Origin: Pecten maximus
Taxonomy: Eukaryota
Direction of reading: 5' to 3'
NCBI RefSeq assembly: GCF_902652985.1
Contig: NC_047016.1
Span: 50,344,001-50,408,000 of the forward strand
Length of the DNA stretch: 64,000 bases
The notes beneath the pieces are model-generated. The model saw only the letters and a program-made list of their open reading frames with translations. It did not search any database and had not been told where the DNA came from. Positions 1 to 64,000 of the stretch are shown piece by piece (positions within the stretch are counted from its first letter, which is position 1; each line of letters starts with the position of its first letter). Made by a program: the position numbers and the translations under genes.

Positions 1-1679
1 TCCGATTTATGATATAACCAAGTAGATACCATTGTCTAGATTTACTGAAATCCTATACTTTATGGTCTCAATACCGATCTATAGATGAGCAAAATGTACT
101 ATCTGGCTCTTTAATTTAATCAATTTTACTCATTCTACCCCAATATGCCTTAGATTAAACAATATCTTATTCAAACACATTAACACACTACATAACGTCA
201 GGCTTCCGGAAACAGAAATCGACACAGATAAACATTTATGTTTTCATGCAGAAAACACAAATACGGGAATCCTTGACCAGAGACTAACACATATATAATT
301 AATCTCTCTCCCAACATCTCCTTGAAAACAATTGGTTAATCTTCTCAAAATTCCAACCTGTAATGATACACAAGGCATATATATATATGCTTCCAGCAGC
401 TATTCTAATTTGTTCTGTGAAAACCGACACCACAAAAAGACGGAATAGAACAACATCCTTGTAGGCAATATGGGATGGGCCGCACCTAACAATTAGATAC
501 CAAAATGAATCGCCTACGTGTATTTGTAATTGGATATGTCTCTTGAACCTTCTTGTTAGGCATCATGAATCCAATCGATTTTTTTTTTTTATAAGGTCGG
601 TTAACGACATTCAAGAACACATTCAGTCTTCCTCTACAATGCGACACTCATAACCTTGGAAGTTATTAAAGGACTTGGATATTCAAATGGTACGCGAAGA
701 GGATACTCACCTAATCCTGTAGCTCGCGAATTCTGTTAAAAGGTCAAGCACTACATAGGTTGGCCCTATTGTGGCTTAATCGTCATGTCGATAAGGCAGT
801 TTCTCGGAACTCCACCGATTTTCTATTATCAAGGCAGATAGATTTTCTCTCTAACCTTTAACAATTCTAGCGTTTATGGTGTCACAGTAATCCCATTTGA
901 GGACGAATCCTTCCGAATTGTTACGTCATCATATGATCTACAGCCAAGAGTTCAGATCATATCATTTTGGCAGCTGATGAAATTTCAATGTTTCATGATG
1001 TCTCAATGTTTCTTTGTTTCATTTTCTCCCTGAAAGCGTAAAAAATGAATTCTGCTTATCATCTCTGTAAACTTGTTATGTCACTGGCTTTGTGTCTGAT
1101 TTTGCGGCGCGTCAACACTCTAAAACGCTTTAGACACTTCATTCAATAGGTACTTCATACCCTCACAATATACTGATAGCAGAACTAAAAGCTAAAGCTT
1201 AGAAGTACATTAAAAAGGATATAGAGCAGAATTGCGGAAGGAACATTATTATAAATGCGGTATATTAGAATTTTTACGACGCGGCAATAACTGATTTGAA
1301 ACAAAAGTGGCAAATGAAGGCTTTTTACATTGCACTGACAATTTCACTTTCAATAAGCGTTTATATACATAAAATATACACCTACTAGTGCTACTGTGCA
1401 CCTGAAAAATCAATACAATGAAAACAGTAGTTAAAGATAATAATTATGATGAAAAAAAACAACAAAAAAACAAACGCAAAATGTAACGCCTTTTTTGTCA
1501 TTTTGTCCATTTTTATCGTAAATATAATTGCATGCGTTCTGACAGATTGGAAGTGTAACAGTTTAGGAAGTAAACGCCTGATTATATACCAGTACTTTGT
1601 TAGGTAGGGGGCTCCCCAACCATTTGGCACTAGTACTATTGTTGCTTAAATTTAGTTATAATAAAGAATATCCGGAATA

Positions 1680-1717
1680 AATGAATGAATGAATGAATGA
1701 ATGAATGAATGAATGAA
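1680..1717. repeat. (GAAT)n microsatellite
   Basis: About 9 consecutive GAAT units read directly. Confidence 0.9.
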
Positions 1718-3669
1718 GCATGACGAGTGAGAGCCCTCTTGTATGAGGACACTTTTGTAACTGTTTGTGTTTCTCAAAAATAAAATCTATTGGAAACTGG
1801 GAAAAAATGTCCATTTTTTACATTGTTGTGTATTATATAAGTGTTCATATAAGATTTGCTGGATATATGAAATAAAATGAAGAAGTGTTATCCCCATCAT
1901 ACAATTTTAAGCTTGAATTGAATGTCATTTCATGGGTCTTAGATATGAACAAATCACACATTTAGGAGGTTTGCATGTTTCAAACTTTGTAGGAAATCAT
2001 ATCATTTTACAGGATGTTACTCTCATTTTTATTTCATTCAAAGATTGAGGACTATCATTGTCTCTTCATTGTGATAGGCACATTGTAATATTCTACTTTC
2101 GTAATTGGAAAAATAGTAGTTTTGTTAATATTTACTAATATCATACTAATCTTTATTCATTTTTTTAATGATTATTTCACTGGGACAGATTATCTTATGG
2201 CATTTTTACCAAGTGAAATATCGAAAATTATTCATTCTATAAAAGTGATCATGAAAAATATCACTTCTTTATTTGACCAATCAAAAACTGCTTACAAACG
2301 ACAATCGAGAAAAATAAAAGCTGACCAAGTACATTCTACTATAAAAGTGTAATAAAAGTATAGCTAACAGTATCTTCAGTAATACCAAATATATTTCACT
2401 CGTGTGGCTTTAATCTTGATATCTTGCACTTGTGAAAAATATCAAAATATTAGCCCCACTCGTAAAATAAATTTGTATTAGGGACGACACAATTAGATAT
2501 ATTCTATATATTTATATAACTGTATAAGTTGACATGTACTGCTATCATATTTCATAGTATAAAAGAATCATCCAATCCGTTCATGGTTGTCTCCCTTCTA
2601 CCTGTTCTCATACCATATATATCAAATCCAAAATACTATGCTAGATAAATGACAAATTAGTGAAGATCAAATTTAATGTCACTTCTTTTATTATGTTTCA
2701 GTCAAACAGTGTGTTGATTTTAACATTAAACATGATAATATTTTATGTAAGATGGAAGATTTTCCACTCCTAAAACATAAATGTATGTATATTTCATACA
2801 TTGCAAGAAAGATAACTGTAATTTCAGGGAAAACTGTTCTAGAATTGTCTTTAGCTAATCGTCATTTATTTAATTTAAACATACGCTATGTAATATTCAA
2901 TTCGTGAATAAATATAGACTAACAATATACGGGGCATTTATAAAATAACAATAAGCAGTGAAAGTATAGGAAATATATATGAAATAGGTAGGCTATATAA
3001 TTTTCTTTCTTGTTTGTCCAACTAAATTTTCATTTCCAATTACCTGTAACTAAGTGAAGTCTCTATCGTGATAAACATTGTTTGCTTAATTGTTTTCTTT
3101 CACCAATACAAGGACAGTAATGTCCTCTGACCAAGACAAAATAGTCTTTATTTTTTCTTTATCATTACGATTTTTCTCTTTGCTTAACGTTTTCTTTTCT
3201 GCTTGCTTCCTTTCTTTAAATACAGTGTAAAAGTAATATTTGGTAAATCCATCAACAGATGGAGTAAGGTGTGTGTATGTGTGTTAGATTTCTGCAATTT
3301 TATGATACTGTAATAATGATTATTATTTCTGAGTATAATTGTATACTATGTACTTTACGCGGTATGAACACCTTTGAAAAATAAAACAAATACAACAAAA
3401 AAGACAAAATAGTCAAAGTTGGCACTTACTGCTTTCTGCTTCATGTTCATTTTGAATTATGGCAGTAAAATCGGTATGAACGTTACCATTTAATGAGGAT
3501 GGGTTGGATTTCCAGATTATGAAGTGACCAATGATTGACCACATCTTCTTTGGTCATCGTCTTCATATGACCCTACATGTTTATTTCACTGGGAAAGCTG
3601 TTCTAAAAATGTCTTTAGCTAATCGTAATTTACTTTATCTAAACATACGTTATTTGATATTCAATTCGT

Positions 3670-5145
3670 GTTACCATCTCTCAGACTTATTGTTAACATA
3701 TCTCAGACTTATTGTTACCATCTCATACACACTGTTGTTACTGTACCATCTCTCAGACTTATTGTTACCATCGCTCCGACTTATTGTTACCATCTCGCAG
3801 ACTTGTTGTAACAATCTCTCAGACTTATTGTTACCATCTCGCAGACTTATTGTTACCATCTCGCAGACTTATTGTTACCATCTCACACACACTGTTGTTA
3901 CCATCTCGCAGAATTATTGTTACCATCTCGCAGACTTATTGTTACCATCTCGCAGACTTACTGTTACCATCTCTCAGACTTATGTTACCATCTCTCAGAC
4001 TTATTGTTAACATATCTCAGACTTATTGTTACCATCTCTCAGACTTATTGTTACCATCTCATACACACTGTTGTTACCATCTCTCAGACTTATTGTTACC
4101 ATCTCATACACACTGTTGTTACCCTCTCGCAGACTTATTGTTACCATCTCACACACACTGTTGTTAGCATCTCTCAGACTTATTGTTAGCATCTCTCAGA
4201 CTTATTGTAAGCATCTCTCAGACTTATTGTTACCATCTCATACACACTGTTGTTACCATCTCATACACACTGTTGCTACCATCTAATACACACTGTTGGT
4301 ACCATCTCATACACACTGTTGGTACCATCTCATACACACTGTTGTTACCATCTCATACACACTTATTGTTACCATCTCTCAGACTTATTGTTACCATTTC
4401 ATACACACTGTTGTTACAATCTCGCAGACTTATTGTTACAATCTCTCAGACTTATTGTAACCATATCATACACACTGTTGTTACCATCTCTCAGACTTAT
4501 TGTTACCATCTCTTAGACTTATTGCTACCATCTCTTAAACTTAATGTTACCATCTCTTAGACTTATTGTTACCATCTCTTAGACTTATTGTTACCATATC
4601 TCAGACTTATTGTTACCATATCATACACACTGTTGTTACCATCTCTCAGACTTATTGTTACCATCTCTTAGACTTATTGTTACCATCTCTTAAACTTAAT
4701 GTTACCATCTCTTAGACTTATTGTTACCATCTCTTAGACTTATTGTTACCATATCTCAGACTTATTGTTACCATCTCATACACAATTGTTACCATCTCTC
4801 AGACTTATTGTTATCATCTCATACACAATTGTTACCATCTCTCAGACTTATTGTTATCATCTCGCAGACTTATTGTTACAATCTCGCAGACTTATTGTTA
4901 CCATCTCTCAGACTTATTGTTACCATCTCTCAGACTTATTGTTACCATCTCACACACAATTGTTACCATCTCTCAGACTTATTGTTACCATCTCTCAGAC
5001 TTATTGTTACCATCTCACACACAATTGTTACCATCTCGCAGACTTATTGTTACCATCTCGCAGACTTATTGTTACCATCTCTTAGACTTATTGTTACCAT
5101 CTCTCAGACTTATTGTTACCATCTCGCAGACTTATTGTTACCAAT
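3670..5145. repeat. 22-bp minisatellite (ttgttaccatctctcagactta) with 21- and 23-bp variants (…ctcatacacaa / …ctcatacacactg)
   Basis: Unit read directly over ~1.5 kb. It explains all overlapping ORFs between 3531 and 5243. Confidence 0.95.
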
Positions 5146-7767
5146 TCGTACACAATTATAATCTTAGAGTACACACGCTATACTGGTCATTTAAGTCTGA
5201 GGAAGATAACAGAGCGTTTTACTGTCCTTACCAACCTGAATAATATGTTTCATATTTTCTTAAGTAAGACGTTGAAAGGGAAATTCTGATGTCTTTTCAA
5301 GTACATTTGTATCAACTCTGTCGATATATTGTGTGCCCGTTGAGTATAACAGTTGCATATATATTGTGTAGATGACCGTTTATTTTGTAGGAAGTGTTCT
5401 TCTTTTATTAATAAAGAATGGACATTCAAAGAAATTAACGAAAAGAAATGTTCAGATGATGTCCACAATTACAACTAGGGGAATAAGATAAATGAGCATT
5501 TTATAAGACCTAGTTTAAATTCATAACATTATTTTTGAGTTGAGGATATTAACTTCCCTAAAACATCAGATACTTGTTTGTCGTGGTTTTGCAGTAGGTC
5601 TTTTCAACTGTAAAAGAATTGCAATGTAAGCAATTAAAGAATTGCATTTATCATATTCTTTGAAGGTAAAAGGGAAACTAAATGGCGAACAAAACATTAT
5701 ATGTTCCCTAGATTGATATCAGTTTGTTTAATTGTCATTGATAAATGGGTCTATGATATATATGTTCGCGAGTAAAAGTGTAACATTTTACACAGTACGC
5801 TTTTGTTTGTGTCTTCTTTCTGTCAATGTTTCCCATTGTAGTTTTGGTATCTGTTAATTGCTCTAAATCAGGAAAGCAAGCTGCACATGAACAACAGTCA
5901 TTTCAAGTTAAAGCTTTATCAGATAAATGTTCTATGCTGGCCCCGTCATGAAAAAAAGATGTATGATTTCAGTTTTGTTATTATTCATTAGGACTCGCTT
6001 TGCCATTCCACCATTTGGGAATAAGGAATTAATATTTTTTTGGTTTTTTTTGCACTTTTTAATTATTTGCTTCACTTAGGATATTTCTGATTTTTACGAC
6101 AGTTAAGATATAATACTCACTTGAATTAATTTACAATAGCAATGTATATTCTACACCATTTATCAATGACATTTGCGCTTCAATTCACTCTTCCTTAAAA
6201 TCCCATAGATTGTGTTCGCAGCCCATGCGAGTTTCCAATATCTAATACTTGACATCCGATGTGGATGATATTAATATTTTTCCCTAATATGATCTCACAT
6301 TTTTTACCTTTGTATTACAATCTATATTTTTCTACAATCTAATATAAAAAGAAAAACATTGAAATTAGAAATGCAGAAATGTTATATTAACATATATATA
6401 TTTCGGTGTACAATGTATTTCAGTATAACTGTATCTTTGCCTTTGATGTTATTGGATCCCATTAAATCGACGATAATCTCGATTGGTGGTTACATGACCA
6501 CTGTTTATCTTGATCTATAAACAGGATTGTATTCATATTGTCAATAACTGCAATCTGACGAATGTTGTATGGAGACAGCTTTTCAATGTTTCTAGTTTAA
6601 AGGTCATATACATAACAAATCCAGCGATATGTTACAAGCCTATAATATGGTTTATTTAGCAGAAGTTACTTGATTAATTGTTTGTTTATATCATGACTAA
6701 CCATGAGTCTTGCTGCCTCCTGTTATTTGTTAAGCTGTTTGTAAATTTCAACAAAATATACTAAAGTTGCATGTTTCAGAGGGACCCAATAGCTCATTTG
6801 TATCATATATATTAGACGATATAGCCTTGCCATGTTGCCTTTAGCACACAATATGAGCAATGGTTTGACATAAAACCTTGTTATGCCGATAAACAGTTTT
6901 CTCAGAAACCGGATGTTATTTCCATCTTCTAATAACCGAAACGATACTTTCGGAATTGAAAGTCGATAGTCCTCTAAATAATGAACAATTATGGCATTCA
7001 AGGAGGAATTTCAAACATAAAAATACTCTCATTAGACACTATCAAAAACTCTTGACATGACAAGAAGACTTTTCAGAAAAAAAGTCCAACCGCTGATTCA
7101 GGGTAAGAGATGCATATTTCTAAAAAAAAGGATCGATACTCTCCAGTTAAACAGCTTGTCTTTAAAATGTCCTTTTTAATATGAACAGTTGTCTTAAAAG
7201 TATGATAACTATAGGATAATTTGCATTTCAAGATCATAACAAAATAAGTATTATACATCATAAAGTAAAATCCGATCCAACAAATGTTCCTATTGGGCGC
7301 TATAGACAGTTGTATGTATAACAGATTGAAGATTTCCAGGTTTGTATTTGCATCCTACCACAAAATAACTCTAAAGAAGTAACTGTTTCTACAGCAAATT
7401 ATTAGTGATAAAAGTTATAAGAAACTACAAGTCTAATCATATCATATGACGTAGCTTTGTGCAAATTAGATATTTATTCGTGTTTAAAATTCAAGATTAT
7501 TCTCCTATATAGTTGTCCCTTAGCAAGTATCAAACATTCAGTAGCATGTCCCCTGACATTATTGGTCGTATCATGAATCTATTATAAGATGATTTTATAA
7601 AAAATCAGGGCATATACTTCGATGTTAAATGCTACTTTACGTATGACCTCTGACGGCAACGAGGACGTTTAACACAAAGAGGGAAAGCATGACCACGCAT
7701 AACCTTCATAAACTTGTCTCCTGCCGGGCAGGTGAATTTATCAGACTCGTTCTAACCGATATCAAAT

Positions 7768-10700
7768 ATGGATTGTAACCATTCAAACGGTGCCGAAAGA
7801 TCAGGAATGCATAAAGAAAAGCAAGGAAATACTAAGAAAGAAGAATGGGGCCGGAAGTTGGACTATATCTTAACAATTCTCGGTTTTCTCGTAGGATTTG
7901 GTAACATCTGGAGGTTTCCGTATGTCTGTATGAAAAATGGCGGAGGTACGTTACCTTATCTACTTTGACTACTTTCAATTTTCAGCGAAGTACCGTGTTC
8001 TTATTGTTGATAAATTGATATTTATATTACATATATAAACTGTGTATAAAAGGAACATTATGTAAAAAAAATATATTATAAGGTTAATAAAATAAATTTT
8101 CATGCGACTGAAATGTATACCGTCTTTAAGATTTGCAAGGATGGATAAGAATTAAACCCGTGTACATTCCTCGTTCTTTGTGTAATTATTAAATGAAATA
8201 ATTAAATAAACATAAGATAAAATAAATACATGAAATTTTGACATTTCAATGAGTTTATCTTTAAAGAATGGCTTTATCATTTATATAATGTTGATTTGTA
8301 GGAGCTTTCCTGATACCGTATGTCCTGACGCTATTCTTCATGGTTGCTCCGTTATATTTCTTGGAAGTTTCTCTAGGACAGTTTTCCGGGAAGTCTTACC
8401 GAGATGTTTGGAGTTATTGTCCACTAATCAAAGGTAACACCATAAGACTTTCATGAATGAAGGACCTCACTTCCTGAAATGATATTTTGCCTGCTAATTT
8501 TTGGTTTATGGCGCTAAATTCACGAAAATGACACTTTAAAAATGTCCCAATTAAGGAAGAAAATCTAGTTGCTTAATCAGAATAAAAAAAACCAAAAAAA
8601 CCTTGACTAAATATTGGAAGTTTTGCTTATCATACTGATAAACGAGTATGGAGTGAATAACATGAGGAATTTTATCAAGTCAAACATTATATTTCTTTTA
8701 ACAGAAATTCAGTTGTTTTGCTGTAGATATCGATTCACATGATACACTTAAAATGTAACATTTCATCACAGAGGAGCCTATTAATGCTTTATTCATTCTG
8801 TACCTAGGAATGGGTTTAGGTATACAAATCATGGTTCTGCCCGGATTGTGCTACTACATCATGCTGCTGGCTTGGGTATTTAATTACATGTACTACTCTT
8901 TCCAATCCCCGCTACCCTGGAGTACGTGTGGAAACGAATGGAACACGCCTTACTGCTTCAGTTTTGCGGACAACAAACAACAGCAACTGATGACAAACCT
9001 TTCTACCACGTATAGTCCAAACTCTACAGGTCAAGGCCTGGATAACTATACAATGCAATACAACATCAGTAATATTAACGACCAGTTCATGTCAAAGGTC
9101 AACTCGAGTCTGACGAATGAGACATTAGGGGCGATGAAAGGTCACAGTGCGGAGGAGGAATTCTGGCAGTGAGTGTTATCAGGACATTTTCGTAATGTCG
9201 TATTTGTCCATATTTTTTATAAGATAACAAATGCAGCATATGAAATGACCATAATTGACAAATAGGATAGATAAATGAAACAGAAGTTTAATTTGTCGAA
9301 AATGTATTCTTTTTTGGCTCCAAAATCGCAGAGAATTGCCTTTGATTGCATCTGTCAAAAACAATAAGTCAGCACCCATGCTGTTTAGCCTTTGTGGCGT
9401 TCTAACGTCACACTCTATGTCTTACATACGTAAGCATATGGCGTCATTTTAGATTTATTTCAATATACCAGATTTTGATTTTTTGTTTATTTATGGAGGA
9501 ACATGTTATGTCATATGTCATATACATTTGTATAAGACAAAGCAGCTAATCTTTACATTTAAATGTGTTATTCGTCCGTTTATGTTGATGTGATTTCTGC
9601 TCTTTTAAGTTATCATATCGTCTTTGTACTTTAAAAGTGAATGTTTGGTTTAAATGACGTTCACGGATTACAGGTACGCTGCGTTTACGTGCCAGCACAA
9701 AAATTAATCATAATGTAAAATTATTTTGAACTGCTTTTCTCGGCAGGTTGCCGTTTGTGATACATTTCAACGAGATTTATGATTAAAATCAAGAAATAAA
9801 TGTAGCCCCAATCGCAAGAAAATGTGCGTGAATATATTCATTTGATAATTTTAAGAATCGAGTAAAGACATTGAGTGTGAGTCCTTTTTAAATTGTATAT
9901 ATATATATATATATTGTAGATACAAGGTGCTAGACATATCCGCTGGACTGGAACACATCGGTTCGCTCAATGGAAATTTAGTATTATGTGTAGCCATGGC
10001 ATGGGTTGTAATATACTTGTGTGTTATTAAGGGCATCAAGTCGACAGGAAAGGTAGAGCAACATAGCCACTTTACAGGGACGTGTCTGTAATTTACGACG
10101 GACGACCAATTTTCTTGGTCCTCTCATCGTCTAAGCTTCTTTCGTGTCTTTTTACTTCTGACTTTGTTCCTGATAATTCAATTTGCTTCACAATTTCTCT
10201 TTGATAAATACATCTTTGAGCTCAATGATATCTGGGATCCTTATCCTATCCCATTTTCCCCTATTTCCCCATTTTTCCCTGTATTTTCCTTTCTGTTCTG
10301 TATTCAGATCCTTTCTTTCCTCTCTGCTCTGCTATATGTCTTTTTCTTTTATTTGGTTCCATCTTGACGCCTGTCCTCATATGACCCTGGCTATCAGTGT
10401 CACCTTGAGAGCAGTCCTTAAATGACACTTGTTGTTAATGTCACCTTGACAGCAGTCCTCAAATGACCCTTGTTGTCAGTGTCACCCTGGCGCCCGTCCT
10501 CATATGACCCTGACTGTCAATGTCACCTTGACAGCAGTCCTAAAATGACCCTTGTTGTTAGTGTCACCTTGACGCCCGTCCTAATATTACCCTGGCTGTC
10601 AATGTCACCTATACAGCAGTCCTCAAATGAGCCTTGTTGTTAGTGTCACCTAGACATCCGTCTTCATATGACCCTTGCTGATGATGTCCCCTTGACACCC

Positions 10701-13700
10701 GTTCTCATCTGACCATTGCTGTTAGTGTCACCTTGACACCCGTCCTCATCATTTCAAGATAAGTTTTAGCAAACTTCTTCATCCGGTTGATATGACTATA
10801 AGAACATAATTATCTACCAATAAGTTTTTGCGTATACATTGTCGAGCTAATAGAACAGAAATTGACATGAAATGTACTTACAATAGTTAATTGTTAATAA
10901 AACTAAAATGTGCTTGTTTCCGTTATATCATTTTTGACACATTGATGTTTTTCATGTATAGCAACTAGATAACTATCAGGATACACTACGTTTCTGTTCC
11001 TTTATTCACAAAGGATAGCATATGTCACATAGGGAGTCATTATCCGTAGTAGAAATATTACCAAAGGCCCGGGAAGTAGCTGAATATGAGCTGGTGAAAT
11101 ATCAAAAGTAAATATATAATTTGATTTGGTATACTGAACACCAAGGATATCTGTTCATTTCATATTGTTAAAAAAACTTCTCTGACGTCATTGATAAAAA
11201 TTGACAAGCTTGACTTGTTGGTCAAAGCAATTTGCAAACAGACATAAGGAGAGTGACATAGCCTCTAGTAACATGTATATCTAAGTAATGTTGAATAATG
11301 TATTAGCATTGTTGTCTAATAAAATAAGCAATCATAATACTTATAATAGAACCATCAAACTGCTTTTGCCAATGACGTCACATTTCGGTTTCATTATACC
11401 CTTTAAACTGTTATGACAGGTTGTGTATGTCACCGCCACGCTCCCTTACCTACTTCTTGTAACCTTACTCGTCCATAACCTTACGTTACCGGGCTCTTTG
11501 GATGGTGTCATCTTCTTCATCAAACCAGACTTCAAGTCTCTATTGAACATACAGGTAAGCTTTACGCTGTAAAATAGCCTTTTTACCATTTTACTCAGTG
11601 TTTTCATAATCATCCTTTTCATCCTTATGTCTAGCATACGTTGAAACATAGCTTTTTTTAACCATTTTACGCAGTAATTTCATAATCATTCTTTATATCA
11701 TAATGACGAGCATATGTTGAACAAAAGTTTTTAACCCAGCCATTCTTTTTATGCAAGTATATGATTTTATATTAGGAATTTCCAAAGTGTTCATTAAGAT
11801 TATATTTTCAAAAATATCTAGTCCTACATATTCTTCATATTCAAAGCTTCGATGTTTGCTTATTAGAGCGTACTGTTCTATATTGATTCAAGATACACTA
11901 CAATATCACCAATTATGCACTTCATTAAGCATATTAAGCATATCCATCAACCTATTTCATACTCGTTTAGGTTTGGCTGGAGGCCGCTATACAGGTTTTT
12001 TATTCCGTGTGCACAGGCTGGGGACTGCACATCACACTGGCAAGCTACAGCAAATTCAATAACAACTGTTTCAGGTAAGATATATAGAGCTTCCCATTTC
12101 ATATTATACATATATATCATGGGTGTCTGTGTAATATTCCAGAAAATTTGAAATAGGTCGATTACCAAAATTTGAAATAGGTCGATTACCAGTACCTCGT
12201 GACATCCATGATATATTTGTTTTATTACATAATCACTAAAACGTTCTTAGAATCACAGAAATCTCGACTTTCCTGTGGGCCTAGAAGTCACCATGACTGT
12301 CGTCTGGCAGTGTTGACATCTGAGTGACCAAGACTAAATTCCGAAACGTCACAAATGTTTAATAGTTCGCACGTGTCAGTGCAATAGTCATTTTAGCCGT
12401 GCAATAGTTCAAAATATACTTTATGCGTAAAGTTAAGAAAATCAAATGTTTAATGTACTGAAAGATTTATGAAACGAGCACTAGAAGTTTTTTCTTCTCA
12501 TTTTTTGCAAGATTTAAAGATTTTTATCAAATAAGATATAATTTAGATAATTTAAATGCTAAAAATGCACAGGACAAAACGATTTTGTTATGTCAATGCC
12601 TGATGTAACGTTACCGTCCATATGATTTTTCAATGAAAAACGCCTAAGTGTATACAACATTATGACAAATTCAAAAATATAATAACAGACCGATTATATG
12701 ATAAAATCACAGTCACACCTACATACACTATTTTCAACAGGTTGTGTCACAGGTCATTCAGCTTTTCAAGTGACATTCGCACATGCAGTCTGAATTTATC
12801 TTTTTTAACATATTTACTGATATATGTTTTGTTACACTCAGAGATGCCTTTATAATGGCAATCGCCGGAGAAGGAACCAGTGTATTTGGTGGGTTTGTTA
12901 TTTTTTCTGCACTTGGATTTATGGCGCATGAGGCGGGTGTTCCACTGACGGAAGTGGTCAAATCGGGTATGTTGATTTACAGCCACCTTCAGATAAATGT
13001 CGATGTGTCCTATGGTCTGACGTACATTGCAATATTTTATTAACAATAAAAAGGCAAGGCCAAACCTAAAAGTAAGAAAGTATGAGAAAGTAAATAAGCA
13101 AATAAAAAGTTTCATTTGAGAGTATGGTAGATGCTACTGACTATTCCTTTTTCCTCTGGAATCTTACGTTTATGTCGCTGTCAACATCTGGTATGCATGA
13201 GGATCACATAACGAGAAAATACTCTATTTTTTCTATTGTTATGTTTTAGGACCTGGTTTAGGATTTGTTGCCTATCCTATGGCTCTAGCACAGATGCCCC
13301 TCCCCAATCTCTGGGCTGTGTTGTTCTTCATCGCCATGATAACACTGGGGCTGGACAGTCAGGTAAAAACCTTTTTGCTGTATTGAATCAGGAAATAAGT
13401 ATATTGAAATGAATTTATTTTATCGTCATTGTTGAAATATTATAATCCTCAGTGTATTATAAACAGCATCCAATTTACTACACTATCTAAAACGAGGGGA
13501 AGTAAGGGATACAACAGCAAGGTTAGAAACAGTTTTACAAGTAATCTTGATTAAGGATTTAAAAAAGTAATCTTGATTAAGGATTTAAAAAAAGAAAGAA
13601 AACTGCATATCTATATCATAAGAAATTAACGTAGAAGGATGTGACTTTTATCATGCGTTCCTTTTTGCAGTTTACCATCACGGAGACTGCATATGTATAT

Positions 13701-16700
13701 TTTGAGGAATCCTTCCTATTCATGAAGAAGAAACAAATGATCGGTAGAGCATGTTTATCGATGATCGGAATTGTCTTTAGTTTACCATTCTGTACACAGG
13801 TATGACGATTTTCGGAGACAGTCTCTGTGTTGAATTAATTTTCTTTATTGTTATGTTTTTGTCGCGCAACAAGTTTTATTGCATTGAAAGGCTTTCCTTT
13901 TTTATCCTTCACTGCTGAAAATGATTTTTTGATATATAACCCGAATCTATATTTGTATAATAAACACTTGATATTTAAAATCTCAGAATAAAGATTGTTA
14001 CTCTAATGTAAACAGAAAGAAAATATAAAAAACAAATAATCACATGGAGAGACTACCGAAACGTAAACGAAAACGGTGAAAACAACGCAAAATGTATCCA
14101 AAATGTAAATCGACCCCGATACATCTTAACAAGTAACGATACGGTAAAGACCATGCGTGCCGGAATGGCAAACAGAACCCTTACCGATTTCAGGAGGTTC
14201 AAATAGTTTTTGAAGCCGTACCCTCAAGCAGAATTTGAAATCGATAAATGTTTTAAAACACATGCCCCAAATGTGCATGTCTGTATCTTTTCCTCTAGAC
14301 AATCTAAATACAAACTGTCAATTATGTACTGTTGACATTTGATTTATTGAAAAATTAACACTGCAATTAAGAACATAGTGGCCATGCCTTTTCGCTTTTT
14401 TTCCTAGATATTATTTGATAATGTATAAACGCATATGTCTGATTGTACTTTGCACTGTAGTATTACATCAAATTGTGTAACTAACACACAGACATGAACA
14501 ATAATAATTTTAAAATCCCTTTTGTTTATTGGTAGGTTTACACTTTCAGGCAGGAGTATACATATTTCAGCTGTTTGACTGGTATATGGCAGTATTTGGC
14601 CCGTTGTTTTTCACATTGATAGAGTGTGTATCGGTATCATGGTTATATGGTAAGTAAAATCAACCCATATAGATCATAAAAATTAATATTATATTTATAA
14701 ACTAGCACTTGCAAAATAGAAAAATGTCTGTATCGTTATATTTATTTATAACTACATATATGTATATTCTTCTAACCTAATTAACATAATATCCTTTTTA
14801 AAAATAGTTTTATACCACCGATGATGTATGCCTTGATATCAGTATTCTGGTATAGAATTTCATGTTGTTGAATCCTTGACGGTTGATATACACATGAACT
14901 TGGGCTTGGAAACGTTAGTTGTGAATATAATATATCCTTGCCATGATTGTATTTATTAATCTATTGTTTTACAATAAATTATGTTATACTGTTTTAAATA
15001 CTATAACTATTCTGGTATATCGTTATGTTTTTAATCTCATACTGCCTGCTTCAAATAATTTATTTTTAAGATATCGGTAGACTTCACCTGAGGTTCAAAC
15101 GGACCCATCTTCTATGTTGATATCTGGATGTATACATTTAACTTGCTTTTACTGTGTTTGAATAACTAGTTATAAGTATGTATATAATAGAAAAAAATAT
15201 GCGAACACGTTAAAAAAAAACATAATTAAATATCAATCAAAATGTTTAAACAAAAATGCTTCTTACAACTGGGAACATTTTATGCATACTTGCAATTGGT
15301 TTTTATTTTTCCATATTTTCTGTACCAGGAGCCGAGCGGTTCTCACGAGACGTAGAAATGATGATCGGCAGGAGGGTACCAGGCTACATTAAATTTTGTT
15401 GGTCTTTCTTCTCACCCCTTCTCTTATGTGTAAGTATATGTGTAAATATATTGAAAACATTCCCTAAACACACGTGTTTTGTACACTGTCGATAGTTCGA
15501 ACGAGTCGCTAAACTAGTTGCTTTGAAATTTGTTTTTAAAACACCTTAAGAATACCAAGTTTTAAAGAAGTCGTTCTTGTTATCAATAATACGTATATAC
15601 AAGGCTTATTCAATTAGAAAAAATATTCATTAACATTATGTTAAAGATTGAATTAATACACATTATCTTTATTTCTTTTTGTTTTCCCCGAATCGATACA
15701 TCGTGGTCTACTTAAAGTTTGAAGCATAATGATGTTGAAATTTTTCAAAATCTATATTTTTTATTCATTTTATTGCATTGCTTTTTTTAATTCTATGCAA
15801 ACATTTGCAGAAATTAAAACACCTTAAGAATTCCAAGTTTTAAATAAGTTGTTTTTGATCGAAAGCCAATATGGTGGTGACCATACTGCGAAAGTCATAC
15901 CAACGGACTGTCAACTACTAATTTGCGATTTGAAAACTATAAAAACTATTTTGACTAGTCTAATATAAGCGCTTAAGGAAGATCCTTAGTAATGGAGGAA
16001 GCGGTTGGTGAATATCAAGGCATTGTATCTTTAGTCTAAATATTTACGTAACGAAGTATATAAAACGAAGTAGAACGAGAAGTTTTCGATTAAACCTATT
16101 GTTTACAGACGTTACTTATTCTTAGACTTCGTGATAGCGTGACCCAAAAATAAATAATCTAAAGTTCATAATAATAAAAAATTCTTATCAACAGAATTAA
16201 TGACAAGTTTTAGATAAAAGATATACACGATTTTTACCCTGGCATGAAAATATGACCTTGGTGTAATTTTTTTTTGAATTGTTTTTTTTTTTTTTAAATC
16301 CTTATTGCTTTTTTGATACAATTGCTTTTTTGATATGGTTCTGCTTACCGCACATGTCAAACTCGTTGATTAATATATATATATGTATTTCTCTATGAAT
16401 GCTTTATTGTCATATTGACTAATTCCCTGTACAGGTTTTGATGGTAACAAGCCTTGTGTTGTATGTACCACCTACATACGGGGACTATGTATATCCGAGT
16501 TGGGCCGGAAGAGCTGGATGGGTGGTTTCTTTGTTGCCAATTATACCAGTCTTTATCATAGGCTTTGGTGTCGTGTACTACTCACCGGGAAAAACAATCT
16601 GTCAGGTACAGTTCTAGCCATAAAAACACATTTATGTTTTGTCATAACAAACATTACATGAGCCTCGAGCAAATCCATTCATTCAAGTCGCTTGAGGTAT

Positions 16701-17704
16701 GTCAATTTCTTGGCATCAGATTTTGTAATTTAATCTGTAGTTCGATAAGGCATGCAATGTCCCTGTAATGGTATCCAAATGATATGGTATGTTCCACTAC
16801 TTCCAATACTTGTTTCCTCTTAAACAACTGATAGCTTTATGAGACAAATATACTTACTCATCTAAATTTTGACATTTTTGGACTAAATTTAATTGCCTCA
16901 TATGTATAAATACTTTGGACCCTTATCATCATAAAAGGATGAAACAGCTGTATGATGTATCTAGTACTACTAACGAGTCTTAGAAGGATGAAACAGCTGT
17001 ATGATTGTATGTTTATGTTTTAAGGCCCATCGACAACTAGGGTCATTTAGGGCCAAACAATATACTAACATGTTTTATTTTGTAAGTTAAAATCAGATAA
17101 AATTTGTCATTTTTAAAAGCATCCGTATTGTATATTTAGATCATTATGATAAAAAAGTTGGTTAAAAATGGTAAAATATGTATATGTACGAATAGATTAT
17201 GTGAACAGCTGTATGATGTCTCTAGTACCACTAACGAGTCTTAGAAGGATGAAACAGCTGTATGATGTCCCTAGTACCACTAACGAGTATTAGAAGGATG
17301 AACCAGCTGTATGTTGTCCCTTGTTTCACCAACGAGTCCTAGAAGGATGAAAAACTGAATGAAGGAGTTTGGTTTTTATTTTTAGCTCTACTGTATATGA
17401 CATAATTTGTATTGAATGGCGCTTGTGTTTTGTACAACCCAAGTAAAGGTATACCAATTGCATACTTTGCTCGACAATGGTATCCCAATAATATCGTTCC
17501 TGCTGATATCCCTCTCATGTTTTATAACCTTACACATTATTTACTGTGTTACAGAAATTAAGTCATTCTGTGCGACCTACCAAGAACTGGCACCCTGCGG
17601 TGGATACAGTCGATTACCTTGCTCTCTCCTTGGAAACACAGGCTTCCGTCACACAGAAAGTTCTCATTAACCTTGGCTTTACGAAGCATCCGGACGTAAT
17701 ATGA
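7768..17704 (+). CDS. SLC6 / neurotransmitter:sodium symporter family transporter (amino-acid type), 13 coding exons, ~643 aa
   Basis: GT-AG exons with consistent phases: 7768-7945, 8302-8433, 8808-9168, 9920-10052, 11420-11554, 11971-12074, 12842-12966, 13250-13362, 13671-13799, 14550-14649, 15329-15429, 16435-16605, 17555-17704 (1932 nt). NSS motifs: [85 protein letters not shown]1 has Gly where monoamine transporters have Asp. Confidence 0.93.
10370..10750. repeat. ~41-bp intronic minisatellite (tgacccttgttgttagtgtcaccttgacagcagtcctcaaa), ~9 copies
   Basis: Degenerate tandem units read directly in SLC6 intron 4. Confidence 0.85.
16935..17352. repeat. 49-bp tandem repeat (gaaggatgaaacagctgtatgatgtccctagtaccactaacgagtctta) interrupted by a ~195-bp retroposon-like insert
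   Basis: Unit starts at ~16935, 16983, 17244, 17293 and 17342. The array is broken at ~17007-17200. Confidence 0.8.
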
Positions 17705-18219
17705 GGCATTTTATAGTTAAAATCACTATGTAAGTTAAAATATCATTTGTATAATTATATAAAAAAATATTTTGTAACTCAATTCAATTTTGGGTTTTAA
17801 ATCAAAATATACTTTTAGATATTCTTCGTAGCATTACTCTTATGAAACAGAGGGGGCATTTTCTCCACTTGAATAATCTCCTCGGAAAAGACCTATGGAT
17901 ATAATAAAACTGAAAAGTTGTATCCTCAAGCTCGTCGTCGTTTTTTATTTGCTTGTTGAGACTGTCTTGAGCTTCTTAGTTTTTTGGTGACTGTTATGAT
18001 ACCTTTGCTGCATTGGTTTGCGAGGCGGAACGGGCCAAACGCTACAGTGCGTAGAATACTCCTATATTTTATTATCATTCCGAGAATACCTTAATAATTT
18101 CACAAAAAAACAACAACAAACAAACAAACAAAATAAAAAAACTCTTCCTGTAAACTTTGTTTTATTTTGTTTTACAAAAGTTGTTCATGTCTTTATTAGG
18201 TACGTATATACACCATGGC

Positions 18220-20213
18220 TTTCCTCTGTCAGACCCCTGTGATATATCAATGGTACAATACATAGATACACCACGGCTATCCTTTGTCAGACCATTGAGA
18301 GACAAACATAGATACAATACAGCTATCCTCTGTCAGACCTCTGTGAGACATGCATACATAGATACACCAAGCTATCCTCTGTCAGACCTCTGTAAGATAT
18401 ACATACATAGATACACCACAGCTATCCTCTGTTAGACTCTGTGAGACATACATAGATACACCACAGCTATCCTCTGTCAGACCTCTGTAAGATATACATA
18501 CATAGATACACCACAACTATCCTCTGTCAGACCTTTGTGGGACATACATAGATACACCACAGCTATCCTCTGTCACACCTCTGTGAGACATATATACATA
18601 GATACACCACAGCTATCCTATGTCAGACCTCTGCGACATACATAGATACACCACAGCTATCCTCTGTTAGACCTTTGTGATACATACATAGATACACAAC
18701 AGCTATCCTCTGTCAGACCTCTGCGAGACATACATAGATACACCACAGCTATCCTATGTCAGACCTCTGTGGGACATACATAGAAACACCACAGCTATCC
18801 TCTGTCAGACCTCTGAGAGACATACATACATAGATACACCACAGCTATCCTCTGTCAGATCTCTGTGAGACATACATAGATACACCACAGCTATCCTTTG
18901 TCAGACCTCTGTCAGATATACATACATAGATACACCACAGCTATCCTCTGCCAGACCTTTCTGAGTCATACATAGATACACCACAGCTATCCTCTGTCAG
19001 ACCTTTCTGACACATACATACAAAATGACATCACAGCTTTACCCTGTCAGATCTCTGTGAGAGATTTACATACATAGATACACCACAGCTATCCTCTGTC
19101 AGACCTCTGTGAGGCATACATACATAGATACACCACAGCTATCCTCTGTCAGACCTCTGTGAGGCATACATACATAGATACATCACAGTTATCCTCTGTC
19201 AGACCTCTGTGAGACATATATACATAGATACACCACAACTATCCTCTGTCAGACCTTTCTGAGACATACATCGATACATCACAGTTATCCTCTGTCAGAC
19301 CTCTGTGGGACATACATAGATACATCACAGTTATCCTCTGTCAGACCTCTGTGGGACATACAAAGATACATCACAACTATCCTCTGCCAGACCTCTGTGA
19401 GACATACATAGATACACCACGGCTATCCTCTGTGAGACATACATAGATACACCACAGCTATCCTCTGTCAGACCTCTGTGGGACATACAAAGATACATCA
19501 CAGCTATCCTTTGTCAGACCTCTGAGAGACATATATACATAGATACACCACAACTATCCTCTGCCAGACCTCTGTGAGACATACATAGATACACCACAGC
19601 TATTCTCTGTCAGACCTCTGTGGGACATACATCGATACTCCACAGCTATCCTCTGTCAGACCTCTGTGAGACATACATCGATACTCCACAGCTATCCTCT
19701 GTCAGACCTCTGTGAGACATACATCGATACTCCACAGCTATCCTCTGTCAGACCTCTGTGAGACATACATAGATACACCACAGCTATCCTCTGTCAGACC
19801 TCTAAGATATACATACATAGATACACCACAGCTATTTCTTTCAGATCTATGTGAGATAAATGCACATAGATACAGCAAGGCTGTATTATTTTCAGACCTC
19901 TGTAAGACGTACACACATAAAGCGTCACAGCTGTTCCTTTTCTGTCAACTCTTTTTGAGCTATTTTAACAGATCTTTGTGGGCTATACGAACATGGAGAC
20001 ACAAGGCGATCCTCTGTCCGACTTCTGTGGGACACACATACATAAATATGTCACAGTTATCCTTTGTTAGAGTTCTGAGAGATATACATCATAGATACAT
20101 CAATGCTATACTTTGTCCGACCTCTGTGAGACATACATATGCAGAGACAAGACATCTATTCTCTGTTAGACATATGTGAGGCATATATACATAGGTGCAC
20201 CACAGCTATCCTT
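18220..20213. repeat. 46/50-bp minisatellite (catagatacaccacagctatcctctgtcagacctctgtgagacata), ~40 copies, overlapping the 3' end of the Mab-21 CDS
   Basis: Units read directly. Homogeneous in the centre and degenerate at both edges. Confidence 0.95.
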
Positions 20214-22213
20214 TCAATGGCAGGATTCCACTCATGATAATGAGTCTTAGATTGAGCTGATTTCCAGTAAGCCCTAATTGCCTTTTGAAAGTCTCCAAGA
20301 ATTTGATAACAGATCCCCAGGAGAGTGTGAACTATCCAGAATTTGTGTCCCCCTTGTGCTTCATGTTCCTGAACTTTTATCAGGTTGTGTAGGGCTGTAT
20401 CACGTCCTCTGGTGTCTCTCAGCTCATGGCAGCACAGGAAGCTCAGGAACAGCGCATACGGTAATGGAGGAATAGCTATGTTCCTGTGTTCCTTTAACAG
20501 CTCCAGACAGAGATGAGGAAGATGCATCGTCTTGTGGTAAAAGAAAAGGACATCTGTGCATGTTCTCTTCAGCCTGTCTACTGTATTTCCAGGGTGATGA
20601 AATTCACGCAAATATAATGCTATCATATCTTGGTGCACTTCACCAATGTTCACTCTGTAATATGATGCTAGTTTCATAACCTGTTGGCTCATGTCTCGGG
20701 ATTTTCTGTAGTTTCCTGTTAAAAAATGAAAAGTTGCTAAATACAACAGATCTGTGCCCATTGAAGATCTAGGAATCATCCAGTGTTTGCACTTTCTCAG
20801 TCTTTGGTACCTTGACTTGTTCTCGCGAGCAAGTAAGTGATCTGCATCAAGTTGCTCTTTTGCTAGACTGTCAAGGCCTTTCGTAGCGTAGCGGTATGCA
20901 TAGACCTGATCGTCCTCCGATTGTAAAGTTGTTAATGAGTTGAATGCTTGAGTGATAGTCCTGGGTGTGAAACCGCAGATTTCTTTTTCGACTGGCATAT
21001 AATAAAGTGTCGTCAAATCCTGTCCAAGAATAATTTCTGGAACTAATCTAGGCTTTGCAAGAACAGCTTGCATTGTGATATTACAAAGATCATCCCATAT
21101 TGAGCTTTCGAAAAAGGTTCCGACAGAAAGACACATCCATTTCAACGTCGAATAGTTGGTCAAAATATCCAACAGTATTTTCTGACTTTGTCCGTGTACT
21201 TTCCTCTTGAACAAGTTGTTGGTTGGGATGAAGTAATTAGGACAGAATCCTGCCCTGATCCAAGCAATCAGAATGTTGAAGCAAAACCAAAAGCAATAAA
21301 ACAAATATTTCTCTTGCCACAACTTTTGACTGGTATTCTCTATTGCATGGAAAAGGACTGTTTTTAAGAAATAGGAGCACAAGATGTCGTCATCCCCAAT
21401 GGCTTCTTTTAATGTGGCTTGTATCTGTTTTAAGAAATACTTCAGCAGTGCATACACTTGGAGTTGAATGTGACTAAAGGAGTGAACTAAAGACCTTTCT
21501 GCTGTTACAAGTGAGATTCTCCATTGTAAAAATGTGCTTTTAGAACATTTATCTCCTACAGGGACAAGATGGCATCCGCTGCGCACAATCTTTTCTATCA
21601 GGGTTTGACATGGCCATCCATACAGACGTGTACGAGTAATCCATTCGTCAGCCTCCTTAGGCCAACTTTTACACGAAAAACATTGAACAATATCATAATC
21701 AAGCGATATCCTCATCGTAGAACTAGGACCATTTGACTCATGTTGTAAACCTGACAGTTTTGAGCGAAGATTGACATGGACTTCCCTATAAAGATCACTG
21801 GAAACAAACATTGAGTTCCCTCTCCTAACAAGTGAATGATGCAAGGCTTCATCGAAGTATTGCCCTAAATGACCAAACTCTAAGTTGACATAACCAGGAC
21901 GACAATCTGCTGCCTCTCTAATATAAAGTATAGTTTTGAGTGTGTCGTTTGGAGAAATACACTGATCAGGATACATCACAATTACATCACGGTGTACCTC
22001 CATAGCGTCATGATCAGACCCGTTCAGGAAAAGTCCTTCTCCGCGTGTTCCTGCGTGAATGGTATAATTATGGCGATGGTCAGAATTCTCGAAAAATTCG
22101 CGTAAAATCACTGCCCTTCTTCTGATATTCACCTCCTCCCTTGTCCCTATTAACTTTCTGTCCAGATATTTAGACAAGAGCAAAGACTTTTGTTCATTTC
22201 CTAAGGTTTCCAT
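20156..22213 (-). CDS. Mab-21 domain nucleotidyltransferase (cGAS-like receptor, cGLR) with C-terminal TPR-like helical region, 685 aa, single coding exon
   Basis: NTase signature AGTRGEGLFLNGSDHDAM plus a third acidic residue in LDYDIV. Mab-21 motifs: WPKEADEWITRTR..WP, GCHLVPVG, QWRISLVTAERSLV, ILCSYFLKTVLF, CPNYFIPTNNLF. TPR-like segment HTLLGICYQILGDFQKAIRAYWKS. A splice acceptor (ccatttacag) lies ~16 nt upstream of the ATG. Confidence 0.92.
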   Translation of the reverse strand: METLGNEQKSLLLSKYLDRKLIGTREEVNIRRRAVILREFFENSDHRHNYTIHAGTRGEGLFLNGSDHDAMEVHRDVIVMYPDQCISPNDTLKTILYIREAADCRPGYVNLEFGHLGQYFDEALHHSLVRRGNSMFVSSDLYREVHVNLRSKLSGLQHESNGPSSTMRISLDYDIVQCFSCKSWPKEADEWITRTRLYGWPCQTLIEKIVRSGCHLVPVGDKCSKSTFLQWRISLVTAERSLVHSFSHIQLQVYALLKYFLKQIQATLKEAIGDDDILCSYFLKTVLFHAIENTSQKLWQEKYLFYCFWFCFNILIAWIRAGFCPNYFIPTNNLFKRKVHGQSQKILLDILTNYSTLKWMCLSVGTFFESSIWDDLCNITMQAVLAKPRLVPEIILGQDLTTLYYMPVEKEICGFTPRTITQAFNSLTTLQSEDDQVYAYRYATKGLDSLAKEQLDADHLLARENKSRYQRLRKCKHWMIPRSSMGTDLLYLATFHFLTGNYRKSRDMSQQVMKLASYYRVNIGEVHQDMIALYLREFHHPGNTVDRLKRTCTDVLFFYHKTMHLPHLCLELLKEHRNIAIPPLPYALFLSFLCCHELRDTRGRDTALHNLIKVQEHEAQGGHKFWIVHTLLGICYQILGDFQKAIRAYWKSAQSKTHYHEWNPAIERIAVVHLCIYASHMSNRE

Positions 22214-23100
22214 CGTCTCGGGTTTTAATCTGTAAATGGAGAAATCGAATTATTATCTCTGCATTTTTATCAGTTTAGTTAACAGATGCAGTTTATAATC
22301 TGGTATGTTAACATAAACATAAACATTTACATAAATTGATAAATATTGCAGATTATGAAACCTACCGTCTATGGTATGTCAAACGTTGCAATATTCAATT
22401 ATGTGATATTTATATTCAATATCATTTATATTGTATGCTTTCCAGGTGTATTCAATAAGTTTAAATTTGTATTGTATATTATTTGTATTAGTATTCTTTA
22501 ATTCAATAGGTATGTTATTATTTATATACAGTAATACAATTCTCTATTTATATTCTTTATATCGCCATTTATATTCTATATTTCACATTTGTTTTATATA
22601 TTTTGTATCTATATTCTAAAACTTTCCTTTTTGTATTCAATAAATCACATTTTTATTTCATAACCGATTCATTTGTAATATAAATAATTTACATTATATG
22701 ATTTTGTATTACTATTGTATCCTCTTTGCAGTTACATTTAATACTGTTTATATCCAGTGGCGAAGGTCACGTCAAATCTCGCCAACTCTCGGACTTCCGC
22801 TTTCTCGCCCTATAGTATTAAGTTAATCATGCAAAATGTACTAAAATTTAAAATGTTTATCTGAACACAGTAATGACAGCCCATCCTTATCACATCATTA
22901 TATGTTCAACTTAGACAACATCTTTAATTTACGATATAAGTTTAAAAACGTCTTTTTTTCAATTCATCCCGTCAATTTTTTTCTATACCATCGCCTCTGT
23001 TGTCCAGCTCATCTCAGTTTCATTTCCCGCTTCTATATCTGAATCATTATCTGTTTCCGTACCAGTATGAACCGGTAGGACAATGTCAAGTGTATCTTCC

Positions 23101-23160
23101 CTGTTCCCAGTGTATTGACCCTGACTGTTAATAGGACGTTAAACAAAACAAACCAAATCA
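23101..23160 (+). mobile_element. 5'-truncated SINE 3' tail
   Basis: tgaccctgactgttaataggacgttaaacaaaacaaaccaaa matches the tail of the full SINE copies. It is flanked by the direct repeat gtatcttccc. Confidence 0.75.
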
Positions 23161-24943
23161 AGTATCTTCCCATTCAGGAGAATTACTCTCGATTTCGAGT
23201 TAATATCGGTAGGCCTAGGCTCCCCCCTAGCGGTAAAAACATTTGTTTTTATCATCCTCAACATATTTCCTTGTCAGGGTATTCCGCAATCGTTGGGCCC
23301 TCGAGAGAAAATCTCGTTCGCATAAAGCAGTTTGTAATATTTTTAACTAACATAATTACATTTTGTAGGTAAAGCGTTGTATTTAACAAGACAGTATCGT
23401 CAATAATGCATGAAAAGAGTTCATGCGTTTAGCTGACCGTGTCTAAATGTACCTTGCTTGCAACGTCAATTATTAATTTCCTGTATAGCTATTATAAACA
23501 ACCACCAGGGCCCAGCAAAGCCACATCTGCACACTGGACAAGAACAAAGCCGACGCCGGTTTACACAGAGTAGATTTACTAGTGTTAAGAAGAAAAACGA
23601 CCTTGAATTAGGACCGATAACAGAATAGATAGAGTCCTGATGAGGCAGATTTAAACTACTATAGATAAAAAAAGAATTTTTCAGGACTAAATTATTCGAC
23701 CAGTTTAAATAAGGATCCGGACAGGACAGAGTCCGGTTTAGACACTGTAGAAACAAATAAAAAAAATGAATGAAACAATCACAAGGTTAAATTTTAGAAA
23801 TCGACCACTTGCAGGTTTCAGTATTTGTTTGTTTTTTGCTGTGTTTTTGTTTTGTTTTTGTTTGTTTTGTTTTACATATTATTGTTTACAACGACGAAGG
23901 AAACGTAACGCCATAGCCTTCGCTTCGTGAATTCGTTGCAGGCAAGACAATATATCTCGCAATATACCGTATAGTAACGACAGTATCATTCCCTCCCAAA
24001 AACACACACCATTTAACCTGAAAATTGGCGATTCTGGTAATTCTAGAAAGTGTTAAAACTTTTCCCCCCTTTTTTTCTTTCTTCGTGTTTATTTATTTGT
24101 TTGTAACCCTTTTTGTTATGATGAGGGTAATCTTGCTAGTCCGAGTACGGGAATGTGACCCAGGACAGGGTATACGTAGGCATACAACTGTACAGTTGGC
24201 AAAGACCCGTATTGAATATTATTGCAAACAAATATTATTGTAAAATGATATAATATAAATAACAATACAATACACATCCATCTCTTATAGAACACAAATG
24301 AAGAGTTTTATAATATAAACACAATATTGAATAAAAATAAGAAATATAGAGTATAAATAGATAATGATACAATAAGAAGAATACAATATACAGTATATAT
24401 TGACATATAGACTACAAATGCAAAGAGTATACAATACAAATTTAAACCTAGTTAATAGAAATGGGAAATAAACAAATTGAATATAAACATCAAAGTATAA
24501 AATAATTGAACGTTTGCCAAGCCATAATCTTCTAACTGCCATATTGGAGCTATAATCTGAGACATAAAAAGAGAAAACAGTGTATCACAACTCTTATTTT
24601 GTTATATTTACAGCCAGTTACTACAGTTAATATTATACACTCTATTGCATATGTACTGCCGAAGTAAGTACGATCGTGGTGGTACTGTAGCTGTCTTTTG
24701 TACGTATGTTTTAGCATTCACGTGGAAAACAGGGTAAAGACTAATTGCATGTACGTCTTAATAAAATATCAAAATTTCATGAAAAAAATCACCAATACAA
24801 AGACATAAAATGCTTTAATTAGCTTATAGGAAAATTAATCAATGGAAAACAAGTCAATCATTTTAAAAGCGAAAACAAATTGTGCTGTATGAATCCTATA
24901 AAAAAAAGTCTCGCTTTTCAGCAAAAAATCTATTTTCAACTAT

Positions 24944-25016
24944 AAAAATGTGGAACGATTTTACGTGTCATCCTTGCGCAAGGCTTTGCTAATCTTCTAT
25001 GTATCGTTCCAATTTT
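24944..25016 (-). pseudogene. U6: 5'-truncated U6 snRNA pseudogene
   Basis: Reverse complement reads AAAATTGGAACGATACATAGAAGATTAGCAAAGCCTTGCGCAAGGATGACACGTAAAATCGTTCCACATTTTT, matching the U6 central and 3' region. The ACAGAGA box is mutated, there is an internal deletion and the 5' stem-loop is missing. Confidence 0.88.
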
Positions 25017-26640
25017 GATTTGAACCAACATCTACTGCACTTTATTTTTTGATAGAATCAACAGGCCATGTACAGTAAATAAATACACTAGACGAAATTC
25101 AGTCTCAATACTCAACACAAGGGGAAGTATGTTGTATAAAGGTCATTACCTTAAACACCTACGTACGCAAAATAATATCATACAAGTGTTGCGCCCAATT
25201 TCTTTGTTCAAGTATACATTGTTGTACTTTGTTGCAACTTGTACATCTCATTGACGTCTCGTTGTCTACCTGTGCCGCGTTGTGTCTACACTGTCTGACA
25301 CGAAGGATGCATATTGCAAGTTTGCAAAATGCAAAACAACATCAGACAATACCAGGTTTGGATATAATTCTATGGAAAACGATGAGTTACCAGACTTCAA
25401 CTTTCATTTCGTCAGTACATTCGTGATCGTAGTCGGGATCAGATGTAAAGGCAACGATAAGGACGGTGGTTTTGTCAAAGTATTGAAACCTACCAACTTC
25501 TACGAATAAACAAATGCGTTAGTTCTACACGATAGAGTATTTTTTTTTTTTTTTTTAATTAATTAAATCAGTATGATTCGTCTGGAACAAACTCTTTCAC
25601 AGTCGATCATGATTTCATCTTTTCCCTATGGATTAATTACGAAATCCAAGTTTTCAAATAGGGCGGTTATTTTTGGCTTATTATAGAAGATTGCAAGTGT
25701 CTTTCCGTCTAGTAGGCATACGATTTAAACTCGACGCCGTATCACCGCTACCTTTGATATCTTGACGCGTAATATTTACAAGCGTGTAAAACATTTCGGC
25801 GTGATGTTGTACAAATGCTTGGAATTTTTTTTTTATTCGCGCTACATTATATTAACAAAGAAAACAACCAAAGGTACCCTTTTGAAGAAAACCCGAATGA
25901 AACTATCTCATCTAACGAAACTTTTTTGATTAATTTGTTTGCTTATATATTTGCAGAAATAAAAGCTGTGATTATTTTAAAGCGTGATTTAGCGAAACGT
26001 ATAAGCATAAAATCTTTATATATGGAGAGTAAATTTTAGGATGAAAATGTATTTCTGATGGTTTTATCAAGGGGTAAAGATAGGTATAGATATTTGTTTC
26101 AGGAGCTGTCGATTCCAAATATGGATATAATGCTGAGCTTCATCATCTGAGATTACTACAAGGACGACAAATAATAACTATTGCCAATATGTATATATAC
26201 GAGACTGTCTATTGACATTGACAAAGACATTTCGGCGGATGCCTTAAACAAAGGGATTACCGGACACCCCTATCCACAATGTATATCAAAAGCTAACATG
26301 AAAAAGGTGGGATTATAGACATTGCCTGATAAAGTATGGTAATGTTAATAATTTGGTAATTCATAACAATTATACAGAGTAAGCCTGTTCTATATCAAAC
26401 AAAATAATTACTTACCAGAACAACATTCGTGTTGTATTTACATCATCCAAAGCCGCAGTTTTAATCGGTATGTCATTGCGTGATCTGGGAGTCTAGCTTG
26501 ACTGAGTGACAGTTACCTACTCTAAACATCCTATTACTGTGCGATCATGATATAACTGTAGTCCGACCACCTGTTCCAGCCACTTATCAAATATATCCCG
26601 TTTTCACTAACCTTCAGTTTCCTAACACTTGAAAAACAAT

Positions 26641-26890
26641 GTAACGAGCTGGGATGGGATAAACCTAGAAGTAGACGGAAGAAACATACATTTCTGCATC
26701 TGTAGAAAATATTACACAGTAGTCGCTTTCCTCTCTTACCAACATTGTAAGTACTTTCATGAATAATATGGATAAACCTTGTTACAACTAAGAATACTAA
26801 GTACCTTCAACCGCCGCTATGCCACAGTGAAGATCATTTTCACGTTTATCCCTACTATGGTACGGGATATCAATGACTTAAATCTTGAAA
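26641..26890 (+). mobile_element. Degenerate CR1/L2-type LINE ORF2 C-terminal remnant
   Basis: Translates with stops and frameshifts as ELGWDKPRSRRKKH…KIL…LQPPLCH…FIPTMVRDINDL, resembling the 'LGW..L..RR…F.P.T…WN.L' C-terminal motif of CR1-group RTs. Confidence 0.6.
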
Positions 26891-27294
26891 CCTTGTAAAT
26901 GCATCATCCCTTAAAAATCAAAAGTTGATACCAACTGACAATAATATAATATTCTAACATATTCAAAATTAAAGAAAACATATATGAAAATACACTTTTA
27001 TGTCAATTTAGAAATGGGGTAAGTCAACCGAACTATGACCTATACAAAGATCACATGAAGGCATATCATTTTCTTTATGTGCCCACATTATGTTGTATAT
27101 AGAAATACTATCGGAAAATATCTTTGTAGTCAGGAATACTTTGATATTGATAAGCTCCTTTATGGTCCTGACAGCTACAATGATGAGATAAATACCCATA
27201 TCTTTGATAACGTGATTTAATTTATTAAAAACACAAATGGACTGTAACAGCCAAGTTAAGGCATTAAGGCACTGCTGCTTTGGTATATGAATAA

Positions 27295-27620
27295 ATATCT
27301 TCTATAAAGGTCATCAGGGCAAAGGTCAAGTTCTGAATTAAGGTTCTGCTTCCTTTGTTTATGAATCAATTTCTTCTATAAAGGTCATCAGGGCAAAGAT
27401 CAAGTTCTGAATTAAGGCCCTGCTTCATTTGCATATGAATTGATGTTTTCTATAAAGGTCATCAAGTCAAAGGTCAAGTTCTGAATTAAGGCCCTGCTTC
27501 ATTTGCATATGAATTGATGTTTTCTATAAAGGTCATCAAGTCAAAGGTCAAGTTCTGAATTAAGGCCCTGCTTCCTTTGTTTATGAATCGATATCTTCTA
27601 TAAATGTCATCAGGTCAAGG
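27295..27620. repeat. 74-bp tandem repeat (tctataaaggtcatcagggcaaaggtcaagttctgaattaagg…), ~4.5 copies
   Basis: Units read directly. The AAGGTCA-rich units may belong to a non-autonomous DNA/Helitron-type element. Confidence 0.85.
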
Positions 27621-28383
27621 TAAAAGGGTCCAGTATAAATGTTTATTTTCTATTATATATATTTAAATCATGGTCACGGCCATGGGATATAAAAAATCAC
27701 ATTTATTGATTTTTTTTCGTGGCTCTTTATTAAAAAAGGACGGAAAGAAATAAAGGATAAAAGTGCTTTTGTATCCACCTGGCTAGGGGCAAGCGGGTGT
27801 TCTTCCATCAGTGAGTGACTACTGGGTTGTAACCCTGAAGAACTTTGATGTCTGAAACTCCTGCAATGATTAGGCATTTGCGTCTCATCCAGGAAGCTAC
27901 TGTGCAATATAAATCATATATTACTTACTACTACATTAAATATCAAAACCTATGTAGTACATTGAAACATTTTATTATGTGTGGTGGTGTATGTATGTGT
28001 GTATTTGTATGTGTATATGTGCCAAATATTTTTCATTTTATAATTACCGAATGTAATTTAATTAATGTTATTTTGAATTGAGGAACTTTAATATAGGCTA
28101 AAGCCAGATGGTCAATCCGGTTGATGATTATCAATAGAATATGATGAAATGAAATGAAACACTTGTGTCATTTGTATGCGTGAAATAGTTAAGTGTCCTA
28201 TCACAGAACTCGTTCAATGCTTTGTACATTATATTTAATTAACGAATGTTACTTACTATCCATCAATGTAATGTTATTCATTATAATTGTTCAGCTTATT
28301 GCTGTTTTTAATTGCATTAAGGTATTACACTTTTCGGAGATCGAGTCACTTAAATCAGTATTTTACTTATGAAATACGAATGC

Positions 28384-28601
28384 TTTGGTTTTATTTTGGT
28401 TTGGTCTTATTTTGTTTAACGTCCTATTAAGGACGTGCCAGGTTTTGCAGGTGGAGGAAAGCCGGCGTACACGGAGAAAAAACCACCGACCTACGGTCAG
28501 TACCTGGCAACTGCCCCACGTAGGTTTCGAACTCGTAGCCCAGAGGTGGAGGGCTAGTGATAAAGTGTCGGGACACCTTAATCGCCCGGCCACCGGGGCC
28601 G
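28384..28601 (-). mobile_element. tRNA-derived SINE (V-domain-like core), with small internal deletion
   Basis: Minus strand shows an A-box-like TGGCCGGGCG, B-box GAGTTCGAAAC, core GTGGTTTTTTCTCCGTGTACGCCGGCTTTCCTCCAC and a CAAA-type tail. TSD acgaatgc at 28376-28383 and 28602-28609. Confidence 0.85.
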
Positions 28602-29919
28602 ACGAATGCAAATGCCTCATTACTATAAAGATATGTGTATAAATTCTGATGATTAGCAATCATAAATAATCACGATGAAAGATGTTGGATGTAAATCAAT
28701 GTTGGAAACAGGAAATACTAAGACAGATCACCAATTATGTCATGTTTCTTAACTAAATATCGTTAACCAATTTAGCCTCGAAATCTTCACAAATGGCAGT
28801 TTACTGCTCAGTAAATTACTTCACTTAACATGTTCAATATTTACTGAATTTTGGAATCATCTAGAAGAACTGTTCGAAACTCTATATGAGCTTACATATC
28901 GCTACTACGCCAAATATGACAGGAGTAACTTAACCAATTCTTAATATGCATCGTATCTTATCCCAGACCTTAGTTTATATATTTTGCTAACCTATTTCCG
29001 AATTATGGCAAAAGTTGCGGAAATATGCATATTTCAGGAGAACATACATTAGCTCGTGTGGATCACCTTCCGCCTTCCGTAAAGTCATGGTAAATACCAG
29101 ACAGGCATATCACCAATGCACTTGAGAGTCAAGTGTGTCCTAGCATTAGTAAATCAATATTCGAGAACAATGCACACTCGAATCTGTGTCGGTTTCAGGT
29201 TAACTCATCGGAGACTGACATTGAACTATGCACTATGTCAGGAATTACCATCAAGTGTATAAGGAAGAATTTTTTCACAATATACGTGTGAAAGAACAGG
29301 GGAAAACACATTTTGACAAGCGCCCTCACAGTATTCAAACACAGGTCTCTGGTGTGATAAGCCACGGCTTTACCTCCTTAGCCAAAGAAACAGTCGCCGT
29401 CAGCTGAGTGACAGATATCTATTTAAAATTATGTTCAAGCCACACCGATCTGTTCCTTTTACGTACCTAATCATGGATTGGATAATTTATCAAACTGCAT
29501 GCCGCGTACAAGTGTAAAATAATACATACACTGAGAGAGTAATAAAAACACAAAGCGGCTGTCACAGGAACACTCCTGTCACAAAAAATCCTGATTCAGA
29601 CGTGATGGTAAAAATATACGTGTATTCATTAAAACGCATGCAGACGTTGACTTGCACGTGGTGTTTTATTGTTTTTATATAAGTAATAGAATTTTATATA
29701 GATAATTTACTATTATTGATGCACAATAAAATAACTTCCAATGATTTATAGAATTCACAAATGTCACTTCCGATAAACAGATAAGCGAAAATGAACCGTA
29801 CAAATAGTGTCATCATTCCCAGAAGGGATTGGCCAGCGACAATTGTCTAAACGTTTAAACTTAACAGAATAATAATAGGTCGACTTGTTTAACATTTTCG
29901 GGACATAATTAGTTTCAAT

Positions 29920-30060
29920 GGTGATAGTGGCGCAGCGGTAACGCGTTCGCCTTGAACCTTTACGACCGGGGTTCGATTCTCTGATTGAAGAAGGTATATA
30001 TTTTCCTGTCTTACTACGTGGTGTTTCTCTAGGTAGGAACCCTCTTGCGCTCAACTACCG
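29920..30060 (+). mobile_element. Degenerate tRNA-derived SINE head
   Basis: A-box TGGCGCAGCGG and B-box GGTTCGATTC, followed by a decayed core gtggtgtttctctaggta. No closed cloverleaf acceptor stem. Confidence 0.55.
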
Positions 30061-33000
30061 GTCAACAAAAGTAAGTAATGTATAAGTGGATATAGGTTGT
30101 TTCACTGTCGTTAAAACATAAATAAACGTTTATATAGGGATTGGATTTGTCTTTTATGTTAGCCATGCTTGTAATGGGGAAATTTCTCTAGGAATATAAT
30201 CTATGGGTCGCGGTAGAATATGTTCTGAGTAGAATTACTCCGTAAATGCATGGTTAACAAATGAGTTCCTGTAATATATTTTTATGTAGATCAATCCGCA
30301 TTTGTACATGTCATCGTAATCCTGTAAAAGTCGGTTACTAGTTGGAGGAATTAAACAGAGAGAACAGCCGATGATGACTCTTCACTTCAAGTTTAAACTT
30401 TCTTACGCTGTGACAAATAGTCCTGTTTTACGTGTGAAATAACCATAAATAACACAAACCTTTAGACATTTTATTAAACTGGTTTTTTTTTTAATATTAA
30501 CTTTTTTTCTTTATTAGAAAAATTACACTGTGTTTGTTCGTTGAAAATGTCATGGGTTTGGTAAAAGTAGTTCCCGTACCGTAACAATTTTATATACAAG
30601 TTCAAAGGTCAATGTGTCCATGCAAGTATGTTAAACAGATACATCTGTTGAATAGTGACAAAGCCTGGCAAGTGTAAATATACTGGTAGATGTTGACTTC
30701 TTATACTGTCTGCTTATACAAGATGCCTATTCAGATAAAAAATTATGTCCTATCACTGAACCTTCTCCGAAATTAAAATTGAGGTTTACAATATCACCCA
30801 ATTTTGCTACTTACACTTGTCATAGTTGTAACATGGACAGACTACAACAGATGGATTATACACTAAGAAATAGGAGTGCGCCAGGAGTCGAACTTAAAAC
30901 ATATTCATATCCATTGGTATGGAAAAAGAGAGACATAGATATTCAACAATTAATCGCTGTTATATGTATTTTACAAGCCGTTTACGAAAATGTACATTAT
31001 GGAATTAGCGAGTGAGAGCCCCCCTGTGCGGGGACATTGTTTATATTTCGAAGGCTGACCCCAAGGCCCCAACCTTGGCAGCCTTCCAATGTTTACATGT
31101 GCTGGGGAATTAATTGCTTGTGTGTAAAAAAAAACCCAAAAAAACATTATGGAATTAGCGGTAACAATCATTATTAAACTGGTTGTAGCATGACATCAAA
31201 ATGCGCAGTTAGCATCCATGCTTCGGCATAGGAACAGAAGATTTGTATATGTCTGTCTCAAGTCAAATCTAAAACATGTAAATATGAATAATATGTGCTC
31301 AATAAAGTACATTTGACATCGATATCACTATACAGAGTCACAGTTTATATTCTGATTGAAGGACTTGACAGTCCTTTGCTGGTCAAGTGCTGTCGATCAT
31401 CATGTGATCCGCGTCAACAAGGAAGCACGGCCTGTCAAACGGTACAATATACAATGTTTGTCAATATTCACAGTCAGTGGTGAGAATTGATGGTACAACC
31501 CCTATTTATATCACCCAAAGCCTAACTGAACTTTCTGTTTCGAGATAATCAGTAGATCACGCGCTGTTGTGAGCCACGCAGCAGATGTTTACGAGCGCCA
31601 ACTTAAAGGTAGGGGGGAGGGGGAGAGAAAAGGTATGGGAGCATCTGCACAATCATATGGTTTTTCTCCGGGTGCTGCGGTTTCCTCTCATAGTAAAACT
31701 CCTAGTGCACTCCTACTTGGCCAACAAGAGTGTTTAAATGGGCAATCCTTCGTTCGAACCCCAGATGTGTGTTGCACAGTAATTTAAAAGATTAATGAAT
31801 AAAAGATGCTTACACTCATATTTATTATCAACTGTGATGGAATAGATATCATATTTTTACAGAAAATCCGCAAAACTCTTCCGCTCTGTATCCGCATGGG
31901 AATAATCGACCACGCCTCCATCGAAAGGGTAAAGTTTATCACAGAATATACAGTGATATACAGTGGGTGTACGTTTTTTATTGTGATTATAAACACCAAT
32001 TATATAACCTCAATTACAAAGTCGCATAAATATGAGAATCGAAGGGCGCAAACACGTGAGCCGTTTTTACAAAAACTGATGTGTACATGAATGTAAATGA
32101 AGAAAAATGTATAAAGATAAAACAAATACACTGCATACTTGTAAAATCATTTATTGTGGTTCGATGAGGTATATATGTGATGTGTCAGCATGGTAACAAG
32201 CCTAACTTCGAGCAGAACTTCATTACAAACCTGTCAGTCTGTTGAGTCGACTATCATGCAGTATATCCCGCAGAAACTTTCCCGAAGCATTGCGAATTCC
32301 TCGTTCGACTCGACTGACGCTCTCTTTCATCTTTCCAACTAGTTGCCGATATTTATAAGAGTTTATATGGCGTTCGCTATCTTGTCGTGTCCTCATTTTC
32401 TTGCCGATTGACCTATATTAGCTAATCGCTAACTCGGGGAGCCGTTAACGCCATTTTCGTTTCTGTTCGTGAGCTTGTCTGCGCATGCTCGTATTGATAG
32501 TTGTTGGCGGCAATTAATTTTCGCACTTCGGATCGAAGTGACATTTTCAAAAACCTTTTATTTCTAAGAACTTTGGGTTATCTTCGGGCTTTGGGTGTTG
32601 TTTTACGGTAAAGTTTATAAATTTTACTAATTAAGAAAAATTCAAGATTCCCGTTTACTTTTGTTTTTATAGCATAAACTGATTTCAACGACGGAATGCC
32701 CCATTAATGTAATTGAGGCTTAGAAACAGTAGGATCCAAAACTGAATTAAGCTACATCATGCAGGCGTTCCTTTCTTCTATAACTTATCAGTAATGCTGA
32801 AATGTTGAATACCTTGGAGGTGACCAAGCTAACTTTAAAAAAAGGTCGAAAGAAAATGCCAAAATAAACATGAGGAGGTGCAATAGCCCAATTATTTAAT
32901 GAATTTAATAAGTTTAATTCTGAATTTCAAAAGAACGTCAAATACATAATAATTTAATTATGTATTATCTGAAATATGTCACTAATGAATTAAAACAGAC

Positions 33001-33541
33001 AGGTTACTGCAACCAGCAGTGTCGACTATCTGTGAAGTATACAAGAACATTATCCACCATAACAAGCCTTCTACTACCTCCGTCTAGGTCATAACTCGTA
33101 TTTTTTTTTATTATTATTATTATTCTATTTTATTTTAATGTCGAAAAATGTGTCTGGGATATGTTGAAAAACCTATTTATTTTTTGAATATGCATTAATT
33201 TGCAATATGCTTTCCATTTCCATCTGTTACCGGTACACGTACTTCGATAATATCATTGCAGTCATGAAAGGTGTATGTCAGTGGGAAAACTCCGATAAAT
33301 CAACAAAATAATATCTGGTTTAATAAATATTCAATTTGCCAGCCAAAGAATAATGTTATCTTTAAGGGTTTTTACTGTATTGAAAATTACCTCCCATAAA
33401 GTAGTCTTCACAAGCTTACTTCTATAACCTATATCAAAGTTCCATTTTATATGAACATAAGGGAAGAAAAAAAGAAAAGTGATCTATTTAACGTTAGCAA
33501 AGTTTTCAAAATTGATTATGTATAAAAAAAACACACACAAA

Positions 33542-33577
<36 letters not shown>

Positions 33578-34007
33578 AATTACTCGCCTCTTATGACATG
33601 CCGTGAAATAAAGTAGGTAATTCTTTCCACGGCCATTAAGCAGAAAGCAGACTTTTCTAAGACCAGGTTTTGGGTATTACGTAACTTTAGTATTTCCGAT
33701 ATTGAGTTAAATTTTTAAATTCTGCTTTTATGTTAATTATACGATCATATCAAGATGAAATAAAAAGTATCAGACAGAAAATAACAATGATTGTTATTAA
33801 ACATACGATTGAGGATTATCATGATAAAGGCCAAGAAGTTCGCTCTGTATACCTTGACATTAGCCCTGCAGGTAGGGCGTAAGAATAGTACCTGCTGCCC
33901 CGATTTCATGATTGTAAGAGGCGACTAAATTTGAGATTTGATCTTTTCTCTTCTTCATTTACAACTTTCTCCTTCCTAATGTCTCCTTTGACACTGTCTC
34001 GCCGACC

Positions 34008-34340
34008 TTTAGCTAAGCATTCGCCCCTGTGATGACTGCTTTGGGTTCTGTCCCATGGCCGAGACATGCATGTACCAGAGTCAATGAAAATGGTAGATGC
34101 AACTCCTGCTAAGCGCTCGGCATTTTGGGAGCGTGACGATTGGTTCGCCTATCGTCAGTATAATTTGACCGGGGCAGATGGTCTGCTGGGTGTCTTCGGC
34201 TTCTGCTTTAATGAAGTCGGAGACAAACACGAACATATCGCAGCCTCCCAAAACACCCACATTCACCACAGCCCTACCTCTCCCATAAATAGAAATGGCT
34301 TTATCTGTTGATAGGACGTTCACCAATCCAAACAAAAACC
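34008..34340 (+). mobile_element. SINE of a second family (Meta-SINE-like core); paralogous copies at ~45230-45562 and ~48170-48478
   Basis: Decayed tRNA head, core aaaatggtagatgcaactcctgctaagcgctcggcat…gtcagtataatttgaccggg, and a tail ctgttgataggacgtt…caaacaaaaa shared with the V-type SINE. The family name comes from recalled similarity, not a search. Confidence 0.6.
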
Positions 34341-34476
34341 ATGAATAATTTTTTTTCTGATCAAGTTGTACTCGTTGTCATATTAGTTACTTAAATAGTG
34401 TAAAGGGTTCACCCTTGTCTAACCCTCGATATTGATATCGCTTTAACAAAGCATCTTGCCTTACCTTAGGTGTTTA

Positions 34477-34695
34477 CTTTGGTTTGTTTTTGTTTAACGT
34501 CCTATTAACAGTCAGGGTCATTTAAGGACGTGCCAGGTTTTGGAGGTGGAGGAAAGCCGGAGTACCCGGAGAAAAACCACCGGCCAACGGTCAGTACCTG
34601 GCAACTGCCCCACGTAGGTTTCGAACTCGCAACCCAGAGGTGGAGGGCAAGTGATAAAGTGTCGGGACACCTTAACCACTCGGCCACCGGGGCCT
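34477..34695 (-). mobile_element. Full-length tRNA-derived SINE (V-domain-like)
   Basis: Minus strand GGCCCCGGTGGCCGAGTGGTTAAGG (A-box), GAGTTCGAAAC (B-box), GGTTTTTCTCCGGGTACTCCGGCTTTCCTCCAC core. 12-bp TSD cttaggtgttta at 34465-34476 and 34696-34707. Confidence 0.9.
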
Positions 34696-34712
34696 CTTAG
34701 GTGTTTAGGTGC

Positions 34713-35631
34713 TGTTATGTTACCATAATTACATTGTATCACAGGGTTAATTTGATTACAATATGATCCGGACATTACGGTCCGAGTTTTAGTATGATCC
34801 GGACATTGCGGTCCAAGCTTTAGTATGATCCGGACATTGCGGTCCGGACGTTAGTCGTACCCTTTGGCAATCTTAGAGGAAGTTTGCAATGGCGTGCTCC
34901 GGCACTGTACACATTTCATGTCAAAGGAAACTTTAGGTCCCCCACAGGGTGAGTTTATTCCCTGCCCATATCAATTCTTGCCGATCGAACATTTATTGCA
35001 TTGATTATATGATTGTCAACATTAGTCTGTAAAAGATATGATCTGTATGTGTGTTCGAAATGTCAGTCATATGAACTGTCTGTCATTCAGTGAAGCACAT
35101 GGTCCGTGCCATCTAGTCATGTTTAGGATCTATATATGTCAGTATTATTTCGTATATTAGTTTATTAATATGTCTTATGTAAATTCTACTCAGCGACAGT
35201 GTAGGAATAAGACATCAGACGAATTATAGTTGTATTTTGGTCAGAAAGCGATTAGGTCAATTCGTCCTATTATTACTTACCTTGGACAAAACGTCCTATT
35301 AGTCATTTGAGTTAATTATATCTATAAATGTGTTTTAAACTATTGTTGTTACTCTGTCCATCCATGAATACTCCAAAGATAGTGTATATATATCCAGCAA
35401 AGAAATCTAGTCAGTTTATTAAGTGATATTTGTGTTAAATATCCGATTATTGCTCAAAATCAGTTTTGTATTCGAATATCAGTGAAAGAAAGGCATATGT
35501 TAGACATAATGGTTTGCATAGTGACAGTGTGTACATCTGTATCATATTCTCATTGTGTTTTCATTTTCATATGTTGTAGTCTTTTACCTTCCTCCGGGGA
35601 GTTTTGTGGAATAAAGTCGTATAACATCACA
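34713..35631 (+). repeat. 5' LTR (919 bp)
   Basis: Begins TGTTATG, ends CATCACA. AATAAA at ~35610. Three ~31-bp internal repeats at 34762-34850. Confidence 0.96.
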
Positions 35632-35669
35632 GTAAAAGACCTGCGACTCAGACCTCAGGATCTGTAAAG

Positions 35670-38600
35670 ATGGATTCAATACATGAACAACGCACCAGAA
35701 ACCTGACACCAGGAGGAGAAACACTTTTCCTAAGCAGGGTAGAAGACTTCTGCAAAAGTTTGTCAAAACAAGGAGAGAGGATTAACGGATTAATCAGTCA
35801 GACCATGACCAGTATGGAAGAAGGTTTAATAGATGAGCTAGCTAAGAGCAGGACAGTCTATTTGGATATTTCGAATCAATTCATTGATTTCCTCCATAGG
35901 ACACGTACCATGGACAGTGCTAGGGAACTTTCTGCTCATGGCCTTATTCGTGAAAGTTTTCTGTCAAAGATTGATTTAGCTTTAGAGGCCACTCAGAAGT
36001 ATGTACCACCTAAAATAGAACACGAGGAATCAAAATCACCTAATGCTGGACACAAGACACCTTGCCATTCGTCGAAAGCTTCATCATGTTCATCTCAGTC
36101 GAGTCGCTCGCACAAGTCGTCTGCAAGTTACATATTAACGAAACAAAGATTGAAACATGAAAGGGCAAAGGTTCAACTAGAATTTATGAAGAAAGAGGCT
36201 CAAGTTCTGAAACAACAAGCAGAGGTTGATGTGAGTCTGAAATTGCTGCGGTCAGAAAGAAACTTGAAAGAGGCGGAGGCTGAGCTTGATGCAGTACATG
36301 ATCTTATTGAGGAAGAGAATGGATCTGTTGATTATGATATAAGGTCGACTAAAAAAGAAAGAACAGCTGCATTTGTGAATAGTGCAATTGATCATGTTGG
36401 TCGCGAGGTAATGCAACCAAGTCCTACACCTGGTGTGCTTCAACAACCAAGTCTGTCGCCTGGTATGCTTCAACAACCAAGTCTGTCGCCTGGTATGCTT
36501 CAACAACCAAGTCCTGCACCTGGTATGCTTCAACAACCAAGTCCTGCACCTGGTATGCTTCAACAACCAAGTTTGGCGCCTGGTATGCTTCAACAACCAA
36601 GTCTGTCACCTGGTATGCTTCAACAACCAAGTTTGTTGCCTGGTATGCTTCAACAACCAAGTCCTGCACCTGGTATGCTTCAACAACCAAGTCTGTCGCC
36701 TGGTATGCTTCAACAACCAAGTCCTGCACCTGGTATGCTTCAACAACCGAGTTTGTCGCCTGGTATGCTTCAACAACCAAGTCCTGCACCTTGTATGCTT
36801 CAACAACCAAGTCTGTTGCCTGGTATGCTTCAACAACCAAGTTCGTCACCTGGTATGCTTCAGCCAACAAATTCACCTGCATGTGGCATGCTTCGTCCAG
36901 AGGCCACCGAATTCCAACCAACATGCAGAGATACCAATGAACTCACAAAGTTTCTAATGAAAAGAGATTTATTATTGTCTAGATTCACACAGTTTTCGGA
37001 CGAACCACAACGTTACACATTGTGGAAAAGTAGTTTTAAGAATCTCATTAGGGAGCTTGAAGTCACTGCTACAGAAGAACTTGATCTTCTTGTCAGATGG
37101 TTAGGACCCGAGTCCACCCAACAAGCTTTGAGCCTCAGGGCTGCACACACTCATGATGAAAGATTAGCAATCATAAGGATTTGGGAGAGACTTGACAGTC
37201 GTTACGGCGCTCCAGAACTTGTTATACATTCCTTCAAGAAAAGGCTTGAGGTATTACCCAAATTAACATACAAAGATAATGTAAAGATGTATGAACTGTC
37301 AGACCTACTCATTGAGATGCAAGCCTTAAAGGAGAATGTCATGTACGCCACTTCCCTGGCCTACCTAGATTCTTCAGCTGGAATCAACCCCATAGTGGCC
37401 AAACTTCCAGCATTCATACAAAGGAAATGGACGGATACAGCGTTTAGATACAAGAAAGACCAAGGCGTCCTTTATCCACCATTCAACATTTTCACTGGCT
37501 TCATGAAGGGTATGACAGAACGATTGAACGATCCAGGTCTGCAGTTTGACCCTCAACAATCGACACAGGTCAAAGCCCAGGTTAACAGTGTTGGTAAACG
37601 GACCGGAAATAGAATGATGCTGTCTGCTAAGAAGACTGATGTAGAGAAACCAGTCCCTCCAGCTCATATTTGTCCTATTCATGGTGGAAGTGCCCGTCAT
37701 AGCTTGAAAGACTGTCGCTTATTCCTAGCCAAGACTGTGCTGGAAAGGAAAGAAGTGCTTAAAAAGAACGGTTATTGCTTTAAATGCTGTGAGGACAAAC
37801 ACCTAGCGAAAACCTGTAAAGTAGCTGTGAAGTGTGATATTTGTGGTGGTAGTCGTCACCCTACAGTACTCCATGAACAATTTATCTCGGAGAAGTCCCC
37901 ACCAGTCCATGGAGGGGAGTGTAGTCCTTCATCACCTCCCGGAAGAGAACCAAACTATCTTCAAGCTAGTAGCAGTTGCACACAAGTGTGTAAGGACTCC
38001 AGGGGATTCAGCAAATCATGTGCTAAAACAATTTTGGTCAAAGTCTATCCTAAAGGAGAGCCAGACAAATCCATCCGTCTCTACGCCATAATAGACGATC
38101 AAAGCAACATGTCGTTAGCCAGAACAGCCTTTTTCGACAGCTTTGGAGAAAATAGCCAATATACAGAATATACCATGGCTTCTTGTTCTGGACTTAATTC
38201 CTCCTCTGGAAGGAAGGCGCAAGGATACGTTGTGGAGTCAATGGATGGAGATTTTGCTCTTGATCTACCAGTCTTACTGGAATGTGACAATATCCCAAAT
38301 AACCGTAATGAAATACCTACCCCTGAGGCGGCTCACTTCCATTCTCATCTGCGGGACATCTCTCAACACCTTCGACCTCTCGATAGGAACGCAGATATTC
38401 TGATGTTGATAGGTCGTGACATGCCTGCAGCACACCACATCATGGATCAGAGGATAGGGCCCTCAGATGGACCATATGCGCAGCGCCTCAAGCTCGGATG
38501 GGTAGTTGTTGGTGAGGTGTGTCTTGGTAAAGTTCACCAGACATCCTACATCACTGCAAATAAGGTACACACCCTTGCCAATGGTCGTCCTTCATTATTG

Positions 38601-41600
38601 GAACCTTGTCCCAATTGCTTCGACTTCAAAGAAGACATTCCTAAGACAGATAACTTCCCCCTGTTTGTAAAGAATCCCCATGATGATAAACCTGGTCTTT
38701 CCTTGGAGGACAAAGAGTTTTTGCATGTGATGGACACTGGCTTCAGGAAAAATGATCATGGTCAGTGGGAAGCTCCTCTTCCATTAAAAACGGATCGTCC
38801 GCGACTGCCTGACAACAGGGCTCAGAGTCTACGAAGGGCAAGGACCTTGGATACAAGTCTCCGAAGAGACTCTCAGAAATGTTCCCATATGATGGAGTTC
38901 ATGTCTAAAGTGTTGGATAAGGGACACGCAGAAGTTGCTTCTGATCTTGACGATGAAGAAGAGCGTTGGTATTTGCCTCTCTTTGGAATTTACCATCCTA
39001 AAAAGCCAGATAAAATTCGTTGTGTTTTTGACTCTTCGGCTAAGGAAAATGGCCTGTCGCTAAACAGCGTGCTCATGACAGGTCCAGATCTTACTAACAG
39101 CCTTCTGGGTGTTTTACTCAGGTTTCGGAAAGACCCTATTGCTATCATGGCGGATGTAGAACAAATGTTCTACTGCTTCAAAGTAGTCCAGGAACACCGC
39201 AATTTTCTGAGATTCTTCTGGTACGCAGACAACTCTATTGCCAAGCCGTTGATCGAGTATCGAATGACTGCTCATGTCTTCGGGAATTCGCCGTCTCCAG
39301 CAGTTGCAACCTATGGTCTTAGAAAGGCAGCAGAGAATTCTGACGAGGACATTCGGAATTTTGTTACACAGAATTTTTATGTAGATGACGGACTAGCTTC
39401 CGCACCGAATGTGACTACCGCTGTATCACTCATTAAGAGAACCCAAAGGTGTCTACAGGAAAACGGTGGAATAAGACTTCACAAAGTTGCATCCAATTCA
39501 AGAGAGGTACTTGAAACCTTTGATCGTGAGGACTTGGCAGGAGATATCAGAGATCTCGATCTTTCAACAGACTGCCCACCAGTCCAGCGCAGTCTGGGAT
39601 TACTTTGGAATCTGGCCTCAGATTCATTTATCTTTAGTGCAGGAGTAACTGAAAAGGCTTACACCAAACGAGGTCTTTTATCAACCATCAACGGTATCTA
39701 TGACCCAATCGGATTTGCAGCTCCTGTTATTCTGCGGGGTAGGTTGCTCTTCAGAGATCTCGTTAAGTTGTCTTCTGAGTGGGATGAACCTCTGCCAGAG
39801 GAACGACGTCGGGAGTGGGAATCTTGGTACAGTTCCCTTGGACAGCTCCGCACTTGTTCTATCCCTCGACAGTATGTAATTGGTACAGTATACGAGGATT
39901 TAGAAAAGGAAGTACACATCTTCTCCGACGCCTCAAAGGACGCTGTCGCAGCTGTAGCTTACCTTCGGACCAAAGACACTAATAATCAGATCGGTACAAG
40001 CTTTATCTTTGGAAAAGCGAAAGTCGCACCACAGCATGGACATACGATTCCGCGCTTAGAGCTCTGCGCTGCTGTCTTGGCCACCGATCTTGGTCGCACC
40101 ATAAATGACCAACTGGACATTCCCGCGGAAAACATGCACTTTTACTCTGACAGTATGGTCGTGTTGGGATATTTACATAATCGTGTACGAAGATTTTACG
40201 TCTATGTCGGCAACCGTGTGGACAGGATACTTGGCTTTACAAAAGCTTCCCAGTGGAGTCACGTTTCTTCTGAAAAGAATCCTGCAGATGAAGGAACTAG
40301 ATGTGTAAATGCATGCGATCTACAAGAAAGTATGTGGCTGCAGGGATCAAGTGTTCTAAGGGAGGATACAGATCTTGAGACTCCAGGTTATCCTCTTGTT
40401 CAACCAGGCAAGGACGTTGAGGTGAGACAAGAAGTCAAAGTCCTCAAAACTTCCTGTGCAGCACCACAGGGTATAGGAGCTGAGCGAGTCAAACGTTTCT
40501 CTACGTGGAACTCATTGGTAAGAGGCATTGCTAACCTCAAGTCCCTTGCAATTGCTAGTAAAAATCGATCAACTACACATACCCGAAGAGTCACCACAGA
40601 TCTTCTTGAGAAATCCCGGATCTTTATACTCCAGGATGTTAAACAGCAAGTCTACTCTGAAGAACTACAATGTTTGAGGGAATCAAAAACTTTGCCTAGT
40701 AAGAGCAGCATCTCTGCTCTGACGCCAATCTTGGATCAAGATGGGATTCTTCGCGTTGGTGGTCGGCTCAACCGCTCAAACTACCCGCTGGAGGATCGGA
40801 ATCCTATCATAGTGCCTGGAAAGCATCATGTGGCTAGGCTCATTATCGAACATTTTCATTCAGTGGTGCGTCATCAGGGAAGGCATCTGACAGAAGGTGC
40901 TGTGCGATCTGCCGGATATTGGGTGACCGGTGCCAAGCGCCTAATTTCTTCTATTCTCCATGCTTGTGTTACGTGCTGTCGACTTCGAAGAAAACCAAGC
41001 CACCAACAAATGGCCGATCTTCCTCCTGACAGATTAGAGCCATGCGCTCCATTCACTTATGTAGGGGTAGATGTATTTGGACCCTGGAACATCACAACCA
41101 GACGTACTCGAGGAAGCGTATCCCAATCCAAGCGCTGGGCAGTGCTTTTTACCTGTCTAGTATCTAGAGCTGCACATATAGAGGTGATTGAGGAAATGTC
41201 TTCTTCCTCTTTCATAAATGCTTTACGCCGATTCATCTCCATTCGAGGACCTGTGAGAGAGTTTCGCTCCGACAATGGAACCAACTTTGTTGGGTGCACT
41301 CAAGATATGGGATTCCAGACGATTAGTGTGGATGAACCTAAACTGGCCAATTTCCTATTGGAGAACAGTACGGTTTGGCGCTTCAATCCCCCACATGCCT
41401 CCCACATGGGTGGTGTGTGGGAGCGCATGATTGGCACCGCTCGAAGGATCTTGGATTCCATGCTACTGGATATGAAAGGTAGAACTCTGACTCACGAAAT
41501 ACTTACCACTCTGATGGCAGAAGTAACAGCCATCATGAATTCAAGGCCCATTACTCCTGTGTCAACCGATCCTCAAGATCCCTCCGTGCTGTCGCCGTCT

Positions 41601-41981
41601 GCATTGCTCACCCAAAAGACTTCAAATTCATCCGTTAGTTGTGAACATCTCAGCCAAAAGGACTTATATCGGCATCAATGGAAATGCGTGCAAGTTTTGG
41701 CAGAAGAGTTTTGGAAAAAATGGCGGAGAGAGTACCTCGTAAACTTACAGTCGCGCAACAAGTGGCAACAGCAACAGAGAAATCTCAAAGAAGGGGACAT
41801 TGTGCTAATGAGAGATCGTAGTGTTGCTCGCATGGAATGGCCTCTTGGAATTATAAATCGTGTGTTCAAGAGTGACGATGAACTTGTGCGAAAAGTGGAG
41901 ATTCGCATTGTACGAGACAACAAAATCTCATATTTTGTCCGCCCGGTGACCGAAGTTGTATTTCTTACCAGTTCTGATTGA
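35670..41981 (+). CDS. BEL/Pao gag-pol polyprotein (Gag zinc knuckles, protease, RT, RNase H, integrase), 2103 aa
   Basis: Three Cys/His knuckles (CPIH..HSLKDC, CFKC..HLAKTC, CDIC..HPTVLH), protease AIIDDQS, RT FYVDD, RNase H HIFSDAS, TIPRLELCAA, integrase HQG..CVTC / GVDVFGP / SDNGTNF / GGVWER. Domain order PR-RT-RH-IN. Confidence 0.97.
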   Translation: MDSIHEQRTRNLTPGGETLFLSRVEDFCKSLSKQGERINGLISQTMTSMEEGLIDELAKSRTVYLDISNQFIDFLHRTRTMDSARELSAHGLIRESFLSKIDLALEATQKYVPPKIEHEESKSPNAGHKTPCHSSKASSCSSQSSRSHKSSASYILTKQRLKHERAKVQLEFMKKEAQVLKQQAEVDVSLKLLRSERNLKEAEAELDAVHDLIEEENGSVDYDIRSTKKERTAAFVNSAIDHVGREVMQPSPTPGVLQQPSLSPGMLQQPSLSPGMLQQPSPAPGMLQQPSPAPGMLQQPSLAPGMLQQPSLSPGMLQQPSLLPGMLQQPSPAPGMLQQPSLSPGMLQQPSPAPGMLQQPSLSPGMLQQPSPAPCMLQQPSLLPGMLQQPSSSPGMLQPTNSPACGMLRPEATEFQPTCRDTNELTKFLMKRDLLLSRFTQFSDEPQRYTLWKSSFKNLIRELEVTATEELDLLVRWLGPESTQQALSLRAAHTHDERLAIIRIWERLDSRYGAPELVIHSFKKRLEVLPKLTYKDNVKMYELSDLLIEMQALKENVMYATSLAYLDSSAGINPIVAKLPAFIQRKWTDTAFRYKKDQGVLYPPFNIFTGFMKGMTERLNDPGLQFDPQQSTQVKAQVNSVGKRTGNRMMLSAKKTDVEKPVPPAHICPIHGGSARHSLKDCRLFLAKTVLERKEVLKKNGYCFKCCEDKHLAKTCKVAVKCDICGGSRHPTVLHEQFISEKSPPVHGGECSPSSPPGREPNYLQASSSCTQVCKDSRGFSKSCAKTILVKVYPKGEPDKSIRLYAIIDDQSNMSLARTAFFDSFGENSQYTEYTMASCSGLNSSSGRKAQGYVVESMDGDFALDLPVLLECDNIPNNRNEIPTPEAAHFHSHLRDISQHLRPLDRNADILMLIGRDMPAAHHIMDQRIGPSDGPYAQRLKLGWVVVGEVCLGKVHQTSYITANKVHTLANGRPSLLEPCPNCFDFKEDIPKTDNFPLFVKNPHDDKPGLSLEDKEFLHVMDTGFRKNDHGQWEAPLPLKTDRPRLPDNRAQSLRRARTLDTSLRRDSQKCSHMMEFMSKVLDKGHAEVASDLDDEEERWYLPLFGIYHPKKPDKIRCVFDSSAKENGLSLNSVLMTGPDLTNSLLGVLLRFRKDPIAIMADVEQMFYCFKVVQEHRNFLRFFWYADNSIAKPLIEYRMTAHVFGNSPSPAVATYGLRKAAENSDEDIRNFVTQNFYVDDGLASAPNVTTAVSLIKRTQRCLQENGGIRLHKVASNSREVLETFDREDLAGDIRDLDLSTDCPPVQRSLGLLWNLASDSFIFSAGVTEKAYTKRGLLSTINGIYDPIGFAAPVILRGRLLFRDLVKLSSEWDEPLPEERRREWESWYSSLGQLRTCSIPRQYVIGTVYEDLEKEVHIFSDASKDAVAAVAYLRTKDTNNQIGTSFIFGKAKVAPQHGHTIPRLELCAAVLATDLGRTINDQLDIPAENMHFYSDSMVVLGYLHNRVRRFYVYVGNRVDRILGFTKASQWSHVSSEKNPADEGTRCVNACDLQESMWLQGSSVLREDTDLETPGYPLVQPGKDVEVRQEVKVLKTSCAAPQGIGAERVKRFSTWNSLVRGIANLKSLAIASKNRSTTHTRRVTTDLLEKSRIFILQDVKQQVYSEELQCLRESKTLPSKSSISALTPILDQDGILRVGGRLNRSNYPLEDRNPIIVPGKHHVARLIIEHFHSVVRHQGRHLTEGAVRSAGYWVTGAKRLISSILHACVTCCRLRRKPSHQQMADLPPDRLEPCAPFTYVGVDVFGPWNITTRRTRGSVSQSKRWAVLFTCLVSRAAHIEVIEEMSSSSFINALRRFISIRGPVREFRSDNGTNFVGCTQDMGFQTISVDEPKLANFLLENSTVWRFNPPHASHMGGVWERMIGTARRILDSMLLDMKGRTLTHEILTTLMAEVTAIMNSRPITPVSTDPQDPSVLSPSALLTQKTSNSSVSCEHLSQKDLYRHQWKCVQVLAEEFWKKWRREYLVNLQSRNKWQQQQRNLKEGDIVLMRDRSVARMEWPLGIINRVFKSDDELVRKVEIRIVRDNKISYFVRPVTEVVFLTSSD
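36411..36870 (+). repeat. In-frame 30-bp tandem repeat in gag (MLQQPS[LS/PA]PG x ~15)
   Basis: tggtatgcttcaacaaccaagtctgtcgcc-type units read directly. Confidence 0.95.
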
Positions 41982-42120
41982 CTTGGTTTATTTTAGTTAT
42001 GTAGGTGAAATTATTTCTGATGATAAGAAACTTTGAACATTTCTCATGTTTTCTGAGTGTCACAAATCTGAACAATCTGTTTGTGTTTAAGTAGTGATAT
42101 AGATCATATCAGGAGGGGAG

Positions 42121-43039
42121 TGTTATGTTACCATAATTACATTGTATCACAGGGTTAATTTGATTACAATATGATCCGGACATTACGGTCCGAGTTTTAG
42201 TATGATCCGGACATTGCGGTCCAAGCTTTAGTATGATCCGGACATTGCGGTCCGGACGTTAGTCGTACCCTTTGGCAATCTTAGAGGAAGTTTGCAATGG
42301 CGTGCTCCGGCACTGTACACATTTCATGTCAAAGGAAACTTTAGATCCCCCACATGGTGAGTTTATTCCCTGCCCATATCAATTCTTGCCGATCGAACAT
42401 TTATTGCATTGATTATATGATTGTCAACATTAGTCTGTAAAAGATATGATCTGTATGTGTGTTCGAAATGTCAGTCATATGAACTGTCTGTCATTCAGTG
42501 AAGCACATGGTCCGTGCCATCTAGTCATGTTTAGGATCTATATATGTCAGTATTATTTCGTATATTAGTTTATTAATATGTCTTATGTAAATTCTACTCA
42601 GAGACAGTGTAGGAATAAGACATCAGACGAATTATAGTTGTATTTTGGTCAGAAAGCGATTAGGTCAATTCGTCCTATTATTACTTACCTTGGACAAAAC
42701 GTCCTATTAGTCATTTGAGTTAATTATATCTATAAATGTGTTTTAAACTATTGTTGTTACTCTGTCCATCCATGAATACTCCAAAGATAGTGTATATATA
42801 TCCAGCAAAGAAATCTAGTCAGTTTATTAAGTGATATTTGTGTTAAATATCCGATTATTGCTCAAAATCAGTTTTGTATTCGAATATCAGTGAAAGAAAG
42901 GCATATGTTAGACATAATGGTTTGCATAGTGACAGTGTGTACATCTGTATCATATTCTCATTGTGTTTTCATTTTCATATGTTGTAGTCTTTTACCTTCC
43001 TCCGGGGAGTTTTGTGGAATAAAGTCGTATAACATCACA
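42121..43039 (+). repeat. 3' LTR (919 bp)
   Basis: Matches the 5' LTR. By eye I found 3 substitutions (34937/42345, 34947/42355, 35194/42602). Confidence 0.96.
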
Positions 43040-45699
43040 GGTGCTGCGGTTTCCTCTCATGGTTAAACTCGAAGTGCACTTCCACTTGGTCAACAAGAGT
43101 GATTAAAGGGGCAATCCTTCGTTCGAACCCCAGATGTGTGTTGCACAGTAATTTAAAAGATTAATGAATAAAAGAAGCTTACACTCATATTTATTATCAA
43201 CTGTGATGGAATAGATATCATATTTGTACAGAAAATCCGCAAAACTCTGCCACTCTGCATCCGCATGGGAATAATTGACCACGCCTCCATCGATAGGGTA
43301 AAGTTTATCACAGAATATACAGTGATATACAGTGGGTGTACGGTTTTTGTGAGCGGCAGCCGTGTTTACAAAAACTGATGTGTACATGAATGTAAATGAA
43401 GGAAATGTCTAAAGATAAAACAAATACACTGCATACTTGTAAAATCATTTATTGTGGTTCGATGAGGTATATATGTGATGTGTCAGCATGGTAACAAGCC
43501 TAACTTCGAGCAGAACTTCATTACAAACCTGTCAGTCTGTTGAGTCGACTATCATGCAGTATATCCCGCAGAAACTTTCCCGAAGCATTGCGAATTCCTC
43601 GTTCGACTCGACTGACGCTCTCTTTCATCTTTCCAACTAGTTGCCGATATTTATAAGAGTTTATATGGCGTTCGCTATCTTGTCGTGTCCTCATTTTCTT
43701 GCCGATTGACCTATATTAGCTAATCGCTAACTCGGGGAGCCGTTAACGCCATTTTCGTTTCTGTTCGTGAGCTTGTCTGCGCATGCTCGTATTGATAGTT
43801 GTTGGCGGCAATTAATTTTCGCACTTCCGATCGAAGTGACATTTTCAAAAACCTTTTATTTCTAAAAACTTTGGGTTATCTTCGGGCTTTGGGTGTTGTA
43901 TTACGGTAAAGTTTATAACTTTTACTAATTAAGAAAAATTCAAGATTCCCGTTTACTTTTGTTTTTATAGCATAAACTGATTTCATCGACGGAATGCCCC
44001 ATCAATATAATTGAGGCTTAGAAACAGTAGGATCCAAAACTGAATTAAGCTACATCATGCAGGCGTTCCTTTCTTCTATAACTCATCAGCACTGCTGAAA
44101 TGTTGAATACCTTGGAGGCGACCAAGCTAACTTTTAAAAGAAAAGTCGAAAGGAGGTGCAATAGCCCAATTATTTAATGAATTTAATAAGTTTAAATTCT
44201 GAATTTCAAAAGAACGTCAAATACATAATAATCTAATTATGTATTATCTGAAATATGTCACTAATGAATTAAAACAGACAGGTTACGGCAACCAGCAGTG
44301 TCGACTATCTGTGAAGTATACAAGAACATTATCCACCATAACAAGCCTTCTACTACCTCCATCTAGGTCATAGCTCGTATTTTTATTATTATTATTATTA
44401 TTCTATTTTCTTTTAATGTCGAAAAATGTGTCTGGGATATGTTGAAAAACCTATTTATTTTTTGAATATGCATTAATTTGCAATATGCTTTCCATTTCCA
44501 TCTGTTACCGGTACACGTACTCCGATAGATCAACAAAATAATATCTGGTTTTATAAATATTCAATTTGCCAGCCAAAGAATAATGTTATCTTTAAGGGTT
44601 TTTACTGTATTGAAAATTACCTCCCATAAAGTAGTCTTCACAAGCTTACTTCTATAACCTATATCAAAGTTCCATTTTATATGAACATAAGGGAAGAAAA
44701 AAAGAAAAGTGATCTATTTAACGTTAACAAAGTTTTCAAAATTGATTATGTATAAAAAAAACACACACAAAAACAATATATATATATATATATAAAAAAA
44801 AATTACTCGCCTCTTATGACATGCCGTGAAATAAAGTAGGTAATTCTTTCCACGGCCATTAAGCAGAAAGCAGACTTTTCTAAGACCAGGTTTTGGGTAT
44901 TACGTAACTTTAGTATTTCCGATATTGAGTTAAATTTTTAAATTCTGCTTTTATGTTAATTATACGATCATATCAAGATGAAATAAAAAGTATCAGACAG
45001 AAAATAACAATGATTGTTATTAAACATACGATTGAGGATTATCATGATAAAGGCCAAGAAGTTCGCTCTGTATACCTTGACATTAGCCCTGCAGGTAGGG
45101 CGTAAGAATAGTACCTGCTGCCCCGATTTCATGATTGTAAGAGGCGACTAAATTTGAGATTTGATCTTTTCTCTTCTTCATTTACAACTTTCTCCTTCCT
45201 AATGTCTCCTTTGACACTGTCTCGCCGACCTTTAGCTAAGCATTCGCCCCTGTGATGACTGCTTTGGGTTCTGTCCCATGGCCGAGACATGCATGTACCA
45301 GAGTCAATGAAAATGGTAGATGCAACTCCTGCTAAGCGCTCGACATTTTGGGAGCGTGACGATTGGTTCGCCTATCGTCAGTATAATTTGACCGGGGCAG
45401 ATGGTCTGCTGGGTGTCTTCGGCTTCTGCTTTAATGAAGTCGGAGACAAACACGAACATATCGCAGCCTCCCAAAACACCCACATTCACCACAGCCATAC
45501 CTCTCCCATAAATAGAAATGGCTTTATCTGTTGATAGGACGTTCACCAATCCAAACAAAAACCCTGAATAATTTTTTTTCTGATCAAGTTGTACTCGTTG
45601 TCATATTAGTTACTTAAATAATGTAAAGGGTTCACCCTTGTCTAACCCTCGATATTGATATCGCTTTAACAAAGCATCTTGCCTTACCTTAGGTGTTTA

Positions 45700-45918
45700 C
45701 TTTGGTTTGTTTTTGTTTAACGTCCTATTAACAGTCAGGGTCATTTAAGGACGTGCCAGGTTTTGGAGGTGGAGGAAAGCCGGAGTACCCGGAGAAAAAC
45801 CACCGGCCAACGGTCAGTACCTGGCACCTGCCCCACGTAGGTTTCGAACTCGCAACCCAGAGGTGGAGGGCAAGTGATAAAGTGTCGGGACACCTTAACC
45901 ACTCGGCCACCGGGGCCT
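45700..45918 (-). mobile_element. V-type SINE, duplicated copy
   Basis: Near-identical to 34477-34695, with the same TSD. Confidence 0.88.
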
Positions 45919-48658
45919 CTTAGGTGTTTAGGTGCTGCGGTTTCCTCTCATGGTTAAACTCGAAGTGCACTTCCACTTGGTCAACAAGATTGATTAAAGG
46001 GGCAATCCTTCGTTCGAACCCCAGATGTGTGTTGCACAGTAATTTAAAAGATTAATGAATAAAAGAAGCTTACACTCATATTTATTATCAACTGTGATGG
46101 AATAGATATCATATTTGTACAGAAAATCCGCAAAACTCTGCCACTCTGCATCCGCATGGGAATAATTGACCACGCCTCCATCGATAGGGTAAAGTTTATC
46201 ACAGAATATACAGTGATATACAGTGGGTGTACGGTTTTTGTGAGCGGCAGCCGTGTTTACAAAAACTGATGTGTACATGAATGTAAATGAAGGAAATGTC
46301 TAAAGATAAAACAAATACACTGCATACTTGTAAAATCATTTATTGTGGTTCGATGAGGTATATATGTGATGTGTCAGCATGGTAACAAGCCTAACTTCGA
46401 GCAGAACTTCATTACAAACCTGTCAGTCTGTTGATTCGACTATCATGCAGTATATCCCGGAGAACTTTCCAGAAGCATTGCGAATTCCTCGTTTCGACTC
46501 GACTGACGCTCTCTTTCATCTTTCCAACTAGTTGCCGATATTTATAAGAGTTTATATGGCGTTCGCTATCTTGTCGTGTCCTCATTATCTTGTCGATTGA
46601 CCCATTAGGTAAACGCTAACTCAGGGAGCCGTTTACGCCATTTTTGTTTCTGTTCGTGAACTTGTCTGCGCATGCTCGTATTGATAGTTGTTGGCGGCAA
46701 TTAATTTTCGCACTTCGGATCGAAGTGACATTTTCAAAAACCTTTTATTTCTAAAAACTTTGGGTTATCTTCGGGCTTTGGGCGTTGTATTACGGTAAAG
46801 TTTATAACTTACTAATTAAGAAAAATTCAAGATTCCCGTTTACTTTTGTTTTTATAGCATAAACTGATTTCAACGATGGAATGCCCCATTAATATAATTG
46901 AGGCTTAGAAACAGTAGGATCCAAAACTGAATTAAGCTGCATCATGCAGGCGTTCCTTTCTTCTATAACTTATCAGTAATGCTGAAATGTTGAATACCTT
47001 GGAGGTGACCAAGCTAACTTTAAAAAAAGGTCGAAAGAAAATGCCAAAATAAACATGAGGAGGTGCAATAGCCCAATTATTTAATGAATTTAATAAGTTT
47101 AAATTCTGAATTTCAAAAGAACGTCAAATACATAATAATTTAATTATGTATTATCTGAAATATGTCACTAATGAATTAAAACAGACAGGTTACTGCAACC
47201 AGCAGTGTCGACTATCTGTGAAGTATACAAGACACGTTATCCACCATAACAAGCCTTCCACTACCTCCATCTAGGTCATAACTCGTATTTTTATTATTAT
47301 TATTATTATTATTATTCTATTTTATTTTAATGTCGGAAAATGTGTCTGGGATATGTTTAAAAACCTATTTATTTTTTGAATATGCATTAATGTGCAATAT
47401 GCTTTCCATTTCCATCTGTTACCGGTACACGTACTCCGATAGATCAACAAAATAATATCTGGTTTTATAAATATTCAATTTGCCAGCCAAAGAATAATGT
47501 TATCTTTAAGGGTTTTTACTGTATTGAAAATTACCTCCCATAAAGTAGTCTTCACAAGCTTACTTCTATAACCTATATCAAAGTTCCATTTTATATGAAC
47601 ATAAGGGAAGAAAAAAAGAAAAGTGATCTATTTAACGTTAACAAAGTTTTCAAAATTGATTATGTATAAAAAAAACACACACACTAAAACAATATATATA
47701 TATATAAAAAAAAAAAATTACTCGCCTCTTATGACATGCCGTGAAATAAAGTAGGTAATTCTTTCCAAGGCCATTAAGCAGAAGGCTGACTTTTCTAAGA
47801 CCAGGTTTTGGGTATTACGTAACTTTAGAATTTCCGATATTGAGTTAAATTTTTAAATTCTGCTTTTATTTTAATTATACGATCAATTCAACCTTTGTCA
47901 TCAGTGAACTTATCAAGATGAAATAAAAAGTATCAGACAGAAAATAACAATGATTGTTATTAAACATACGATTGAGGATTATCCTGATAAAGGCCAAGAA
48001 GTTCGCTCTGTATATCTTGACATTAGCCCTGCAGGTAGGGCGTAAGAATAGTACCTGCTGCCCCGATTTCATGATTGTAAGAGGCGACTAAATTTGAGAT
48101 TTTATCTTTTCTCTTCTTTCTTTACAACTTTCTCCTTCCTAATGTCTCCTTTGACACTGCTTCGCCGACCTTTAGTTAAGCATTCGCCCCTGTGATGACG
48201 TCTTTGGGTTCTGTCCTATGGTCGAGACATGCATGATGCAACTTCTGCTTAGCGCTCGGCATTTTGGGAGCGGGACGATTGGTTCGCCCATCGTCAGTAT
48301 AATTGACCGGGGCAGATGGTCTGCTGGGTGTCTTCGGCTTCTGCTTTAATGAAGTCGGAGACAAACACGAACATATCGCAGCCTCCCAAAACACCCACAT
48401 TCACCACAGCCATACCTCTCCCATAAATAGAAATGGCTTTATCTGTTAATAGGACGTTCACCAATCCAAACAAAAACCCTGAATAATTTTTTTTCTGATC
48501 AAGTTGTACTCGTTGTCATATTAGTTACTTAAATAGTGTAAAGGGTTCACCCTTGTCTAACCCTCGATATTGATATCGCTTTAACAAAGACTTTGATACC
48601 CGTTTAATTAGCCGCGTGCATATCAGTGAAGGTCATCTTGCCTTACCTTAGGTGTTTA

Positions 48659-48878
48659 GTTTGGTTTGTTTTTGTTTAACGTCCTATTAACAGTCAGGGT
48701 CATTTAAGGACGTGCCAGGTTTGGGAGGTGGAGGAAAGCCGGAGTACCCAGAGGAAAAACCACCGGCCTACGGTCAGTACCTGGCAACTGCCCCACGTAG
48801 GTTTCGAACTCGCAACCCAGAGGTGGAGGGCTAGTGTTAAAGTGTCCGGACGCCTTAACCACTCGGCCACCGGGGCCT
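48659..48878 (-). mobile_element. V-type SINE, duplicated copy
   Basis: Near-identical to 34477-34695, with the same TSD. Confidence 0.88.
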
Positions 48879-49310
48879 CTTAGGTGTTTAGAATGAGTGC
48901 GTTAAAGTAAATGTTTATATAGGAACCACGGAACCAAATGATTTCCCATAGACGATAATGTTAACGTTTACCACTGTCCTGCTTAAATGGAGTTTTCAAC
49001 ACTGGTCCTCTAGCCCTAGGAGAATGTCATGTCGCAAAACTGTAAATAGAATATTTAAAAATTCTGCAATTTGAACCTTCTTTTATACGGGGCCGCCACC
49101 ATCTTGTATTGAATTCAGCACCAAAAATTCACCTAAATTGACCACAAATTACACACTTAATTAATTTCCCTGACAAAAACAGTCTATAATTTTTTTTAAC
49201 ATCTACATGTATTGCCCAGCCAACACATAAAGCTTTGGAAACTTCTCTCACCTGAATATCCAATCAGTAGGCCCCGACGCATTTACCTTCCTATTAAATC
49301 TTCTGTCTAA

Positions 49311-49660
49311 ACGGGGGAAACCCACAATCTATTTTTGATTTGGTTCTATTTATTGGTCGCTATAATATCACTTTACCATACGGGGCAATGTCCCCAATAG
49401 GAGACTTAGTATTGCTAACCCTATCGGCCCCCGCTAAAATTATTGATAGTGACCCTTGACCTTGGCCTAAAACCTCTGAAACTCCCAATCATCTGAGATA
49501 TTATATCCCTATATCAATGTGCGAAGTTTGATCCAAAGTCCCTTAAGGAATGAATCCACTAGATCGCTGACAAAATTTAGGTTACGTACGTTCGTTCATG
49601 ACGGACGGAGAGGAAACGTTTCGTCATCCAGGCCGGTTTCAACGGTAGGGGACTAATAAT
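49311..49660 (+). mobile_element. Possible non-autonomous Helitron/Helentron-derived (HINE-like) element
   Basis: tgacccttgaccttg motif, short acgg/cgtt microsatellite seed and a terminal hairpin-like ccggtttcaacgg followed by taggggactaataa. The classification is inference. Confidence 0.35.
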
Positions 49661-51781
49661 GATAATTTCACCAGCTTGCTTTTGCTTCAGTTTATACAAC
49701 GACAATAGAAAAGCTGAAAATGGTTGTCTTAACCATAGATATGGTTTTACCAGAATTTATTAGTAAGACGTGGAACTCATCACTTAAGCATTGAATGACT
49801 TTCCGCTTCGGTTTAAAGGCAAAATGACTCTGTGCATTACAGGAAAATAGCATGAAACTTCGGACTCCGTATCAGTATGTAAACACATTATGCAAACACA
49901 CAGACCGACAATACGGAGCGACTAGATAGATGAATTTAAAAAAACAAAAAGGATATTAACAGCTATTAAAAGCACTGAAAGTTACATACTGTAGAGGCAA
50001 ACTGAATTAAACTACGTCATATAGATAATTCATTCTTCTACGATTCGACAACGACTAGTACTCCAAGGACCTCAGATGTTGATTACAGGATGCGATCAAG
50101 AACTTTAGATTGATCGAAAAAAAAATATCAAACTCTGCAAGATGTAAAAGGCTAGTTATTTTCATATTTTGCAGTATCAAATTTAAAAAAAAAAAACAAG
50201 TTCACAACAAACAAATAAATAAATAAAATACGTTGTGTGAGATATTTTAATATTGTGTTTGGATAAGCCTTAATGAATACTGACTAGCACTGAATCGTTG
50301 AAAGCATGAAATGGCTGCGTTAAAAACGGCGACGTAATTTTTTTTAACTGATGGGCTAATGACATGTTTAAATGAAATAGTTTCTACTCACCTTTCTGAC
50401 TTTTCTTGGCCTGCGTCATTACATAGTTAGCAATGTTAGATAACTAAGTACGTCATTCAAAAGAAGCTTAAGCGTCCGTCTTTGTTATAGACTAGAAGTA
50501 TTTCATTAGTTATCATAATGGCGGATAACAATGTCTCCTTCATGCAGCCATCCAGACGTATCATGTGTTTTTCTTCCCATTAATTCCTCTTAAATAACGT
50601 CAATAAAAATATCCACGGTGTGCGGATTAATTTTCTATATCAAATAATAAAATTCTGGAACACATAATATGTATTATGCGCAGTTACGCTATGACACATG
50701 TGACAATTTTAGTTTGTAACTTAATTACCGACTGGCTTGAATATGTTTTATGTTATAGAGAAGTTATACCTAAATATGGAAATGTGATTGACAGAAGAGC
50801 AGGAATGCGATAGATTCGACGCTTGAAACAGTATAAATACCGCAGCTTTGAAACTGACATTACACACGCGTTCTTCAGTGGAACGAAGAGGACCGCCGAC
50901 GGACCTGACTCGACCACCTTACATCTCGTTAGGATTGTCGTTCGATAGAGAAGTCCTACTTCTGACAGAGGTGGGTATGATGTAATGCTTCTAGTATTGT
51001 TTACATTTAAACCGTGACAAATCAACAAAAATGTGTAAGCACTGACTGACACAACAATAGCTATAACTAACTTGTTTCGCTGACCTTCATAACCTTACTT
51101 GTTGAAGAAGATGATTTGAAAAAATAGCTCTGTCGAAGGTGAGGTGTTTTTAATATTTTAACGATTTAAAAAAATTAATTAATTGTGTAATTGTGTAATT
51201 GTGTAGTGGATTACATCTGAGCAATATTCCATCAAAATATTTATTACAGCATGTTTCAGAATGAAAATATTATAAGAAATATTGAATATTATGATTATCT
51301 TATGATAATACTATAATACTACATTGTTATAGATGTACACAGTAAATAATCCTGTTAAAGGATCTGAGTCACACAGGCAGCCACATTTTATTTCCAATTG
51401 ATATGCTGAAAAAAAAAAAACAATAAAAAAGACAGATATTTTGAGAGATATGTGTTATAATGTATGTGGTTCGGAGATTTGTAGCTCGATACCAGGCTAA
51501 AATTTATACTTGATAAAACAATACGATAAAATCTGAACAGTAACAGAGCACAAAATCAATAGCCATACTGTGTTTACGAAGTGTAGAATTTTTCGTACTG
51601 CAGAAATAGTCTGGTGAATATTTCAGTTTGTAAACAAGATATATACACAATCAAAAAGGATATTTGATAAAACAAATCGTATTTTGATTTCATTTTAACT
51701 ATTATTAAGGGTTCCGATATTCCAAAAAAAACTCAATATAGTTATGTACTATATATAAACATATTTGATATATACAAACGG

Positions 51782-53310
51782 ATTATCTCGAATAATCTGT
51801 CGGTAAGAATTATCTCGAGTAATCTGTCGGTAAGAATTATCTCGAATAATCTGTCCGTAAGAATTATCTCGAGTAATCTGTCGGTAAGAAATATCTCGTG
51901 TAATCTGTCGGTAAGAAATATCTCGTGTAATCTGTCGGTAAGAATTATCTCGAATAATCTGTCGGTAAGAATTATCTCGAGTCTCGAATAATCTGTCGGT
52001 AAGAATTATCCCGAATAATCTGTCGGTAAGAATTATCTCGAATAATCTGTCGGTAAGAATTATCTCGAGTAATCTGTCGGTAAGAATTATCTCGAGTAAT
52101 CTTTCGGTAAGAGTTATCTCGAATAATCTGTCGGTAAGAATTATCTCGAGTAATCTGTCGGTAAGAATTATCTCGAGTAATCTGTCGGTAAGAATTATCT
52201 CGAGTAATCTGTCGGTAAGAATTATCTCCAATAATCTGTCGGTAAGAATTATCTCGAGTAATCTGTCGGTAAGAATTATCTCGAATAATCTGTCGGTAAG
52301 AATTATCTCGAGTAATCTGTCGGTAAGAATTATCTCGAGTCTCGAGTAATCTGTCGGTTAGAATTATCTCGAATAATCTGTCGGAAAGAATTATCTCGAA
52401 TAATCTGTCGGTAAGAGTTATCTCGAATAATCTGTCGGTAAGAGTTATCTCGAATAATCTGTCGGTAAGAGTTATCTCGAATAATCTGTCGGTAAGAGTT
52501 ATCTCGAATAATCTGTCGGTAAGAATTATCTCGAGTAATCTGTCGGTAAGAATTATCTCGAATAATCTGTGGGTAAGAATTATCTCGAGTAATCTGTCGG
52601 TAAGAATTATCTCGAATAATCTGTCGGTAAGAATTATCTCGAGTAATCTGTCGGTAAGAATTATCTCGAGTAATATGTCGGTAAGAGTTATCTCGAGTAA
52701 TCTGTCGGTAAGAGTTATCTCGAGTCTCGAGTAATCTGTCGGTAAGAAATATCTCGAGTAATCTGTCGGTAAGAATTATCTCGAATAATCTGTCGGTAAG
52801 AATTATCTCGAGTAATCTGTCGGTAAGAATTATCTCGAGTAATCTGTCGGTAAGAATTATCTCGAGTAATCTGTCGGTAAGAATTATCCCGAATAATCTG
52901 TCGGTAAGAATTATCTCGAATAATCTGTCGGTAAGAGTTATCTCGAGTAATCTGTCGGTAAGAATTATCTCGAGTAATCTGTCGGTAAGAATTATCTCGA
53001 GTAATCTGTCGGTAAGAATTATCTCGAGTAATCTGTCGGTAAGAATTATCTCGAGTAATCTGTCGGTAAGAATTATCTCGAGTAATATGTCGGTAAGAAT
53101 TATCTCGAGTAATCTGTCGGTAAGAATTATCTCGAGTAATCTGTCGGTAAGAGTTATCTCGAGTAATCTGTCGGTAAGAATTATCTCGAGTAATCTGTCG
53201 GTAAGAATTATCTCGAATAATCTGTCGGAAAGAATTATCTCGAGTAATCTGTCGGTAAGAATTATCTCGAGTAATCTGTCGGTAAGAATTATCTCGAATA
53301 ATCTGTCGGT
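51782..53310. repeat. 27-bp minisatellite (gtaagaattatctcgagtaatctgtcg), ~56 copies
   Basis: Highly homogeneous units read directly. It explains the ORFs at 51749-53452. Confidence 0.97.
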
Positions 53311-54886
53311 ACATGCTCGAAATATTTTACAAAATGCTTTGTCATATTTTGACTGTTTTGTTCTTCTCTCTGTGGAGAGTAAAGCACAAGATAGTTCCAA
53401 TTATACCTGCAAGACTTTTTACGTATCTCTATATACTGGCAGGGTGTCGTAATGTCTTATAAAAAAACCAACAACAACAAAAAACAACAAAAAACAGAGA
53501 ACATCCAAAGAAGGACGTAACCGTTAGTCTAACTTTAAACCTATAAAATACGAACAAAAATATAGATTTATATGAAGACCCTTGGAGCTTACACAGGTTA
53601 GATGGAACATGAACGTAGACAAATTAAAATCTCGCTATGTTTTGTATATATATATATATATATATATATAACTTTATCAAGTTAAACTTCATAATCTCTT
53701 GAGGATTTATCTTCGTTTAATTTCCGTCAAACCAGCTCAGTTACGTCAACATTCATAAGTGAAGTACGTCATTAATATCTAAAAATGGAATGTGAACCAA
53801 CCATGCGAGCGCCAAATTACATCTCCGGATGACAAACCGAAAAGCATGGATTTGTCTATTAAATACCGAGAAGTTGCACTGCCATTTCATGATTGCTTTT
53901 CACGTTTAAATTATATTTAAGTTTTGTCCAACAGACTCACGTTGTCTCTGTAAATCGTAGATGACGTTGGGTTTTTACCCATTCCATTTCGTTGCCTCTG
54001 CGGAAACAACCAGTGCGTATAGTCGACTTTGGGCTTCTGATGCGTAACTTTAATCGCCCGTCCGTTAGTCTTCAAAACAAACTAGCTTACGTGCATAGCA
54101 TATTTCCTGCGGCTCATTTGTATTTAGAGAGTATTAGAGATAAGAGGTTCCCTGTAATTAATGGGTAGTTTCCAGCTTTTACTTAAATTATGATATACTA
54201 CGGTATTGATTCTCAAATTATATCATCATTAGTATATATATTCTATCATTTAACCTATTGTTGTAATTTTGTAAGAGGGTAGTTTTTAAAGTATCTAAAG
54301 ATCTTCCCATAGATATTTCAATAATGTTGGGGGTTCATTTAGATTTAGATTGTATATATAATGTCACTTTCAGCTACCTAGCTTACATCTTGTTTCGAAT
54401 AAATAGCCATTCTTAGCCAATCTTAATCGAAGTGTGGTTATTTCATTTAGCCATTTTATTCCCTTTGATGTTATATACATTTGTATTCACAAAGTCCATA
54501 TCATCTATTTATTATCTCTTATCATTTTAACGCCTTTTTTATTTTAATGATCTAAATGTATAATCCGAGTGCTTTTAAAAATGAACATTTAACCTGATTG
54601 TTGTCTTCGCCACCCACGCGTTTGTTCGAAAGATAGTAAATGAATCATCATGGCCCTAAATGACGAGAGCCGTCGATGTGGCGTTAAATCCAAACAAACT
54701 AATAAACAAAACAATCCACACCTACATCACCATGTAGAGTTTAACAGTCGGCGCCGTTACAATTACTTTGAACAATTTGTGGAAACTTTGTGAGACTTTA
54801 TTTTGTGTTGTGTGGTGCACTATTTGATGACACGTAATTAAATCATAGACATAAATACCTTTTAATTGCTTTCAGACTTAAGGGCA

Positions 54887-57800
54887 ATGGAAGAGGATGA
54901 CTTACAGATTGTGAAAGTTAGATGTTCACACAGAGAATATATCCAGCGTCAGATTAACTACCAAACAGAACTGGTAAGATCGGCTCACATACTATCTTAT
55001 TGGGGAAGAAAATCATGTTCTACGATCAGTGGAACCTTCAATTAAGACAATTCTTTTCGAATATCAATATTTAAGTTTTTGTTTGTTTTTGTTCATGTTC
55101 TTGTTCATCATTTAATGTATAAACAAACAGGAGAGTTACAGACCAGTACGGTCCTTCAGCATTTCTGTTGAATATTACAATGCTATAATTGTTCAGTTAG
55201 GTAGTTGGCGTTGAATACTATTGATCTTACTAACTTTTTGGGCATATTTTATCTTTACGAATGTATAATTTAATTTTGCTTGTAACAAGCATTTTCATTG
55301 GCTCAAAAAATTATGTTATCATCTCATAACATAAAAAAAATAAACTGTGACGTCAGCGGAGTAATCGTTGTTCACGGGATTTTGTGTTTATAGATGTGTT
55401 TTTAAATATCTGGAGCAAAATAAACATGTTAAACTTAATGAAAATGTCTCTTATCGTTGTTAATTAAATTATAAGGGTTAACTGTAATATTTTTTTTACG
55501 TTATTGAGCAATAACACACAAAAAAAACTGGGGTGTACTCTTTTCATAATCCGCTTCGCGGTTTATTCAGAGTACACCGCAGTTTTTTGTGTTATTGCCC
55601 AATAACGTAAAAAAAATATTACAGTTAACCCTTAAATAGTACGAAGTACGTTATTCATACTCGTGTCCTGACCGGGTCCCGAGCACGCCTCGCATTCTAC
55701 GACACCAAATCGCCTCGTCAGAAATATCCGCGAATAATCATCTTCACATACCTTCTTCTGGACTGCTGGATTATCGCTGTGGTCACGTGCGTTTATAAAT
55801 ATAGCAACAAAGAGCCCGACAACTTTTACATCCGTGAGTAATGAGTAGTAACACTCCCACACTATAATCCGCTATAATTTAAGTGCGTCAACGTATGTGA
55901 CACTGTCCTCAGATTGTTTAAATATTCAAAATAAGGATTAAAAGATTATTTGTTTATTACAATTTAAATGCACAATTATATTTTCCCTATGATTGCAATG
56001 AACAGTTTTGCGATTCTGNNNNNNNNNNNNNNNNNNNNNNNNNNNNNNNNNNNNNNNNNNNNNNNNNNNNNNNNNNNNNNNNNNNNNNNNNNNNNNNNNN
56101 NNNNNNNNNNNNNNNNNNNNNNNNNNNNNNNNNNNNNNNNNNNNNNNNNNNNNNNNNNNNNNNNNNNNNNNNNNNNNNNNNNNNNNNNNNNNCAACAACC
56201 GTTGTTCATATGTATTTGTTGTCGTTGCCATCATTCTCATCCGATGAACAATGAAATACGTACCGGTACAAGTTTGTATGTTGAAACATATCTTTGTCCG
56301 TGATAAATATATCTTAGCATAAAGTATTTGATGTCGCCGACCTTAATTAATGCCATATGATTAGTTAGGATATTAGAATATTCTACATGCAATATTAACG
56401 GCAGGAAATAGACGATCCCCTGGCAGTAGTTGACATTGATGAGTTGGTGGAGAGGTACAGAAAATGGTACAAACTACTTCCAAGGGTTGAGCTCTTCTAC
56501 GGTAAAGATATTTTATTAATTCCTATTAATCATCATACTTTGTATATGTATACTTTCTTATATTTATACGACGTATAATATAAAACTAGTGTCTTTGTAA
56601 TACTTAGTTAAGGGTCATCTAATAGCAAATCCAGTGATATTTTACAAGCCAATAATTGACTACAATGGTGACACAGAAGTACCTTGATCAATTGTTAGTA
56701 TGTATCATTGCTAGCCGTGGACCTTGCTATTAACTTGTAATTTGTTAAGATGTCTGTACGTTTCAACAAAACATGGGGATATAATTAGCTCATGTTTATC
56801 ACATATATTGCACAAAATAAGCATGCTGTTATGCAAGTGTCTATAAAATACACAATTTGTTTGACCGGATTTGACTTTATATACGTAAAAACATTGATTC
56901 CTTTAAATGCAAATGGTGGTTGTGAATAATATCACACAAATATGGCATATAGGGAAAACAAAATCACTGTATGCCTTAGAGTCAAATAAAGTCAAACATA
57001 TGCTCCTTTTGTGCGTTATAGACACTTATGAAAAAAGACTGATAACAGTTTAACAACACGTTTCTGGGTCCCTTTTCATTGTTTGATACACAAAACTAAA
57101 TTGTTTTCAACAGCTTTAAAATGCAACAATGATAAGAAGATCGTTGATACTCTCGTCAAGCTGGGGAGCAGTTTTGACTGTGCAAGCAAGGTATACACTT
57201 AAGATATTTTCCCATTATAACCTGCCTTGAATCTATCAAGGAGTGCATTATGCATTCATATGCCAATATAAACAGTCAAAAGACATTTATATATATACGT
57301 ATGTTTCATAGATTCCCGATAACAGTTATTAAAAGGAAAAGGAACGGACTTTTCAGTAACTACACACTGTAACCTATAAGTCAATTCCATATTAACACAA
57401 ATCCGATATCGAAAGTTTTTGGAAAGAAATCCTTAAATTATATTCACCAGGATCCCATTTGTCTGTAAAAGAAATGATATCTTTATAGTGTAGCTGTCTT
57501 TAATTAAACAATAATGTATCAAAAAATCACAACTCAAAAATGATTTTCTTACACTTTAATATATCATATGAAAGTATCATCACTCGATCATTTGGATGTT
57601 GAAACTAACAACGCTCATGTTATTATGACATATAGTTTGATGTCGTATTACACAAATATTACGTTACAACAGTGACGTGATATTATATTAATTTATTTTC
57701 ATATGACGAAAAGTATGACAGCACTCACATGATCAGTATTGCCCGAAATACCGTTTGAAGCATTTATTATAGAATGTGATTATGTCAAAGGAAATGATAA

Positions 57801-60800
57801 AAAAAAATGAAAGGCTTTCTTTTGTTATGTTAAATAGGGCGAGATTAAACAGATTTTGGACTGTGGAGTTGATCCCTCTCGCATCATCTATGCCAATCCG
57901 TGCAAACAAAACTCGCATGTATCTTACGCCCTGAAACACAATGTGGATTTGATGACATTTGACAGCGAAAAGGAACTTACCAAAACCATGACGATATGTA
58001 AATCAGCAAGGTGGGTTGATACATATGTTCAATAAATAAGGGCATCAACTAGGATTTCGATAGGATATGTGGCTTGATTTCCTTTTAAAAAGAGTCTGCA
58101 GATTTGAATGGAAGCTGACATTGACAGCGATTGTTTTGATATATTATTTATTGATAAGAAAAAAACCAAGATGAATATGAACCAACTTAAGTATAAAACC
58201 GCAATACAAACAAATATGTACTAAAACAGTGTAATGTAGCAACACAAACATCTAGTACTAAAAAAGTGCAATGCAGCAACACAAACATCTAGTACTAAAA
58301 CAGTGTAATTCAGCAACACAAACATATAATTACTATAGATGTTTGTATCACTGAACTATTGCTGCACTATTTTACAGGTAAGTATTACTACACATTTAAG
58401 AAATGTTAAACTGGTACTAACGCACTACATTCCAGGTTGTTGCTACGATTCCGGCCAAAACACACGTGTAAAGTAGTCTATGACTTGGGAATGAAGTTTG
58501 GTTGTGCCCTCGAAGAAGCTTCGGATCTATTTTTATCGGCAAAGAAAAAGGGATTGAATATCGTTGGTGTGAGGTGCGTAGCATACATAGATAGTATATG
58601 AGTTTTTCGTCATCACCAGCATAACTTTACATATATTATAGTTTCTTCGTTCTTAGAACAAAGTGCTCTATACCTAAGAAATAACTTGTTAAATATTCAA
58701 AATTGAAGATACTCCTTCACATGTATTTGTTACAGTTTCCATGTTGGAAGTAATTGTCTCAGTTCCGATGCATTTTCGTCATCAATCAAAGAAGCAAGGA
58801 TGATATTTGATATCGGGCTCCAGGTCGGTTTTGCTATGGAGATCCTTGATATAGGAGGTGGTTTTAGGGGCAGAGATATTGATCACCCGACTATAGAAGA
58901 GGTATGTAAATTGGTTACCACGACACATTACCGAACAAGGTTAGTTTGTTCACCATTGGGATAGAGGAAGAATTTAGGGTGTGTTATGTTCCTAGTATTG
59001 ATAGATTTGATATTTTCATTTTGTTCGATATGTATACAATGTACAACGTTTTCACGTTTTTAAAAAGAAAGAAAGAAAAAGAAAAAAGAAAAATGCTTAT
59101 TTTGAGATTATTCAGCTAATTTCTGAAGTTAGGAGAGGGTATAGAGAAATCAATGTCTGTCTGTCTGTCTGTCTGTCAAATGTTGTGAGTCTGGGCTTTT
59201 TGTTTTAGATTCTTCGATCCGCCAATTTATGGCAGTATGCCATTTTAGTAATGATTACCCCCCCCCCCCCCTCCCCCCCCCCCCCCCCCCCCCCCCCCGG
59301 GCCTATTTTAGACAGATGATGTGTGTATAACTCGTTCAATAGCTTTCATCCAAACTTCTCATAACTATGCACATATGTACATGGAAGATTTACAACTTCT
59401 TTGAGTACTGCTTTGAACTGTTCTTTTAATGCTATCCATCTAGTACAATATTGTATAATAAATTGAAATGAATTAATGTGCTCAATAAAAAGGATATTCA
59501 AAAAATAATCATGACAAATATTGAGATTGTTGTAAACACCGTATTTCAATTTATTTGTATAAAGAATGCAGCCGTTATCAACCAGAGCCTGGATGAGTAC
59601 TTCCCTGAAAGAGACGGAGTAAAAGTCATCGCTGAACCAGGACGGTACCTCGTGGAAACTGCTGTCAGTACTGGAGTGAATATAATTGGACAAAAGTTTG
59701 TCTATAACAATGGTACGTTTAGGATATACATATCAAATGTACGTTTCAATGATGGGTTGAACATAAAGTAAGGAATAGGTATACTGCTCATGAGCGAATC
59801 TAAGAAAGAACAAATAAAACGGGTTCTAAGAAAAGGAGAACATTGAATAATGGCCGAATTTTCTCCAGCGAGAAGGCAATGATAGGTACAATTGAAATGT
59901 GCAATATAGATTATTATTAAATTATACCTGGGCTGATTATGAGACATATATCAATGTACATCTTAAACATTCATTTTCAATCGTTCCGTTTGTTTATAAT
60001 TTCAGACAAAACCATCATTGAACATGCCATGTACAACATTAATGATGGCATATACGGATCATTCAGTCGAATTAATGATGGAACAAGAGTGTTGATAATG
60101 TCACCGATTACTGGAAAGGTTTGTGTTTATAAATGCTCTTTTATTTCTTAAAAATTAAATACGAAAAATTGTTTCTAAAAGTAATTTACTCATGCATATG
60201 TATATCGTTCCCAGAGGTCACATAATGGTTGTGATTGCGATTGCCCTAGGACTCCAAAAATGAAATCTTATGAGACCTTTTGAAAAATATATTAGTAATT
60301 GAATTGGTAATTAAATGCTTCTTTATAATCTTTAAGATTTTGCTATACCATGTGCAAAGTTCGATAATATGGCCTCGTTGTTATTATTTCAAAACAAACG
60401 TTGCAAAAACTGTAATAATGACGTCTCACAACATTGCTTTAAATTATCAACAGTGACGTATTGTTTCAATTGTGTATCAGATTGTATTTACATCCTTTCC
60501 AGGACAGAAAGAAAATACATAAAAGTACTTTGTGGGGTCCAACATGTGCAGTCACGGATTGCCTGGCTGTAGGTATCCATTTACCGTTGATGGAGGTCGG
60601 AGAATGGGCATGTATAAGTTACACAGGAGCGTACTCGTTCTGTCGCTCGTCCAAATTTAACAGCATGCCATTACCCAGGATGTATTACTTCTGTTCACGC
60701 GACACTTGGTATGTACCTTATTAAACCCTTGCCGGTGAAACTGTGGGACTTTAGGTACTTTTAGGTTTCCGCAATGCTTCAAGATATGTTGGTCAAAGTT

Positions 60801-61459
60801 TTTATGTAACTTCAGTATGAGTTGCTACAGATCAACTTCGAGTTTCAGTGTTTTTGGGTCAAGGTCACTGTTACTATTTTAGTAGGGACCGGTAGGGGAC
60901 TTGTATTGCTTGAGCAATACCCAGTATGCTCGAGTGGTCCTGTTGTTTCACAGAAGGTCTTCTGTATATCACATCATCATTACCTTGTCTGTAAATAAAA
61001 AGTATTTATTTCTAATAGATTAAATCACCAGTTATTCATCTGTATCAAAAATGAAATAATGATAAGTGTTATCAATTGTTATTTTGCATTTTGATTAACA
61101 CACTAATAAATAGATAAAGAAATAAACAAAAACACCCCCCCCCCCCCCCCCCCCCTCGTAAAAAAAAACAACAAAAACGTAAAAACTGATAAGGATAACG
61201 ATTGCTTATTGGACCGAAAGTTACATAATAAATTAGATAGAATTTATTTATTATGATACAATTTCTCAATTATTCGCTCTATTTAAATGAAGCACAGACA
61301 TTTAGAGGGTATATTGCGTAATGTATGTATTGTATGTACACTGTAAAAATATATAACTGTCTGCTCTTGTTATCATCTTTTGTCGGTAATGTAGCATCTT
61401 TAAATAAGGAATGTGAACATTTGATTTACTGCAGGGAGACCTTGAAGGTCAAAGGTTAA
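54887..61459 (+). CDS. Ornithine decarboxylase-like protein (fold-type III PLP decarboxylase), 10 coding exons, ~409 aa
   Basis: GT-AG exons 54887-54973, 56405-56501, 57114-57190, 57838-58010, 58436-58573, 58736-58901, 59565-59712, 60006-60118, 60503-60708, 61435-61459 (1230 nt, phases consistent). Motifs: FYALKCN (PLP Lys), FDCASKGEI, RIIYANPCK, MTFDS, KFG, GVSFHVGS, LDIGGGF, IAEPGRY, NDGIYGSF, WGPTC, GAY. First and last exons are less certain. Confidence 0.9.
55472..55634. repeat. ~160-bp near-perfect palindrome (foldback/MITE-like) in ODC-like intron 1
   Basis: taagggttaactgtaatattttttt-tacgttattg… pairs with …caataacgtaaaaaaaatattacagttaaccctta. The centre is ccgc-ttc-gcgg. Confidence 0.85.
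56019..56192. other. Assembly gap (174 N)
   Basis: Run of N. Confidence 1.
58219..58330. repeat. ~37-bp tandem repeat x3 in an ODC-like intron
   Basis: tactaaaacagtgtaatgtagcaacacaaacatctag units. Confidence 0.75.
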
Positions 61460-63831
61460 ATGGAGAAACAAATATCACATTATTGACAGCATCTGAAACA
61501 ATGGTAAGTGTTGTCTAATAATTTATCCACTTCTTGTTAACGTAATGTCACTATAGTTGAAATTGTCATAATTCAAAATCTATGTATATCCTCTTCAACC
61601 TCCTTCGTTGTTATGACGACAATGAATAATCCTTATAATCAATTATACAGCAGCTTGGATATACAAACTATGTCAATTTCTTTTTAGGAATATTCGCTTT
61701 GAAAAAAATATTCCTTTTGTTATAGAGTGTATATAAACCAACAGAATTGTTAAAACGAAATGTCGACAGTTCAAAATCAATATTTATATCACAACTAGCG
61801 ACGCCATATATTATTTGTCTTCGTTTTGTCAAACCTGTTGTCAATTTACTTGTAATTAATCTCTTATTTGGGTTTCATTTCGAGATTGGTAAGTGGATAA
61901 CGTAGAATTATGTAACACAAGTCGATGGTGAAATATTGAAAAAAAACTGCAAATAAACGCATTTTAGTATTGTATATGTGCGTGATACGGTGCAATATCT
62001 GAGGACTTTCTACATACCTTGGAATCCGTCTTCATTATCATTACAATATGTTGCTTTTCAAGATAATCAATAAAATTATTTCAATGCCTATGAATATTTA
62101 AGACATGTCTGTTTATTCAATTTTAGGTACAGCTCACTGAAGATAGCATCGATATTGCTGCTGCTGCTGTCTTTCTGTCCTGAATGTTTTAATGAGAAAG
62201 TTTACTTGTCTTTATCCATTATCAATTATCTGTACATCCAGTGACTCGGACGAGTAGAGATTTGATTATAACCTGAGTATCACCTTGGACGTTTTGCGAT
62301 GAAAAATGCATGTTTGCTATTCGAACAAAGCATTCATAACATTTTCTTCATCGATCATATGTTTATTCTAGTATCTAACGAAAAAATGTTCATTAGGAAC
62401 TGGTAATTATATCAAAGAATACTGTCGATAAAACAATTGAGGAGTGAAAGAAAATTTGAAAAATATGGTGTCTAAGTGACGGAAAAGGATCCAAAGGATC
62501 ACAAGAACGGGAAAACTAGACAAAGGAAAAAGAGGTGGATTTACGGACAGGATCCGTGTCTTTATGTTCATATAGACAGTTCGTCTGGAAAAAAGCAGAT
62601 AAATATATACATTGTATACGGAAGCCTGTTAGTGCACATGTAAACAAATACAATGTCGTCATTCCAACAGATGCATCACAAAACATATATGATCACACTG
62701 TATCTACATTATTATATCTCTATTTACCCAGATGTGCCTAAAATCAACATAACGACAAACACATTTTAATGATATAATTCGATAAAATGTACCCTGTGTA
62801 ATGTGTGTATACTTTGTTTTGCCTCCTCCCCCAACCCCACCCTCCTCTAAAAATAATAAATAAATAAAAGAACAAGATAAAGCCATTTGTTTACCTGTTA
62901 GACCAGAGCGAGGCTCAATGTTGATGATGGTTTGTATGTTGTCGGCGCTTTACTGTAAGCAGAATATAAAAATGTACTGTATATTCTCAAGTTTAAAGAA
63001 ACACTCGATCATCTGTGTTCCGGAATATTACATGTATTATATTATATTTATTTCAAGACACGTCTTCCTTATAAAGCTTTTGAAAAGAATAATATGTGTT
63101 TCGTGAATCTGATTTAAATCGGTACTGCTCGGTGCTGTGCATCACGTTTTATCTGTTGAAGACCGTTAAACCATAAAACGATGAATCAGTAGGCGGTCTT
63201 CCACAACTGTTACATTCTTCAGCACATCTGTTGTGTTCATAAAGAAACAGTGATGCACAAAAAGACGGCAGCCAAACTCAGCAGAGAGGTGTTAGCTTTC
63301 ATGATTTAACTATACATCCTATCGCTAACTACAGCCATTGCAGAACAGCAAAACTTGTGTAAAATCTAAAACTGTTTTCAACGTTTAAAGTTCTCAAACA
63401 AGGTATTGAAATAATAGAACAACTGCAGTAGATGGATTCACGAAAATTGATTTTGGAATATCTTAAGGAAACAGAAATTTCATCAGGTAGTTATTTTGTA
63501 TACTGTTATTTTGTATACTGCTTAATGTTACCGCATTTATGTAGTTTGAAGATGGTTTCAGTGCCTCCATCCCTCCCCCGACTCGCATTTGCCAATTGAT
63601 GAACTCTCCAACCGACAATACATACGATTTTCCATCATAAGACCGATGTTAATTCACTATAATGTAAACTCCAATACACATTGGTGTGACATCCCTCACA
63701 ATCCATCTTTAATCCCATGTATTACTAAGCGTCAAGCAAGAAGAACCTATAGAACCATTTGAATGGCTAGGTACTGAATGACAGAACCATGCAAAAGGAG
63801 GATTCTTATCTCACGGGTGTCCTACTTGAGA

Positions 63832-63946
63832 TGGTTTGGAAAGAAATTGGATGACTATCTCTAGCATTTCTGGAACTGGGAGCTAGATGTGAGGTGGTTA
63901 TGGCAATTTCCAGACATGCTAGACCATCCAATTTCTTTCCAAACCA
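63832..63946. repeat. Inverted repeat / hairpin
   Basis: tggtttggaaagaaattggatg pairs with catccaatttctttccaaacca (22 bp perfect). An inner stem is ctagcatttctggaa / ttccagacatgctag. Confidence 0.8.
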
Positions 63947-64000
63947 CCATAGTGATGGATTTTATAGAACATGGTCAGCCTTGCGTCTTTTCTGTGGTCT

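Follow-up and report, generated by a model that had tools for sequence, protein, structure and literature searches.

A BEL/Pao retrotransposon of Pecten maximus with a primer site complementary to a predicted splice junction inside its own LTR

We identified an intact BEL/Pao retrotransposon of Pecten maximus that has no tRNA primer site. Instead, the 12 nt that directly follow its 5′ LTR are complementary to an exon junction that would be formed only when a predicted intron inside the LTR is spliced out. The same architecture was observed in many relatives in molluscs, a brachiopod, a nemertean and a crustacean, which points to an undescribed, splicing-dependent way of starting reverse transcription. 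The interpretation rests on comparative evidence; the contigs of RNA-type runs gave no direct support in this family, and the transcription start and the priming step itself are inferred.

The element lies in a window of 64,000 nt (NCBI RefSeq assembly GCF_902652985.1, contig NC_047016.1, positions 50,344,001 to 50,408,000 of the forward strand), and all positions below refer to this window unless stated otherwise. Its parts are as follows.
34708-34712 (+): 5′ target-site duplication (TSD), GGTGC, identical to the 5-mer at 43040-43044.
34713-35631 (+): 5′ LTR, 919 nt, TG..CA, 99.7% identical to 42121-43039; the same end is seen in 9 genomic LTR copies.
34763-34855 (+): three 31-nt tandem repeats carrying TCCGGA motifs, a probable U3 enhancer region; the function is inferred, and TCCGGA-type motifs recur near the LTR start in sister families.
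34885-34948 (+): putative exon 1, from the R start to the donor; only the 3′ boundary, 34948, is supported, whereas the 5′ boundary is a guess by analogy.
34949-35579 (+): predicted GT-AG intron inside the LTR, 631 nt, with the donor GTGAGT (the only perfect GTRAGT site in this LTR), a branch-like CTCAT at 35549-35553, a T-rich tract and AG at 35578-35579.
35580-35631 (+): exon 2 (functional R/U5), the first 8 nt of which are the 3′ part of the proposed primer; a conserved palindromic CCGG block follows, and AATAAA lies at 35610-35615.
35632-35643 (+): proposed primer binding site, 12 nt complementary to the predicted exon 1/exon 2 junction.
35670-41981 (+): single gag-pol ORF, 2103 aa (Pao peptidase A17, integrase core, DUF5641).
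42109-42120 (+): polypurine tract (PPT) abutting the 3′ LTR.
42121-43039 (+): 3′ LTR, intron retained, with two derived substitutions in the exon-1 end (42345, 42355).
43040-43044 (+): 3′ target-site duplication.

The assignment to BEL/Pao (Semotivirus) is based on the Pao-type peptidase (PF05380, E 3e-48), rve and DUF5641 in the polyprotein, together with the LTR pair, the TSD and the PPT. All homologues carry PF05380. About 20 in-frame tandem copies of a 30-nt unit (10-aa repeats) lie inside the gag part of the ORF, at 36324-36933. The three genomic copies of the element have open frames of different length (2118, 2098 and 2076 aa), possibly from variation in repeat number. Two further full copies exist, at G000:C2:50623820-50632003 (-) and C450:298698-306889 (-) (G000 and the C numbers are our labels for the genome and its contigs). 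One lies only 245 kb away on the same contig in inverted orientation and one is on a small contig, and they may be a segmental duplication and a haplotig rather than separate insertions. The window element is inserted into a ~2.9-kb tandemly repeated unit (31670-34694, 43039-45917, 45930-48877), and the unit interrupted by the insertion resumes at the 3′ TSD.

The sequence features described in the initial annotation were confirmed. The 38-nt leader between the LTR and the ATG at 35670 contains no TGG. The 9-mer 35579-35587 is the exact reverse complement of 35632-35640, and GTGAGT starts at 34949, after an exon end reading CAGG, which complements 35640-35643. Joining 34948 to 35580 would therefore give a 12-nt perfect complement of 35632-35643, as verified position by position. 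However, the LTR does not start at 34931, as initially proposed, but at 34713, 218 nt earlier, so that the donor lies 236 nt inside the LTR. The 3′ LTR differs from the 5′ LTR at only 3 sites, two of which (34937 G/A, 34947 G/T) fall in motifs invoked by the initial annotation (AGGTC at 34935-34939 and the CAGG exon end). The other 8 LTR copies of the family all carry the 5′-LTR state, so the 3′-LTR state is derived. A second helix, proposed between AGGTC and GACCT (35651-35655), was at chance level in 13 of 17 families and is not supported. We must also note that a 9-mer complement somewhere in an LTR is not unusual in itself, as 8-9-mers of this kind are common in 1.4 kb. What exceeds chance is the fixed position and the covariation across families.

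Copies within the family are at least 95% identical and were uninformative for covariation. A search of the genome with the gag N-terminus found many diverged BEL/Pao families, and all interpretable ones share one architecture but have different sequences. A pyrimidine tract and AG are followed by 6-8 nt that are the reverse complement of the first bases after the LTR. A short exon-2-like stretch comes next, usually with AATAAA, the LTR ends in CA or TA, and the site is followed by gag within 17-161 nt. The LTR ends were confirmed from LTR pairs, solo LTRs or copy comparisons. Each LTR also holds a donor-like GT, mostly GTRAGT, which lies 149-242 nt from the LTR start in the LTRs whose start was mapped. 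In many families, including the window (35586-35601), a conserved C/T-rich block ending in a CCGG-centred palindrome directly follows the primer segment, although the LTRs are otherwise unalignable. This block could be a dimerisation or recognition element.

We tabulated 19 related families, 15 from this genome plus Haliotis, Lingula, Tubulanus and one unnamed assembly. All 19 acceptors end in AG, and the 16 nt before the AG are 73% pyrimidine, against 53% for the LTRs overall. In 17 of 19 families, the 3-7 nt before a donor-like GT extend the complementarity to 9-15 nt in total. When the extensions were swapped among families, the mean was 3.5 and the maximum 11, and 0 of 3000 permutations reached 17. 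Of 7 perfect GTRAGT sites in 8 LTRs, 4 have an extension of at least 3 nt. The paired states differ widely between families (CAGG/CCTG, GGA/TCC, AGA/TCT, GGT/ACC, TAAT/ATTA, CACGTT/AACGTG, GTACAGT/ACTGTAC and others), so the signal is not one inherited sequence. Two families lack a matching donor, L044 with no match and L031 with 2 nt (L numbers denote our loci and families). We have no explanation for why the complementarity reaches only 3-7 nt into exon 1.

The architecture was found in Haliotis cracherodii and Lingula anatina, in Tubulanus polymorphus with a 15-nt complement, and in an ENA assembly. Four further loci from other species fit as well, including Mizuhopecten yessoensis, the crustacean Oratosquilla oratoria, and an ENA and a JGI contig. 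In Mizuhopecten, the closest relative, both the exon-1 end and the exon-2 start differ from the window, and the site has changed to match, giving 13 nt. The donor block (around 34937-34962 in the window) and the exon-2 start are the only well-conserved parts of its LTR. The Littorina (L057) and Priapulus (L059) loci were rearranged and could not be interpreted. A degenerate closest relative (L018/L021, G000:C11:16521464-16524952) has a sequence homologous to window 34830-34926 joined two bases before the gag ATG, whereas the rest of the LTR and the primer site are missing; this single locus could be either a deletion or a processed copy.

Evidence that such an intron is removed in vivo comes from one sister family. 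A solo LTR on contig C13 is 1008 nt long, has its own TSD, and contains a 744-nt GT..AG segment. A full-length element on contig C11, with a 2044-aa ORF, the TSD CGTAC and a PPT, has two 263-nt LTRs that equal the C13 LTR minus exactly that segment. An identical precise loss in both LTRs of an integrated copy is what reverse transcription of a spliced template produces. The natural intronless leader of this copy folds with the junction paired to the site (13+4 bp). In addition, a Logan contig from another organism, of unknown library type, carries an exon-1-like end fused directly to the exon-2 start, with a 12-nt complement. Nevertheless, the intronless copy proves that the splice sites work, but not that the 5′ copy is spliced or that the junction primes. 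No intronless LTR exists among the 9 LTRs of the window family or the 18 of the L023 family.

For the window family, contigs of four RNA-type runs were compared with 34300-37300. The LTR was covered without a break and was joined upstream to the 3′ end of pol, which is the 3′ LTR context, and one contig ran unspliced from the LTR into gag. No 34948^35580 joint appeared. However, depth was strongly 3′-biased, the exon-2 words are shared by both LTR contexts, and assembled contigs drop minor forms and do not reveal starts or ends, so that the result neither shows nor excludes a spliced 5′ form. In the same runs, a ~210-nt stretch just upstream of the element (34478-34689) had word depths of 10^4-10^6 with many different flanks, indicating a very abundant repeat or small-RNA-like sequence, in which Rfam and ARAGORN find nothing.

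We consider it likely, although not proven, that this is a self-priming BEL/Pao retrotransposon whose primer exists only after splicing. In this model, transcription starts in the 5′ LTR upstream of 34948, by inference roughly 35-65 nt upstream. The start is inferred from a homology boundary 64 nt before the donor in a sister family and from the 34-nt start of the Logan contig. The boundary is seen between two LTR variants, L043 (G000:C17:14896970-14898331, minus) versus L061 (on C13) and L041 (on C11), which share exon 1, intron and exon 2 but carry unrelated U3 modules. The 178-nt U3 module of L043 also occurs elsewhere without the rest, which suggests U3 swapping at the U3/R border. The spliceosome would then remove 34949-35579, joining the exon end CAGG to an 8-nt exon start, and the 12-nt junction would pair with 35632-35643, either in cis, forming a hairpin with a 44-nt loop, or in trans, with a co-packaged RNA. 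By analogy with Tf1, the RNase H of the element would cut right after the paired segment, and the new 3′ OH would prime minus-strand DNA. The short strong-stop DNA (the rest of exon 2, including AATAAA) would transfer to the exon-2 copy in the 3′ LTR and copy the unspliced intron of that LTR, so that the full LTR is rebuilt at both ends. In consequence, the effective R is only exon 2 downstream of the primer, and only the splicing state of the 3′ LTR decides whether the progeny keep the intron, which fits the rarity of intronless copies. The proposal in the initial annotation, that the site pairs with a junction made by splicing inside the LTR and that the 3′ LTR must keep the intron, is supported.

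Among the alternatives, a purely structural or regulatory role of the helix, for example as a splint or mask controlling LTR-intron splicing, translation or packaging, cannot be excluded but seems unlikely. Any selected pairing between the junction and the leader would produce the same covariation, and in the window the unspliced acceptor region can also pair with the leader, forming the 9 bp plus a bulged, G.U-containing extension (z -1.9). Families with other extensions cannot do this. Moreover, the complementarity begins at the very first base after the LTR in all families, which is where the 3′ end of a primer must sit. No other primer site exists in leaders as short as 17-38 nt, and the sites differ between families, so no shared host primer fits.

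Slightly less probable is Tf1-like self-priming without splicing, in which transcription starts at or next to the AG at 35578-35579, the first 8-9 nt of the unspliced RNA fold back on the site, and the upstream GT..AG intron sits in U3 for another reason. The 9-nt complement that exists without splicing, the loose resemblance of the sequences around the AG to an initiator in several families, the helix in the unspliced fold and the absence of a spliced contig in the four runs agree with this view. However, it does not explain why the 3-7 nt before a distant, conserved donor covary with the bases following the 8-nt core in 17 of 19 families and in Mizuhopecten, or why every family has a pyrimidine tract plus AG exactly there, and the Logan contig and the C11 element carry exon 1 joined to exon 2. 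Although some copia and Ty5-type elements may use internal tRNA segments, a host tRNA fragment or other small RNA is excluded for practical purposes, since the leader has no TGG, the window holds no tRNA gene (a U6 snRNA match at 24944-25035 (-), 61 bits against a gathering score of 44, is unrelated to the element), exact genome matches to the 18-mer at the site are only the 3 element copies, near-matches number 7 against 22 for the reversed control, and the site tracks the LTR of each family.

It is also possible, and in our view somewhat more likely than not, that a widespread protostome lineage of BEL/Pao retrotransposons has replaced the tRNA primer with one that the spliceosome assembles from two distant parts of the element's own LTR. 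Because the LTR is present twice in the RNA, the 5′ copy could be spliced to make the primer and a short leader, while the unspliced 3′ copy passes the intron on. This would make it an LTR retroelement that is both spliced and intron-inheriting, with reverse transcription dependent on splicing. Only tRNA priming, half-tRNA priming and Tf1-type self-priming are established for LTR elements, and a primer created by splicing would be a further solution, linking reverse transcription to the host spliceosome. It would also explain how an LTR element can carry an intron across generations, which bears on how hosts tell intron-containing genes from intronless retroelements. In practice, annotation pipelines that search for tRNA-type sites will fail on this whole lineage, and LTR-internal introns will confuse gene models. 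We found no earlier description of self-priming or of an LTR intron in BEL/Pao elements in the openly accessible literature, in which the BEL/Pao surveys do not discuss primer sites at all.

Self-priming itself is established for Tf1, Tf2 and Tj1 and proposed for the sushi group of Ty3/gypsy elements (PMC4600332 and the Levin 1995-1998 papers it cites). As in those elements, there is no tRNA primer, an 11-nt-scale site next to the 5′ LTR is complementary to the element's own upstream RNA, a fold-back hairpin would form, and the primer would have to be freed by a cut at the end of the duplex. However, our element belongs to a different superfamily, as shown by its Pao peptidase and DUF5641 architecture. 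In Tf1 the complement is the contiguous extreme 5′ end of the mRNA (the first ~11 nt), whereas here it is split in the DNA by an 87-802-nt intron, exists only after splicing, and probably lies 35-65 nt from the RNA 5′ end; spliced-form copies carry at least 34-64 nt upstream of the junction. Deltaretroviruses and foamy viruses likewise appear to have a 5′ splice site inside the LTR, present in both LTR copies of the RNA, but with the acceptor outside the LTR, spliced RNAs that are subgenomic mRNAs, and tRNA priming. Penelope-like elements (Arkhipova et al. 2003) probably also inherit a spliceosomal intron in a terminally repeated region despite an RNA intermediate, but they are a different class that uses target-primed reverse transcription, with no priming role for the exon junction. 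Finally, the internal complementary region of DIRS1 (PMC3601003) is also complementary to two LTR segments that are not adjacent in the DNA, but it bridges the terminal repeat ends to complete the cDNA, and is neither a splice junction nor located at the primer position.
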